Shown one piece after another: positions 1 through 6,919 of a stretch of DNA of 6,919 nucleotides. The position numbers and the translations under genes were made by a program. This DNA is from a virus. Its lineage: Duplodnaviria > Heunggongvirae > Uroviricota > Caudoviricetes. The notes below the pieces were generated by a model. That model was not told the origin of the DNA. It did no database searches and was given only the letters and a program-made list of their open reading frames with translations. How positions within the stretch are numbered: the first letter of the stretch is position 1; each line of letters starts with the position of its first letter. Location: positions 1-6,919 of IMG/VR virus record IMGVR_UViG_2737471841_000008; one strand, given 5' to 3'.

Positions 1-585
1 TTACTCCCTGACAGGGTTCGTAGGCCACTCAATATCAGGTGCAGTTGATGTATCAACACGGTTCAGCAACACCCGATATTTTTTCCAGGCTTCCAGCAAT
101 GAGGTTTCTTCCTCCGTTGCGATTTCCAGATCTACAGCATCCTGAAGCGGCGCTATATGCTCACTGGCTACCTGCATCAGGCTGTTTTTTGTTTCTTCCG
201 CCTCCCGGATCCGGAACAGTTTTTCTGCTTCCGTATCCTTCACCCAGGCTGTGCCGTTCCACTTCTGAAACTCCCCTTCCGGGGATAACCAGGTGACATT
301 TTCCGGTAATGAGCCGAGTTCAGAAATAAATAACGCGTCGCCGGAAGCCACGTCATAAACCGTTTTACCCCGATGATCTTCAACGAGATGCCACGATGAC
401 TCATCACTGTTGAAAACAGCCACGAAACCAGCCGGAATATCTGGCGGTGCAATATCGGTACTGTTTGCTGGCAGACCTGTATGAGGCGGAATATATGCAT
501 CACCTTCACCAATAAATTCATTAGTTCCGGACAGCAGATTATAAATTTTTATGGTCCGTGGTTGTTCACTCATTCTGAATGCCAT
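1..585 (-). CDS. tfa: Tail fibre assembly protein (lambda Tfa-like, 194 aa)
   Basis: Complete ORF, ATG at 585-583, TAA at 3-1. Translation [18 protein letters not shown]...[11 protein letters not shown] matches from recall the phage lambda Tfa protein of the same length, almost residue for residue. Its ATG shares one base with the stop of the upstream stf ORF (TAATG at 583-587). Confidence 0.9.
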
Positions 586-1799
586 TATGCAAGCCTCACA
601 ATGTAGTTAAATGCGATGTTTTTGACGGTGTTTTCCGCGTTACCAGCAGCGTTAACGGTGATGGTGTGTCCATGTGAGCCAATCGCAACAGAGTGCGTAT
701 GAGCACCAATACCGACAGTATGTGCGTGAGCACCTGCAGATGCAGCTGTGCCGCTGACACTATGAGTGTGCGCTCCTGCAGCACTTGTATTCACACTGGC
801 CGCAGACACTACCTTATGTACTGACCCATTTTGTGACCACTGGCTGACTGCTGATGCGCCTGTGACACTATGAGTATGGTTTCCGGCACTTGCGGCTGTA
901 CCGCTCACACTGTGCGTATGCGCCCCGATGTTATTCGTGGATTTAGTGCCGTAATCAAACGACGATGTGGTTTTCGTCCCCAAATCCGTACTGGATGCAC
1001 TGGCGCTGTGGGTGTGCGATTTAATGCCGTCCTGTTCCTGAGACAATACGGCCCGACCACTGGCAGGTTTGCCCTTAATCGTCCAGCCACGCATATCAGG
1101 GATCACGCCTGACGGATAAGCGGTTGCAAGTTTCGGGTAAGCGGATTTGTCAAAAGTCTGCCCCTGCATCAGGGCATAACCAGACGGAACGGTATCTGAT
1201 GGCCACGGGATTGGTGCGCCAGGCGGATAAAACTGCTCTGATGGCGTATAGAGTGAATAAACTGTACCGTCCGTTAACCCTTCCGGCTTATTAGCAGAAT
1301 ATGCTGGTGACGTATGAATAGTCACGCTGGCATTACTGGTATAATCCCATTGAATATTTACACCAGTCGCATAATTTCCGATTGCAACGTAAATATCGTA
1401 AGTATCACCAGATGTATTGACCCAGGCAAAATTTGTAAACCCTGTCGATGTGCGCTGCCATAAAGCACCAGTAATCCCCTTCGGATTACCATTACCTGCA
1501 CGCAAAACAAGTTCAGATATACCTGCCTGTTGAGGTGACCCCACGTTAAATCCCGCGCCACCAATCAACGTAATTGAAACAACAGAACTCGCCTGTGGCA
1601 TGGTTACCGTTGCTAATTTGAACCAACCAGCACCACCGCTGAATGACATTGTTGTTGAGTTAAGCGTACCAATATCTTTCGGCGTCAGTGTTATATCCGC
1701 TGAAAGCGCCTTACCATTCACCTTACGGGCAGAAGGTAACCCTGCGTCTGTCAGCACAGTAAAACCCGGTGTGCATCGTTTTTGATTATTCCCGCACAC
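585..1799 (-). CDS. stf: Side tail fibre protein, C-terminal receptor-binding portion (5'-truncated remnant; the track start is a GTG directly after an in-frame TGA)
   Basis: 404-aa ORF ending ...[15 protein letters not shown] with repeated His-rich [15 protein letters not shown] units, as in lambda Stf / T4 gp37-type fibre tips. The segment [19 protein letters not shown] is a typical internal tail-fibre repeat. Full-length Stf proteins are much longer; here the reading frame is closed by an in-frame TGA at 1800-1802 (minus strand), so the N-terminal tail-attachment part is absent. Confidence 0.72.
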
Positions 1800-2048
1800 T
1801 CACGCAGAAGGAATTCCCCGTCGGGCTACGGTCATGGTTAATGCGGGAATACGGCGACGATACAGCGCAGCTAAAAGGGTAATGGACAGAAAGAGCGGTT
1901 TATTTCATTCCACAGGATTCTGAGTGCCCCCCTCCTCCAATAGGCTGAGCATCCACCTATATAGTTTTAATTTTCATCAATCCATTTAACTATCGTTTAA
2001 TTGTTGTCACATAGGATTCTGCCGTTTTTAACAATGCAGGATAATAAG

Positions 2049-2342
2049 ATGAAAAAAATGTTGTTTTCTGCCGCTCTGGCAATGCTTATTACAGGATGTG
2101 CTCAACAGACGTTTACTGTTGGAAACAAACCGACAGCAGTAACACCAAAGGAAACCATCACCCATCACTTCTTCGTTTCGGGAATTGGACAGGAGAAAAC
2201 TGTTGATGCAGCCAAAATTTGTGGCGGCGCAGAAAATGTTGTTAAAACAGAAACCCAGCAAACATTCGTAAATGGATTGCTCGGTTTTATTACTTTAGGC
2301 ATTTATACTCCGCTGGAAGCGCGTGTGTATTGCTCACAATAA
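2049..2342 (+). CDS. borD: Bor lipoprotein (lambda Bor-like serum-resistance / lysogenic-conversion lipoprotein, 97 aa)
   Basis: ATG at 2049 preceded by AGGA (2038-2041); stop TAA at 2340-2342. Translation MKKMLFSAALAMLITGCAQQTFTV...TPLEARVYCSQ has a lipoprotein signal with lipobox LITGC and is near-identical from recall to lambda Bor. Transcribed opposite to the lysis genes, as in lambda and DLP12. The upstream part of the track ORF (from 2001) is rejected. Confidence 0.9.
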   Translation: MKKMLFSAALAMLITGCAQQTFTVGNKPTAVTPKETITHHFFVSGIGQEKTVDAAKICGGAENVVKTETQQTFVNGLLGFITLGIYTPLEARVYCSQ

Positions 2343-2373
2343 TTGCATGAGTTGCCCATCGATATGGGCAGCT

Positions 2374-2835
2374 CTATCTGCACTGCTCATTAATATACTT
2401 CTGGGTTCCTTCCAGTTGTTTTTGCATAGTGATCAGCCTCTCTCTGAGGGTGAAATAATCCCGTTCAGCGGTGTCTGCCAGTCGGGGGGAGGCTGCATTA
2501 TCCACGCCGGAGGCGGTGGTGGCTTCACGCACTGACTGACAGACTGCTTTGATGTGCAACCGACGACGACCAGCGGCAACATCATCACGCAGAGCATCAT
2601 TTTCAGCTTTCGCATCAGCTAACTCCTTCGTGTATTTTGCATCGAGCGCAGCAACATCACGCTGACGCATCTGCATGTCAGTAATTGCCGCGTTCGCCAG
2701 CTTCAGTTCTCTGGCATTTTTGTCGCGCTGGGCTTTGTAGGTAATGGCGTTATCACGGTAATGATTAACAGCCCATGACAGGCCGACGATGATGCAGATA
2801 ACCAGAGCGGAGATAATCGCGGTTACTCTGTTCAT
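2374..2835 (-). CDS. rzpD: Rz i-spanin (inner-membrane spanin subunit, 153 aa)
   Basis: [39 protein letters not shown]...KYINEQCR, essentially lambda Rz from recall, with an N-terminal transmembrane segment. ATG at 2835-2833 overlaps the endolysin stop (ATGA at 2832-2835). The track start at 2847 is an upstream GTG and is rejected. Confidence 0.9.
2433..2615 (-). CDS. rzoD: Rz1 o-spanin (outer-membrane lipoprotein spanin subunit, 60 aa), embedded in the +1 frame of Rz
   Basis: [24 protein letters not shown]...[29 protein letters not shown]: lipobox VVVGC and a proline-rich periplasmic part, matching lambda Rz1 from recall. Lies wholly inside the Rz coding sequence in another frame. Confidence 0.85.
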
Positions 2836-3329
2836 TGCTGACCCCACAAACAGATTTCACGCTCAATCTCACGACGAGTCATGAGACCTTTCCATTGCTT
2901 ACCGCCAGCATATGTCCAGCGACGTAGCTGATCACATGCGCCTTTGATATCGCCCTGGTTTATTTTGCGAAGAAGCGTCGATGTTCTGAAATTGCCAGCA
3001 CCCACGTTGTAAACGAATGAGTAAAAAGCGCCGCGCGTTGTTTCCGGTATATCGACTTTGATGTACGGGTTAATTTGTCTGGCGACAGTGGCAAGGTCTT
3101 TATTCAAGAGTGCTTTGCATTCTGCTTTGGTATACGTTTTACCGAGCATGATGTCTTTTCCTGTATGCCCGTGACATACAGTCCATACACCAACAATATC
3201 TTTATATGGTATGTAGCTGACACCTTCCAGACCATCGTCACCACTCGGACCAGTGATGAGCACAGACGCTATGGCAACAGCCCCACCACCAATAGCAGCT
3301 GCTACAGCCTTGCGTAATGATGGCGACAT
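2832..3329 (-). CDS. rrrD: SAR endolysin (phage 21 R-type lysozyme with N-terminal signal-anchor-release domain, 165 aa)
   Basis: [57 protein letters not shown]...: a Gly/Ala-rich weakly hydrophobic N-terminus followed by a lysozyme-like body, matching phage 21 R / DLP12 RrrD from recall. ATG at 3329-3327 overlaps the holin stop (TAATG). Confidence 0.9.
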
Positions 3330-3544
3330 TATTCACCTCTCGCAGCCTTGCGCTTATCTTCTTTAATCTTGAAATAAAGGTTTGTCAGGTACGTCAGCAG
3401 GCCAAATACCAGGCTACCCAGCACTCCAATTGCCGCCCACTGTGAGGGCGTGACTTTATCTAGCAGCTGTAAAAACCAGTACCCGGCACTACCTGCTGAG
3501 GTGCCATAGGCGACACCCGTTGTTAACTTATCCATGGATTTCAT
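3329..3544 (-). CDS. essD: Pinholin (phage 21 S-type class II holin, 71 aa) with dual-start motif Met1-Lys2-Ser3-Met4
   Basis: [71 protein letters not shown], near-identical from recall to phage 21 S. RBS GAGGTGG at 3549-3555 (minus strand). ATG codons at 3544-3542 and 3535-3533 give the 71/68 dual-start arrangement. Confidence 0.9.
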
Positions 3545-3667
3545 AACCCCACCTCGCAGACAAAGCGGGTGTAAATTGAGGGAATACTACGAAACGTAAC
3601 AGACTCGGAGTCAGTGAATAACTCAGGTATTGGGTTATCAGCTAATATCGAGACTCAAAAAATGGAA

Positions 3668-3689
3668 AAACCCGCTCGACGGCGGGTTT
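3668..3689 (-). terminator. Intrinsic terminator-like hairpin on the minus strand, ~125 nt upstream of the holin start (candidate tR'-type terminator)
   Basis: Plus strand aaacccgc-tcgacg-gcgggttt forms an 8-bp stem with a 6-nt loop. On the minus strand the stem is followed immediately by TTCCATTTTTT (RC of 3655-3667). On the plus strand it is not followed by a T-tract, so it is minus-strand specific. Confidence 0.45.
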
Positions 3690-3999
3690 AAGCTGTGTGA
3701 CGAAGTAACCACTCTTAACAGCATAACCAATTTTTTACGTACGTAAACCACTAAATGATATTTGCGAGAATGCTACCGAGTATTGAAAACACCACTACAA
3801 ATACATAAGCAAATCTCAACAAATAACCAACAAATTATTTCCAGTGTTATTTTTAGCTTATTTAAATTGAACCTTCAAATTATAGAGCGCTTATAAATAA
3901 CAGTCGTTAATATAAATTGGCTAATAGATTTATTTTTATTCAGCAAAGAGCTATGAATAGGATTCGATAGAAAAAAGTTCAGATAAAAATAGAGATCTA

Positions 4000-4116
4000 C
4001 TTCACAAATCAAACGAGAAACCAAAACTTACATCTTGAAATAATCACATTGATTAGATGAATATTTATCGCGCAGTGACATCATTTTTTAATAATAGTTC
4101 AAAAAAAGGGCTCACG
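4000..4116 (+). promoter_or_regulatory. Porin gene promoter / 5' leader region, containing an OmpR-box-like sequence CTTACATCTTGAAATAATCA (4027-4046)
   Basis: AT-rich region immediately upstream of the porin start. 4027-4046 resembles, from memory, the ompC C1 OmpR site TTTACATTTTGAAACATCTA (about 14 of 20 positions, the left half nearly perfect). Exact -35/-10 elements not resolved. Confidence 0.3.
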
Positions 4117-5214
4117 ATGAAAAAATTAACAGTGGCAATTTCTGCTGTAGCTGCATCAGTACTGATGGCGATGTCTGCTCAGGCAGCTGAAATTTATAAT
4201 AAAGACAGTAACAAGCTGGATCTGTACGGGAAAGTTAATGCTAAGCACTACTTCTCCTCTAATGATGCAGATGATGGTGATACTACTTATGCCCGTCTTG
4301 GCTTCAAAGGTGAAACCCAAATCAACGATCAACTGACTGGTTTCGGTCAGTGGGAATATGAATTCAAAGGCAACCGCGCTGAATCTCAAGGTTCCTCCAA
4401 AGACAAAACCCGTCTTGCATTTGCAGGCCTGAAATTCGGTGACTACGGCTCAATCGATTACGGCCGTAACTACGGTGTAGCATACGACATCGGTGCGTGG
4501 ACTGACGTTCTGCCAGAATTCGGTGGCGATACCTGGACCCAAACAGATGTGTTCATGACTGGTCGCACCACTGGTGTTGCAACCTATCGTAACAACGACT
4601 TCTTTGGTCTGGTTGATGGTCTGAACTTTGCTGCTCAGTACCAAGGCAAAAACGATCGTAGCGATTTCGATAACTACACTGAAGGTAACGGTGATGGCTT
4701 CGGTTTCTCTGCTACCTATGAATACGAAGGATTCGGTATCGGTGCAACTTATGCGAAATCTGATCGTACCGACACTCAAGTTAATGCAGGGAAAGTTCTT
4801 CCTGAAGTATTTGCTTCCGGTAAAAATGCAGAAGTTTGGGCCGCAGGTCTGAAATATGACGCTAACAACATTTACCTGGCCACTACCTATTCTGAAACCC
4901 AGAATATGACTGTATTTGCTGATCACTTCGTTGCTAATAAAGCCCAAAACTTCGAAGCTGTTGCACAATATCAGTTCGATTTCGGTCTGCGTCCGTCCGT
5001 TGCTTACCTGCAATCTAAAGGTAAGGATCTTGGAGTATGGGGCGATCAGGACTTAGTCAAATATGTTGATGTAGGTGCAACCTATTACTTCAACAAAAAT
5101 ATGTCTACTTTCGTTGATTACAAAATCAACCTGCTTGACAAAAATGACTTCACTAAAGCACTCGGTGTAAGCACTGATGACATCGTTGCTGTAGGTCTGG
5201 TTTACCAGTTCTAA
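4117..5214 (+). CDS. nmpC: Outer-membrane general porin, phage-encoded NmpC/Lc type (OmpC/OmpF/PhoE family), intact, 365 aa
   Basis: ATG at 4117 with RBS AGGG at 4107-4110; stop TAA at 5212-5214. Signal peptide [23 protein letters not shown], mature N-terminus [16 protein letters not shown], porin hallmarks throughout and the C-terminal VGLVYQF ending in Phe. The track start at 4057 (MNIYRAV...) is rejected because the signal peptide begins at 4117. Confidence 0.92.
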
Positions 5215-5230
5215 TCTGATTACGAAAAAG

Positions 5231-5264
5231 ATATGTTGCGGGAGGCGTTGCCTCCCCAACATAT
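5231..5264 (-). terminator. Strong intrinsic terminator on the minus strand just past the 3' end of the porin gene (alternative candidate tR' for Q-dependent late transcription)
   Basis: atatgttg-c-gggaggc / gttg / cctccc-caacatat forms an imperfect ~14-bp GC-rich stem with one bulged C. On the minus strand it is followed by CTTTTTCGTA (RC of 5221-5230); on the plus strand there is no T-tract after it. Confidence 0.45.
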
Positions 5265-5352
5265 AAGTGGCTCCCTCAAGCCACTTCCTTTAGAAGCACA
5301 ACCTTGCTTCTAACTATATAAACCTTCTGTTATATATTACCCTTTATTTTTG

Positions 5353-5386
5353 GGGGCGTCTCAACGCCCCATTTTTAATAATTTTT
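5353..5386 (+). terminator. Intrinsic terminator on the plus strand (likely porin mRNA terminator)
   Basis: gggggcg-tctcaa-cgcccc stem-loop (5353-5370) followed on the plus strand by ATTTTTAATAATTTTT. On the minus strand it is followed by an A-rich tract, so it is not a minus-strand terminator. Confidence 0.45.
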
Positions 5387-5403
5387 AGTAAACAATTGGC
5401 ATA

Positions 5404-5787
5404 TTAATTAGAGTTATTAACAACGATATCCATCTCTAACCGGATATCTAATGCCATTAACATCCCTTCAATTATGCCCTCAGCCTTCTGTAACCTTTTC
5501 CCGATATAACCATCAGAGCAGCAATGCTTACCTGCCAGTGACATGAATGTCATACCGACTACATAATAATCTACTAATAAATCGTGCAAATCGCTGTTGT
5601 TCTTTTTCAGACGGGCCATGCACCCGCAAATGATCATCGCGTCATCGTCACAACATTGCGGGCGAGATTTTACTTTTGAAGGAATTAATCCCTTAAAACC
5701 GGCGGCAATGGACGACCAGGTCACATCTTCATGATTATTAGCCGCCCACGCTCCCCAACGTTCAAGAACCATCTGAATATCACGCAT
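5404..5787 (-). CDS. quuD: Late-gene antiterminator Q (Phage_antitermQ family; DLP12 QuuD-like, 127 aa)
   Basis: [34 protein letters not shown]...[16 protein letters not shown]...[12 protein letters not shown]... with a Cys-rich putative Zn-binding cluster. ATG at 5787-5785 with GGAG 7 nt upstream. The track start at 5802 is a TTG and is rejected. Confidence 0.85.
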
Positions 5788-6117
5788 TAACTTTCTCCAC
5801 AAAATCAGGCCAGCACACCAATCGCCAGTGCGCGATCGATAAAACGAAATATCAGCTCAAGCTGGGAGCCATACTTCTCTTCAAATGCCACGGTAACCAG
5901 GTCCACCTCGCCTGATGTGGCTAAAAGCAGGCACATAACAGCTAAGTATTTTCAACCAGAGAGAATCCTTAGCGTTGTGGTGAATGCGGCTCAGCGCACG
6001 CGGGTTAAGGTTGAGGCTGACAGTCGACCTTCTGTGGATACCCACCCGCCTGGTGTGCAACCTTCGCCAGGCACCGGGAGGCACCCGGCACCACAACTTT
6101 ATGCTGTGTGTAGTCCT

Positions 6118-6164
6118 GGCGGTACCAGCTTGTACCCTTGCTTCCGGCTGGTACCGTCCTTTTT
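6118..6164 (+). terminator. Terminator-like hairpin on the plus strand inside the non-coding region upstream of the integrase-like ORF
   Basis: cggtaccagc (6120-6129) pairs perfectly with gctggtaccg (6147-6156), enclosing a 17-nt loop, and is followed by TCCTTTTT (6157-6164). No T-tract follows it on the minus strand. Confidence 0.35.
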
Positions 6165-6253
6165 ACAAAACAGAGAAGAGCATCACCGGACGACGGGCTC
6201 ATAACCCAATCCATCCGGGCGGCAGTCACCGCAGGTGTTCTTCTCTGTTTTGT
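6165..6253. repeat. Perfect 15-bp inverted repeat (acaaaacagagaaga / tcttctctgttttgt) separated by 59 nt, directly upstream of the integrase-like ORF
   Basis: Arms at 6165-6179 and 6239-6253 are exact reverse complements. An extra cacc/ggtg pairing (6184-6187 / 6234-6237) extends the stem and the intervening sequence contains further ccgg/ccgg pairing. Confidence 0.6.
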
Positions 6254-6301
6254 GGAGAAACTAACCGACCTTGCAGGGTCGATATGATGAGGAGCAGCAA
6301 A

Positions 6302-6919
6302 ATGGCTAGCGAACGCAGTACTGATGTGCAGGCATTTATCGGGGAGCTGGACGGCGGCGTATTTGAAACCAAAATCGGCGCAGTTCTCAGTGAAGTCGCT
6401 TCCGGTGTGATGAACACGAAAACCAAAGGTAAGGTCTCGCTCAACCTGGAAATCGAACCGTTTGATGAGAACCGAGTGAAAATCAAACACAAACTCTCAT
6501 ATGTTCGCCCGACTACCGCCTGTAAAGTGTTGCGTGATCAAATAGGCAAGCATCACAAATGGGTGTTTGTACATACCAAGGCGGCTAAGCGAGCAGATGG
6601 AACATCAACGCCTGCGGTCAGGAAGATGCGCATCGACAGCAAGACATCATGGCTATCAGCTTGTCGTCGTGCAGGAATTGAAGATTTCCGTTTCCATGAC
6701 CTCAGACACACCTGGGCAAGCTGGCTGATCCAGTCAGGCGTCCCATTATCTGTGCTTCAGGAAATGGGCGGATGGGAGTCCATAGAAATGGTTCGTAGGT
6801 ATGCTCACCTTGCGCCTAATCATTTGACAGAGCATGCAAGGAAAATAGACGACATTTTTGGTGATAATGTCCCAAATATGTCCCACTGTGGAATTATGGA
6901 GGATATAAAGAAGGCGTAA
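6302..6919 (+). CDS. Integrase-like ORF (205 aa): unrecognised ~85-aa N-terminal part fused in frame to a tyrosine-recombinase C-terminal catalytic tail; probable integrase remnant
   Basis: ATG at 6302 with AGGAG at 6290-6294; stop TAA at 6917-6919. The C-terminal half ...[60 protein letters not shown] carries box II H-x-x-R (HDLRHT), the conserved Trp, and the catalytic Tyr in RYAHL. No box I TGxRxxE motif is present in the N-terminal part. The same frame stays open back to an ATG at 5984, but that stretch translates to Arg/Cys/Trp-rich sequence that does not look protein-like. Confidence 0.6.

Follow-up and report, generated by a model that had tools for sequence, protein, structure and literature searches.

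A probable microhomology deletion joins bor-flanking DNA to the middle of stf in a shrunken DLP12 prophage of Escherichia coli

The 6,919-nucleotide stretch of DNA analysed here (the window) is, by its position and gene order, a heavily shrunken form of DLP12, the cryptic Escherichia coli prophage at the argU site. A single illegitimate deletion of ~23 kb very probably joined ylcI-bor intergenic DNA to stf, the side tail fibre gene, at its codon 588/589, with a crossover at a GGTA microhomology (window 1735-1738). The bor-side breakpoint is 46 nt beyond the stop codon of ylcI, with 310 nt left between it and bor. This deletion would have removed ylcI, cos, nohD, the terminase, portal, head and tail genes, J, lom and, at the N-terminal end, 60% of stf. 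It would have left the lysis cassette, nmpC, Q, tfa, a C-terminal piece of stf, and bor with everything upstream of it that belongs to the gene. We infer that this was one event, within one prophage, in an ancestor of one near-clonal lineage. The mechanism would be RecA-independent short-homology recombination or replication slippage, and slippage and end joining would leave sequences that cannot be told apart. The sequence comparisons given below show where the two breakpoints lie, which microhomology they share, in what genomic context the junction sits and how it is distributed.

Six public E. coli contigs are identical (100%) to the entire window, and ORF listing with Pfam scans gives the gene order tfa, stf', bor, Rz-R-S, nmpC, Q and int' (Table 1). 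The element shares with DLP12 its argU site, the order and orientation of its late module and its defectiveness; ORFs and Pfam scans of the 6,919 bases spanning int to tfa yielded no gene for packaging, head or tail. The quuD-nmpC-essD-rrrD-rzpD-bor order and orientation are kept, with 92-98% nucleotide identity to DLP12-site prophages (over 2566/1732-5822), and the lysis cassette agrees in order with essD-rrrD-rzpD/rzoD of K-12. The first-pass annotation had described tfa as intact, which it is, and in the source genomes ybcY comes directly after it. An LITGC lipobox is visible in the Bor translation, as in a Bor/Iss outer-membrane lipoprotein, and the protein is identical to phage 434 Bor at 96 of 97 residues and to lambda Bor at 89 of 97.

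Table 1. Positions of genes, gene fragments, junctions and other features in the window
Feature	Position	Strand	Evidence or remark
tfa, tail-fibre assembly gene, intact, 194 aa	1-585	-	Pfam Caudo_TAP, 154.6 bits; start codon 583-585
stf', 3' 1.15 kb of side tail fibre gene	585-1738	-	Pfam Collar and Phage_fiber
Listed tail-fibre ORF, 404 aa	585-1799	-	ORF listing; Collar, Phage_fiber
Accidental 5' extension of the stf' frame into bor-flank DNA	1739-1802	-	GTG candidates 1757 and 1799; TGA 1800-1802
Retained part of ylcI-bor intergenic region	1739-2048		100% identity to functional phage 434
Conserved long hairpin	1773-1863	-	Helices 1857-1863/1773-1779 and 1841-1851/1787-1797; inverted repeat
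Short direct repeat, distal copy CACAGGATTCTG	1911-1922	+	
Short direct repeat, proximal copy CACATAGGATTCTG	2008-2021	+	28 nt upstream of bor start codon
bor/iss lipoprotein gene, intact, 97 aa	2049-2342	+	Pfam Lambda_Bor, 106.7 bits (cut-off 25)
Lysis cassette S-R-Rz	2374-3544	-	Pfam
Rz	2374-2835	-	Pfam Phage_lysis
60-aa ORF embedded in Rz, Rz1/rzoD position	2433-2615	-	Pfam Rz1 match in same-position product of the 100%-identical locus L013
R lysozyme	2832-3329	-	Pfam Phage_lysozyme
S holin	3329-3544	-	Pfam Phage_holin_2_1
nmpC-type porin gene, intact, 365 aa	4117-5214	+	Pfam Porin_1, 522 bits
Q antiterminator gene, quuD type	5404-5787	-	Pfam Phage_antitermQ, 181 bits
Second deletion junction, ~0.59 kb missing relative to AMSCJX02-type early region	5894-5899		Short imperfect microhomology TGG(T/A)TA
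205-aa ORF, C-terminus a phage integrase	6302-6919	+	
Third deletion junction, ~3.3 kb missing relative to AMSCJX02-type early region	6514-6519		Short imperfect microhomology GCGGT(T)A

Alignments place the deletion junction at 1735-1738, inside the listed tail-fibre ORF and ~65 nt to the left of 1800-2048, the interval to which it had first been assigned. On the bor side, a 1500-2400 query against 5,426 complete RefSeq E. coli genomes matched only from 1732 on (99.9%); against phages, the same bor side matched from 1735, at 99.8% in lambda-like phages and 99.7% in phage 434. In E. coli the bor flank is matched by thousands of records, the identities overall being 99.8-100%. On the stf side, a 1200-1850 query gave prophage tail-fibre matches extending to window 1742 (99.8%) in 1,251 E. 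coli records, and the stf gene of E. coli 118UI is 98.5% identical over window 23-1741, with homology stopping at 1741/1742. In three-way alignments of the stf parent (TTACGGGCAGAAGGTACCCGACCATT), the window (TTACGGGCAGAAGGTAACCCTGCGTC) and the bor flank (GCGACTATGAGGGTAACCCTGCGTC), base 1734 (A) agrees with stf and base 1739 (A) with 434/DLP12. The crossover falls within the 4-bp microhomology GGTA, which lies inside an 8/10 imperfect match, GAxGGTAxCC, at 1732-1741; random sequence joins would share 4 bp or more with P = 0.016.

The two parental homologies abut directly, and we conclude that no DNA was inserted, because phage 434, in which a ylcI-like gene and cosQ come next, matches 1739-2048 at every base. 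In that phage the homology begins 46 nt past the stop of the ylcI-like (DUF3950) gene, with cosQ ~410 nt further. The first-pass annotation had considered whether 1800-2048 might be colinear with an intact phage in which stf naturally begins: colinearity with intact phage 434 was indeed found, but it leads into the ylcI-like gene and cosQ and not into stf. The junction joins two separate, colinear positions that share a short identity; no IS element, att site or long repeat was found at it, and 1650-2100 contained short repeats only, none of them at the junction. The two parents are two relatives and not one ancestor. No single genome with both exact parental sequences was found, so the microhomology and the deletion size rest on close relatives of the true ancestor.

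The extent of the loss can be gauged from E. coli GPEC1189, where the same chromosomal flanks enclose a prophage that looks complete, in the order argU-intD ... quuD-porin-essD-rrrD-Rz and further ylcI-nohD-terminase-portal-head-tail-J-lom-stf-tfa-ybcY-appY-ompT. The morphogenesis genes are present there between the flanks that are fused in the window, which bears out the initial view that bor-side DNA had been joined straight to the middle of stf with those genes missing. The missing interval on GPEC1189 is 22,879 bp, an approximate figure because this genome has a DUF1398 gene and one for a GIY-YIG nuclease in place of bor and is diverged in mid-stf. GPEC1189 was also considered as the direct ancestor and rejected, its stf being diverged in the middle and bor being absent.

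What remains of stf matches residues 589-971 of the E. coli 118UI protein (971 aa), with 383 codons kept and the N-terminal 588 codons gone; the Collar and Phage_fiber domains are in the retained part and the N-terminal domain is absent, so that it is not a full Stf. The fragment had been thought to start inside the fibre repeats, but the break after residue 588 lies 51 nt (17 codons) past the end of the 132-nt tandem repeat array. The listed ORF is closed upstream by the in-frame TGA as described, with bor starting 249 nt away (given at first as ~250 bp). Codons 1-21 of that ORF (1739-1799), like the TGA, are non-coding DNA of the bor flank into which the stf frame runs on by accident, and 1739-1802 is identical to non-coding DNA of phage 434. 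Public annotations start stf' at GTG 1757 (390 aa) or GTG 1721 (378 aa), and an exact look-up of the 404-aa product gave no match. A 378-, 390- or 404-aa 'tail fiber protein' annotated at this locus is best regarded as a gene fragment that opens with codons from the non-coding bor flank.

The contigs that are 100% identical to the window read sfmD-sfmH-sfmF-fimZ-argU-int'-Q-nmpC-S-R-Rz-bor-stf'-tfa-ybcY-tfaX-appY-ompT-envY-ybcH-nfrA-nfrB, which is the context of the K-12 DLP12 locus; in locus L013, argU (tRNA-Arg(UCU)) lies 16 nt beyond the window end. Carriers were found through exact stf' fragment products in E. coli assemblies, and 18 contigs were retrieved (NCBI, ENA, Logan). The junction 26-mer is present in all 18, which were independently assembled, reach up to 165 kb and have consistent flanks. 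Junction-spanning queries found it in none of the 5,426 complete RefSeq E. coli genomes, carriers being known from draft assemblies, and the 26-mer had no matches among GTDB species representatives; the check for the same junction in related strains, proposed at the outset, is positive for one near-clonal lineage and negative for the complete genomes. Carrier flanks differ from each other by at most 3 SNPs per 4.8-9.4 kb, compared with 34 mismatches per 9.4 kb relative to GPEC1189, and this low divergence points to one near-clonal lineage and one event. Some carriers (L014, L015 and L018) have a different, longer early region and the same bor::stf junction, so the late-region deletion is older than the left-arm changes. 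Because all carriers are near-identical, the intact tfa is uninformative on selection, and we infer that tfa and stf' were kept owing to the recency of the event and not to selection.

A breakpoint within 1800-2048, at or near the TGA, with the short direct repeat as the footprint of the rearrangement, would be an alternative to a crossover at 1735-1738. The listed ORF does stop at 1799/1802 and the repeat exists: its proximal copy is where it was first reported (2008-2021), the distal one needed correction from 1910-1921 to 1911-1922, and the copies share a 9-nt exact core (AGGATTCTG) and 11 of 12 positions ungapped. However, 1739-2048 has no breakpoint inside it and is, repeats included, 100% identical to intact phage 434; over 1735-2400 only 2 of 666 bases differ from that phage, both inside the bor CDS. 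Both copies also occur in E. coli 99-3165, in WL164 and in many IMG/VR viral contigs, and the repeat is not above chance, because a direct repeat of at least 9 nt arises in 7.65% of 2000 dinucleotide-preserving shuffles of 1800-2048. Homology to both parents switches at 1735-1738, and the colinearity with phage 434 refutes this alternative; the repeat belongs to the bor flank and played no part in the deletion.

The only serious rival is recombination of DLP12 with a second lambdoid prophage, at the Qin site or elsewhere, which would have brought stf'-tfa into the DLP12 locus from outside. In 118UI a Qin-site prophage adjoining ydfJ/pinQ provides the closest stf match, WL164 has Qin-like pin-ydfK-ynfT adjoining its DLP12-site tfa, and the GPEC1189 stf is diverged mid-gene. 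Tail-fibre genes, however, are known mosaics swapped among lambdoid prophages (PMC3945230), and because these modules are exchanged the best stf match may lie elsewhere without any rearrangement. We judge an inter-prophage rearrangement highly unlikely because both chromosomal flanks are colinear with K-12; the tfa-ybcY junction of the window lineage is, moreover, 99.9% identical to that of the intact same-site prophage of GPEC1189. An assembly artefact or chimera would account for the junction being found in no complete RefSeq E. coli genome and no GTDB representative, but it is excluded for practical purposes, with a chance close to nil, because three sources yield the identical junction in 18 independent contigs, which reach 165 kb and have consistent flanks. 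A deletion within a single prophage is the reading that we retain.

The bor promoter presumably lies within the intergenic DNA that the deletion left in place (1739-2048). A sigma-70 promoter scan of 1650-2400, for which 1.7 sites would be expected, returned none, so that a bor promoter cannot be assigned, and a full-text literature search for a mapped bor promoter gave nothing relevant. The distal repeat copy is found in bor flanks of the 434/Iss type and is absent in lambda and K-12, because it sits in a segment absent from their bor-upstream allele. The proximal copy, CACATA(G/C)GATTCTGC, is kept in both allele families, lambda and K-12 included. The early suggestion that the repeat could be a regulatory site for bor narrows to this bor-proximal copy, whose conservation is weakly compatible with a role in bor expression.

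We note that the same region holds a conserved 105-nt non-coding block (1762-1872), which is bordered on either side by variable sequence and is shared by lambda, phage 434, the DLP12 of K-12 and at least 117 lambdoid contigs of IMG/VR. The conserved hairpin within it (7 + 10 pairs) directly adjoins the deletion junction, forms on the late-transcript strand and is older than the deletion. Across 38 variants, 99.1% of cells are paired, with two compensatory pairs (CG->UA, CG->GC); these variants were gathered by an exact pattern on one outer-helix arm, where the outer helix cannot vary. Nearly all one-sided changes are wobble-compatible on the minus strand and are C.A mismatches on the other. 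The covariation score was reached in 0 of 500 shuffles and the number of covarying pairs in 24 of 500. When 1755-1880 and 1900-2048 were folded as single sequences, no z-score on either strand was significant (-1.05 to +0.53, with -0.9 for the hairpin itself), and Rfam gave no match in 1700-2100 at E <= 1. Small ORFs in the conserved block were considered and rejected, since the 10-codon ORF seen in some variants lacks an ATG in the window and is read in another frame in lambda.

A tail-fibre chimera of a cryptic prophage, StfE2, is reported to block adsorption of phage T2 (PMC12529663). The C-terminal Stf' fragment and Tfa of the window, if expressed by read-through from the Q-dependent late promoter, might mask a receptor and act against adsorption. 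That either the stf'-tfa pair is such a masking factor or the hairpin is an undescribed RNA element of late transcripts in lambdoid phages is, for the two taken jointly, improbable, and neither reading is needed to explain the deletion.

The left part of the window contains tfa coding DNA that matches Rfam family IS009 (44-242, minus strand; 222.7 bits, gathering score 117) wholly within the CDS, and this family probably reflects conserved tfa coding DNA. At the other end, the early region is of the yfdP (CPS-53-like) type, unlike that of K-12 DLP12, and has two further deletions (Table 1), the third junction fusing the 5' part of yfdP to the 3' part of int to give the 205-aa ORF. Upstream of the yfdP-like fragment, 5944-6167 (plus strand) matches the gammaproteobacterial sRNA STnc100 of Rfam slightly below the gathering score (42.4 bits, gathering score 47, E = 8e-7). 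The left arm of sister contigs L014, L015 and L018 differs, with repressor, cro and DUF968 genes. The motif GGT(T)A, often as GGTTACC, is at or beside the breakpoint in four of the six DLP12-site junctions examined (window 1735-1742, 5892-5898 and 6514-6519, and WL164, L003 at about 4100) and is absent at the K-12 and AMSCJX02 junctions. A rough, post-hoc hand estimate puts the chance of this recurrence at ~0.003-0.01 before correction for the choice of motif, and it is probably a coincidence.

DLP12 is a classic defective prophage found in 74% of 638 E. coli and Shigella genomes (PMC6379469), and the K-12 copy at argU was described by Lindsey et al. 1989, as cited in PMC6379469. The K-12 prophage and the window are alike in their fimZ-argU-int and tfa-ybcY-tfaX-appY-ompT flanks, in the order Q-nmpC-S-R-Rz-bor and in the loss of morphogenesis genes. 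In K-12, however, aaaD' (a terminase large subunit gene) is joined to tfaD' at a TAT microhomology, and ybcV, ybcW, ylcI, cos and nohD are kept, whereas in the window ylcI-bor intergenic DNA is joined to the middle of stf and tfa is complete. The bor-upstream allele is of the 434/Iss type in the window and of the lambda/K-12 type in K-12, and nmpC is intact in the window and split by IS5 in its K-12 homologue. Neither the K-12 allele nor the window allele can have arisen from the other. The right ends of phage 434 and lambda have Rz, bor and the intergenic region in the same order as the window, but phage 434 goes on into its DUF3950 (ylcI-like) gene and cosQ where the window switches to stf.

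Other prophages at the site show comparable scars. AMSCJX02 has a portal'::stf' deletion with an AG microhomology, and WL164 a nohD'::stf' deletion with a TT microhomology, with the Qin-like genes mentioned above beside its tfa; both resemble the window in that a late-region deletion, theirs with a 2-3 bp microhomology, ends in stf/tfa and the lysis-bor and tfa-ybcY parts are kept. E. coli 99-3165 is arranged differently again and has another fibre module. Because the breakpoints differ in every case, the K-12, AMSCJX02, WL164 and window deletions are independent events. The argU-site prophage is found in at least six structural states (GPEC1189 intact, K-12, AMSCJX02, WL164, 99-3165 and the window; loci L001, L003, L025, L147 and L023/L024), and the lysis cassette, the porin and the tfa-ybcY end are kept in all six. 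The deletion is ordinary prophage decay, and the window adds one independent allele to a locus with differing microhomology-mediated losses of virion genes. The lysis-bor-nmpC module and the tfa end are retained each time, in agreement with the established stepwise decay of prophages and with the picture of DLP12 as a widespread grounded prophage.

Follow-up and report, generated by a model that had tools for sequence, protein, structure and literature searches.

The 572-bp gap between the divergent holin and porin genes very probably comprises two divergent, independently conserved control units with a variable AT-rich spacer between them. The unit at 3747–3655 on the minus strand is homologous to the late promoter pR', the initial transcribed region and the first hairpin of the 933W/Sakai Stx phages, while the unit at 3980–4116 on the plus strand is the porin promoter. 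Because the former is homologous to the pR' of Stx phages with a related antiterminator Q, the late promoter and terminator are placed in the gap and not next to Q, which settles a choice between these two locations that the original prediction had left standing. Both control units are already known from DLP12 (E. coli K-12) and phage PA-2, and the region is real, ordinary and characterised.

The window, meaning the whole stretch of 6,919 nucleotides that was analysed, corresponds to the late region of a DLP12/PA-2-type lambdoid prophage that is heavily deleted (a prophage stump). All six of its genes, encoding Q, holin, endolysin, Rz, Bor and porin, were confirmed by Pfam (Table 1). The late (lysis) genes for the holin, endolysin and Rz occupy 3544–2374 on the minus strand, 3' of the pR' homolog on its strand. 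The gap runs from the holin start codon, which ends at 3544 on the minus strand, to the porin ATG at 4117. It was described beforehand as an AT-rich divergent region of about 570 bp, and this holds: its G+C fraction is 0.34, relative to 0.28 for the spacer and 0.46 for the whole window. No RNA family was assigned to 3545–4116 when the whole window was scanned permissively against Rfam.

Table 1 Features of the window and of the holin–porin gap, in window coordinates.
Feature	Position	Strand	Details
Antiterminator Q	5790–5404	minus	Pfam PF06530, 8.7e-54, residues 2–119
Holin, S21-/P21-type	3544–3329	minus	Pfam
Endolysin	3329–2832	minus	Pfam
Rz	2835–2374	minus	Pfam
bor	2049–2342	plus	Pfam
Porin lc/nmpC coding sequence	4117–5214	plus	Pfam Porin_1, 1e-156
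Divergent gap, holin S (minus) / porin lc/nmpC (plus)	3545–4116		572 bp, 34% G+C
Lysis-operon leader	3545–3654	minus	Terminator tail to holin start; Shine-Dalgarno 3555–3550
Intrinsic terminator, tR'-type	3655–3689	minus	Stem 3689–3668, U-rich tail to ~3655
Conserved initial transcribed region of pR', AGTGGTTACTTCGTCACACAGC	3692–3713	minus	TAAGAGTGGTTAC exact in all related loci
Late promoter pR' homolog	3720–3747	minus	Aligned to annotated pR' of 933W, SC370 and Ss-VASD
Perfect 14-bp palindrome, TTTACGTACGTAAA	3734–3747		Overlaps −35 of the pR' homolog
Variable AT-rich spacer	3749–3979		28% G+C, between the two control units
Proximal CRP site	3989–4009	plus	Annotated in PA-2 record J02580, mapped by alignment
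OmpR-box-like sequence, CTTACATCTTGAAATAATCA	4027–4046	plus	14/20 to ompC C1; inside K-12 ChIP-exo peak
Porin promoter −10, likely start, 5' UTR	4060–4116	plus	−10 AATATT 4060–4065, start G4072, 45-nt 5' UTR
Sigma-E-like motif TGAACTA-N16-TCACT	4074–4101	minus	Start near 4068
Porin cargo	4117–5380	plus	Coding sequence, ipeX-type 3' UTR, terminator 5353–5370 (scan, fold)

We compared the gap to known phages and genomes. It is ~98–99% identical to DLP12 (the nmpC–essD gap) and to phage 434B, and 2356 of 5426 complete E. coli genomes (~43%) carry it over at least 80% of its length. The DLP12 (qsr') prophage of MG1655 has the same gene order (quuD, nmpC, essD, rrrD, rzpD, borD), with 611 of 621 aligned bases identical, and shares the pR' module, the hairpin, the CRP site and the OmpR peak position with the window. 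For nmpC, published work names CRP, OmpR and IHF as regulators, and for the lysis cassette it names Q and RpoE; the Adams 2021 supplements contained no K-12 transcript-end data for essD, nmpC or quuD. In K-12, nmpC is broken by IS5, whereas the porin of the window is intact; ten substitutions fall in the spacer, and the window prophage is deleted differently. PA-2 (J02580), at 93% identity over its lc region, has an intact lc porin divergent from an S21-type holin, like the window.

Next, we aligned the gap from nine phages of the same porin architecture and counted the columns that vary. The late promoter and initial transcribed region are invariant (0/59 columns; 0/35 in the promoter and 0/24 in the initial transcribed region), and a single column of 35 varies in the hairpin and its tail. 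The porin promoter block (3980–4071) is 97% conserved, with variation in 6 of its 92 columns. Between these blocks, 54 of the 231 columns of the AT-rich spacer vary, at a mean pairwise identity of 89%. The spacer contains the TATAAT that had been noted at 3884–3879 on the minus strand. The hexamer is present, but was rejected as a promoter, since the shuffled gap averages 1.1 copies and 66% of shuffles have at least one, PA-2 reads TATGAT, and the late promoter homolog lies elsewhere, at 3747–3720. This TATAAT is a chance match.

The value of these assignments lies mainly in correct annotation of a common prophage type, in which the late promoter is beside the lysis genes and not beside Q. The porin lies outside the late transcript and under host CRP and OmpR, and thus the lysogenic-conversion porin and the lysis cassette can be under separate regulation. 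Annotators should not assume that pR' directly follows Q.

Host control of the porin promoter

Two CRP sites are annotated in the PA-2 record (J02580), and these map by alignment to window positions 3693–3713 and 3989–4009. The proximal site has the core AGAGA-N6-TCACA at 3991–4006, centred ~73.5 bp upstream of the likely porin start, and is invariant in the nine phages. Although the CRP sites constitute the main activator inputs and are marked in that record, the original prediction had overlooked them. A recent paper gives the regulators of nmpC as CRP at two operators, OmpR, IHF and MprA.

The likely start of the porin transcript is G4072. The nmpC start was identified as a "G" by 5'-RACE in K-12, and G4072 lies 43 bp from the centre of the OmpR ChIP-exo peak described below, agreeing with the published distance of |43| in magnitude but not in sign. 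Taken literally, the published sign would place the start at 3986, which is an A. With the start at G4072, CRP is centred near −73.5 and the OmpR-like box extends from −45 to −26, a layout that fits CRP activation and OmpR repression.

The sequence at 4027–4046 had been put forward as an OmpR binding box. The resemblance is there, extending to 14 of 20 positions of ompC C1, but the motif score is no better than background, which is one of the two outcomes that the original prediction had named as jointly refuting it. We took six reference OmpR sites (ompF F1–F3 and ompC C1–C3), each of which is an exact match in MG1655, and built 20-bp and 10-bp half-site matrices from these verified sites. 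Scoring with a position weight matrix, which had been suggested as a check, gave 3.15 bits for the box, ranking it 7 of 1106 positions in the gap. A better-scoring site occurred in each of 500 dinucleotide shuffles, and a 14/20 match to any of the six sites was reached in 75% of shuffles; neither matrix separates 4027–4046 from background. This motif test has little power because genuine weak OmpR sites behave alike, with C2, C3 and F3 scoring 0 to 3.8 bits, no better, when left out one at a time. An alternative box on the opposite strand, at 4012–4031, scores slightly higher (4.45 bits). The box would lie within ~4012–4046, in either orientation.

Published experiments are more direct. A 2017 ChIP-exo study places nmpC among the OmpR targets characterised earlier and classes it as repressed, with a peak at 576106–576166, and an increase of nmpC from 19.0 to 46.5 FPKM (2.4-fold) in an ompR knock-out under osmotic stress. 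Work from 1994 had already placed nmpC in the OmpR regulon. We converted the old-genome coordinates with an offset of 777, a conversion checked on ompF F1–F3 and ompC C1–C3, each of which lies beneath its peak. Converted in this way, the nmpC peak spans 3999–4059 of the window, a stretch across which the K-12 sequence is identical, and its centre at 4029 is 2 bp from the start of the 4027–4046 box. The porin is under OmpR control, and this conclusion rests on the published experiments and not on the motif score.

It is improbable that 4027–4046 is a chance AT-rich match, with OmpR exerting no meaningful regulation on the porin. Such a reading would account for the shuffles, in which the score of the box is always beaten and its match count commonly reached, and for the low ChIP-exo signal-to-noise at nmpC (2.26, compared with 43–110 for ompF, ompC and ompX). 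However, it leaves aside the position of the peak centre, the derepression of nmpC in the knock-out and its earlier place in the regulon, and the block containing the box is invariant in the nine phages. Furthermore, genuine weak sites score no better in the leave-one-out comparison.

The proposed link of the porin to host osmoregulation therefore stands, through the published OmpR repression and the ChIP-exo peak, whereas the proposed likeness to ompC does not, since the repression resembles that of ompF at high osmolarity. The sites of ompF (F1–F3) and ompC (C1–C3) consist of 10-bp phased A/T-rich half-sites like those of the window box, and GAAACCAAAA at 4017–4026 resembles an F2 half-site. 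Whereas ompF and ompC have three tandem activating sites between −100 and −40, the window has a single weak repressing site over the −35. The overlap of the 4027–4046 box with the −35 region of the porin promoter fits repression. We propose that the porin promoter would be activated by cAMP–CRP from the site near −73, and that OmpR bound at ~4012–4046 over the −35 would repress it, linking the porin to host catabolite and osmolarity/pH control.

The pR' homolog and its control

We searched with 3545–3760 as the query and found 36 phages that share the entire stretch. The same search returned ~280 Stx-phage records that match 3666–3748 only, at 77–78% identity, and in 933W, SC370 and Ss-VASD this match is exactly the annotated pR' and the first downstream terminator. 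Thus, the suggestion that the hairpin is the tR'-like terminator of a late promoter is borne out by homology. The promoter has a −35 of TTTACG (3747–3742), a 16-bp spacer and a −10 of TATGCT (3725–3720), and lies ~25 nt upstream of the hairpin. It matches the consensus at only 8 of 12 positions and was missed by a promoter scan.

Published dRNA-seq and Term-seq data for the Sakai Stx phages, including Sp5, define a constitutive pR' start and a 258-nt RNA. Because genome versions differ, the Sp5 start was inferred by setting the published 3' end on the U-tract of its second terminator; it then lies 7 nt past the −10 that is homologous to the one here, and the equivalent base in the window is A3713. 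The transcript of the pR' homolog would accordingly be expected to start near A3713.

The Stx phages (933W, Sakai Sp5/Sp15 and H-19B) carry a Q of the same family, and are homologous to the window in the −35, palindrome, initial transcribed region and first hairpin. Their pR' is constitutive, and terminated in lysogens. The initial transcribed region falls at the distal CRP site of the PA-2 annotation, and probably carries a sigma-dependent pause element. Within its invariant stretch, GAGTGGTTAC, the sequence TGGTTACTT (+3 to +11) resembles an extended −10 only weakly, and the region yielded no clear −10-like pause element.

The palindrome over the −35 is retained as dyad symmetry in other phages while its sequence differs (TTTACGATCGTAAA in 933W, GCGTACGC in 569R4 and GCGGTCCGC in 1720a-02), and 1720a-02 keeps the dyad with a Q that is only ~50% identical. 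This palindrome may be bound by a protein, and could be the Q-binding element. By comparison, Q21 binds two 8-bp subsites arranged as a direct repeat.

The Q of the window is 79% identical to that of 933W, and the Stx phages with the pR' match carry Qs that are 79–85% identical. It also matches the Q21 structures 6JNX and 6P18 (E = 7.6e-8). These similarities assign the protein to the Q21/Q933W family (PF06530), as the predicted trans-acting partner of pR'. The candidate assignment of this Q to the phage 82 type was rejected, since the two proteins are unrelated.

The lambda pR'/6S RNA/tR' and Q21 cassettes have the same logic as the window: a promoter, a proximal pause, a terminator and the late genes, with Q-dependent read-through. 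Lambda differs in having a Q from a different protein family and a terminator at +194. By analogy to the Q21/lambda paradigm, in the absence of Q, polymerase from the sigma-70 pR' homolog would make a ~50-nt RNA and stop ahead of the holin gene. With Q (5790–5404), polymerase would be modified at the promoter-proximal pause and continue past the hairpin to transcribe the genes for the holin, endolysin and Rz. Expression of Q in a heavily deleted prophage is itself not assured; the Q gene is intact by Pfam.

The literature describes the DLP12 lysis operon as controlled by both the phage Q-type antiterminator and RpoE. A DLP12 reporter study (PMC7918800) gives the regulatory region as "−121 to +650", citing Rueggeberg 2015. 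The forward primer of that study maps to 4189–4170 of the window, and its numbering therefore sets a +1 at ~4068 on the minus strand. The sigma-E-like motif at 4074–4101, just upstream of this +1, is a loose one, of which the window has 5 examples on each strand, and is probably the RpoE-dependent lysis-cassette promoter reported for DLP12. A sigma-E-type promoter at this position, overlapping the porin 5' UTR, would probably read back toward the lysis genes. The OmpR site is located just downstream of this minus-strand start, while the distal CRP site falls exactly on the initial transcribed region of pR'.

We considered whether the pR'-like module could be a non-functional relic, with the lysis genes driven only by host-controlled upstream promoters, such as the sigma-E-type promoter near 4068, and the hairpin attenuating those transcripts. 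The window is a prophage stump, the pR' homolog is a weak consensus match, the DLP12 lysis genes are reported to be RpoE-regulated and responsive to pH, osmolarity and temperature, and the published numbering supplies a minus-strand +1. Nevertheless, this is a distinctly improbable account. The promoter and initial transcribed region are invariant in plaque-forming phages of the same architecture (Turner, ev207 and 4C10), which must express their lysis genes late. In addition, Q is intact in the window, and the literature has a Q-type antiterminator controlling the DLP12 lysis operon. Host-driven and Q-driven roles are not mutually exclusive.

Porin as cargo between Q and pR'

The pR' homolog is not immediately after Q but 1.66 kb from the Q stop codon, with the porin between. 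In the textbook lambda and Q21 cassettes Q adjoins the promoter, and in the Stx phages pR' overlaps the 3' end of Q. The porin has the features of a moron: its own promoter (3980–4116) and terminator (5353–5370), a position flanked by the Q core and pR', and an orientation opposite to theirs. The DNA upstream of it has a G+C content of 28–30%, against 46% for the window. When this upstream DNA was compared with that of chromosomal ompD-like porins from Citrobacter, Salmonella, Enterobacter and other genera, only chance-level matches were found.

Comparison of related Qs reveals a common core that ends ...LEMD (~residue 120), followed by unrelated tails, and homology to 933W resumes exactly at the −35 of pR'. 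We propose that the porin gene would have been inserted, as accessory cargo, after the Q core and ahead of the −35 of pR'. Late transcription from this pR' would thus not need to cross the porin antisense.

We looked at the same junction in an IMG/VR sample of 101 contigs in which the module is preceded by a Q of this family; as the sample contains redundancy and is limited in size, the counts are qualitative only. Among the contigs listed, Q adjoins pR' in 21, while the other 80 have 0.6–3.0 kb of cargo between them, in at least 12 size classes, and this cargo is a porin in 36 of the 80. The other cargo is mostly on the opposite strand and of low G+C, and includes a KAP NTPase and matches to PADLOC candidate defence families. 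Elsewhere, the same slot holds one ORF in PhiR55_1, two ORFs in phi467 and one in POCJ13. Lambda_2E9 has a close Q with a lipocalin gene downstream, and no copy of the pR' module was found within the 6.4 kb examined. In phages of the Q21/Q933W family, the junction of the Q core and pR' appears to serve generally as a site at which accessory and candidate defence genes are inserted. Since Q and pR' are split in 80 of these 101 viral contigs, their adjacency is typical of the textbook cases and does not define the family. The variety of cargo at this site, including candidate anti-phage genes, could guide searches for accessory genes in lambdoid prophages.

The textbook arrangement would instead have the late promoter and terminator directly 3' of Q, with a promoter within 5403–5265 and the hairpin at 5264–5231 as the terminator. 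The late transcripts would then run antisense across the porin, and the hairpin at 3689–3668 would be only a second barrier or insulator. The 5264–5231 hairpin is stable on the minus strand (−21 kcal/mol, z = −3.4), is followed by CUUUUUCG and lies ~140 nt past the Q stop. However, the promoter scan found no promoter-like site on the minus strand of 5403–5265, between Q and the porin. This stretch resembles none of the pR' sequences that accompany related Qs and is occupied by the porin 3' UTR and terminator, while a strongly constrained pR' homolog is located at 3747–3713. We therefore regard a late promoter beside Q as very improbable. A better account of the 5264–5231 hairpin is that it ends the Q transcript, forms a structure of the ipeX 3' UTR, or both. 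We also rejected the idea that IpeX is a 6S-like pR' transcript made beside Q, since ipeX, as described in PMC12197685, is part of the porin transcript.

The terminator hairpin and the lysis-operon leader

The terminator scan reported a minus-strand stem at 3689–3668, formed by 8 pairs between AAACCCGC and GCGGGTTT around a 6-nt loop (CGTCGA) and followed by the tail TTCCATTTTT. The fold has an energy of −12 kcal/mol (z = −3.1), equalled by 1 of 200 shuffles. This supports the minus-strand terminator that had been predicted here, although its distance to the holin Shine-Dalgarno sequence (3555–3550) is ~112 nt and not about 125 nt. The hairpin lies at +25 to +46 relative to the pR' start, and the predicted terminated RNA from the pR' homolog would be ~50–55 nt in length.

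That the hairpin is mainly a plus-strand or bidirectional terminator, shielding the porin promoter from antisense transcription through the lysis genes (for example, from bor), is barely credible, for although the plus-strand RNA folds slightly better (−13.5 kcal/mol) and an A-tract precedes the stem on that strand, the plus-strand tail UUUAAGC has three U only, the scan reports a terminator on the minus strand only, and the homologous Stx-phage element is in a one-directional context downstream of pR'.

Across diverged modules the stem is conserved and the loop is variable. Among the diverged porin phages the hairpin is likewise kept in 34 of 35 columns, but not in every phage: the one substitution, C3673A, breaks the stem in PA-2, Turner and ev207 and abolishes the predicted hairpin.

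In the Stx phages, the homologous first hairpin is more stable than that of the window, and the mapped 3' end of tR' is a second terminator at +258. From the position of this 3' end, the first hairpin must be read through at least partly. The Stx leader thus extends for 258 nt to the second terminator and yields the 74-nt StxS RNA. The window has only the first 47 nt of this leader in common; no second terminator was found in 3545–3654, and the +258 tR' and StxS sequence are absent from the window. Therefore, the hairpin at 3689–3668 is the only terminator ahead of the holin gene. Termination here may be leaky or dispensable, given the partial read-through of the Stx hairpin and the viable phages with C3673A. 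Leaky termination would be consistent with the basal activity that has been reported for the lysis genes of DLP12.

Two wider readings follow from this arrangement, and both may go beyond the accessible literature. The unit from pR' to the hairpin may constitutively make a ~50-nt RNA with its own regulatory role, as for StxS, and the CRP and OmpR sites may serve both of the divergent units; we consider this combination possible, though unlikely. If control by CRP and OmpR were shared, host osmolarity, pH and catabolite signals would set the leak-through into the lysis genes as well as the level of porin.

Compared with PA-2-type phages, the leader itself has an indel of 16/17 nt following 3590. 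In PA-2, the S leader is extended by a 16-nt insertion and the stem-breaking C-to-A change is also present, and the window has neither.

Sequence elements at and around the late promoter

We examined the divergent region between the holin and porin genes, which contains a homolog of the Q-dependent late promoter, pR' (minus strand, inferred start A3713). The palindrome listed in the table may form a protein-binding site, with Q, the antiterminator, possibly acting as the ligand. Phages 933W, 569R4 and 1720a-02 carry other sequences at this site while still retaining the dyad symmetry at the -35, and the Q proteins differ among these phages. The initial transcribed region of pR' lies exactly at the position of the distal CRP site, as annotated in the PA-2 record. 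Judging from these positions, CRP bound at this site would occupy +1 to +21 of the promoter.

The tR'-type terminator hairpin (minus strand, 3689-3668) varies naturally, with a C-to-A change at window 3673 in PA-2, Turner and ev207 (L001, L015 and L016 among the compared loci). This change disrupts G-C pair number three in the stem, and these phages lose the predicted hairpin. Closer to the holin gene, alignment of nine phages revealed that the holin leader differs by a 16/17-nt indel at 3590-3591. The extra nucleotides are missing from the window, DLP12 and 434B, and are carried by the other six: PA-2, Turner, ev207, ev243, 4C10 and PhiR49_1. At the porin end, the +1 of the DLP12 lysis-cassette promoter maps to approximately window 4068 by the published numbering, at the sigma-E-like motif (PMC7918800).

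Positions of features in the window
Feature	Position	Strand	Location
Distal CRP site	3693-3713		pR' initial transcribed region
Perfect 14-bp palindrome TTTACGTACGTAAA	3734-3747		Over the -35 of pR'
Sigma-E-like motif TGAACTA-N16-TCACT	4074-4101	minus	Antisense to porin 5' UTR
Hairpin (-21 kcal/mol), then CUUUUUCG	5264-5231	minus	Within porin 3' UTR (ipeX region)
Porin terminator	5353-5370		~30 nt from Q stop codon
IS009 match (Rfam)	44-242	minus	Inside tail-fibre-assembly ORF, 1-585
STnc100 match	5944-6167	plus	Degraded region upstream of Q

The junction between Q and pR'

The 3' ends of Q and porin are convergent and overlap (5215-5403), with porin's own terminator only ~30 nt from the Q stop codon. 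Among the IMG/VR matches listed (L103-L222), a redundant sample in which the counts are qualitative, the Q core (...LEMD) is separated from pR' by 0.6-3 kb of varied cargo in 80 of 101 contigs. Such cargo also occurs at loci L007, L010, L021 and L022. Porin is one of the genes found there; others encode a KAP NTPase (PADLOC PDC-S20), an HNH protein (PDC-M68A), matches to PADLOC PDC-S42 and PDC-M53A, a lipoprotein, and proteins of the NA37-like and ORF6N types. This junction looks like a slot for accessory or defence genes.

The prophage ends and matches to other genomes

The prophage is a stump at both ends of the window (1-2000 and 5800-6919). On one side bor directly adjoins the tail-fibre and tail-fibre-assembly genes, and the head and tail genes that would separate them are missing; on the other, a C-terminal integrase fragment is found at ~6500-6919. 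The whole window was found as one unbroken stretch in no complete E. coli genome of the collection searched; the best matches cover ~80% of it, pieced from 4-6 segments. The match to STnc100, an sRNA family, scored 42.4 bits, slightly below the gathering score of 47. The IS009 match is strong: it reaches 222.7 bits, where the gathering score is 117.

Follow-up and report, generated by a model that had tools for sequence, protein, structure and literature searches.

An intact NmpC/Lc-type porin gene with the sRNA ipeX in a DLP12-like prophage remnant, probably outside the Q-dependent transcript

The 6.9-kb stretch of viral DNA analysed here (6,919 nucleotides, referred to throughout as the window) is a decayed, heavily deleted remnant of a DLP12-like lambdoid prophage, and the feature under study is an intact general porin gene of the NmpC/Lc type found in lambdoid prophages, together with the sRNA ipeX in its 3′ UTR. 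The porin gene itself adds nothing new, Lc/NmpC having been known since the 1980s and intact copies being widespread and abundantly expressed. The useful outcome is a corrected regulatory picture, in which a porin/sRNA cassette expressed in lysogeny appears to lie outside the Q-dependent transcript, unlike stx. Judging from homology and position, this transcript probably has its start at about 3713 and does not run across the porin at any point. If this is true, porin expression should not be coupled to late induction in the way that an earlier reading of the same DNA, made by a model from the letters and open reading frames (the sequence-only reading), had proposed.

The porin gene and its prophage setting

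The features of the window are collected in Table 1. In other strains the same genes are named quuD, porin, essD, rrrD, rzpD and iss/borD, and they adjoin intD and tRNA-Arg. The early region of the element is deleted. A search for colinearity over the whole window found none among complete E. coli genomes, the best matches covering 78–82% of it in 4–6 pieces, and this copy therefore has its own set of deletions. The Q protein is 99% identical in amino acid sequence to K-12 QuuD, 85% to Q of phage 1H12 and 78% to Sakai Q933, and it gives a distant match to the solved Q21 structures.

Table 1. Positions of genes and putative control elements in the window.
Feature	Position	Strand	Basis or remark
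Tail-fibre assembly gene	1–585	minus	
Tail-fibre fragment	585–1799	minus	
bor/iss	up to 2342	plus	
Rz	2374–2835/2847	minus	lysis cassette
Rz1	2433–2615	minus	lysis cassette
Lysozyme R	2832–3329	minus	lysis cassette
Holin S, S21 type	3329–3544	minus	lysis cassette, which spans 2374–3544
Hairpin and T run, candidate Q-sensitive terminator upstream of S	3657–3689	minus	AAACCCGCCGTCGAGCGGGTTT + TTCCATTTTT; +25 to about +55 of the pR′-type start
pR′-type late promoter homologue	3713–3747	minus	homology to Sakai Sp5, TTTACG-16-TATCAT
Porin promoter and 5′ leader (PnmpC)	3918–4116	plus	197/199 identical to K-12 −199 to −1
CRP site annotated in PA-2 record J02580	maps to 3989–4009		within the porin promoter region
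Porin coding sequence, nmpC/lc type	4117–5214	plus	365 aa, RefSeq WP_000737266.1-type; full-length Porin_1 match
Porin signal peptide	4117–4185	plus	23 aa, then AEIYNK; PA-2 lc annotation
CTAA, the K-12 IS5 target (duplicated there)	5153–5156	plus	after codon 346; unoccupied in the window
Porin mRNA 3′ UTR, ipeX sRNA region	5215–about 5378	plus	about 164 nt, four hairpins; fold z = −7.5
Predicted terminator for transcripts leaving Q	5225–5264 (hairpin 5264–5231)	minus	15-bp hairpin with one bulge, then CTTTTT; predicted from the fold
Intrinsic terminator of the porin-ipeX transcript	5353–5370 (hairpin), T run to 5376	plus	GGGGCG-TCTC-AACGCCCC + ATTTTT; terminator scan
Antiterminator Q, QuuD type	5404–5787	minus	127 aa, begins MRDIQ; Pfam Phage_antitermQ, E 1e-53
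intD 3′ end	6510–6919	plus	

The porin reading frame occupies 1098 nt, comprising 365 codons and a TAA stop codon with no internal stops, and its product is a general bacterial porin of the Pfam family Porin_1, OmpC subfamily. The Porin_1 profile is matched from end to end (1–337 of 337, E 1e-156, 522 bits against a cut-off of 23.7), the cut-off of the NCBIfam "porin OmpC" subfamily NF007841 is passed with 526.5 against 484 bits, and the scores fall below the NCBIfam equivalog cut-offs for PhoE and OmpF. The closest solved structures are those of OmpC and OmpK36 (E 1e-135). The protein ends in GLVYQF, with a final aromatic Phe (beta-signal), and its 99.5% identity to Lc/NmpC suggests that it forms trimeric outer-membrane pores. 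Full-length membership in one Pfam family is shared with OmpC, OmpF, PhoE and Salmonella OmpD; in contrast to the chromosomal porins, the gene in the window belongs to a prophage, in which it lies between Q and the lysis genes, and carbon limitation and CRP, rather than osmolarity, are reported as the main regulators of NmpC. In phage records the product is often labelled OmpD or OmpC.

Alignment with PA-2 lc and K-12 nmpC confirmed that the gene is intact. The protein is identical to PA-2 Lc at 363/365 residues (1095/1098 nt), the two substitutions being R99H and V154F, and its start codon, signal peptide and stop coincide with those of PA-2 lc (J02580). Relative to K-12 NmpC rebuilt without IS5 it is again identical at 363/365 residues, with 19 nt differences, and the two amino acid changes affect residues other than those that differ from Lc. 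No frameshift or premature stop was found in either alignment, which bears out the sequence-only reading that the frame is complete through the C-terminal Phe (365 uninterrupted codons ending in VYQF). The same reading had noted the lack of any IS-like sequence, unlike K-12 nmpC::IS5, and this holds as well: the window aligns colinearly across the K-12 IS5 site at 5153–5156, so that no IS is present in the porin, and the CTAA target is empty. The annotation of the phage 434B record likewise reads "IS5 insertion after codon 346". K-12 DLP12 (qsr′) has the same quuD-nmpC-essD locus, with the ipeX region directly after the nmpC stop codon, but in MG1655 IS5 parts the last 19 nmpC codons and ipeX from the promoter. 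PA-2 has the same flanking lysis genes in the same orientation; it differs in the AT-rich upstream region and the lysis genes, which are about 96% identical with three small indels, and in being a viable phage, whereas the window element is a deleted remnant. The porin was correctly placed by the earlier reading between Q and S on the opposite strand, the porin being on the plus strand and Q, S, R, Rz and Rz1 all on the minus strand.

This porin gene is already known, common and ordinary. A copy 100% identical in nucleotide sequence is found in E. coli L73, and porin homologues of at least 80% length are present in 2,465 of the 5,426 complete E. coli genomes. The quuD-porin-essD context recurs in every strain inspected (K-12, KSC9, L73 and AH62). 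There are two main alleles, the 365-aa form of the window and a 360-aa form, about 91% identical, which PGAP names OmpC. The whole Q-porin-S module occurs in 36 phage records, including the isolated temperate phages Kati, PhiR30_1, mEp332 and ev243, and a further 460 IMG/VR contigs encode a relative. In some E. coli lineages nmpC is lost or disrupted by IS5; outside a few K-12 lineages, an intact porin is the usual state and not exceptional.

Porin promoter, ipeX and the flanking terminators

The promoter scan did not locate the porin promoter in the upstream region of the gene, and the assignment in Table 1 is based on K-12. There, a sigma70 promoter lies within the 199 bp preceding nmpC, with Crp as its activator and OmpR, IHF and MprA as its repressors; the strength of PnmpC suffices for expression of the IS5 transposase gene, and deletion of −199 to −1 abolishes the PnmpC-driven effects (PMC11677980). 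Positions 3980–4116 of the window show little variation among 51 variants. K-12 NCM3722 has a functional nmpC, and in this strain NmpC makes up about 2% of the proteome and is the main porin under carbon limitation; its level is 200-fold higher than in an MG1655 derivative, and OmpC changes in the opposite direction (PMC8144880). The gene could nonetheless be an intact yet quiescent passenger of a dead and decaying prophage, never made in useful amounts. The heavy deletion of the surrounding prophage, the losses and IS5 disruptions of nmpC in some lineages, and a cited title in PMC3333887, which speaks of nmpC as a "quiescent porin gene" in E. coli B, would all agree with this. Against it stand the near identity of the promoter region to the active K-12 PnmpC, the yield of the intact allele in NCM3722 under carbon limitation, a coding sequence with only 2 amino acid changes from PA-2 Lc and no frameshifts, and a cassette kept nearly unchanged in thousands of genomes. 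We consider quiescence very unlikely.

From the porin stop codon to a Rho-independent terminator runs a structured untranslated stretch of the kind expected for ipeX (about 167 nt), and 5215–5441 is 100% identical to PA-2. An Rfam scan of the window at E values up to 1 listed no ipeX or StxS family, returning only IS009 and a sub-threshold STnc100. According to the literature, IpeX reduces the levels of OmpC and OmpF. The porin-ipeX transcript has its terminator 28 nt short of the Q stop codon, and among 32 variants this terminator varies only in the loop (5360/5361). A terminator region had been recognized in the sequence-only reading; the terminator stands, and what was missed is the identity of the region as the known sRNA ipeX, with its four hairpins and complete identity to PA-2. 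That reading also took the gene for a moron with its own promoter region and terminator. This is reasonable in view of the predicted terminator at 5353–5370 and the similarity to the active PnmpC, and the cassette is indeed present or absent between conserved neighbours: among the matches listed, Q and the pR′-type block described below are adjacent in 24 loci and elsewhere are split by the porin (34 loci) or by about 23 other cargo types.

A second hairpin, read from the opposite strand, lies within the same region (5264–5225). A T run follows it on the minus strand only, and the predicted terminator as a whole reaches to 11 nt past the porin stop codon. The terminator scan did not list it, probably because the stem is bulged. 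This hairpin would stop transcripts coming out of Q, in which case the Q and porin transcripts would share about 150 bp at their 3′ ends. When G-U wobble in the ipeX hairpins was used to tell the strands apart, one substitution fell on each side: A5294G is compatible with a plus-strand RNA, and T5319C, located in a weak AU stem, with a minus-strand one.

The late promoter homologue and the reach of Q-dependent transcription

When the intergenic region next to S was used as a query, matches in porin-less phages were confined to the stretch that begins 16 nt upstream of S and to a short island at 3748–3666. This island aligns directly after Q in Sakai Sp5 and in a q933 stx2c phage, and 1.3–1.5 kb downstream of Q in phiP27 and mEp460. 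In the window it holds a −35 element TTTACG (3747–3742), a 16-nt spacer with CGTAAAAAA, a putative Q-binding element, and a −10 element TATGCT (3725–3720), with a predicted start at 3713, 169 nt upstream of S (3544). The corresponding start in Sakai could be compared with published data. The Sakai RNA from PR′ to tR′, StxS, is 258 nt long and is cleaved at GU|AUU at +173 (PMC7547250). We placed the Sakai start by these two internal distances because the published absolute coordinates and the current record differ by 142 nt. Reconstructed 7 nt past the −10 element TATCAT (position 1346 of locus L008), it lies exactly 258 nt from the T run at about 1603 and has GU|AUU at +173; since both distances agree to the nucleotide, the reconstructed start fits the published PR′. 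A promoter-like site inside Q (5590–5563, minus strand) was considered as the equivalent of pR′ and rejected, because the 258-nt and +173 constraints put the Sakai start just after Q.

The block belongs to a larger family. Exact matches to the initial transcribed motif, with the −10 element left out of the pattern, were sought in IMG/VR, and at least 120 loci were obtained. Among the matches listed, Q lies upstream of the block and on the same strand in 100 of the 100 viral loci that have both (Q 46–100% identical to that of the window), and the gap between the two is 21–100 nt in 24 loci and 0.6–2.5 kb in the other 76, including all 34 porin loci. Loci L132 and L149, whose Q proteins are 82–86% identical to that of the window, have Q, a terminator, a reverse lipoprotein gene and then the block. 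Among the 66 unique family variants in the matches listed, a −10 element of the form TAnnnT is kept in 59, the middle positions being variable, and a conserved CGYAAAAA motif stands between −35 and −10, in the interval reported for the Q-binding elements of lambda and 82 (PMC4914094). Across 51 porin-locus variants, 3700–3739 is invariant and the flanks vary. The hairpin at 3689–3657 is conserved in all family members, again with variation in the loop. The −10 and −35 elements of the window each match the consensus at just 4/6 positions, which explains why the simple promoter scan did not list the block, and the −10-like pause element, TTACTT, departs further from the canonical form than its Sakai counterpart, TTACAT. 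A full-text literature search with sequence strings of both candidate promoters, this block and the one next to Q considered below, returned nothing useful; for DLP12, a lysis-promoter fragment of "−121 to +650" is described without primers (PMC7918800).

These comparisons suggest that the block at 3747–3713 is a working Q-responsive promoter in this element. It is the sole homologue in the window of a mapped pR′ for this Q family, and it lies past the porin towards S. The porin would thus be outside the Q-dependent transcript, and by homology and position it is not downstream of the late promoter of the resident Q. The earlier reading had placed the porin in the late operon, with Q-antiterminated transcripts traversing about 1.1 kb of porin antisense on their way to the lysis genes; the one homologue of the mapped promoter is downstream of the porin, and the predicted start is already beyond it. 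The further proposal that porin expression and late induction are antagonistic by design is left unsupported, as the cassette most likely lies between Q and pR′. Were the phage complete, N-modified early transcripts reading on from Q might still traverse the porin in the antisense direction, so that the porin and lytic growth could to some degree oppose each other, although not in the Q-dependent way that had been proposed.

Two other readings of the control region were weighed. In the one closest to the sequence-only reading, pR′ would lie directly after Q (5215–5403), as in lambda, and the porin would be inside the late operon and shut off by transcriptional interference. The minus strand of this interval does offer TTGAGA-19-TAATAT after an A5 tract, TATATA and TATAGT as −10-like elements in the would-be initial transcribed region, and a hairpin with a T5 run about 100 nt downstream, a layout that resembles lambda 6S RNA. 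Phage 1H12, with a Q 85% identical to that of the window, has an apparent promoter and terminator right after Q, followed by a reverse lipocalin gene; a search for the pR′ block in 1H12 found it absent, and this phage seems to use another type of promoter. The tai/ati "noncontiguous operon" of phi80 likewise pairs a reverse, lysogeny-expressed defence gene with Q-controlled genes, and its proposed shut-off by opposing late transcription (PMC11364771) is the mechanism of the earlier reading; the phi80 gene, however, is described inside the Q-controlled region, whereas in the window the cognate promoter homologue lies beyond the cassette. The interval 5215–5403 has no homology to any mapped pR′, the spacing between its −35 and −10 elements (19) is unfavourable, no minus-strand promoter in it was listed by the scan, variation in the region peaks in the 30 nt beside the Q stop codon, and the interval is already explained as ipeX on the other strand. 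A block of the cognate pR′ type, on the other hand, is present, invariant and correctly placed before S. On balance we regard a promoter directly after Q as unlikely. It is hardly credible that the block and its hairpin (3747–3657) are instead an upstream regulatory site of the porin and no promoter: the 1986 PA-2 record J02580 does annotate a CRP site at the equivalent of 3693–3713, where a TGTGA half-site is present, but the block also occurs in porin-less Stx phages, phiP27, mEp460 and dozens of contigs, always downstream of Q; it precedes the porin start by about 400 nt, whereas −199 to −1 suffices for the PnmpC effects; and in Sakai it coincides with the mapped PR′ start.

In the reading that we prefer, with the late promoter beyond the porin, porin-ipeX would be an autonomous, host-regulated lysogenic-conversion cassette, lying in reverse orientation after the Q gene and before its cognate pR′ (3747–3713). 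A sigma70 promoter no more than about 200 bp upstream, activated by cAMP-CRP, would drive a transcript for a 16-stranded trimeric porin; this transcript would end at its own terminator 28 nt before Q, and its 164-nt tail would be IpeX, lowering OmpC and OmpF. The outcome would be an exchange of outer-membrane porins under carbon limitation and probably the exclusion of OmpC-dependent phages. The Q-dependent transcript would start 169 nt upstream of S, with Q needed only to pass the hairpin at 3689–3657, and two one-way terminators (plus strand, 5353–5376; minus strand, 5264–5225) would bound the cassette.

The interval between Q and pR′ as a site for cargo

The Stx phages 933W and Sakai resemble the window element in having the same Q family (78% amino acid identity), the same type of pR′ block and cargo in the interval between Q and S. 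They differ in where the cargo lies with respect to the promoter. The stx genes are downstream of pR′/tR′ on the same strand and need Q, whereas the porin is upstream of the pR′ homologue, on the opposite strand, with its own promoter.

In the sampled loci the gap between Q and pR′ holds at least 24 cargo types, with the main open reading frames opposite to Q in 22 of 24 types. We tentatively suggest that porin-ipeX is one occupant of a cargo hotspot in lambdoid phages of the 82/933W type, that its cassettes may be insulated from early and late transcription by unidirectional terminators, and that, through their predicted overlap of about 150 nt, the Q mRNA and IpeX could exert antisense control on each other. 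A limited literature search found no earlier description of such a hotspot. The gap may merit attention as a site in lambdoid phages for host-facing and defence cargo: 3 of 10 representative gap cargoes match PADLOC candidate defence families, namely PDC-S20 (a KAP-type NTPase, E 2e-176), PDC-M53A and PDC-M68A (an HNH nuclease). Porin-ipeX would fit among defence-type cargo because the cassette changes receptor availability.

Cargo between Q and the probable late promoter

Among the matches listed for the 120 IMG/VR loci from the pattern scan for the pR′ initial transcribed motif (L090–L209), the interval from the Q stop codon to the pR′ block carries at least some 24 types of cargo, with the main ORFs antisense to Q in 22 of them. 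The cargo includes lipoproteins and two-gene modules with membrane proteins, as well as matches to the PADLOC candidates PDC-S20, PDC-M53A and PDC-M68A. The interval resembles a hotspot for cargo or defence genes. A second prophage porin allele of 360 aa, about 91% identical at the amino acid level and named OmpC by PGAP, fills the same slot between quuD (Q) and essD (S) in many E. coli genomes (at 2501–3583 in locus L210, and in many of L090–L209). In some E. coli genomes (hits H81–H85) the porin gene is reduced to its first 41 nt, unannotated and 97.6–100% identical, and these stubs look like leftovers of cassette loss. The K-12-type Q-nmpC::IS5-S segment is also present in an isolate of phage 434B (OL657227), where the annotation describes it as non-homologous to 434; the segment appears to have been acquired from DLP12 via recombination.

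The pR′-type block and predicted transcript ends

By sequence comparison, the mapped PR′ of the Sakai Stx phages is a homologue of the conserved putative promoter block in the window. Part of this block, which maps to window 3693–3713, is labelled a CRP site in the 1986 record of PA-2, the lambdoid phage with the Lc porin. The hairpin and T run just past the start has the appearance of a strong terminator. The Sakai PR′ RNA is 258 nt in length (PMC7547250), so polymerase must often read past this hairpin, for which a pause, a partial terminator or a part of the Q-loading site are candidate roles.

As its 3′ UTR, at 5215–5378 (+), the porin gene carries the known sRNA ipeX, with four hairpins and its own terminator; the ipeX sequence is the same as in PA-2, and Rfam 15 holds no family for this sRNA. 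Because the predicted one-way terminators in this region face each other, the transcripts of Q and of porin-ipeX are predicted to overlap by ∼150 bp at their 3′ ends, and IpeX might base-pair as an antisense RNA with the tail of the Q mRNA.

Coordinates of promoter, hairpin and terminator features
Feature	Location	Strand	Remarks
pR′-type promoter block (putative)	window 3747–3657	-	TTTACG-16-TATGCT, start about 3713, hairpin + T run
Further copies of the block	L008 (Sakai Sp5) 1312–1395; L006 about 2480–2560; L007 about 2500–2578
Hairpin + T run after pR′ start	window 3689–3657; L008 1369–1395		+24 to +50
Facing one-way terminator	window 5225–5264	-	predicted
Facing one-way terminator	window 5353–5376	+	predicted

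Deletion joints and the rest of the window

At 5896–6919, a 614-nt yfdP-type (CPS-53-like) segment runs without a break into the 410 nt that end intD, which generates a chimeric ORF of 311 codons (5984–6919). The prophage remnant has several deletion joints, this junction being one; another separates bor from the tail-fibre fragment, at about 1730–2000. Within the CPS-53-like segment, upstream of the yfdP fragment, a stretch at 5944–6167 (+) gave a sub-threshold match to the Rfam sRNA STnc100 (42.4 bits versus 47, E = 8e-7).

The tail-fibre fragment itself, at 585–1799 (-), matches Pfam Phage_fiber and Collar and contains a His-rich run of GAHTHSV/GNHTHSV repeats. It begins with GTG, without an upstream partner gene, and appears to be truncated at its N terminus. 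Inside the tail-fibre assembly gene, a full-length match to the Rfam family IS009 (RF02111) was found at 44–242 (-); its score of 222.7 bits compares with a gathering threshold of 117.

Follow-up and report, generated by a model that had tools for sequence, protein, structure and literature searches.

The 189-nt spacer (5215-5403) between the convergent porin and Q genes of the analyzed prophage stretch (6,919 nt, hereafter the window) is very probably explained as a whole by ipeX: the 3′ tail of the lc/nmpC porin mRNA, which ends at the last of four consecutive hairpins (H1-H4), represses ompC and ompF, and forms part of a moron that splits the antiterminator gene Q from the late promoter pR′. 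The element is already known. The sRNA has carried its name since 2006, and the position of its terminator is mapped.

Gene content of the window

The window belongs to a decayed lambdoid prophage of the DLP12/PA-2 type, of which it covers the region for late control and lysis. Its minus strand encodes a tail-fibre assembly gene (1-585), a truncated tail fibre (585-1799), Rz (2374-2835), a SAR-type lysozyme (2832-3329), an S21-type holin (holin S, 3329-3544, with its start at 3544) and a late antiterminator Q of the QuuD type (5404-5787, 127 aa; Pfam PF06530, 8.5e-54). On the plus strand, bor (2049-2342) is found together with an OmpC-like porin gene (lc/nmpC, 4117-5214; Pfam Porin_1, 1e-156), whose 3′ end is identical to lc of phage PA-2 and which carries the annotation nmpC in K-12.

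Upstream of Q (5805-6919) the prophage is broken and lacks the nin-region genes. This part holds a 43-aa C-terminal remnant of a DUF968 protein (5805-5936, minus strand) and, on the opposite strand, the C-terminal half of a tyrosine integrase (Pfam match within 6302-6919, plus strand). A sub-threshold match to the Rfam sRNA STnc100 (5944-6167, plus strand; 42.4 bits compared to a gathering score of 47, E = 8e-7) sits in the same scrambled region. Towards the other end of the window, the Rfam family IS009 matches at full length inside the tail-fibre assembly gene (44-242, minus strand; 222.7 bits, E = 2e-55). Furthermore, a 60-aa open reading frame with a lipoprotein-type signal (…LVVVGC) is embedded in Rz in the +1 frame (2433-2615, minus strand); in position it corresponds to the Rz1 spanin gene rzoD, whose K-12 annotation lies within rzpD.

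The porin-Q spacer carries ipeX

A published sRNA table places ipeX of MG1655 at 574365-574531 on the reverse strand, with a length of 167 nt. Based on the K-12 coordinates of quuD (573956-574339), positions were converted as p = 5403 - (K12 - 574340), the plus strand of the window being the minus strand of K-12. On this scale, ipeX falls at 5212-5378 (plus strand) as an sRNA and the 3′ UTR of the porin mRNA (lc/nmpC), reaching from the porin stop codon (5212-5214) to the U-tract of H4 and including all four hairpins. The match rests on this third-party table and on reviews, together with sequence identity: the window is 100% identical to K-12 strains over 5153-5450, to the lc record of PA-2 (J02580) over 5150-5441, and to many E. 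coli chromosomes over 5150-5450. Downstream of Q, MG1655 and the window are identical as far as the IS5 junction, the MG1655 spacer lying between quuD and the 3′ fragment of the IS5-disrupted nmpC. The annotation of NC_000913.3 contains no ipeX feature, and an Rfam search at E ≤ 1 found no family that matches ipeX or any other part of 5215-5403.

Literature citing Castillo-Keller, Vuong & Misra (2006, J Bacteriol 188:576) describes IpeX, the “inhibitor of porin expression”, as a 167-nt sRNA that is carried on DLP12 and PA-2 and represses OmpC and OmpF. According to one review, ipeX is co-transcribed with the porin gene and needs to be processed from a longer precursor; our consensus scan found no promoter-like site on the plus strand of 5100-5403. 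The element described here has the same sequence and the same position as IpeX of DLP12 and PA-2, extending from the porin stop codon to a Rho-independent terminator (5353-5376). Its annotated length is 167 nt, and 162-163 nt result if the count begins directly behind the stop codon and ends at the mapped 3′ end. The element itself shows no difference; only the upstream porin gene differs from K-12, as it is intact here and in PA-2 and disrupted by IS5 in K-12.

3′ UTR-derived sRNAs such as CpxQ, SroC and DapZ are chromosomal and Hfq-dependent. Like IpeX, they share the terminator of their mRNA and are released from, or act within, the parental transcript, whereas IpeX is carried on a phage lysogenic-conversion gene.

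Four hairpins and their strand-specific T-runs

The four consecutive hairpins proposed in the initial annotation were all recovered as inverted repeats, each of which folds stably on both strands. H1 (5231-5264), the 5′ stem of IpeX, has 15 bp with one bulge and comprises outer arms of 11 nt and an inner 7-bp GC stem (5240-5246/5250-5256). It is followed by the IpeX hairpins H2 (5265-5286, 8 bp) and H3 (5290-5313, 9 bp) and by H4 (5353-5370, 7 bp, with a U-tract to 5386), the intrinsic terminator of the porin/IpeX transcript. On the plus and minus strand, respectively, H1 folds at -23.3 and -21.3 kcal/mol (z -5.0 and -5.9 against dinucleotide shuffles); the energies on the two strands are -10.9/-13.5 kcal/mol for H2, -10.2/-10.4 kcal/mol for H3 and -13.9/-13.3 kcal/mol for H4, and all four hairpins beat dinucleotide shuffles on either strand (z between -2.5 and -5.9). 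The whole RNA (5212-5378) folds at -62.9 kcal/mol (z -9.4) into H1-H4, with a mostly unpaired AU-rich linker between H3 and H4.

The asymmetry of the T-runs was likewise borne out, since only two of the eight hairpin/strand combinations, namely H1 on the minus strand and H4 on the plus strand, have a T-rich tail. The tails read CTTTTTCGT (minus strand) and AAGTGGCTCC (plus strand) for H1, and ATTTTTAATAATTTTT (plus strand) and CAAAAATAAAGGG (minus strand) for H4. In a d’Aubenton-Carafa-type scoring, where the ranking alone was used because absolute d-scores are unreliable with modern energy parameters (the mapped H4 falls below zero), the tail score reached 2.4-2.5 for these two combinations and 0.04-1.1 for the other six. 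A terminator scan found H4 on the plus strand. Minus-strand H1 was not reported, for which its bulged stem is the probable reason.

In the porin direction, H4 is an intrinsic terminator, as it combines a GC-rich hairpin and a U-tract with a measured 3′ end in K-12. The curated MG1655 Term-seq data of Adams et al. (2021) contain porin-strand 3′ ends at 574367/574366, corresponding to window positions 5376/5377 directly after H4 and ATTTTT. Therefore, porin-direction transcripts cross H1-H3 before they reach their own terminator, as had been anticipated from the hairpin order. A further porin-strand 3′ end in the same data (574476, window 5267) lies 3 nt past the H1 stem and is probably a trimmed end, because it has no U-tract. 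The study also lists a bicyclomycin-sensitive, Rho-dependent region at 574331 (window 5412, porin strand), which is antisense to the last nucleotides of Q and backs up the IpeX terminator as a second barrier.

Judged from its sequence, the minus-strand H1 hairpin with its T-run is a plausible candidate terminator for RNAs that come out of Q. Minus-strand termination would be expected at ~5222-5226, with CTTTTTCG and CTTTTAGT as sequence variants. The swapped arrangement of the two terminators is real, and we regard it primarily as a side effect of how IpeX is built, possibly with an added insulating role. The PA-2 record also contains a 69-aa ORF1 (minus strand, window 5053-5262), which starts inside H1 and runs antisense to the porin gene; it was set aside.

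Sequence variation was analyzed across 88 loci, which comprise 32 variants. The stem of H2 shows almost no variation. In H3, three independent substitutions were observed (5294 A>G in 27 loci, 5312 A>G in three and 5307 C>T in one), all of which lead to G:U pairs in the plus-strand RNA and to A:C mismatches in the minus-strand RNA. This asymmetry would fit selection acting on the porin-strand transcript, and it was the sole informative signal of the covariation analysis, in which no compensatory double changes were found among these 32 variants.

Predicted pairing of IpeX with ompC and ompF

The putative IpeX seed is a single-stranded stretch between H3 and H4 (5316-5350, plus strand), which is complementary to the ompC leader (-32..-2) and to the ompF start region (-15..+10). 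Pairing was searched in a windowed manner with the unpaired linker (5311-5352) alone, as full-length RNAduplex gave meaningless whole-length duplexes. The predicted duplexes amount to -26.7 kcal/mol for ompC (z -5.8) and -18.6 kcal/mol for ompF (z -2.9), with 0/200 shuffles being as good in either case. The start region of lc itself (-12..+20) reached -11.6 kcal/mol (z -0.6; 46/200 shuffles as good), which is chance level. The ompC duplex consists of 28 bp in two helices, an 18/19 helix over the Shine-Dalgarno sequence and a 9-bp helix free of mismatches. None of the 32 variants from the 88 loci has a change in the linker (5314-5350), and nt 128-142 of IpeX, published as accessible, correspond to window positions 5339-5353.

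The reverse complement of 5317-5335 matches ompC-type translation start regions of many Enterobacteriaceae at 17 of 19 nt. Over its entire length (5316-5350), the reverse complement of the seed nearly copies the E. coli ompC leader from -32 to -2 (AAAUAAAGG...AUAUAACAGARGGUU), which suggests that the seed may have originated from an inverted duplication of a porin 5′ leader.

According to this model, IpeX would repress ompC and ompF through the computed duplex. The original IpeX authors reportedly found no complementarity, and the computed pairing is therefore not established as the mechanism. Repression of OmpC and OmpF by IpeX is a published finding in the literature on this sRNA, according to which IpeX does not require Hfq to act on ompC, and a 2025 review describes the mechanism as still unclear and not reliant on complementarity only. 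The two-helix ompC duplex represents a directly testable base-pairing model for an sRNA of unclear mechanism, and the extended complementarity of IpeX to ompC and ompF is the one item worth a bench test.

A comparison can be drawn to MicC and MicF, chromosomally encoded antisense sRNAs directed at ompC and ompF, which, like IpeX, present an unpaired seed against the 5′ leader or Shine-Dalgarno region of a major porin mRNA. MicC targets a region of the ompC leader, and the predicted IpeX site (-32..-2) overlaps this region. However, MicC and MicF have their own promoters and 5′-end seeds, while IpeX is an mRNA 3′ tail with an internal seed, and there is no sequence homology.

The late promoter homologue adjoins the holin gene

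The initial annotation had considered a pR′ just downstream of Q and pointed to a weak candidate in the spacer, TTGAGA-19 nt-TAATAT. Both hexamers are present on the minus strand (TTGAGA at 5364-5359, TAATAT at 5339-5334), but their reading as a promoter is not supported: they match the consensus at 9 of 12 positions with an unfavourable 19-nt spacer, and a consensus scan with spacers of 16-18 nt found no promoter-like site on either strand of 5215-5403. The hexamers fall inside the anti-ompC seed and the terminator loop, and these two features of IpeX appear to explain their conservation. What looks “promoter-like” in these AT-rich hexamers is the mirror image of the ompC ribosome-binding region.

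Directly downstream of Q, we found no similarity to the mapped PR′ of Stx phages, the homologue of which lies upstream of the holin gene (3747-3668, minus strand). The homologous unit (3747-3656, minus strand) comprises, in this order, a -35 element TTTACG (3747-3742), a 16-nt spacer, a -10 element TATGCT (3725-3720), the conserved motif TAAGAGTGGTTAC, and a GC hairpin with a T-run (3689-3668); the latter is a match of the terminator scan and the first intrinsic terminator after the pR′ homologue, upstream of holin S. In the alignment with PR′ of Stx2 II, Lahn1 and Sakai Sp5, the segment 3749-3668 shows 77% identity over 83 nt to the Stx-phage PR′ region, with TAAGAGTGGTTAC being identical. 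PR′ of Sakai Sp5 has the form TTTACG-16-TATCAT and starts at G745/A746 (locus L092), 6-7 nt after TATCAT. By homology, we infer that pR′ of this prophage lies at 3747-3720 (minus strand) and starts at 3714/3713. The motif TAAGAGTGGTTAC may be part of a Q-binding or pause element of this Q clade. According to dRNA-seq and Term-seq in Stx phages, 258 nt lie between the PR′ start and the downstream 3′ end at tR′. The promoter region of the DLP12 lysis cassette upstream of essD has been reported to be Q-dependent.

QuuD is 78-82% identical to the Q proteins of Stx phages over aa 1-126 and distant from Q21 (PDB 6P18/6JNX). This homology ends at codon 126, and the -35 element of the Stx phages overlaps the longer 3′ end of their Q gene, which argues that the porin/ipeX cassette, separating Q from the pR′ homologue by ~1.65 kb, is an inserted moron. 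A lambdoid pR′-qut-tR′ unit giving rise to a short RNA (lambda 6S RNA; StxS of Stx phages, PMC7547250) is expected directly downstream of Q, whereas the homologous unit of this prophage adjoins the holin gene and lies outside 5215-5403. The annotation logic would have to be corrected in that the late promoter of DLP12/PA-2-type phages does not adjoin Q, because a porin-plus-sRNA moron intervenes. As a pR′ next to Q is not supported, neither is the proposed constitutive RNA from pR′ that would be antisense to the 3′ UTR of the porin gene.

The related phage Lambda_ev087 encodes an 89% identical Q, directly followed by a hairpin with a T-run that resembles tR′ of the Stx phages (GCCAGCCTCCCCAAAGGCTGG T9; locus L005, 2879-3034). 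After Q and this hairpin, a convergent lipocalin (blc) gene is found, different from the porin. No TAAGAGTGGTTAC motif occurs within 2.5 kb, and this phage is therefore arranged differently.

Alternative roles of the hairpins and the minus strand

Could the spacer nevertheless contain pR′ (5330-5364, minus strand), with a short constitutive RNA that terminates at H1 and is antisense to the porin 3′ UTR over its full length? The hexamers are there, TAATAT does not vary, and nearly all variants retain the TTG of the -35 hexamer; in addition, the minus-strand tail of H1 is terminator-like, and an RNA running from 5327 to 5222 would fold into three hairpins. We consider this very improbable, however, as the invariance of the hexamers is accounted for by the IpeX seed and the terminator loop, and the mapped PR′ of the closest characterized Q relatives is homologous to the site near the holin gene. 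Moreover, Kim 2012, a low-sensitivity set, has no transcription start site between ybcQ and insH-2. The curated K-12 3′-end tables of Adams et al. (2021) contain no Q-direction 3′ end near H1 and none upstream of essD. Finally, an rrnB terminator inserted into the nmpC/quuD spacer of K-12 gave no phenotype, having no effect on IS5 transposition, so that little transcription seems to enter from the Q side in K-12.

The same insertion bears on a second role, which would be added to that of IpeX and is compatible with it. Here, the spacer would act as a two-way insulator, with H4 and the Rho site shielding Q and H1 stopping unmodified polymerases that come from Q, while the convergent Q (early-right) and porin units overlap by ~150 nt. 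The authors of the rrnB insertion inferred that transcription arriving from the quuD side is stopped by intrinsic terminators, the T-runs are strand-specific, and both the porin-direction 3′ end at H4 and the Rho-dependent region at 5412 have been measured. On the other hand, the minus-strand T-run is weak (5 T) and shrinks to 4 T in about one third of the loci, the K-12 Term-seq tables give it no minus-strand 3′ end, and its coding A-run is paired, in the fold of IpeX, to the U-run preceding H4, which provides another reason for its presence. We therefore hold the insulating role as a tentative addition, for which the chances appear to be somewhat below even. By comparison, it is scarcely credible that the hairpins have no specific regulatory role and are either generic 3′ stem-loops that stabilize the mRNA or dispersed repeats of the REP type. 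It is common for hairpins stacked in a 3′ UTR to stop 3′ exonucleases, and the trimmed appearance of the 3′ end at 5267 would agree with this. But the element is not dispersed, occurring at a median of one place per genome and at three at most, a similar 3′ flank was not found after the chromosomal porin genes of 78 other species, and the repression of OmpC and OmpF is mapped to this very element in the published accounts of IpeX.

During induction, transcripts from Q would cross H4-H2, and only unmodified polymerases would be stopped at H1. Such transcripts would be perfectly antisense to IpeX and the porin 3′ UTR and could therefore work as a switch against IpeX: upon entry into the lytic cycle, the Q-derived antisense RNA could lift the repression of OmpC and OmpF or destroy the porin mRNA via RNase III. 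It is unlikely that this holds jointly, i.e. that the Q-derived antisense RNA serves as such a switch at induction, that the seed descends from an inverted duplication of the ompC leader, and that it acts by plain base-pairing.

Proposed function and distribution of the cassette

In the preferred reading as ipeX, transcription would proceed from the porin promoter through the porin gene and H1-H3 and end at H4, the last step being the one seen by Term-seq in K-12. The hairpins would yield a compact, nuclease-resistant RNA, in which the unpaired stretch between H3 and H4 may pair over the Shine-Dalgarno regions of ompC and ompF and repress both. As IpeX represses ompC and ompF, the lysogen would exchange its own porins for the phage porin. 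OmpC is the receptor of PA-2. The porin and ipeX together (~3750-5410) would constitute a reverse-oriented moron inserted between Q and pR′, and the minus-strand T-run of H1 may also halt unmodified polymerases leaving Q before they run antisense through the porin gene.

Among the porin loci of 80 species, this 3′ UTR was found in E. coli and E. albertii alone. Conservation among diverged copies is higher in the 3′ UTR (91-96% identity) than in the porin coding region (87-93%) and the upstream region (80-88%). The E. coli strains SSGNw2 and 23AR0806 have a second chromosomal porin locus between yedK and fliE (L088 and L089, ~1983-3350), which may be the position of the K-12 yedS pseudogene. 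This locus is a fossil of the porin/ipeX cassette. It carries a remnant of ~100 nt of the Q 3′ end together with the DLP12 genes ybcM, ybcL and emrE, and its ipeX homologue is 91% identical, with the seed region unchanged.

Follow-up and report, generated by a model that had tools for sequence, protein, structure and literature searches.

How can a host tolerate an intact phage late-gene antiterminator beside a complete lysis cassette once the early region that normally times its expression has gone? The question is raised by the 6,919-nt stretch of DNA analysed here (hereafter the window), in which the antiterminator gene Q stands with the genes for holin, endolysin and both spanins (S, R, Rz and Rz1). 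The initial annotation, made from the letters of the window, reasoned that Q without an early region would be unregulated and lethal, and offered three ways out: Q is silent, the two minus-strand terminators block read-through, or a new host-controlled promoter in the segment 5788–6301 has turned the cassette into a domesticated, conditionally triggered lysis module.

Identity of the locus and its deletion scar

The locus is the cryptic prophage DLP12 of E. coli, a lambdoid remnant at the tRNA gene argU. Searches of complete E. coli genomes placed the segment in DLP12, at argU beside fimZ, and the window aligned with K-12 DLP12 from borD to quuD (1995–5822) at 96–99% nucleotide identity, in blocks of 96.1% (1995–5156) and 98.7% (5148–5822), with the quuD-porin-essD-rrrD-rzpD/rzoD-bor block present and highly identical to its K-12 counterpart. 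The whole window was recovered at 100% identity from five draft E. coli assemblies at NCBI, in which the tRNA-Arg(UCU) gene argU starts 15 nt past the window end on the Q side and is followed by fimZ, the sfm operon and folD; the opposite flank in the matching assemblies carries a methyltransferase gene, appY and ompT. The layout of the argU/fimZ integration site is identical in K-12. Of 5,426 complete E. coli genomes, 2,384 (44%) carry quuD together with the region that follows it, and in none is the arrangement exactly that of the window.

The initial annotation had listed cI, cro, N and the pR-O-P-nin region as absent, and the present analysis agrees: none of cI, cro, N, O, P or the nin genes lies in the window, and only fragments of a DUF968 gene, of the yfdP region and of intD are found past Q. 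Nor is an early region concealed just outside the window on the Q side, because argU and fimZ directly follow there in the five assemblies. The following features lie upstream of Q or at the far end of the remnant:

5788–5822, minus strand: 35 nt of native sequence before quuD, with the GGAG ribosome-binding site; collinear with K-12 DLP12 as far as 5822
5805–5895, minus strand: 3' end, about 30 codons, of a nin-region gene of the DUF968/YdfU (HNH) type, PF06147
5894–5896, no strand: deletion junction 1, GGTA/ACCAGG, with TA microhomology
5896–6301, plus strand: early-left remnant upstream of yfdP, SfV/CPS-53-like, a frameshifted hypothetical gene (named after the E10 annotation); 99.7% identical to Kati 1548–2174
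6302–6919, plus strand: in-frame YfdP'-'IntD fusion open reading frame, 205 aa, PF27127 and PF00589
2049–2342, plus strand: bor/iss lipoprotein moron, PF06291; product identical to phage 21 Bor at 96 of 97 residues

The DUF968 remnant matched PF06147 with E=7.9e-7 at profile positions 146–171 of 171, and a full-length gene of this type stands upstream of Q in phages Kati and PhiR49_1. Phage Kati matched the window at three places, namely Q with the 3' end of the DUF968 gene (98.8%), the yfdP fragment (99.7%) and the 3' end of int (100%). Relative to Kati, about 7.3 kb of early region is missing at junction 1, and in that phage the roughly 7.3 kb between yfdP and Q hold the HNH/DUF968 gene, regulators, replication genes and cro/repressor-like genes. 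The yfdP-region piece measures 626 nt in full (5894–6519) and is oriented opposite to Q. At its other end, junction 2 (6514–6519, TA/CCGC microhomology) marks a deletion of about 3.3 kb that joins yfdP to the middle of int, and the resulting fusion frame consists of the first ~72 codons of yfdP and the last ~133 codons of the integrase gene intD, covering PF00589 only at profile positions 66–171. Of intD, the last 406 nt alone remain, 98.8% identical to K-12 intD. All that once lay from bor to the tail fibre, ybcV, ybcW, ylcI and nohD included, has gone in a third deletion.

With microhomology of 2–6 bp at the junctions, the early region was lost by ordinary illegitimate deletions, which left the scar 5788–6519 and a truncated integrase. 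In this E. coli lineage, such deletions have shrunk the prophage to about 8 kb comprising tfa, a 5'-truncated tail-fibre gene, bor, the Rz/Rz1-R-S genes, the porin gene, Q, the scar and the 3' end of int. The YfdP'-'IntD fusion protein was found in 19 public contigs, five of which contain the entire window at 100% identity. An Rfam scan of the window returned only IS009, inside tfa, and nothing near Q; a search of the window for tRNA or tmRNA genes found none. The GC-rich stretch 5900–6300 was considered as an RNA gene and rejected, being the remnant of the yfdP region.

The Q gene, its presumptive target and the lysis cassette

The interval that the initial annotation had assigned to Q is exactly the coding sequence of quuD, and downstream of it on the same strand come a leader with an intrinsic terminator and then S, R and Rz, with the promoter of the leader only predicted. 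The features of this part are as follows:

5404–5787, minus strand: quuD, intact Q21-family late-gene antiterminator, 127 aa, PF06530
5353–5370, plus strand: intrinsic terminator of the convergent porin gene, GGGGCGTCTCAACGCCCC then a T-run
5327–5387, minus strand: predicted late promoter pR', weight-matrix score about 8, probable position
5225–5313, minus strand: leader by RNA folding, with hairpins at 5313–5290, 5286–5265 and 5264–5231, then CUUUUU at 5230–5225
4117–5214, plus strand: intact NmpC/OmpD-type porin moron, antisense to the late transcript, PF00267 (E=1e-156)
3545–4116, no strand: AT-rich intergenic region, 30–33% GC, from composition and alignment
3655–3689, minus strand: second intrinsic terminator, about 110 nt before essD, stem 3689–3668 then a U-run
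3329–3544, minus strand: essD, S21-type pinholin/antiholin with dual start Met1/Met4, PF04971
2832–3329, minus strand: rrrD, SAR endolysin, PF00959
2374–2835, minus strand: rzpD, i-spanin, PF03245
2433–2615, minus strand: rzoD, o-spanin, in another reading frame inside rzpD, PF06085

The quuD frame has an ATG start, a TAA stop and a GGAG ribosome-binding site (5798–5795) 7 nt before the ATG. Its product aligned end to end with the Pfam family Phage_antitermQ (PF06530; E=8.5e-54, 181 bits against a cutoff of 26), residues 1–118 falling on profile positions 1–118 of 118, and residues 8–87 matched the solved Q21 structures 6JNX and 6P18 (E=7.6e-8). The protein differs from K-12 QuuD at a single residue (126/127 identical) and equals the Q proteins of phages Kati, PhiR70_1 and ev243 (127/127). 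Because it is identical to the protein of viable phages, Q is very probably functional if made. Phage 434B is annotated as a 434 recombinant with crossover points in ylcG and near S that carries K-12 DLP12 quuD, the downstream spacer, nmpC::IS5 and essD; Q of DLP12, acting on its target promoter, can therefore drive a phage's late operon over a distance of more than 3 kb.

The lysis genes are equally well preserved. EssD is a class II S21-type holin, identical to K-12 EssD at 71/71 residues and to S21 at 61/71, whose N-terminus MKSM gives the two starts Met1 and Met4. RrrD is identical to both K-12 RrrD and phage 21 R21 at 160/165 residues, and a Gly/Ala-rich SAR-type N-terminus and the catalytic triad E35/D44/T50 can be read from its sequence. 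RzpD shares 147/153 residues with K-12 and 149/153 with phage 21 Rz, and RzoD, with the lipobox VVGC, is identical to phage 21 Rz1 at 60/60 and to K-12 at 59/60. Since the holin dual start, the endolysin SAR domain and triad and the Rz1 lipobox are all kept, the cassette looks fully functional as judged from its sequence. Pfam matches and the identities to K-12 and phage 21 thus bear out the first impression that Q, S, R, Rz and Rz1 are all intact. Lambda recombinants with R and Rz replaced by the DLP12 copies are active (PMC3945230).

Between Q and the cassette lies the presumptive target of Q. The 189-nt spacer from the Q stop to the porin stop is 100% identical to that of K-12, and with close relatives 96% identical throughout, conservation could not delimit pR'. 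The predicted promoter is made up of an AT-rich UP-like tract (5387–5371), TTGAGA (5364–5359) and TAATAT (5339–5334), and it scores only about 8 because of its 19-nt spacer; the assignment is therefore a weak prediction, with either this long spacer or a poor −10 element. A conserved 9-mer, ATATAACAG at 5335–5327, is likely the −10/start-site core of the predicted promoter: it lies 77 nt past the quuD stop and 80 nt past the stop of a diverged Q allele (L016, L019), whose C-terminal third and downstream DNA differ from those of the window. For a sigma-dependent pause element at pR', the sequence offers a −10-like TATAGT close by, at 5318–5313. No direct repeats were found in the Q-porin spacer, and no Q-binding element was recognised.

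A transcript starting near 5328 would fold into a leader of −46.4 kcal/mol (z=−5.84, with 0/200 shuffles as stable), resembling the short terminated leader of the lambda 6S type. Its last hairpin, a 15-bp stem followed by CUUUUU, is an intrinsic terminator equivalent to tR'. The second terminator, an 8-bp GC-rich stem followed by UUUUUCCAUUUUUU, is invariant in 6/6 aligned sequences, and both minus-strand terminators named in the initial annotation therefore exist (5264–5231 with CUUUUU, and the 3689–3668 stem with its U-run). The AT-rich region 3545–4116 contains the promoter side of the porin gene as well as the essD-upstream sequence that served in a K-12 reporter. Taken together, Q, the pR'-tR' unit, the antisense porin gene, the second terminator and the phage-21-type lysis cassette constitute a complete late-control and lysis module, the same as is used by viable lambdoid phages.

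Transcription into Q and the weighing of alternatives

In lambdoid phages, the delayed-early gene Q lacks its own promoter and depends on transcription that starts at pR and passes through the nin region. The map of phage 21 displays the same arrangement: Q is supplied from pR by way of nin, and the interval from nin to Q has no annotated promoter. Once pR is deleted, Q therefore loses its only known promoter and becomes promoterless rather than unregulated, and the premise from which the initial annotation had set out fails. The proposed safeguard of terminators blocking read-through misreads the action of Q in turn, since Q-modified polymerase overrides terminators, which matter only while Q is scarce.

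On the Q strand of 5788–6301, no consensus match to a promoter was found, and the sigma-70 weight-matrix scores (at most 5.6) are background. Over the whole scanned region, 97 promoter matches were counted against a shuffle mean of 125, thus below the shuffled level, in a sigma-70 scan that would miss weak or non-sigma-70 promoters. A single strong co-directional site was found, the argU promoter (TTGACT-16-TATAAT; score 14.5; 11/12 matches), at window-equivalent positions 7070–7043, outside the window and about 1.26 kb upstream of Q. With promoter motifs missing, expression of Q would be low or nil, and Q is probably a promoterless gene, off or nearly off, in a decayed DLP12 that has lost its early region. 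A silent or nearly silent Q is likewise the best fit among the options first put forward and agrees with the evidence.

That a new host-controlled promoter in 5788–6301 drives Q, yielding a domesticated and conditionally triggered lysis module, is very improbable. The 35 nt before Q, ribosome-binding site included, are indeed native, and the same ~106 nt upstream of Q are common to three lineages. The Q strand of the segment, however, has no promoter-like site above background, and the segment itself is a patchwork of deletions in which a DUF968 3' fragment abuts yfdP-region fragments of the opposite strand. Neither is it conserved, as K-12 carries nin genes there (ylcG/rusA) and E10 and KSC9 have other junctions: upstream of Q, 35 nt are common to K-12, and K-12, E10, KSC9 and the window all differ beyond about 106 nt. 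Such variability between strains is the opposite of what is expected for a recruited regulatory region, and the exact arrangement is missing from all 5,426 complete genomes. It is also unlikely, if less strikingly so, that read-through from the argU promoter sets the level of Q, the lysis module then following argU activity (growth rate, Hha). This promoter is strong, about 1.26 kb upstream, with its tRNA on the Q strand; in the 160 nt that follow the tRNA, the folding is no more stable than that of shuffled sequence (z=0.00), and only a weak hairpin with UAUUUU behind it is seen. Binding of Hha near argU and DLP12, with an effect on the lysis genes, has been reported (PMC2408971). Against this, the 1.15 kb from the tRNA to Q would be transcribed as untranslated antisense RNA, modestly C-rich over 6200–6900 and a typical Rho substrate, with weak terminator-like hairpins at 6283–6264, 5871–5853 and 5828–5810, and a functional Q supplied constitutively should poison the cell, whereas the allele is stable, the five assemblies agreeing at 100% identity. 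The stronger form of this idea, in which successive deletions have wired a functional Q and cassette to the argU promoter with Rho as the only check, is quite improbable; it would amount to an accidental conditional autolysis circuit, set off by failure of Rho-dependent termination or by a burst of argU transcription. On that reading, three independent deletions that end at one base ~106 nt upstream of Q would hint at selection for Q together with its ribosome-binding site. If true, feeding of Q from argU would make the locus an elegant case, arisen in nature, of a phage lysis switch brought under a host promoter.

A possible but doubtful alternative is that the module has been kept by selection for a host function such as cell-wall turnover, biofilm formation or vesicle control, with Q and RpoE positively regulating the lysis genes at a promoter upstream of essD, as for K-12 DLP12. 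According to PMC7918800, the DLP12 SRRz/Rz1 operon is controlled by its own Q, RpoE and Hha, and a reporter of the region upstream of essD (fragment −121 to +650) is active, its output changing in response to pH, osmolarity and temperature. All five genes are intact in a remnant stripped of almost everything else, their differences from K-12 are mostly synonymous (27 synonymous and 5 non-synonymous in R, 4 and 0 in S), and quuD with its downstream region persists in the 2,384 complete genomes mentioned above. The synonymous excess may nonetheless date from life as an active phage, because the same alleles occur in viable phages. The module is also dispensable, since the endolysin gene is truncated at the same locus in KSC9 and, according to PMC7918800, Shigella has lost the module. 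A simple scan for the RpoE consensus (GGAACTT, 15–17 nt, TCAAA) found nothing near essD or Q, its single match, below chance expectation, lying inside the porin antisense, and it did not reproduce the published assignment of the essD promoter. Selection for a host role is compatible with low Q expression, to which it would add a selected role.

The reading of Q as promoterless after the loss of the early region would account for host survival as follows. Deletion of cI-cro-N-O-P-nin would have left Q without a promoter and, by default, off or expressed at a very low level. Transcripts from pR' would then stop at tR' (5264–5225) and at the terminator before essD (3689–3655), and we infer that the holin never attains its triggering level, so that the host survives. 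Residual Q would arise only through read-through, for example from the co-directional argU promoter, which Rho and the weak hairpins probably damp. No strong intrinsic terminator was found between the argU promoter and Q, and such read-through could therefore exceed a negligible level. Weak expression of the lysis genes from promoter activity close to essD may occur as well, as reported for K-12 DLP12. In K-12, a Q knockout, reportedly that of Rueggeberg in 2013, is said to have a phenotype, and some Q would therefore be expressed there; in that strain, 5.6 kb of co-directional genes stand upstream of Q, a context missing in the window.

Relation to DLP12 of K-12, viable lambdoid phages and phage 21

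That DLP12 lacks an immunity region yet keeps Q and the lysis genes is long established, and published roles of its lysis genes include biofilm formation, cell-wall turnover and vesicle production. The window shares with DLP12 of K-12 the integration site, the gene order, the orientation and the lack of cI, cro, N, O and P. K-12 DLP12 keeps a full intD, the nin region (ybcN-ninE-ybcO-rusA-ylcG), emrE/ybcKLM and ybcV-nohD, all of which the window has lost; the left arm of the window is SfV/CPS-53-like (yfdP), unlike that of K-12 DLP12, and nmpC of K-12 is interrupted by IS5 whereas the porin gene of the window is intact. The locus is thus a more decayed allele of a cryptic prophage module that has long been known and for which domestication has already been proposed in print. 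This part of the proposal in the initial annotation stands as a published idea for DLP12, and the part that placed a new Q promoter in 5788–6301 finds no support.

The locus matters little beyond its correct annotation. It does illustrate how a lambdoid prophage is safely grounded once its early region is lost: an intact Q and lysis cassette can persist without killing the host, because the sole promoter that feeds Q has gone. A module grounded in this way can be recaptured by incoming phages. The Q-porin-S-R block occurs in many deposited phage genomes, those of Kati, PhiR30_1, PhiR70_1, mEp332, ev243 and 434B among them, at 90–99% identity to the block of the window. These viable phages keep the ~7.3 kb of regulators and replication genes from yfdP to Q, a full integrase and the structural genes, which the window is without.

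With phage 21, the window shares the Q family PF06530, a promoter-terminator unit directly after Q, and lysis proteins that are 86–100% identical. In the annotation of phage 21, pR', the Q-binding element, the pause element and the terminator come directly after the Q stop. The two Q proteins differ widely, only 39/169 residues being identical in a global alignment, and a search that allowed three mismatches did not find the phage 21 Q-binding element (ATTGAGCA/AATGAGCA) in the window. The interval from pR' to S differs as well: the window has about 1.9 kb made up of the antisense porin gene and the AT-rich spacer, together with the second terminator, whereas phage 21 has two tRNAs in this place.

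Deletion endpoints upstream of quuD

Three lineages carry three different deletions upstream of the Q antiterminator gene quuD (window 5404-5787, minus strand), and in all of them the deletion starts at essentially the same base (...GCCACGGTA/), which lies approximately 106 nt upstream of the start codon (ATG) of this gene.

Deletion junctions upstream of quuD (a slash marks the junction)
Window, 5892-5896: GGTA/ACCAGG
Strain KSC9: GGTA/CCCGTT, joined to yfdQ
Strain E10: GGTATCC/ACAACAG
Coordinates in the comparison loci covering KSC9 and E10: L001, 12575-12585; L003, 9112-9122

At two of these junctions, those of the window and KSC9, a TA stands before the right-hand partner. The common endpoint could reflect a deletion hot spot, a nested deletion series, or constraint that keeps Q together with its ribosome-binding site.

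At window 6302-6919 (plus strand), an in-frame fusion created by a deletion combines the first ~72 codons of the early-left-region gene yfdP with the last ~133 codons of the integrase gene intD. The resulting 205-aa YfdP'-'IntD product was called as a protein in 19 public contigs; it contains the C-terminal part only of the recombinase catalytic domain and is probably inactive.

The argU promoter and a predicted pR' element flanking Q

The tRNA gene argU and its near-consensus promoter, both directed at Q, lie just past the window end (10634-10769, minus strand, in L004, a locus matching the window at 100% identity). The distance from argU and this promoter to Q is ~1.15-1.26 kb in the window lineage, whereas it is ~9 kb in K-12, and no strong intrinsic terminator separates argU from Q in the window lineage.

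Downstream of Q, the 9-mer ATATAACAG occurs at window 5327-5335 (minus strand) and, in two loci with a diverged Q allele (L016 and L019), 80 nt past the Q stop codons. It stands at a near-equal distance from the stop codon in two diverged Q alleles, the remaining downstream DNA being unrelated. For this Q subfamily, the 9-mer probably forms either the -10/start-site core of the predicted late promoter pR' or a portion of its Q-loading site.

Tail-fibre remnant

Packaging, head and tail genes are all absent from the window. A 5'-truncated tail-fibre ORF (585-1799, minus strand) retains His-rich Phage_fiber repeats with GAHTHS motifs as well as a collar domain, and joins the ylcI-bor intergenic region at 1732-2048. 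Within the tail-fibre assembly gene, at 44-242 (minus strand), the Rfam family IS009 (RF02111) matches over its full length with 222.7 bits; it is probable that the family was built from this conserved coding region and does not represent an independent RNA gene.

Porin gene and the late module in phage 434B

The NmpC/OmpD-type porin gene (window 4117-5214, plus strand) is intact and converges on the late transcript, so that porin transcription and any read-through from pR' would collide. In the K-12 DLP12 prophage, by contrast, nmpC is interrupted by IS5. The genome of phage 434B (OL657227.1) is annotated as a recombinant that acquired the K-12 DLP12 segment quuD..nmpC::IS5..essD, showing that a live phage recaptured the late module of a cryptic prophage.

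Follow-up and report, generated by a model that had tools for sequence, protein, structure and literature searches.

The segment at 5788-6301 of the window (the whole stretch of 6,919 nucleotides analysed here) is, judged from its sequence, the leftover untranslated leader of a prophage early-left operon, and the core of this leader is a divergent member of the STnc100/EcOnc27/PasD family of prophage sRNAs. The window most likely holds a stranded, probably silent copy of a module in which an sRNA is joined to a structured leader. As the best explanation of the whole, to which we give a probability of about 0.55, we propose a stranded early-left leader carrying an STnc100-family sRNA module that would act in trans in the intact phage. 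What appears to be undescribed is the early-left subfamily, along with the pseudoknot and the mimic of the initiator tRNA; the RNA family itself is already known.

Layout and origin of the segment

The segment was composite, not a single unit (Table 1). It had been described as about 500 bp of non-coding DNA. This held for the leader block, but the first ~100 bp turned out to be a coding remnant, which matched Pfam DUF968 (E = 8.7e-7) at profile positions 145-171 of 171, and whose counterpart in the E. coli E10-type prophage L002 has the PGAP label 'DUF968, incomplete'. The GC-rich contrast with the surroundings was real but only modest, with a G+C maximum of 0.565-0.585 at 5901-6200 versus 0.34-0.43 across the Q gene.

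Table 1. Features in and around the segment (window coordinates).
Feature	Position	Strand	Remarks
quuD-type antiterminator Q gene	5404-5787	-	Pfam Phage_antitermQ E = 9.8e-54; quuD annotated in L002
C-terminal remnant of DUF968/HNH-type gene	5805-5893	-	stop 5805-5807
Deletion joint TAACCA	5894-5899		window 5700-5899 = L002 6001-6200; window 5894-6400 = L002 6791-7298; 6-nt overlap
Leader block	5894-6301		408 bp; four elements: P0, core, linker plus terminator, three-way-junction hairpin
P0 hairpin	5941-5973	+	abuts P1; MFE fold
Pseudoknotted five-helix core, STnc100/PasD family	5974-6097	+	Rfam RF02076 match, helix parsing
Core helices	P1 5974-5982/6089-6097; P2 5986-6001; P4 6048-6055/6065-6072; P5 6074-6088	+
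Pseudoknot	6007-6013 with P4 loop 6058-6064	+
Single-stranded linker UUUAUGCUGUGUGUAGUCCU	6098-6117	+	candidate seed region; linker stretch UGCUGUGUGUAGUC
Intrinsic terminator	6118-6164	+	13-bp stem, 15-nt loop, U5
Three-way-junction hairpin	6165-6253	+	arm A 6185-6218; arm B 6219-6232
CGGGCUCAUAACCC	6194-6207	+	three G-C pairs and 7-nt loop CUCAUAA, tip of hairpin arm
GGAGAAACUAAC motif and small hairpin	6254-6281	+	hairpin 6266-6281, CGACC-UUGCAG-GGUCG
Shine-Dalgarno GAGGAG and ATG (6302) of yfdP'-'intD fusion ORF	6289-6304	+	ORF 6302-6919

Comparison with L002 revealed a deletion joint at the start of the leader block, where 591 bp including one gene were missing from the window, in agreement with the earlier suggestion of a recombination scar. 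PL, cI and the rest of the early region were deleted as well. The segment had been noted to sit exactly where the early region should be; it is not a foreign insert there but the surviving early-left leader, whose place in intact relatives is between cI and yfdP. With the non-coding leader that precedes yfdP/orf32 in SfV-type lambdoid phages, the block shared 97-100% identity. In SfV, SfIV, ST64B, phiES15, sal3, mEp460, Flotzy and an E. coli prophage, it was located after cI (plus small ORFs or morons) and ahead of the first early-left gene, and the same synteny was found in Buttiauxella, Pantoea, Lelliottia and Mixta prophages. The gene downstream of the block is kil in phiES15. K-12 CPS-53 was rejected as a reference locus, as only the last ~30 nt of the block before yfdP are present there. 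The segment would then be a piece of the PL-operon leader of an SfV/ST64B-type lambdoid phage, stranded in a DLP12-like cryptic prophage after deletions.

Another joint was located at 6510-6519, inside the downstream ORF (window 6250-6519 = L002 7148-7418; window 6510-6919 = L002 10756-11164). This ORF had been called integrase-like, which is right for its intD C-terminus (Pfam Phage_integrase over residues 59-173), but its N-terminus is yfdP, joined to intD through a 3.3-kb deletion. In L001, L002 and K-12, yfdP is annotated from the equivalent of the ATG at 6302.

Structure of the core, linker and terminator

The two strong plus-strand structures that the initial annotation had pointed out, at 6118-6164 and 6165-6253, were real, precisely placed and far from chance. 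The fold of 6110-6310 reached -89.2 kcal/mol versus -60.3 +/- 4.2 for shuffled sequences (z = -6.8), and that of 5894-6170 had z = -3.5; in both cases 0 of 200 shuffles were as good. For the minus strand of 5944-6167, shuffled sequences folded about as well (z = -1.3). P0, P1 and the terminator coexisted in the MFE fold of the window.

A covariance-model search gave a full-length match of the window at 5944-6167 to Rfam RF02076 (STnc100), with 42.4 bits and E = 8.4e-7. This score is below the gathering score of 47, and the single copies in the SfV and ST64B genomes scored 39.5 and 35.1, versus 54-147 bits for canonical copies. By structure, the assignment to STnc100 was supported, as the closing helix, P2, P4, P5, GGUGAAU and CACCGGGAGGCACCCGGCACCA were found at homologous positions. 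Together with the terminator, the match bears out the suggestion of a small RNA with its own terminator, at least as an sRNA-type module.

STnc100 (RF02076) is EcOnc27/sRNA103 of EHEC, and PasD1/PasD2 of EPEC are related to it; all are sRNAs that come from lambdoid prophages and associate with Hfq. The sRNA that canonical STnc100 overlaps, EcOnc27/sRNA103, is bound by Hfq and lies 3' of stx2B (PMC12711010; PMC4104026). PasD is an abundant, northern-validated sRNA detected by Hfq RIL-seq and has structural homology to STnc100 (bioRxiv 10.64898/2026.05.13.724894). It is only for canonical STnc100/EcOnc27/PasD that discrete Hfq-bound expression was shown (PMC12711010; PMC4104026; bioRxiv 10.64898/2026.05.13.724894). 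The window shares with these RNAs a GUGGUG/CACCAC-type closing helix, an AAU junction, P2 with a UnnGC loop, P4 and the invariant P5 CCGGG-AGGCA-CCCGG, followed by a linker and an intrinsic terminator. It differs from canonical STnc100 in the sequence of P2 and the central region, in the extra 5' hairpin P0 and in the lack of a promoter abutting P1. The location is also different: canonical copies are found in the late 'moron' region from Q/PR' (or stx2B) to the lysis genes, between Q and holin or nanS-p (Q-holin in Klebsiella phage ST846-OXA48phi9.1 and Fels-1), whereas the window type belongs to the early-left operon downstream of cI.

Helices were parsed from anchors in Python in 30 non-redundant relatives, and the MAFFT alignment of the variable centre was too poor for a custom covariance model. 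Lack of covariation across homologues had been set beforehand as the refuting test of the structures. Covariation was abundant: the helices covaried across 27-30 relatives, the MFE fold of the window yielded the same helices, and RNAalifold detected compensatory changes in 7 of the 20 pairs of the core. The pseudoknot, which does not appear in the structure line shown for RF02076, had at least 5 bp in 27 of the 30 relatives and was formed by ~14 different sequence pairs (combined shuffle p = 8e-12), such as AAGGCUG/CAGCCUU in phiES15 versus AAGGUUG/CAACCUU in the window. P5 was GGUGG-AGGCA-CCACC in Flotzy, with both strands changed from those of the window.

In the relatives, P0 is a ~20-bp helix, and the 5' strand of P1 is an alternative partner for its base. 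Eighteen copies of the early-left type have a CACAAC-type strand further upstream that is paired by GUUGUG together with the 3' strand of P0, and their stems vary (CUAAG/CUUAG, GAAGCGCAUUUC/GGAAUGCGCUUC, GAGAGCG/CGCUCUC and AAAGGGCAUU/AAUGCCCU among others). The z score of P0 against shuffles was -2.8 or lower in 12 of them. It is unusual for base-pairing sRNAs to have a fold as elaborate as that of the core, with its invariant loops.

The inverted repeat of the terminator is perfect over 10 bp (6120-6129/6147-6156) and reaches 13 bp when extended (6118-6130/6146-6158), with TTTTT downstream at 6160-6164. A simple scanner, for which the 15-17 nt loop is too long, did not list it. As expected of the 3' end of an STnc100 RNA, 6118-6158 and the U5 tract fell within the Rfam alignment. 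At least five unrelated stem sequences occupied the same place before CCUUUUU in SfV, ST64B, phiES15, Flotzy and L197/L159. Among 119 family copies, 102 had a terminator no more than 160 nt from P1, and the distance from P1 to the T-tract ranged from 30 to more than 120 nt across the family. Despite the differing terminators, UGCUGUGUG(U/A)AGUC of the linker was kept in SfV, ST64B, phiES15 and Flotzy, and the linker was conserved across E. coli, Salmonella and Cronobacter phages. A search for a linker target within the SfV genome returned only the element itself and one chance-level match.

We also compared the core with other regulatory RNAs of lambdoid phages. HK022 putL/putR are similarly structured RNAs near the start of early operons in lambdoid phages without annotated N. 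However, put is a ~70-nt stem-loop pair directly after PL without a closing helix or pseudoknot, whereas the core comes only 600-900 nt after PL and has a functional-looking terminator behind it. Membership of put was rejected: RF02076 had no match in the regulatory regions of HK022 or lambda, and the put sequences, on reading, lacked the core motif. A second copy after PR, in the manner of putR, was likewise looked for in SfV and ST64B, and none was found there. A separate put-like leader is present directly after PL in SfV and L001, and is a better put-like candidate than the core. Promoter-proximal family members resemble lambda PR'-tR' 6S RNA/StxS: a promoter that looks constitutive is followed by a short structured RNA and then by a terminator, before the lysis genes. 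However, the lambda late region had no model match and the window copy is not at PR', and membership of 6S was rejected. A lambda-type nut site was rejected too, since no boxA (CGCTCTTA type) was seen by eye in 5894-6301 and no N-like protein was found with Pfam and PHROGs. A boxA-like TGCTCTTT was present only in the Pantoea and Buttiauxella versions, within the 3' strand of P0.

The downstream leader and its initiator-tRNA copy

The second inverted repeat has arms of 25 nt (6165-6189/6229-6253) that are 84% complementary, with the outer 15 bp perfect, and folds as a three-way junction (z = -6.6). Its long stem is 19-25 bp and may extend to 6160-6258, with the U-tract pairing with GGAGA. RNAalifold on 15 diverse copies gave 33 pairs, eight of them with compensatory changes. 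G-U pairs, such as U-G at one position in 14 of the 15 copies, indicate that the plus-strand RNA is the one that fits. The lengths of the copies (98, 99, 100, 101, 102, 106, 117, 121, 122 and 125 nt) were not spaced by multiples of three. In the following small hairpin, relatives keep GGAGAAACUAAC and a UGCAG-type loop (UUGCAG, GUGGCAG, GUGCAG) on different stems (GGCGG/CCGCC, GCGGC/GCCGC, UGGCAG/CUGCCA). A structured leader had been suggested upstream of the next ORF, and such structured RNA is indeed present. The long stem, as well as P0 of the relatives, provides the ~20 bp or more of near-continuous dsRNA expected of an RNase III site, and cleavage is predicted.

At the tip of one arm, CGGGCUCAUAACCC was identical at 14 of 14 consecutive nucleotides to the anticodon arm of K-12 metY (E. 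coli initiator tRNA). When the loop was left unconstrained in the search pattern, CUCAUAA was found in 115 of 132 copies and CUCAU in 130. Neither the two lower pairs of the anticodon stem nor any other part of the tRNA is reproduced around it. ARAGORN detected no tRNA or tmRNA gene in the window, and a tRNA gene or attP relic was rejected, with the alignment limited to the anticodon arm. Mimics of tRNA anticodon arms occur in mRNA leaders, for example in the thrS operator.

Expression, working and alternative explanations

The segment had been expected to contain the promoter that now drives Q. Nothing shows that this is so, as scanning both strands of 5600-6500 yielded no sigma-70-like promoter. 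In the early-left subfamily, no dedicated promoter could be recognised (the best candidate ahead of P1 fitted 6 of 12 positions), whereas 17 STnc100-family copies had a near-consensus promoter (TTGACA-17/18-TAAATT) ending 3-6 nt before P1. Using operator repeats, PL of SfV was mapped to TTGACA-16-CATAAT (L003 3371-3398), well upstream of the block, and PL of L001 was mapped likewise to a position well upstream. Because PL is gone from the window and no promoter was detected, the window copy is probably silent or weakly expressed.

In the intact phage, transcription from PL would pass the small first gene and enter the module. Termination at 6164 would release a stable RNA of ~190-230 nt; alternatively, read-through RNA might be processed by RNase, putatively RNase III, at the flanking long helices of P0 and the three-way-junction hairpin. 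The released RNA would act in trans via the linker, presumably with Hfq, as its Hfq-bound relatives do. Polymerase resistant to the terminator would continue into the structured leader formed by the three-way junction, GGAGAAACUAAC and the small hairpin, which may set the translation or stability of the first delayed-early gene.

Possible, though clearly less probable, is a role in cis for the core within long phage operons: as nascent RNA it would alter elongation, termination, stability or processing of its transcript, with the sRNA as a by-product; it would be put-like in logic only. Family copies sit at the start of antitermination-controlled operons, as seen in the 17 copies directly behind a promoter, in the Q-holin location of ST846-OXA48phi9.1 and Fels-1 and in the PL operon for the window-type subfamily. 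The pseudoknotted fold with invariant junctions and loops, and the competition of P0 and P1 for one strand, are also consistent with a cis element. In several Buttiauxella, Lelliottia and Pseudescherichia prophages, the core runs directly into the next gene without a terminator; these copies must be part of an mRNA leader, and this speaks for action in cis by the early-left subfamily. However, nearly every copy is followed by a terminator, kept with differing sequences, and the relatives accumulate as discrete Hfq-bound sRNAs, so the RNA alone does not suppress the next terminator. The tandem arrays of 2-4 copies that adjoin phage tRNA genes look like stable-RNA genes. The single copy per genome in SfV and ST64B, the lack of RF02076 matches in lambda and HK022, and the different leader that directly follows PL in SfV and L001 also argue against a cis element.

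A more speculative proposal, which we consider rather unlikely, gives both conserved RNA modules a role beyond that of an sRNA scaffold. The three-way-junction leader would display a deliberate initiator-tRNA mimic, GGG-CUCAUAA-CCC, to engage a partner that reads such arms, and the STnc100-type core would be a protein- or ribosome-binding RNA, not a conventional base-pairing sRNA. The partner could be the 30S P site or IF3, MetRS, the downstream AUGAG start region in cis, or an initiator-tRNA-cleaving toxin such as VapC. If the last were true, the early phage transcript would be a decoy or sensor. Such cores occur not only at PL but also at PR' and, as tandem arrays, next to tRNA genes of phages.

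A transcriptional attenuator or riboswitch, in which the core is a sensor choosing between the terminator and an antiterminator, is highly improbable, although an aptamer-like pseudoknotted domain is followed 20-60 nt later by an intrinsic terminator and the strand GUUGUGGUG is contested by P0 and P1. We found no conserved, mutually exclusive terminator/antiterminator pairing with a sensor. The 3' half of the core is invariant and the terminator stems are wholly different among relatives, so an attenuator, which the initial annotation had raised, is unlikely to work by alternative pairing. In addition, the P1-to-T-tract spacing is variable, the terminator is missing from some members, and in the window it forms together with P0 and P1. 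A four-segment translational attenuator (P0, P1 and downstream GUGGAG) is an unproven idea; its c:d pairing is 5-6 bp only, and other genes of these phages, quuD among them, have GUGGAGA as their RBS motif too.

We give hardly any weight to degraded or unrecognised coding DNA, either an N-terminally extended YfdP (ORF 5984-6919, open over 5984-6301 in frame with yfdP and labelled by PGAP as a 'frameshifted hypothetical protein') or an antisense ORF of 161 aa (6005-6490; phrog_3651, E = 2.5e-107), because Pfam and PHROG searches of every segment ORF matched neither plus-strand ORF, the antisense ORF is split over two frames in SfV (97% identical) and missing in phiES15, substitutions in the helices are compensatory, and the lengths of homologous cores (105-141 nt) and three-way-junction elements (98-125 nt) mean that indels ignore the reading frame. 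The possibility that the segment is a degraded early phage gene, which had been named as a reason to abandon the RNA reading, was therefore not supported.

For the locus itself, the meaning of these results is mostly tidy bookkeeping: an odd GC-rich spacer is a deletion-stranded leader with a known prophage RNA type. Where 'frameshifted hypothetical proteins' and phrog_3651 are annotated over the block, an RNA-coding region has very likely been mistaken for protein-coding DNA. The Rfam threshold catches less than the full breadth of the STnc100/PasD family, whose early-left-operon subfamily is distinct and spread over prophages of Escherichia, Shigella, Salmonella, Cronobacter, Pantoea, Buttiauxella, Lelliottia and Mixta. 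The covarying pseudoknot and the many copies starting exactly at a late-promoter-like site bear on how these virulence-associated sRNAs, including the neighbour of stx2, are made and on what they bind. The exact copy of the initiator-tRNA anticodon arm in a widely conserved phage leader is a testable lead for translational control or an anti-toxin decoy in temperate phages.

Origin and composition of the segment

Megablast comparison with complete E. coli genomes and with phage records separated the segment at 5788-6301 into three pieces. The first is the end of a DUF968 gene, whose usual position is before Q. The initial annotation of the whole segment as non-coding was therefore wrong for this piece, and it held for the leader block, which matches an unannotated gap before orf32/yfdP in phages Kati, SfIV, SfV and SfII. 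The nearest complete prophages were DLP12-like elements at argU such as that of E. coli E10 (L002), and prophages of this type carry 591 bp more at the joint, one gene among them. This comparison bore out the suspicion of a recombination scar.

The ORF from 6302 is yfdP joined in frame at 6510-6519 to the final 400 nt of intD (C-terminal 136 codons); compared with L002, this second deletion removed 3.3 kb and took place at a 10-nt repeat. The ORF described as integrase-like is therefore a chimera. The two deletions indicate, by sequence comparison, that the window prophage is a twice-deleted derivative of an element that already lacked immunity. No PL, cI or operators are left in the window, and a scan of 5600-6500 for sigma-70-like promoters found none on either strand.

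The two structures first noticed were present at their reported positions, and the contrast in composition was confirmed as a modest one (G+C up to 0.57-0.59 in the segment versus 0.34-0.43 across the Q gene). Folding was more stable than in shuffled sequences for 6110-6310 (z = -6.8), 6160-6310 (z = -6.6) and 5894-6170 (z = -3.5); the minus strand of the upstream part folded no better than shuffles (z = -1.3). The observation stood, and its interpretation was right in part. The segment is an ordinary relic at its present locus, and within an RNA family already known it is a divergent member.

Elsewhere in the window, 44-242 (-) gave a full-length match to Rfam IS009 (222.7 bits, E = 2e-55) within an apparent tail-fibre-assembly region; weaker matches lay at the equivalent site of SfV and ST64B. 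The region 3700-4100 is very AT-rich (G+C 0.26-0.30) and is followed by a 385-aa ORF (4057-5214, +) oriented against Q and the lysis genes. In L002 its counterpart between quuD and essD is annotated as a porin, in an nmpC-like arrangement.

Features of the segment and of related loci (window coordinates unless a locus is named)
Feature	Position	Strand	Detail
DUF968 gene, C-terminal end	5805-5893	-	Pfam E = 8.7e-7; annotated in L002
Deletion joint	5894-5899		flanks share a 6-nt overlap
Leader block	5894-6301		408 bp; 97-100% identity to gap upstream of orf32/yfdP
P1, domain-closing helix			window GUUGUGGUG/CACCACAAC; canonical copies UGCAUGGUG/CACCAUGCA
AAU junction			next after P1 5' strand
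P2 hairpin			loop UnnGC; stem GCGGC/GC-CGC in window, CCCCU/AGGGG or CCUUUC/GAAAGG elsewhere
P3			short, GCG/CGC; variable insert next
P4			hairpin after variable insert
P5			CCGGG-AGGCA-CCCGG; invariant among cores found by the 22-mer
Terminator hairpin	6120-6129/6147-6156	+	perfect 10-bp inverted repeat
Terminator stem, extended	6118-6130/6146-6158	+	13 bp, then TTTTT 6160-6164
Terminator stem, SfV and window			GGCGGUACCAGC...
Terminator stem, ST64B			GUCGGCGUC...GACGCCGAC
Terminator stem, phiES15			GCCCGCUUUCGGGC
Terminator stem, Flotzy			GUGCCCA...UGGGCAC
Terminator stem, L197 and L159			GGCGGCAUC... or GGCGGCGCC...
Second repeat	6165-6189/6229-6253	+	arms 25 nt; outer 15 bp perfect
Tandem STnc100 arrays	L018 2265-3380; L026 342-1038; L015, L028, L032; L012 8044-8560

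A pseudoknotted RNA of the STnc100 family

Rfam STnc100 (RF02076) matched window 5944-6167 over its full length with 42.4 bits (E = 8.4e-7), below the gathering score of 47; SfV and ST64B gave a similar result, with a single copy in each. The proposal of a small RNA gene with its own terminator thus took shape as an STnc100-family module followed by the terminator at 6118-6164. Viral contigs were scanned for the 22-mer CACCGGGAGGCACCCGGCACCA, which returned more than 120 loci, and the architecture was read from 30 non-redundant cores. Compensatory changes were found by RNAalifold at 7 of 20 pairs of the core. Flotzy, found by BLAST and lacking the 22-mer, keeps all helices with P5 as GGUGG-AGGCA-CCACC and P1 changed correspondingly, so that the invariance of P5 is not a mere artefact of the search pattern.

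The strand immediately 3' of P2/P3 pairs with the P4 loop, forming a previously unannotated pseudoknot. This pairing reaches at least 5 bp in 27 of the 30 cores through about 14 different sequence pairs, such as AAGGUUG/CAACCUU in the window, AAGGCUG/CAGCCUU in phiES15, and CCAGUC/GACUGG, CUGGUG/CACCGG and AGACUGACAA/UUGUCAGUCU in other relatives. Its mean length was 7.3 bp versus 5.1 in shuffled loops (p = 8e-12 by Fisher combination, the sequences not being independent of one another).

Canonical copies lie in the late region, 34 surveyed loci preceding a nanS-p esterase and others standing between a Q gene (of several Q families) and a holin or lysozyme, a placement also annotated in Klebsiella phage ST846-OXA48phi9.1 and Fels-1. 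In 17 copies only 3-6 nt separate P1 from the end of a near-consensus promoter (typically TTGACA-17/18-TAAATT); this places the transcription start at the first P1 pairs, in the position of the PR' leader. An intrinsic terminator follows within 160 nt of P1 in 102 of 119 copies (median about 52 nt). The literature agrees with the survey for these late-region members: the copy beside stx2B overlaps the Hfq-bound sRNA EcOnc27/sRNA103 (PMC12711010), Tree et al. described convergent sRNAs 3' of PR' (PMC4104026), and PasD, a validated Hfq RIL-seq sRNA, has reported structural homology to STnc100 (bioRxiv 10.64898/2026.05.13.724894). Tandem arrays of 2-4 copies, each with its own terminator, adjoin phage tRNA gene clusters, and isrI matches lie immediately upstream of some tandem copies.

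The window-type subfamily differs from canonical STnc100 in its own P2 sequence (GAAUGCGGC...) and an added 5' hairpin, P0, abutting P1 (window 5941-5973). In 18 members the P0 3' strand, jointly with GUUGUG of P1, pairs with an upstream CACAAC-type strand, with differing stem sequences, so P0 and outer P1 can compete. No recognisable promoter precedes P1 in this subfamily, the best candidate matching 6 of 12 positions. The linker UGCUGUGUG(U/A)AGUC is kept across phages with different terminators; in some Buttiauxella, Lelliottia and Pseudescherichia members there is no terminator and the core runs straight to the next gene. Because of such terminator-less members, the positions at operon starts and the elaborate fold, a cis-acting role of the core retains some probability, but we consider it unlikely. 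Kinship of the core with put or lambda 6S was not supported.

The 5' strands of P0 (window 5932-5940) and of the three-way-junction stem (6165-6176) are CA-rich; many relatives read CACAACA there, with GU-rich partner strands (GUUGUGU). CACAACA is the GcvB target consensus given for the anti-sRNA AgvB (PMC4104026), and a sponge function is conceivable.

A coding function of the leader block, including a degraded one, was rejected since plus-strand ORFs had no family matches (Pfam, PHROGs), indels were out of step with the frame, and the antisense phrog_3651 ORF is split in SfV and missing in phiES15. This 161-aa ORF (6005-6490, -) aligns with phrog_3651 from end to end (E = 2.5e-107) and crosses the hairpins and the yfdP start. 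The family is probably spurious, apparently built over an RNA-coding region, and the plus-strand 'frameshifted hypothetical protein' of PGAP is probably spurious as well.

The early-left leader in intact relatives

A common gene order was found in SfV, ST64B, phiES15, sal3, mEp460, Flotzy, an E. coli prophage and prophages of Buttiauxella, Pantoea, Mixta, Lelliottia and Pseudescherichia: leftward cro and rightward cI, a terminator, PL, one or two small ORFs or a moron, the block, and the first early-left gene (yfdP, kil or an RdgC-like gene). PL was located through operator repeats that are also present in the cI-cro region. In SfV it reads TTGACA-16-CATAAT (L003 3371-3398) and overlaps TGTACC-type operators; in the E. 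coli prophage L001 it lies at about 5058-5090, flanked by TTGCAT...CGCAA operators. This mapping places the block, as judged from sequence, 600-900 nt inside the PL transcript. The early-left operon is a new operon context for an STnc100-family RNA.

Outside the window, SfV (L003 3399-3470) and L001 (about 5170-5240) share a leader of about 70 nt right after PL, CAGGCAGGACGCCCACGAAGUAGCCGCCUGGGGCAUAUGAAGUCCAGGAUGAUUCG, which aligns with HK022 putL and putR at the invariant GUyCArGGAUGA. These phages have no annotated N gene, and the leader is a possible put-like RNA antiterminator, distinct from the window block. L001 also has a perfect rrn-type boxA, GCTCTTTAACAA, at about 5275 with a hairpin ahead, between PL and the first small ORF. 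In the PR operons of SfV (L008 27590-27791) and ST64B (L009 29991-30192), isrK, C4 antisense RNA and the a1/b1 target precede an antirepressor-like gene; both phages therefore have an RNA immunity module of P1 type alongside the STnc100-type RNA.

Terminator, three-way junction and initiator-tRNA arm

At least five unrelated stems occupy one position ahead of CCUUUUU among relatives, which is strong evidence that selection maintains termination or, failing that, a stable U-tailed hairpin at the 3' end. The same diversity rules out an antiterminator pairing with the invariant core.

A three-way junction has the 15-bp repeat as its basal helix, and compensatory changes were found at 8 of its 33 predicted pairs (RNAalifold, 15 diverse copies). 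At one position 8 copies have G-C and 6 have C-G; at a second, A-U stands in 10 copies and G-C in 5. G-U at several positions fits a plus-strand RNA, not a DNA cruciform. The copy lengths of 98, 99, 100, 101, 102, 106, 117, 121, 122 and 125 nt are incompatible with conservation of a reading frame. Phages without the STnc100 core (mEp460, Stx2c phages, cdtI) carry the downstream module as well (terminator, junction, GGAGAAACUAAC, small hairpin and RBS), and it precedes differing first genes; it is therefore a separate, exchangeable unit. With its 19-25 bp, the junction stem could plausibly serve as a substrate of RNase III, and in read-through RNA P0 and this stem would flank the sRNA module on either side.

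Two copies of the 13-mer TTTTGTGGAGAAA lie in the window, at the 3' end of the junction (6248-6260, +) and in the ribosome-binding region of quuD (5792-5804, -). Since GUGUGGAGA recurs past the core ahead of start codons in Pantoea and Buttiauxella relatives, it looks like a common RBS-type motif. The copy at 6254 is not followed by a start codon.

The tip of junction arm A (6194-6207, +), CGGGCUCAUAACCC, has three G-C pairs and the loop CUCAUAA, and its 14 nt all agree with the anticodon arm of initiator tRNA from E. coli (metY alignment). With the loop unconstrained in the search pattern, CUCAUAA was found in 115 of 132 copies and CUCAU in 130; ST64B, found by BLAST, has CUCAUUA. ARAGORN detected no tRNA in the window, the remainder of initiator tRNA failed to align, and no description of this copy was found in the literature searched. 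It is possibly a coincidence or a descendant of a tRNA fragment; it may pair with an AUGAG start region; or it may act as a mimic towards a factor recognising the initiator anticodon arm. In initiator tRNA, exactly this loop is cut by the VapC toxins of Shigella and Salmonella. A leader element with a copy of the initiator-tRNA anticodon arm is worth testing.

Follow-up and report, generated by a model that had tools for sequence, protein, structure and literature searches.

Layout of the remnant and of its terminal ORF

The window, i.e., the whole stretch of 6,919 bp analysed here, is the inner end of a strongly reduced lambdoid prophage of E. coli, and its features are collected in Table 1. 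Between the bor side and the prophage end (window positions 1–2342; positions 1–4041 of locus L003), head, tail and terminase genes are all absent, and in the full contigs a methyltransferase gene and then an AraC-type (appY-like) gene lie beyond tfa. Within the tfa-like ORF, positions 44–242 on the minus strand give a full-length match to Rfam IS009 (RF02111), scoring 222.7 bits against a gathering score of 117. The product of the porin gene has 365 aa in related contigs, and 3' of the nmpC-like porin gene a strong terminator-like hairpin (GGGGCGT-CTCA-ACGCCCC, followed by a T run) is present at 5353–5370 on the plus strand.

Table 1. Coordinates of genes, gene fragments, junctions and motifs in the 6,919-bp window.
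Feature	Position	Strand	Basis or remark
tfa-like tail-fibre assembly ORF	1-585	-	
Tail-fibre remnant, His-rich GxHxHS repeats	585-1799	-	
bor		+	abuts tail-fibre genes
Rz (Rz1 embedded), R, S	2374-3544	-	
nmpC-like porin gene, intact	4057-5214	+	
quuD (Q antiterminator)	5404-5802	-	Pfam Phage_antitermQ, E 1e-53; RefSeq start would be 5787
DUF968 gene, 3' remnant, last 30 codons	5805-5895	-	Pfam DUF968 positions 145-171 of 171; 100% identical to D6
TA junction of second deletion, 7,298 bp relative to D6	5894-5895	+	comparison with D6
Small upstream ORF, frameshifted hypothetical in RefSeq	5977-6287	+	mapped from the annotation of L002/L011
Shine-Dalgarno-like GAGGAG of yfdP, 7 nt 5' of ATG	6289-6294	+	read from sequence
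Chimeric ORF yfdP'::'intD, 205 codons + stop	6302-6919	+	ORF list and sequence; ATG 6302, TAA 6917-6919
yfdP 5' fragment, nt 1-212	6302-6513	+	0 nt differences from yfdP of D6
TA junction of 3,347-bp deletion (intD nt 759-760), recurrent breakpoint R1	6514-6515	+	base-by-base comparison with both parents
intD 3' fragment, nt 761-1164, codons 254-387 + stop	6516-6919	+	0 nt differences from intD of D6
TA of R2, intD nt 831-832, intact here	6586-6587	+	
AA of R3, intD nt 868-869, intact here	6623-6624	+	
H-D-L-R, box II; fusion H132, R135 = IntD H314, R317	6695-6706	+	motif mapping; alignment with HP1 Int and XerA
W158 (His-III position, IntD W340) through Tyr nucleophile Y167 (IntD Y349)	6773-6802	+	

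The terminal ORF is an in-frame fusion, YfdP(1–71)-IntD(254–387), which retains 59% of YfdP, the final 35% of IntD, and the ribosome-binding site and start codon of yfdP. The yfdP fragment together with the shared T at 6514 supplies YfdP codons 1–71 of 120. An earlier interpretation made from the letters alone (hereafter the sequence-only reading) had divided the protein into a tail of ~120 aa and an N-terminal part of ~85 aa; the actual split is 134 + 71. It had also placed the ORF next to Q; Q lies ~500 bp away, with the DUF968 remnant and the frameshifted ORF in between.

The small upstream ORF is the native 5' neighbour of yfdP, and its frame at 6138–6284 matches phrog_33599. The frame of the fusion is itself open upstream to 5984, giving a 311-aa ORF with 106 extra codons; this longer ORF was rejected as a real gene, the extra 106 aa matching no family in Pfam or PHROGs. 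An equivalent long ORF is annotated in phage Kati, and RefSeq has a separate frameshifted ORF, in line with the phrog_33599 frame.

Parent genes, deletions and chromosomal site

Positions 6302–6514 correspond to yfdP nt 1–213 and positions 6514–6919 to intD nt 759–1164, each with 0 differences from strain D6, in which yfdP and intD share one prophage. The join is a TA dinucleotide found in both parents, i.e., an overlap of 2 nt, and the two breakpoints lie 3,347 bp apart in D6, E10 and phage Kati, where the undeleted order is quuD ... small ORF-yfdP-yfdQ-yfdR-two small genes-xis-like remnant-intD-tRNA-Arg. Aligned with the E10 and D6 prophages, the window consists of collinear blocks with a break at 6510–6519. 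The explanation preferred by the sequence-only reading, namely fusion of the int 3' end with upstream sequence through a deletion, is thus borne out by parents that differ from the fusion by 0 nt in D6.

When the two halves are searched separately, the N-terminal part belongs to the YfdP family and the tail to integrase families. Residues 1–71 match phrog_204 (unknown function; positions 18–89 of 143, E 7e-32) and also phrog_33467 in PHROGs, and the tail matches the integrase families phrog_1 and phrog_216. Pfam and NCBIfam assign no family to residues 1–71, and Pfam at E ≤ 1 returns only a sub-threshold GLOD4_N; a precomputed contig-index table gives PF27127 (YfdP) and PF00589 for the fusion product. 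The faint resemblance of the N-terminus to P4-type arm-binding domains that had been suggested is not retained, since residues 1–71 are YfdP and show no such profile similarity.

YfdP is a protein of the CPS-53/KplE1 prophage with no known function. Residues 1–71 of the fusion are identical to YfdP of the WP_000135682.1 type, with the same start codon and ribosome-binding site; the C-terminal 49 residues are absent, and the match to the family therefore covers residues 1–71 of 120 and not the full length. At the nucleotide level, the yfdP part is 99.7% identical to phage Kati and other phages. Similarly, the last 134 residues (406 nt) are identical to those encoded by intD of D6, and the 3' 410 nt alone are 99.8% identical to the intD 3' end beside tRNA-Arg in 2,778 complete E. 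coli genomes.

The chromosomal site is that of a DLP12-type prophage. Contigs that match the window at 100% identity continue past the stop codon for 16 nt to a tRNA-Arg(TCT) gene, encoded on the opposite strand, and from there into fimZ, the sfm operon and folD; int thus reads toward the tRNA gene, with fimZ/sfm on one side and the AraC-type gene on the far side. These neighbours agree with the attL-end position of int proposed from the sequence alone, and the tRNA gene is found where that reading had suggested looking, beyond position 6919. The fusion has the same position and orientation as IntD at argU/fimZ; lacking residues 1–253, it would not be a functional member of that group. It has been reported that DLP12 integrates at the 3' end of argU (Lindsey et al. 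1989, as cited in PMC6379469) and that it is the most prevalent grounded or cryptic element in E. coli, being found in 74% of 638 strains (PMC6379469). In such grounded prophages, int/xis function has likewise been lost by deletion or IS insertion, fixing the remnant (PMC6379469). The DLP12 prophage of K-12 is less reduced than the remnant in the window, which is without the early region and has bor abutting the tail-fibre genes.

A second deletion, of the size given in Table 1, has its junction between the DUF968 remnant and the small ORF that precedes yfdP, and here too a TA is common to both parents. The genes lost are most of DUF968, KilA-N, rusA, the replication genes, cro and a cI-like repressor gene.

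The two losses can be arranged in a proposed course of decay. The ancestor would have carried an early-left operon yfdP-yfdQ-yfdR-(two small genes)-xis-like-intD directed toward argU, as in D6 and Kati. One IS-free illegitimate recombination between two TA dinucleotides would then have removed 3,347 bp in situ, joining yfdP codon 71 in frame to intD codon 254, and the inactive Int together with the loss of the xis-like gene would have locked the remnant in the chromosome. The second deletion, of 7,298 bp and again at TA, would have taken away the repressor/cro region, the early promoters and the replication genes.

Reuse of breakpoints within intD

Truncation of intD is commonplace, since independent chimeras and IS-cut copies occur at the same locus. 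Bet::IntD chimeras are represented by P0009, P0010, P0037 and P0099, the Xis-like::IntD form by P0004, YfdQ::IntD by P0023, and a fusion with an unnamed ORF by P0032; all placeable intD chimeras adjoin fimZ. The Bet, YfdQ and Xis-like chimeras have the same int tail and the same site as the fusion in the window, are IS-free and show 2–3 nt of microhomology; three of them use int nt 759 as the fusion does, and some use nt 831 or 868, whereas their left partners and prophage backgrounds differ from those of the fusion. P0037 is far more widespread, with 160 index blocks, and P0009 is carried by the complete genome CP042893.1. IS-free joins of intD also occur with a capsid protease gene (nt 882) and with the replication P gene (nt ~992–997). 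Meanwhile, in complete genomes with an IS still present at the cut intD, the element is IS5 at nt 151 (CTAG target), ISEc8 at nt 421 or an IS3-family element at nt 637. In about 5% of the complete genomes that carry intD, the gene is broken no more than 300 nt from the fusion site (2,878 matches, 2,722 of them with at least 80% coverage).

Among the loci with recurrent breakpoints (L012–L020, L023, L025 and L031), the IS-free joins fall repeatedly on three positions. R1, at nt 759 (GA-TA-CCGCC), has at least six different left partners, the window included; the others are bet codon 197, bet codon 35, the xis-like gene, a lambda-like small ORF and non-coding sequence. R2, at nt 831 (GGC-TA-AGCG), has three left flanks, and R3, at nt 868 (AGG-AA-GATG), has two IS-free flanks and one IS end. 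The int tail has two SNP haplotypes, and both R1 and R2 are found on each of them; ten joins on three positions were never obtained by chance in simulations. Since other deletions also end at this int breakpoint, calling the fusion the result of a random deletion would not describe its origin fully. The R2 forms may have arisen from R1 forms by a further deletion of 72 bp, because P0009 (bet codon 197 joined at R1) and P0037 (bet codon 197 joined at R2) share the left junction.

A search of IMG/VR for broken copies, defined by a non-native base followed by the native 30-mer, gave four for R1, one for R3 and none for R2; three unused TA sites had 0 broken copies each against at least 120 intact copies in the same collection, and no broken R1 copy was found when metagenomes were scanned. 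Terminal repeats of the IS3 family (…ccggggcggttca) lie directly against intD at nt 868 (L024 1–60) and nt 637 (L026 1440–1500), and the IS3-family end at nt 868 coincides with the IS-free breakpoint R3. P0079, considered as a further IS-free R3 chimera, was rejected, because the sequence at its contig edge is the end of an IS3-family element.

In joins with both parents known, the overlap at R1 and R2 is TA or TAA and that at R3 is AA, and these joins hold despite a longer microhomology one base away (ACCGC in yfdP, AACGAT in bet). A 6-bp stem, CCGCCT (6516–6521) with AGGCGG (6579–6584), is predicted exactly between the TAs of R1 and R2; on either strand, both the MFE and the centroid fold contain it, and a GC-rich hairpin, GCGCCA...TGGCGC, lies 8 nt to the left of R1. 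The stem region is no more stable than shuffled sequences (z −0.9 and −1.1), and a stem-loop as the cause of the breakpoints is suggestive only.

Several processes have been considered as the source of these joins. The preferred, though unproven, account is that sites of pausing or secondary structure in intD generate the fixed ends, which then join any upstream site able to pair over 2–3 nt. A wider proposal, which we put forward tentatively, is that intD possibly holds a sequence-specific breakpoint hot spot, generated by an unrecognised process that repeatedly disables prophages at argU, with the present ORF as a by-product; such a process could be fork pausing with template switching at the stem-loop, or the action of a TA-directed nuclease or recombinase.

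It may also be asked whether the fusion was made by a TA-acting site-specific or transposase-type enzyme and not by general illegitimate recombination, the candidates being a serine recombinase that crosses over at TA, an IS that targets TA and is later excised, and RusA-type cleavage beside CC. The two deletions in the window are joined on TA, as are, without exception, the nine sequenced joins at nt 759 and 831, although TA makes up just 3.8% of the dinucleotide positions in intD; TA is used even where the longer microhomology would have been available 1 nt away, and the many left partners of nt 759 contrast with the absence of broken copies at the unused TA sites. We nevertheless regard an enzymatic origin of this kind as rather unlikely. 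A 'TA-only' rule is contradicted by R3, where the joins fall on AA, and by the join at nt 882, which is off TA. No IS or recombinase site is left at the IS-free intD joins, and the left sites have no visible common extended motif, whereas the IS-mediated truncations in intD retain their IS. The IS5 target YTAR fits about 5 of the 11 parent TA sites with a readable 4-mer, including R2 and several left sites, but neither R1 nor either site of the first junction, and an IS5 origin was rejected. Similarly, an origin from Int pseudo-att activity was rejected, because the att core and argU show no similarity to intD nt 720–900 beyond shuffled controls. If true, an enzymatic origin would alter how the deletion arose and not the identity of the ORF.

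Activity, expression and distribution of the fusion

The tyrosine-recombinase tail recognised from the sequence alone, with HDLRHT and a catalytic Tyr, is present: Y167 lies in RRYAHL, and Pfam Phage_integrase matches residues 59–173 with 90.2 bits against a cut-off of 27.1, but only over profile positions 65–171 of 172 (75–171 when the tail is searched alone). NCBIfam recombinase matches to the fusion are all far under their cut-offs. Full-length IntD was aligned with HP1 integrase, XerA and XerD to map the motifs. The box I arginine of IntD is R215 (ATGLRKS) and the beta-hairpin lysine is K242 (ESKSNR), and both are in the deleted part, in agreement with the earlier remark that the box I arginine is missing. 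Of the complete catalytic set (Arg-I, Lys, His-II, Arg-II, His/Trp-III, Tyr), two of six residues are consequently lost, and H314, R317, W340 and Y349 survive. The arm-type and core-binding regions ahead of the catalytic part are also absent, residues 1–71 not being integrase.

A tyrosine recombinase fragment of such a kind is expected to be without recombinase activity. Because the arm- and core-binding regions, Arg215 and Lys242 are missing, we infer that the fusion product would be unable to bind att DNA or catalyse strand exchange. The AlphaFold2 model of the fusion, built on a 16-row alignment, is not confident (pLDDT 44.6, pTM 0.22) and is uninformative on function.

As for expression, the fusion is without its native promoter, because the second deletion took the early promoter region. 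A simple consensus scan found no sigma-70-like site in 5700–6919, and in 3500–6320 it found two, against six expected by chance. In K-12, it has been reported that an SrsR-bound spacer drives yfdPQ of CPS-53 (PMC9181523). The region upstream of the fusion differs from this K-12 yfdO/yfdP spacer (PMC9181523), and control of the ORF by the K-12 yfdPQ promoter and SrsR was rejected, as no SrsR boxes are found upstream of it. The fusion is thus probably poorly expressed or not expressed, judging from its sequence context; translation would be possible if any transcript crosses it, since the fusion is in frame and has a good Shine-Dalgarno sequence and a start codon.

The exact 205-aa protein is encoded on 17–19 draft E. 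coli contigs, where NCBI labels it 'site-specific integrase', and several of these contigs are 100% identical to the entire window. All known fusion copies are identical in sequence. The 90%-identity cluster contains one junction only; P0002 and P0003 share it and differ in that a later start codon has been called for each. A megablast of 5700–6919 did not recover the junction from any of 5,426 complete E. coli genomes, in which the matches stop at ~6519, inside the ORF. Since the contigs are 100% identical over 6.9 kb, the carriers appear to be one recent clone. In a collection of 5.8 billion proteins, the combination of YfdP with an integrase tail was found nowhere else among the best 120 of 5,823 homologues; the homologues listed match only via the integrase tail, and the sole entry with the junction is the query's own cluster. 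The lack of a wider family among these homologues and the identical, clonal-looking draft copies point to a recent accident and not to a domesticated protein.

With a probability of roughly 95%, the ORF is a non-functional fusion, effectively a pseudogene, that arose by the decay of a DLP12-type lambdoid prophage at argU of E. coli. The ORF itself is an ordinary product of prophage decay and is already in public databases.

The domesticated mini-recombinase entertained in the sequence-only reading finds no diverged family of ~205 aa with this architecture among those best 120 homologues. In its more specific form, the ORF would encode an expressed mini protein, either dominant-negative against Int tetramers of incoming IntD-type phages, acting through the C-terminal tail and the Tyr-bearing helices, or a regulator based on the N-terminal part of YfdP. 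An in-frame fusion with an intact ribosome-binding site and start codon, in which box II, Trp and Tyr are kept and which recurs unchanged on about 19 contigs, is compatible with such a protein. We consider it very improbable, however, as neither half is a complete domain, the native promoter region has been lost and no consensus promoter was found, and the carriers are limited to contigs 100% identical over 6.9 kb, with none among the 5,426 complete genomes. In addition, the open frame is incidental, given that in-frame and out-of-frame chimeras occur at the same breakpoint. A chimeric contig produced by assembly or sequencing might be suspected because all carriers are draft assemblies and no complete genome has the junction, but the probability of such an artefact is negligible in view of at least 19 contigs of up to 166 kb from separate NCBI and Logan assemblies, a 2-nt overlap at the join that is far under any assembler k-mer, and analogous chimeras at the same int position in complete genomes, such as P0009 in CP042893.1.

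The pseudogene interpretation bears on how such ORFs are named and counted. The fusion (P0001) appears in databases as 'site-specific integrase', P0009 and P0037 (Bet::IntD) as 'phage recombination protein Bet', and P0023 (YfdQ::IntD) as 'DUF2303 family protein'. Because they are deletion chimeras, such ORFs should be flagged as pseudogenes and excluded from integrase counts in mobility prediction. For the biology of E. coli prophages, the locus is a textbook case of prophage fixation, in which the 5' part of int, the xis-like gene, immunity and replication have been lost and the lysis genes, bor, the porin gene and Q have been kept, and the nucleotide-precise reuse of breakpoints could open to experiment the mechanism by which IS-free deletions arise in decaying prophages.
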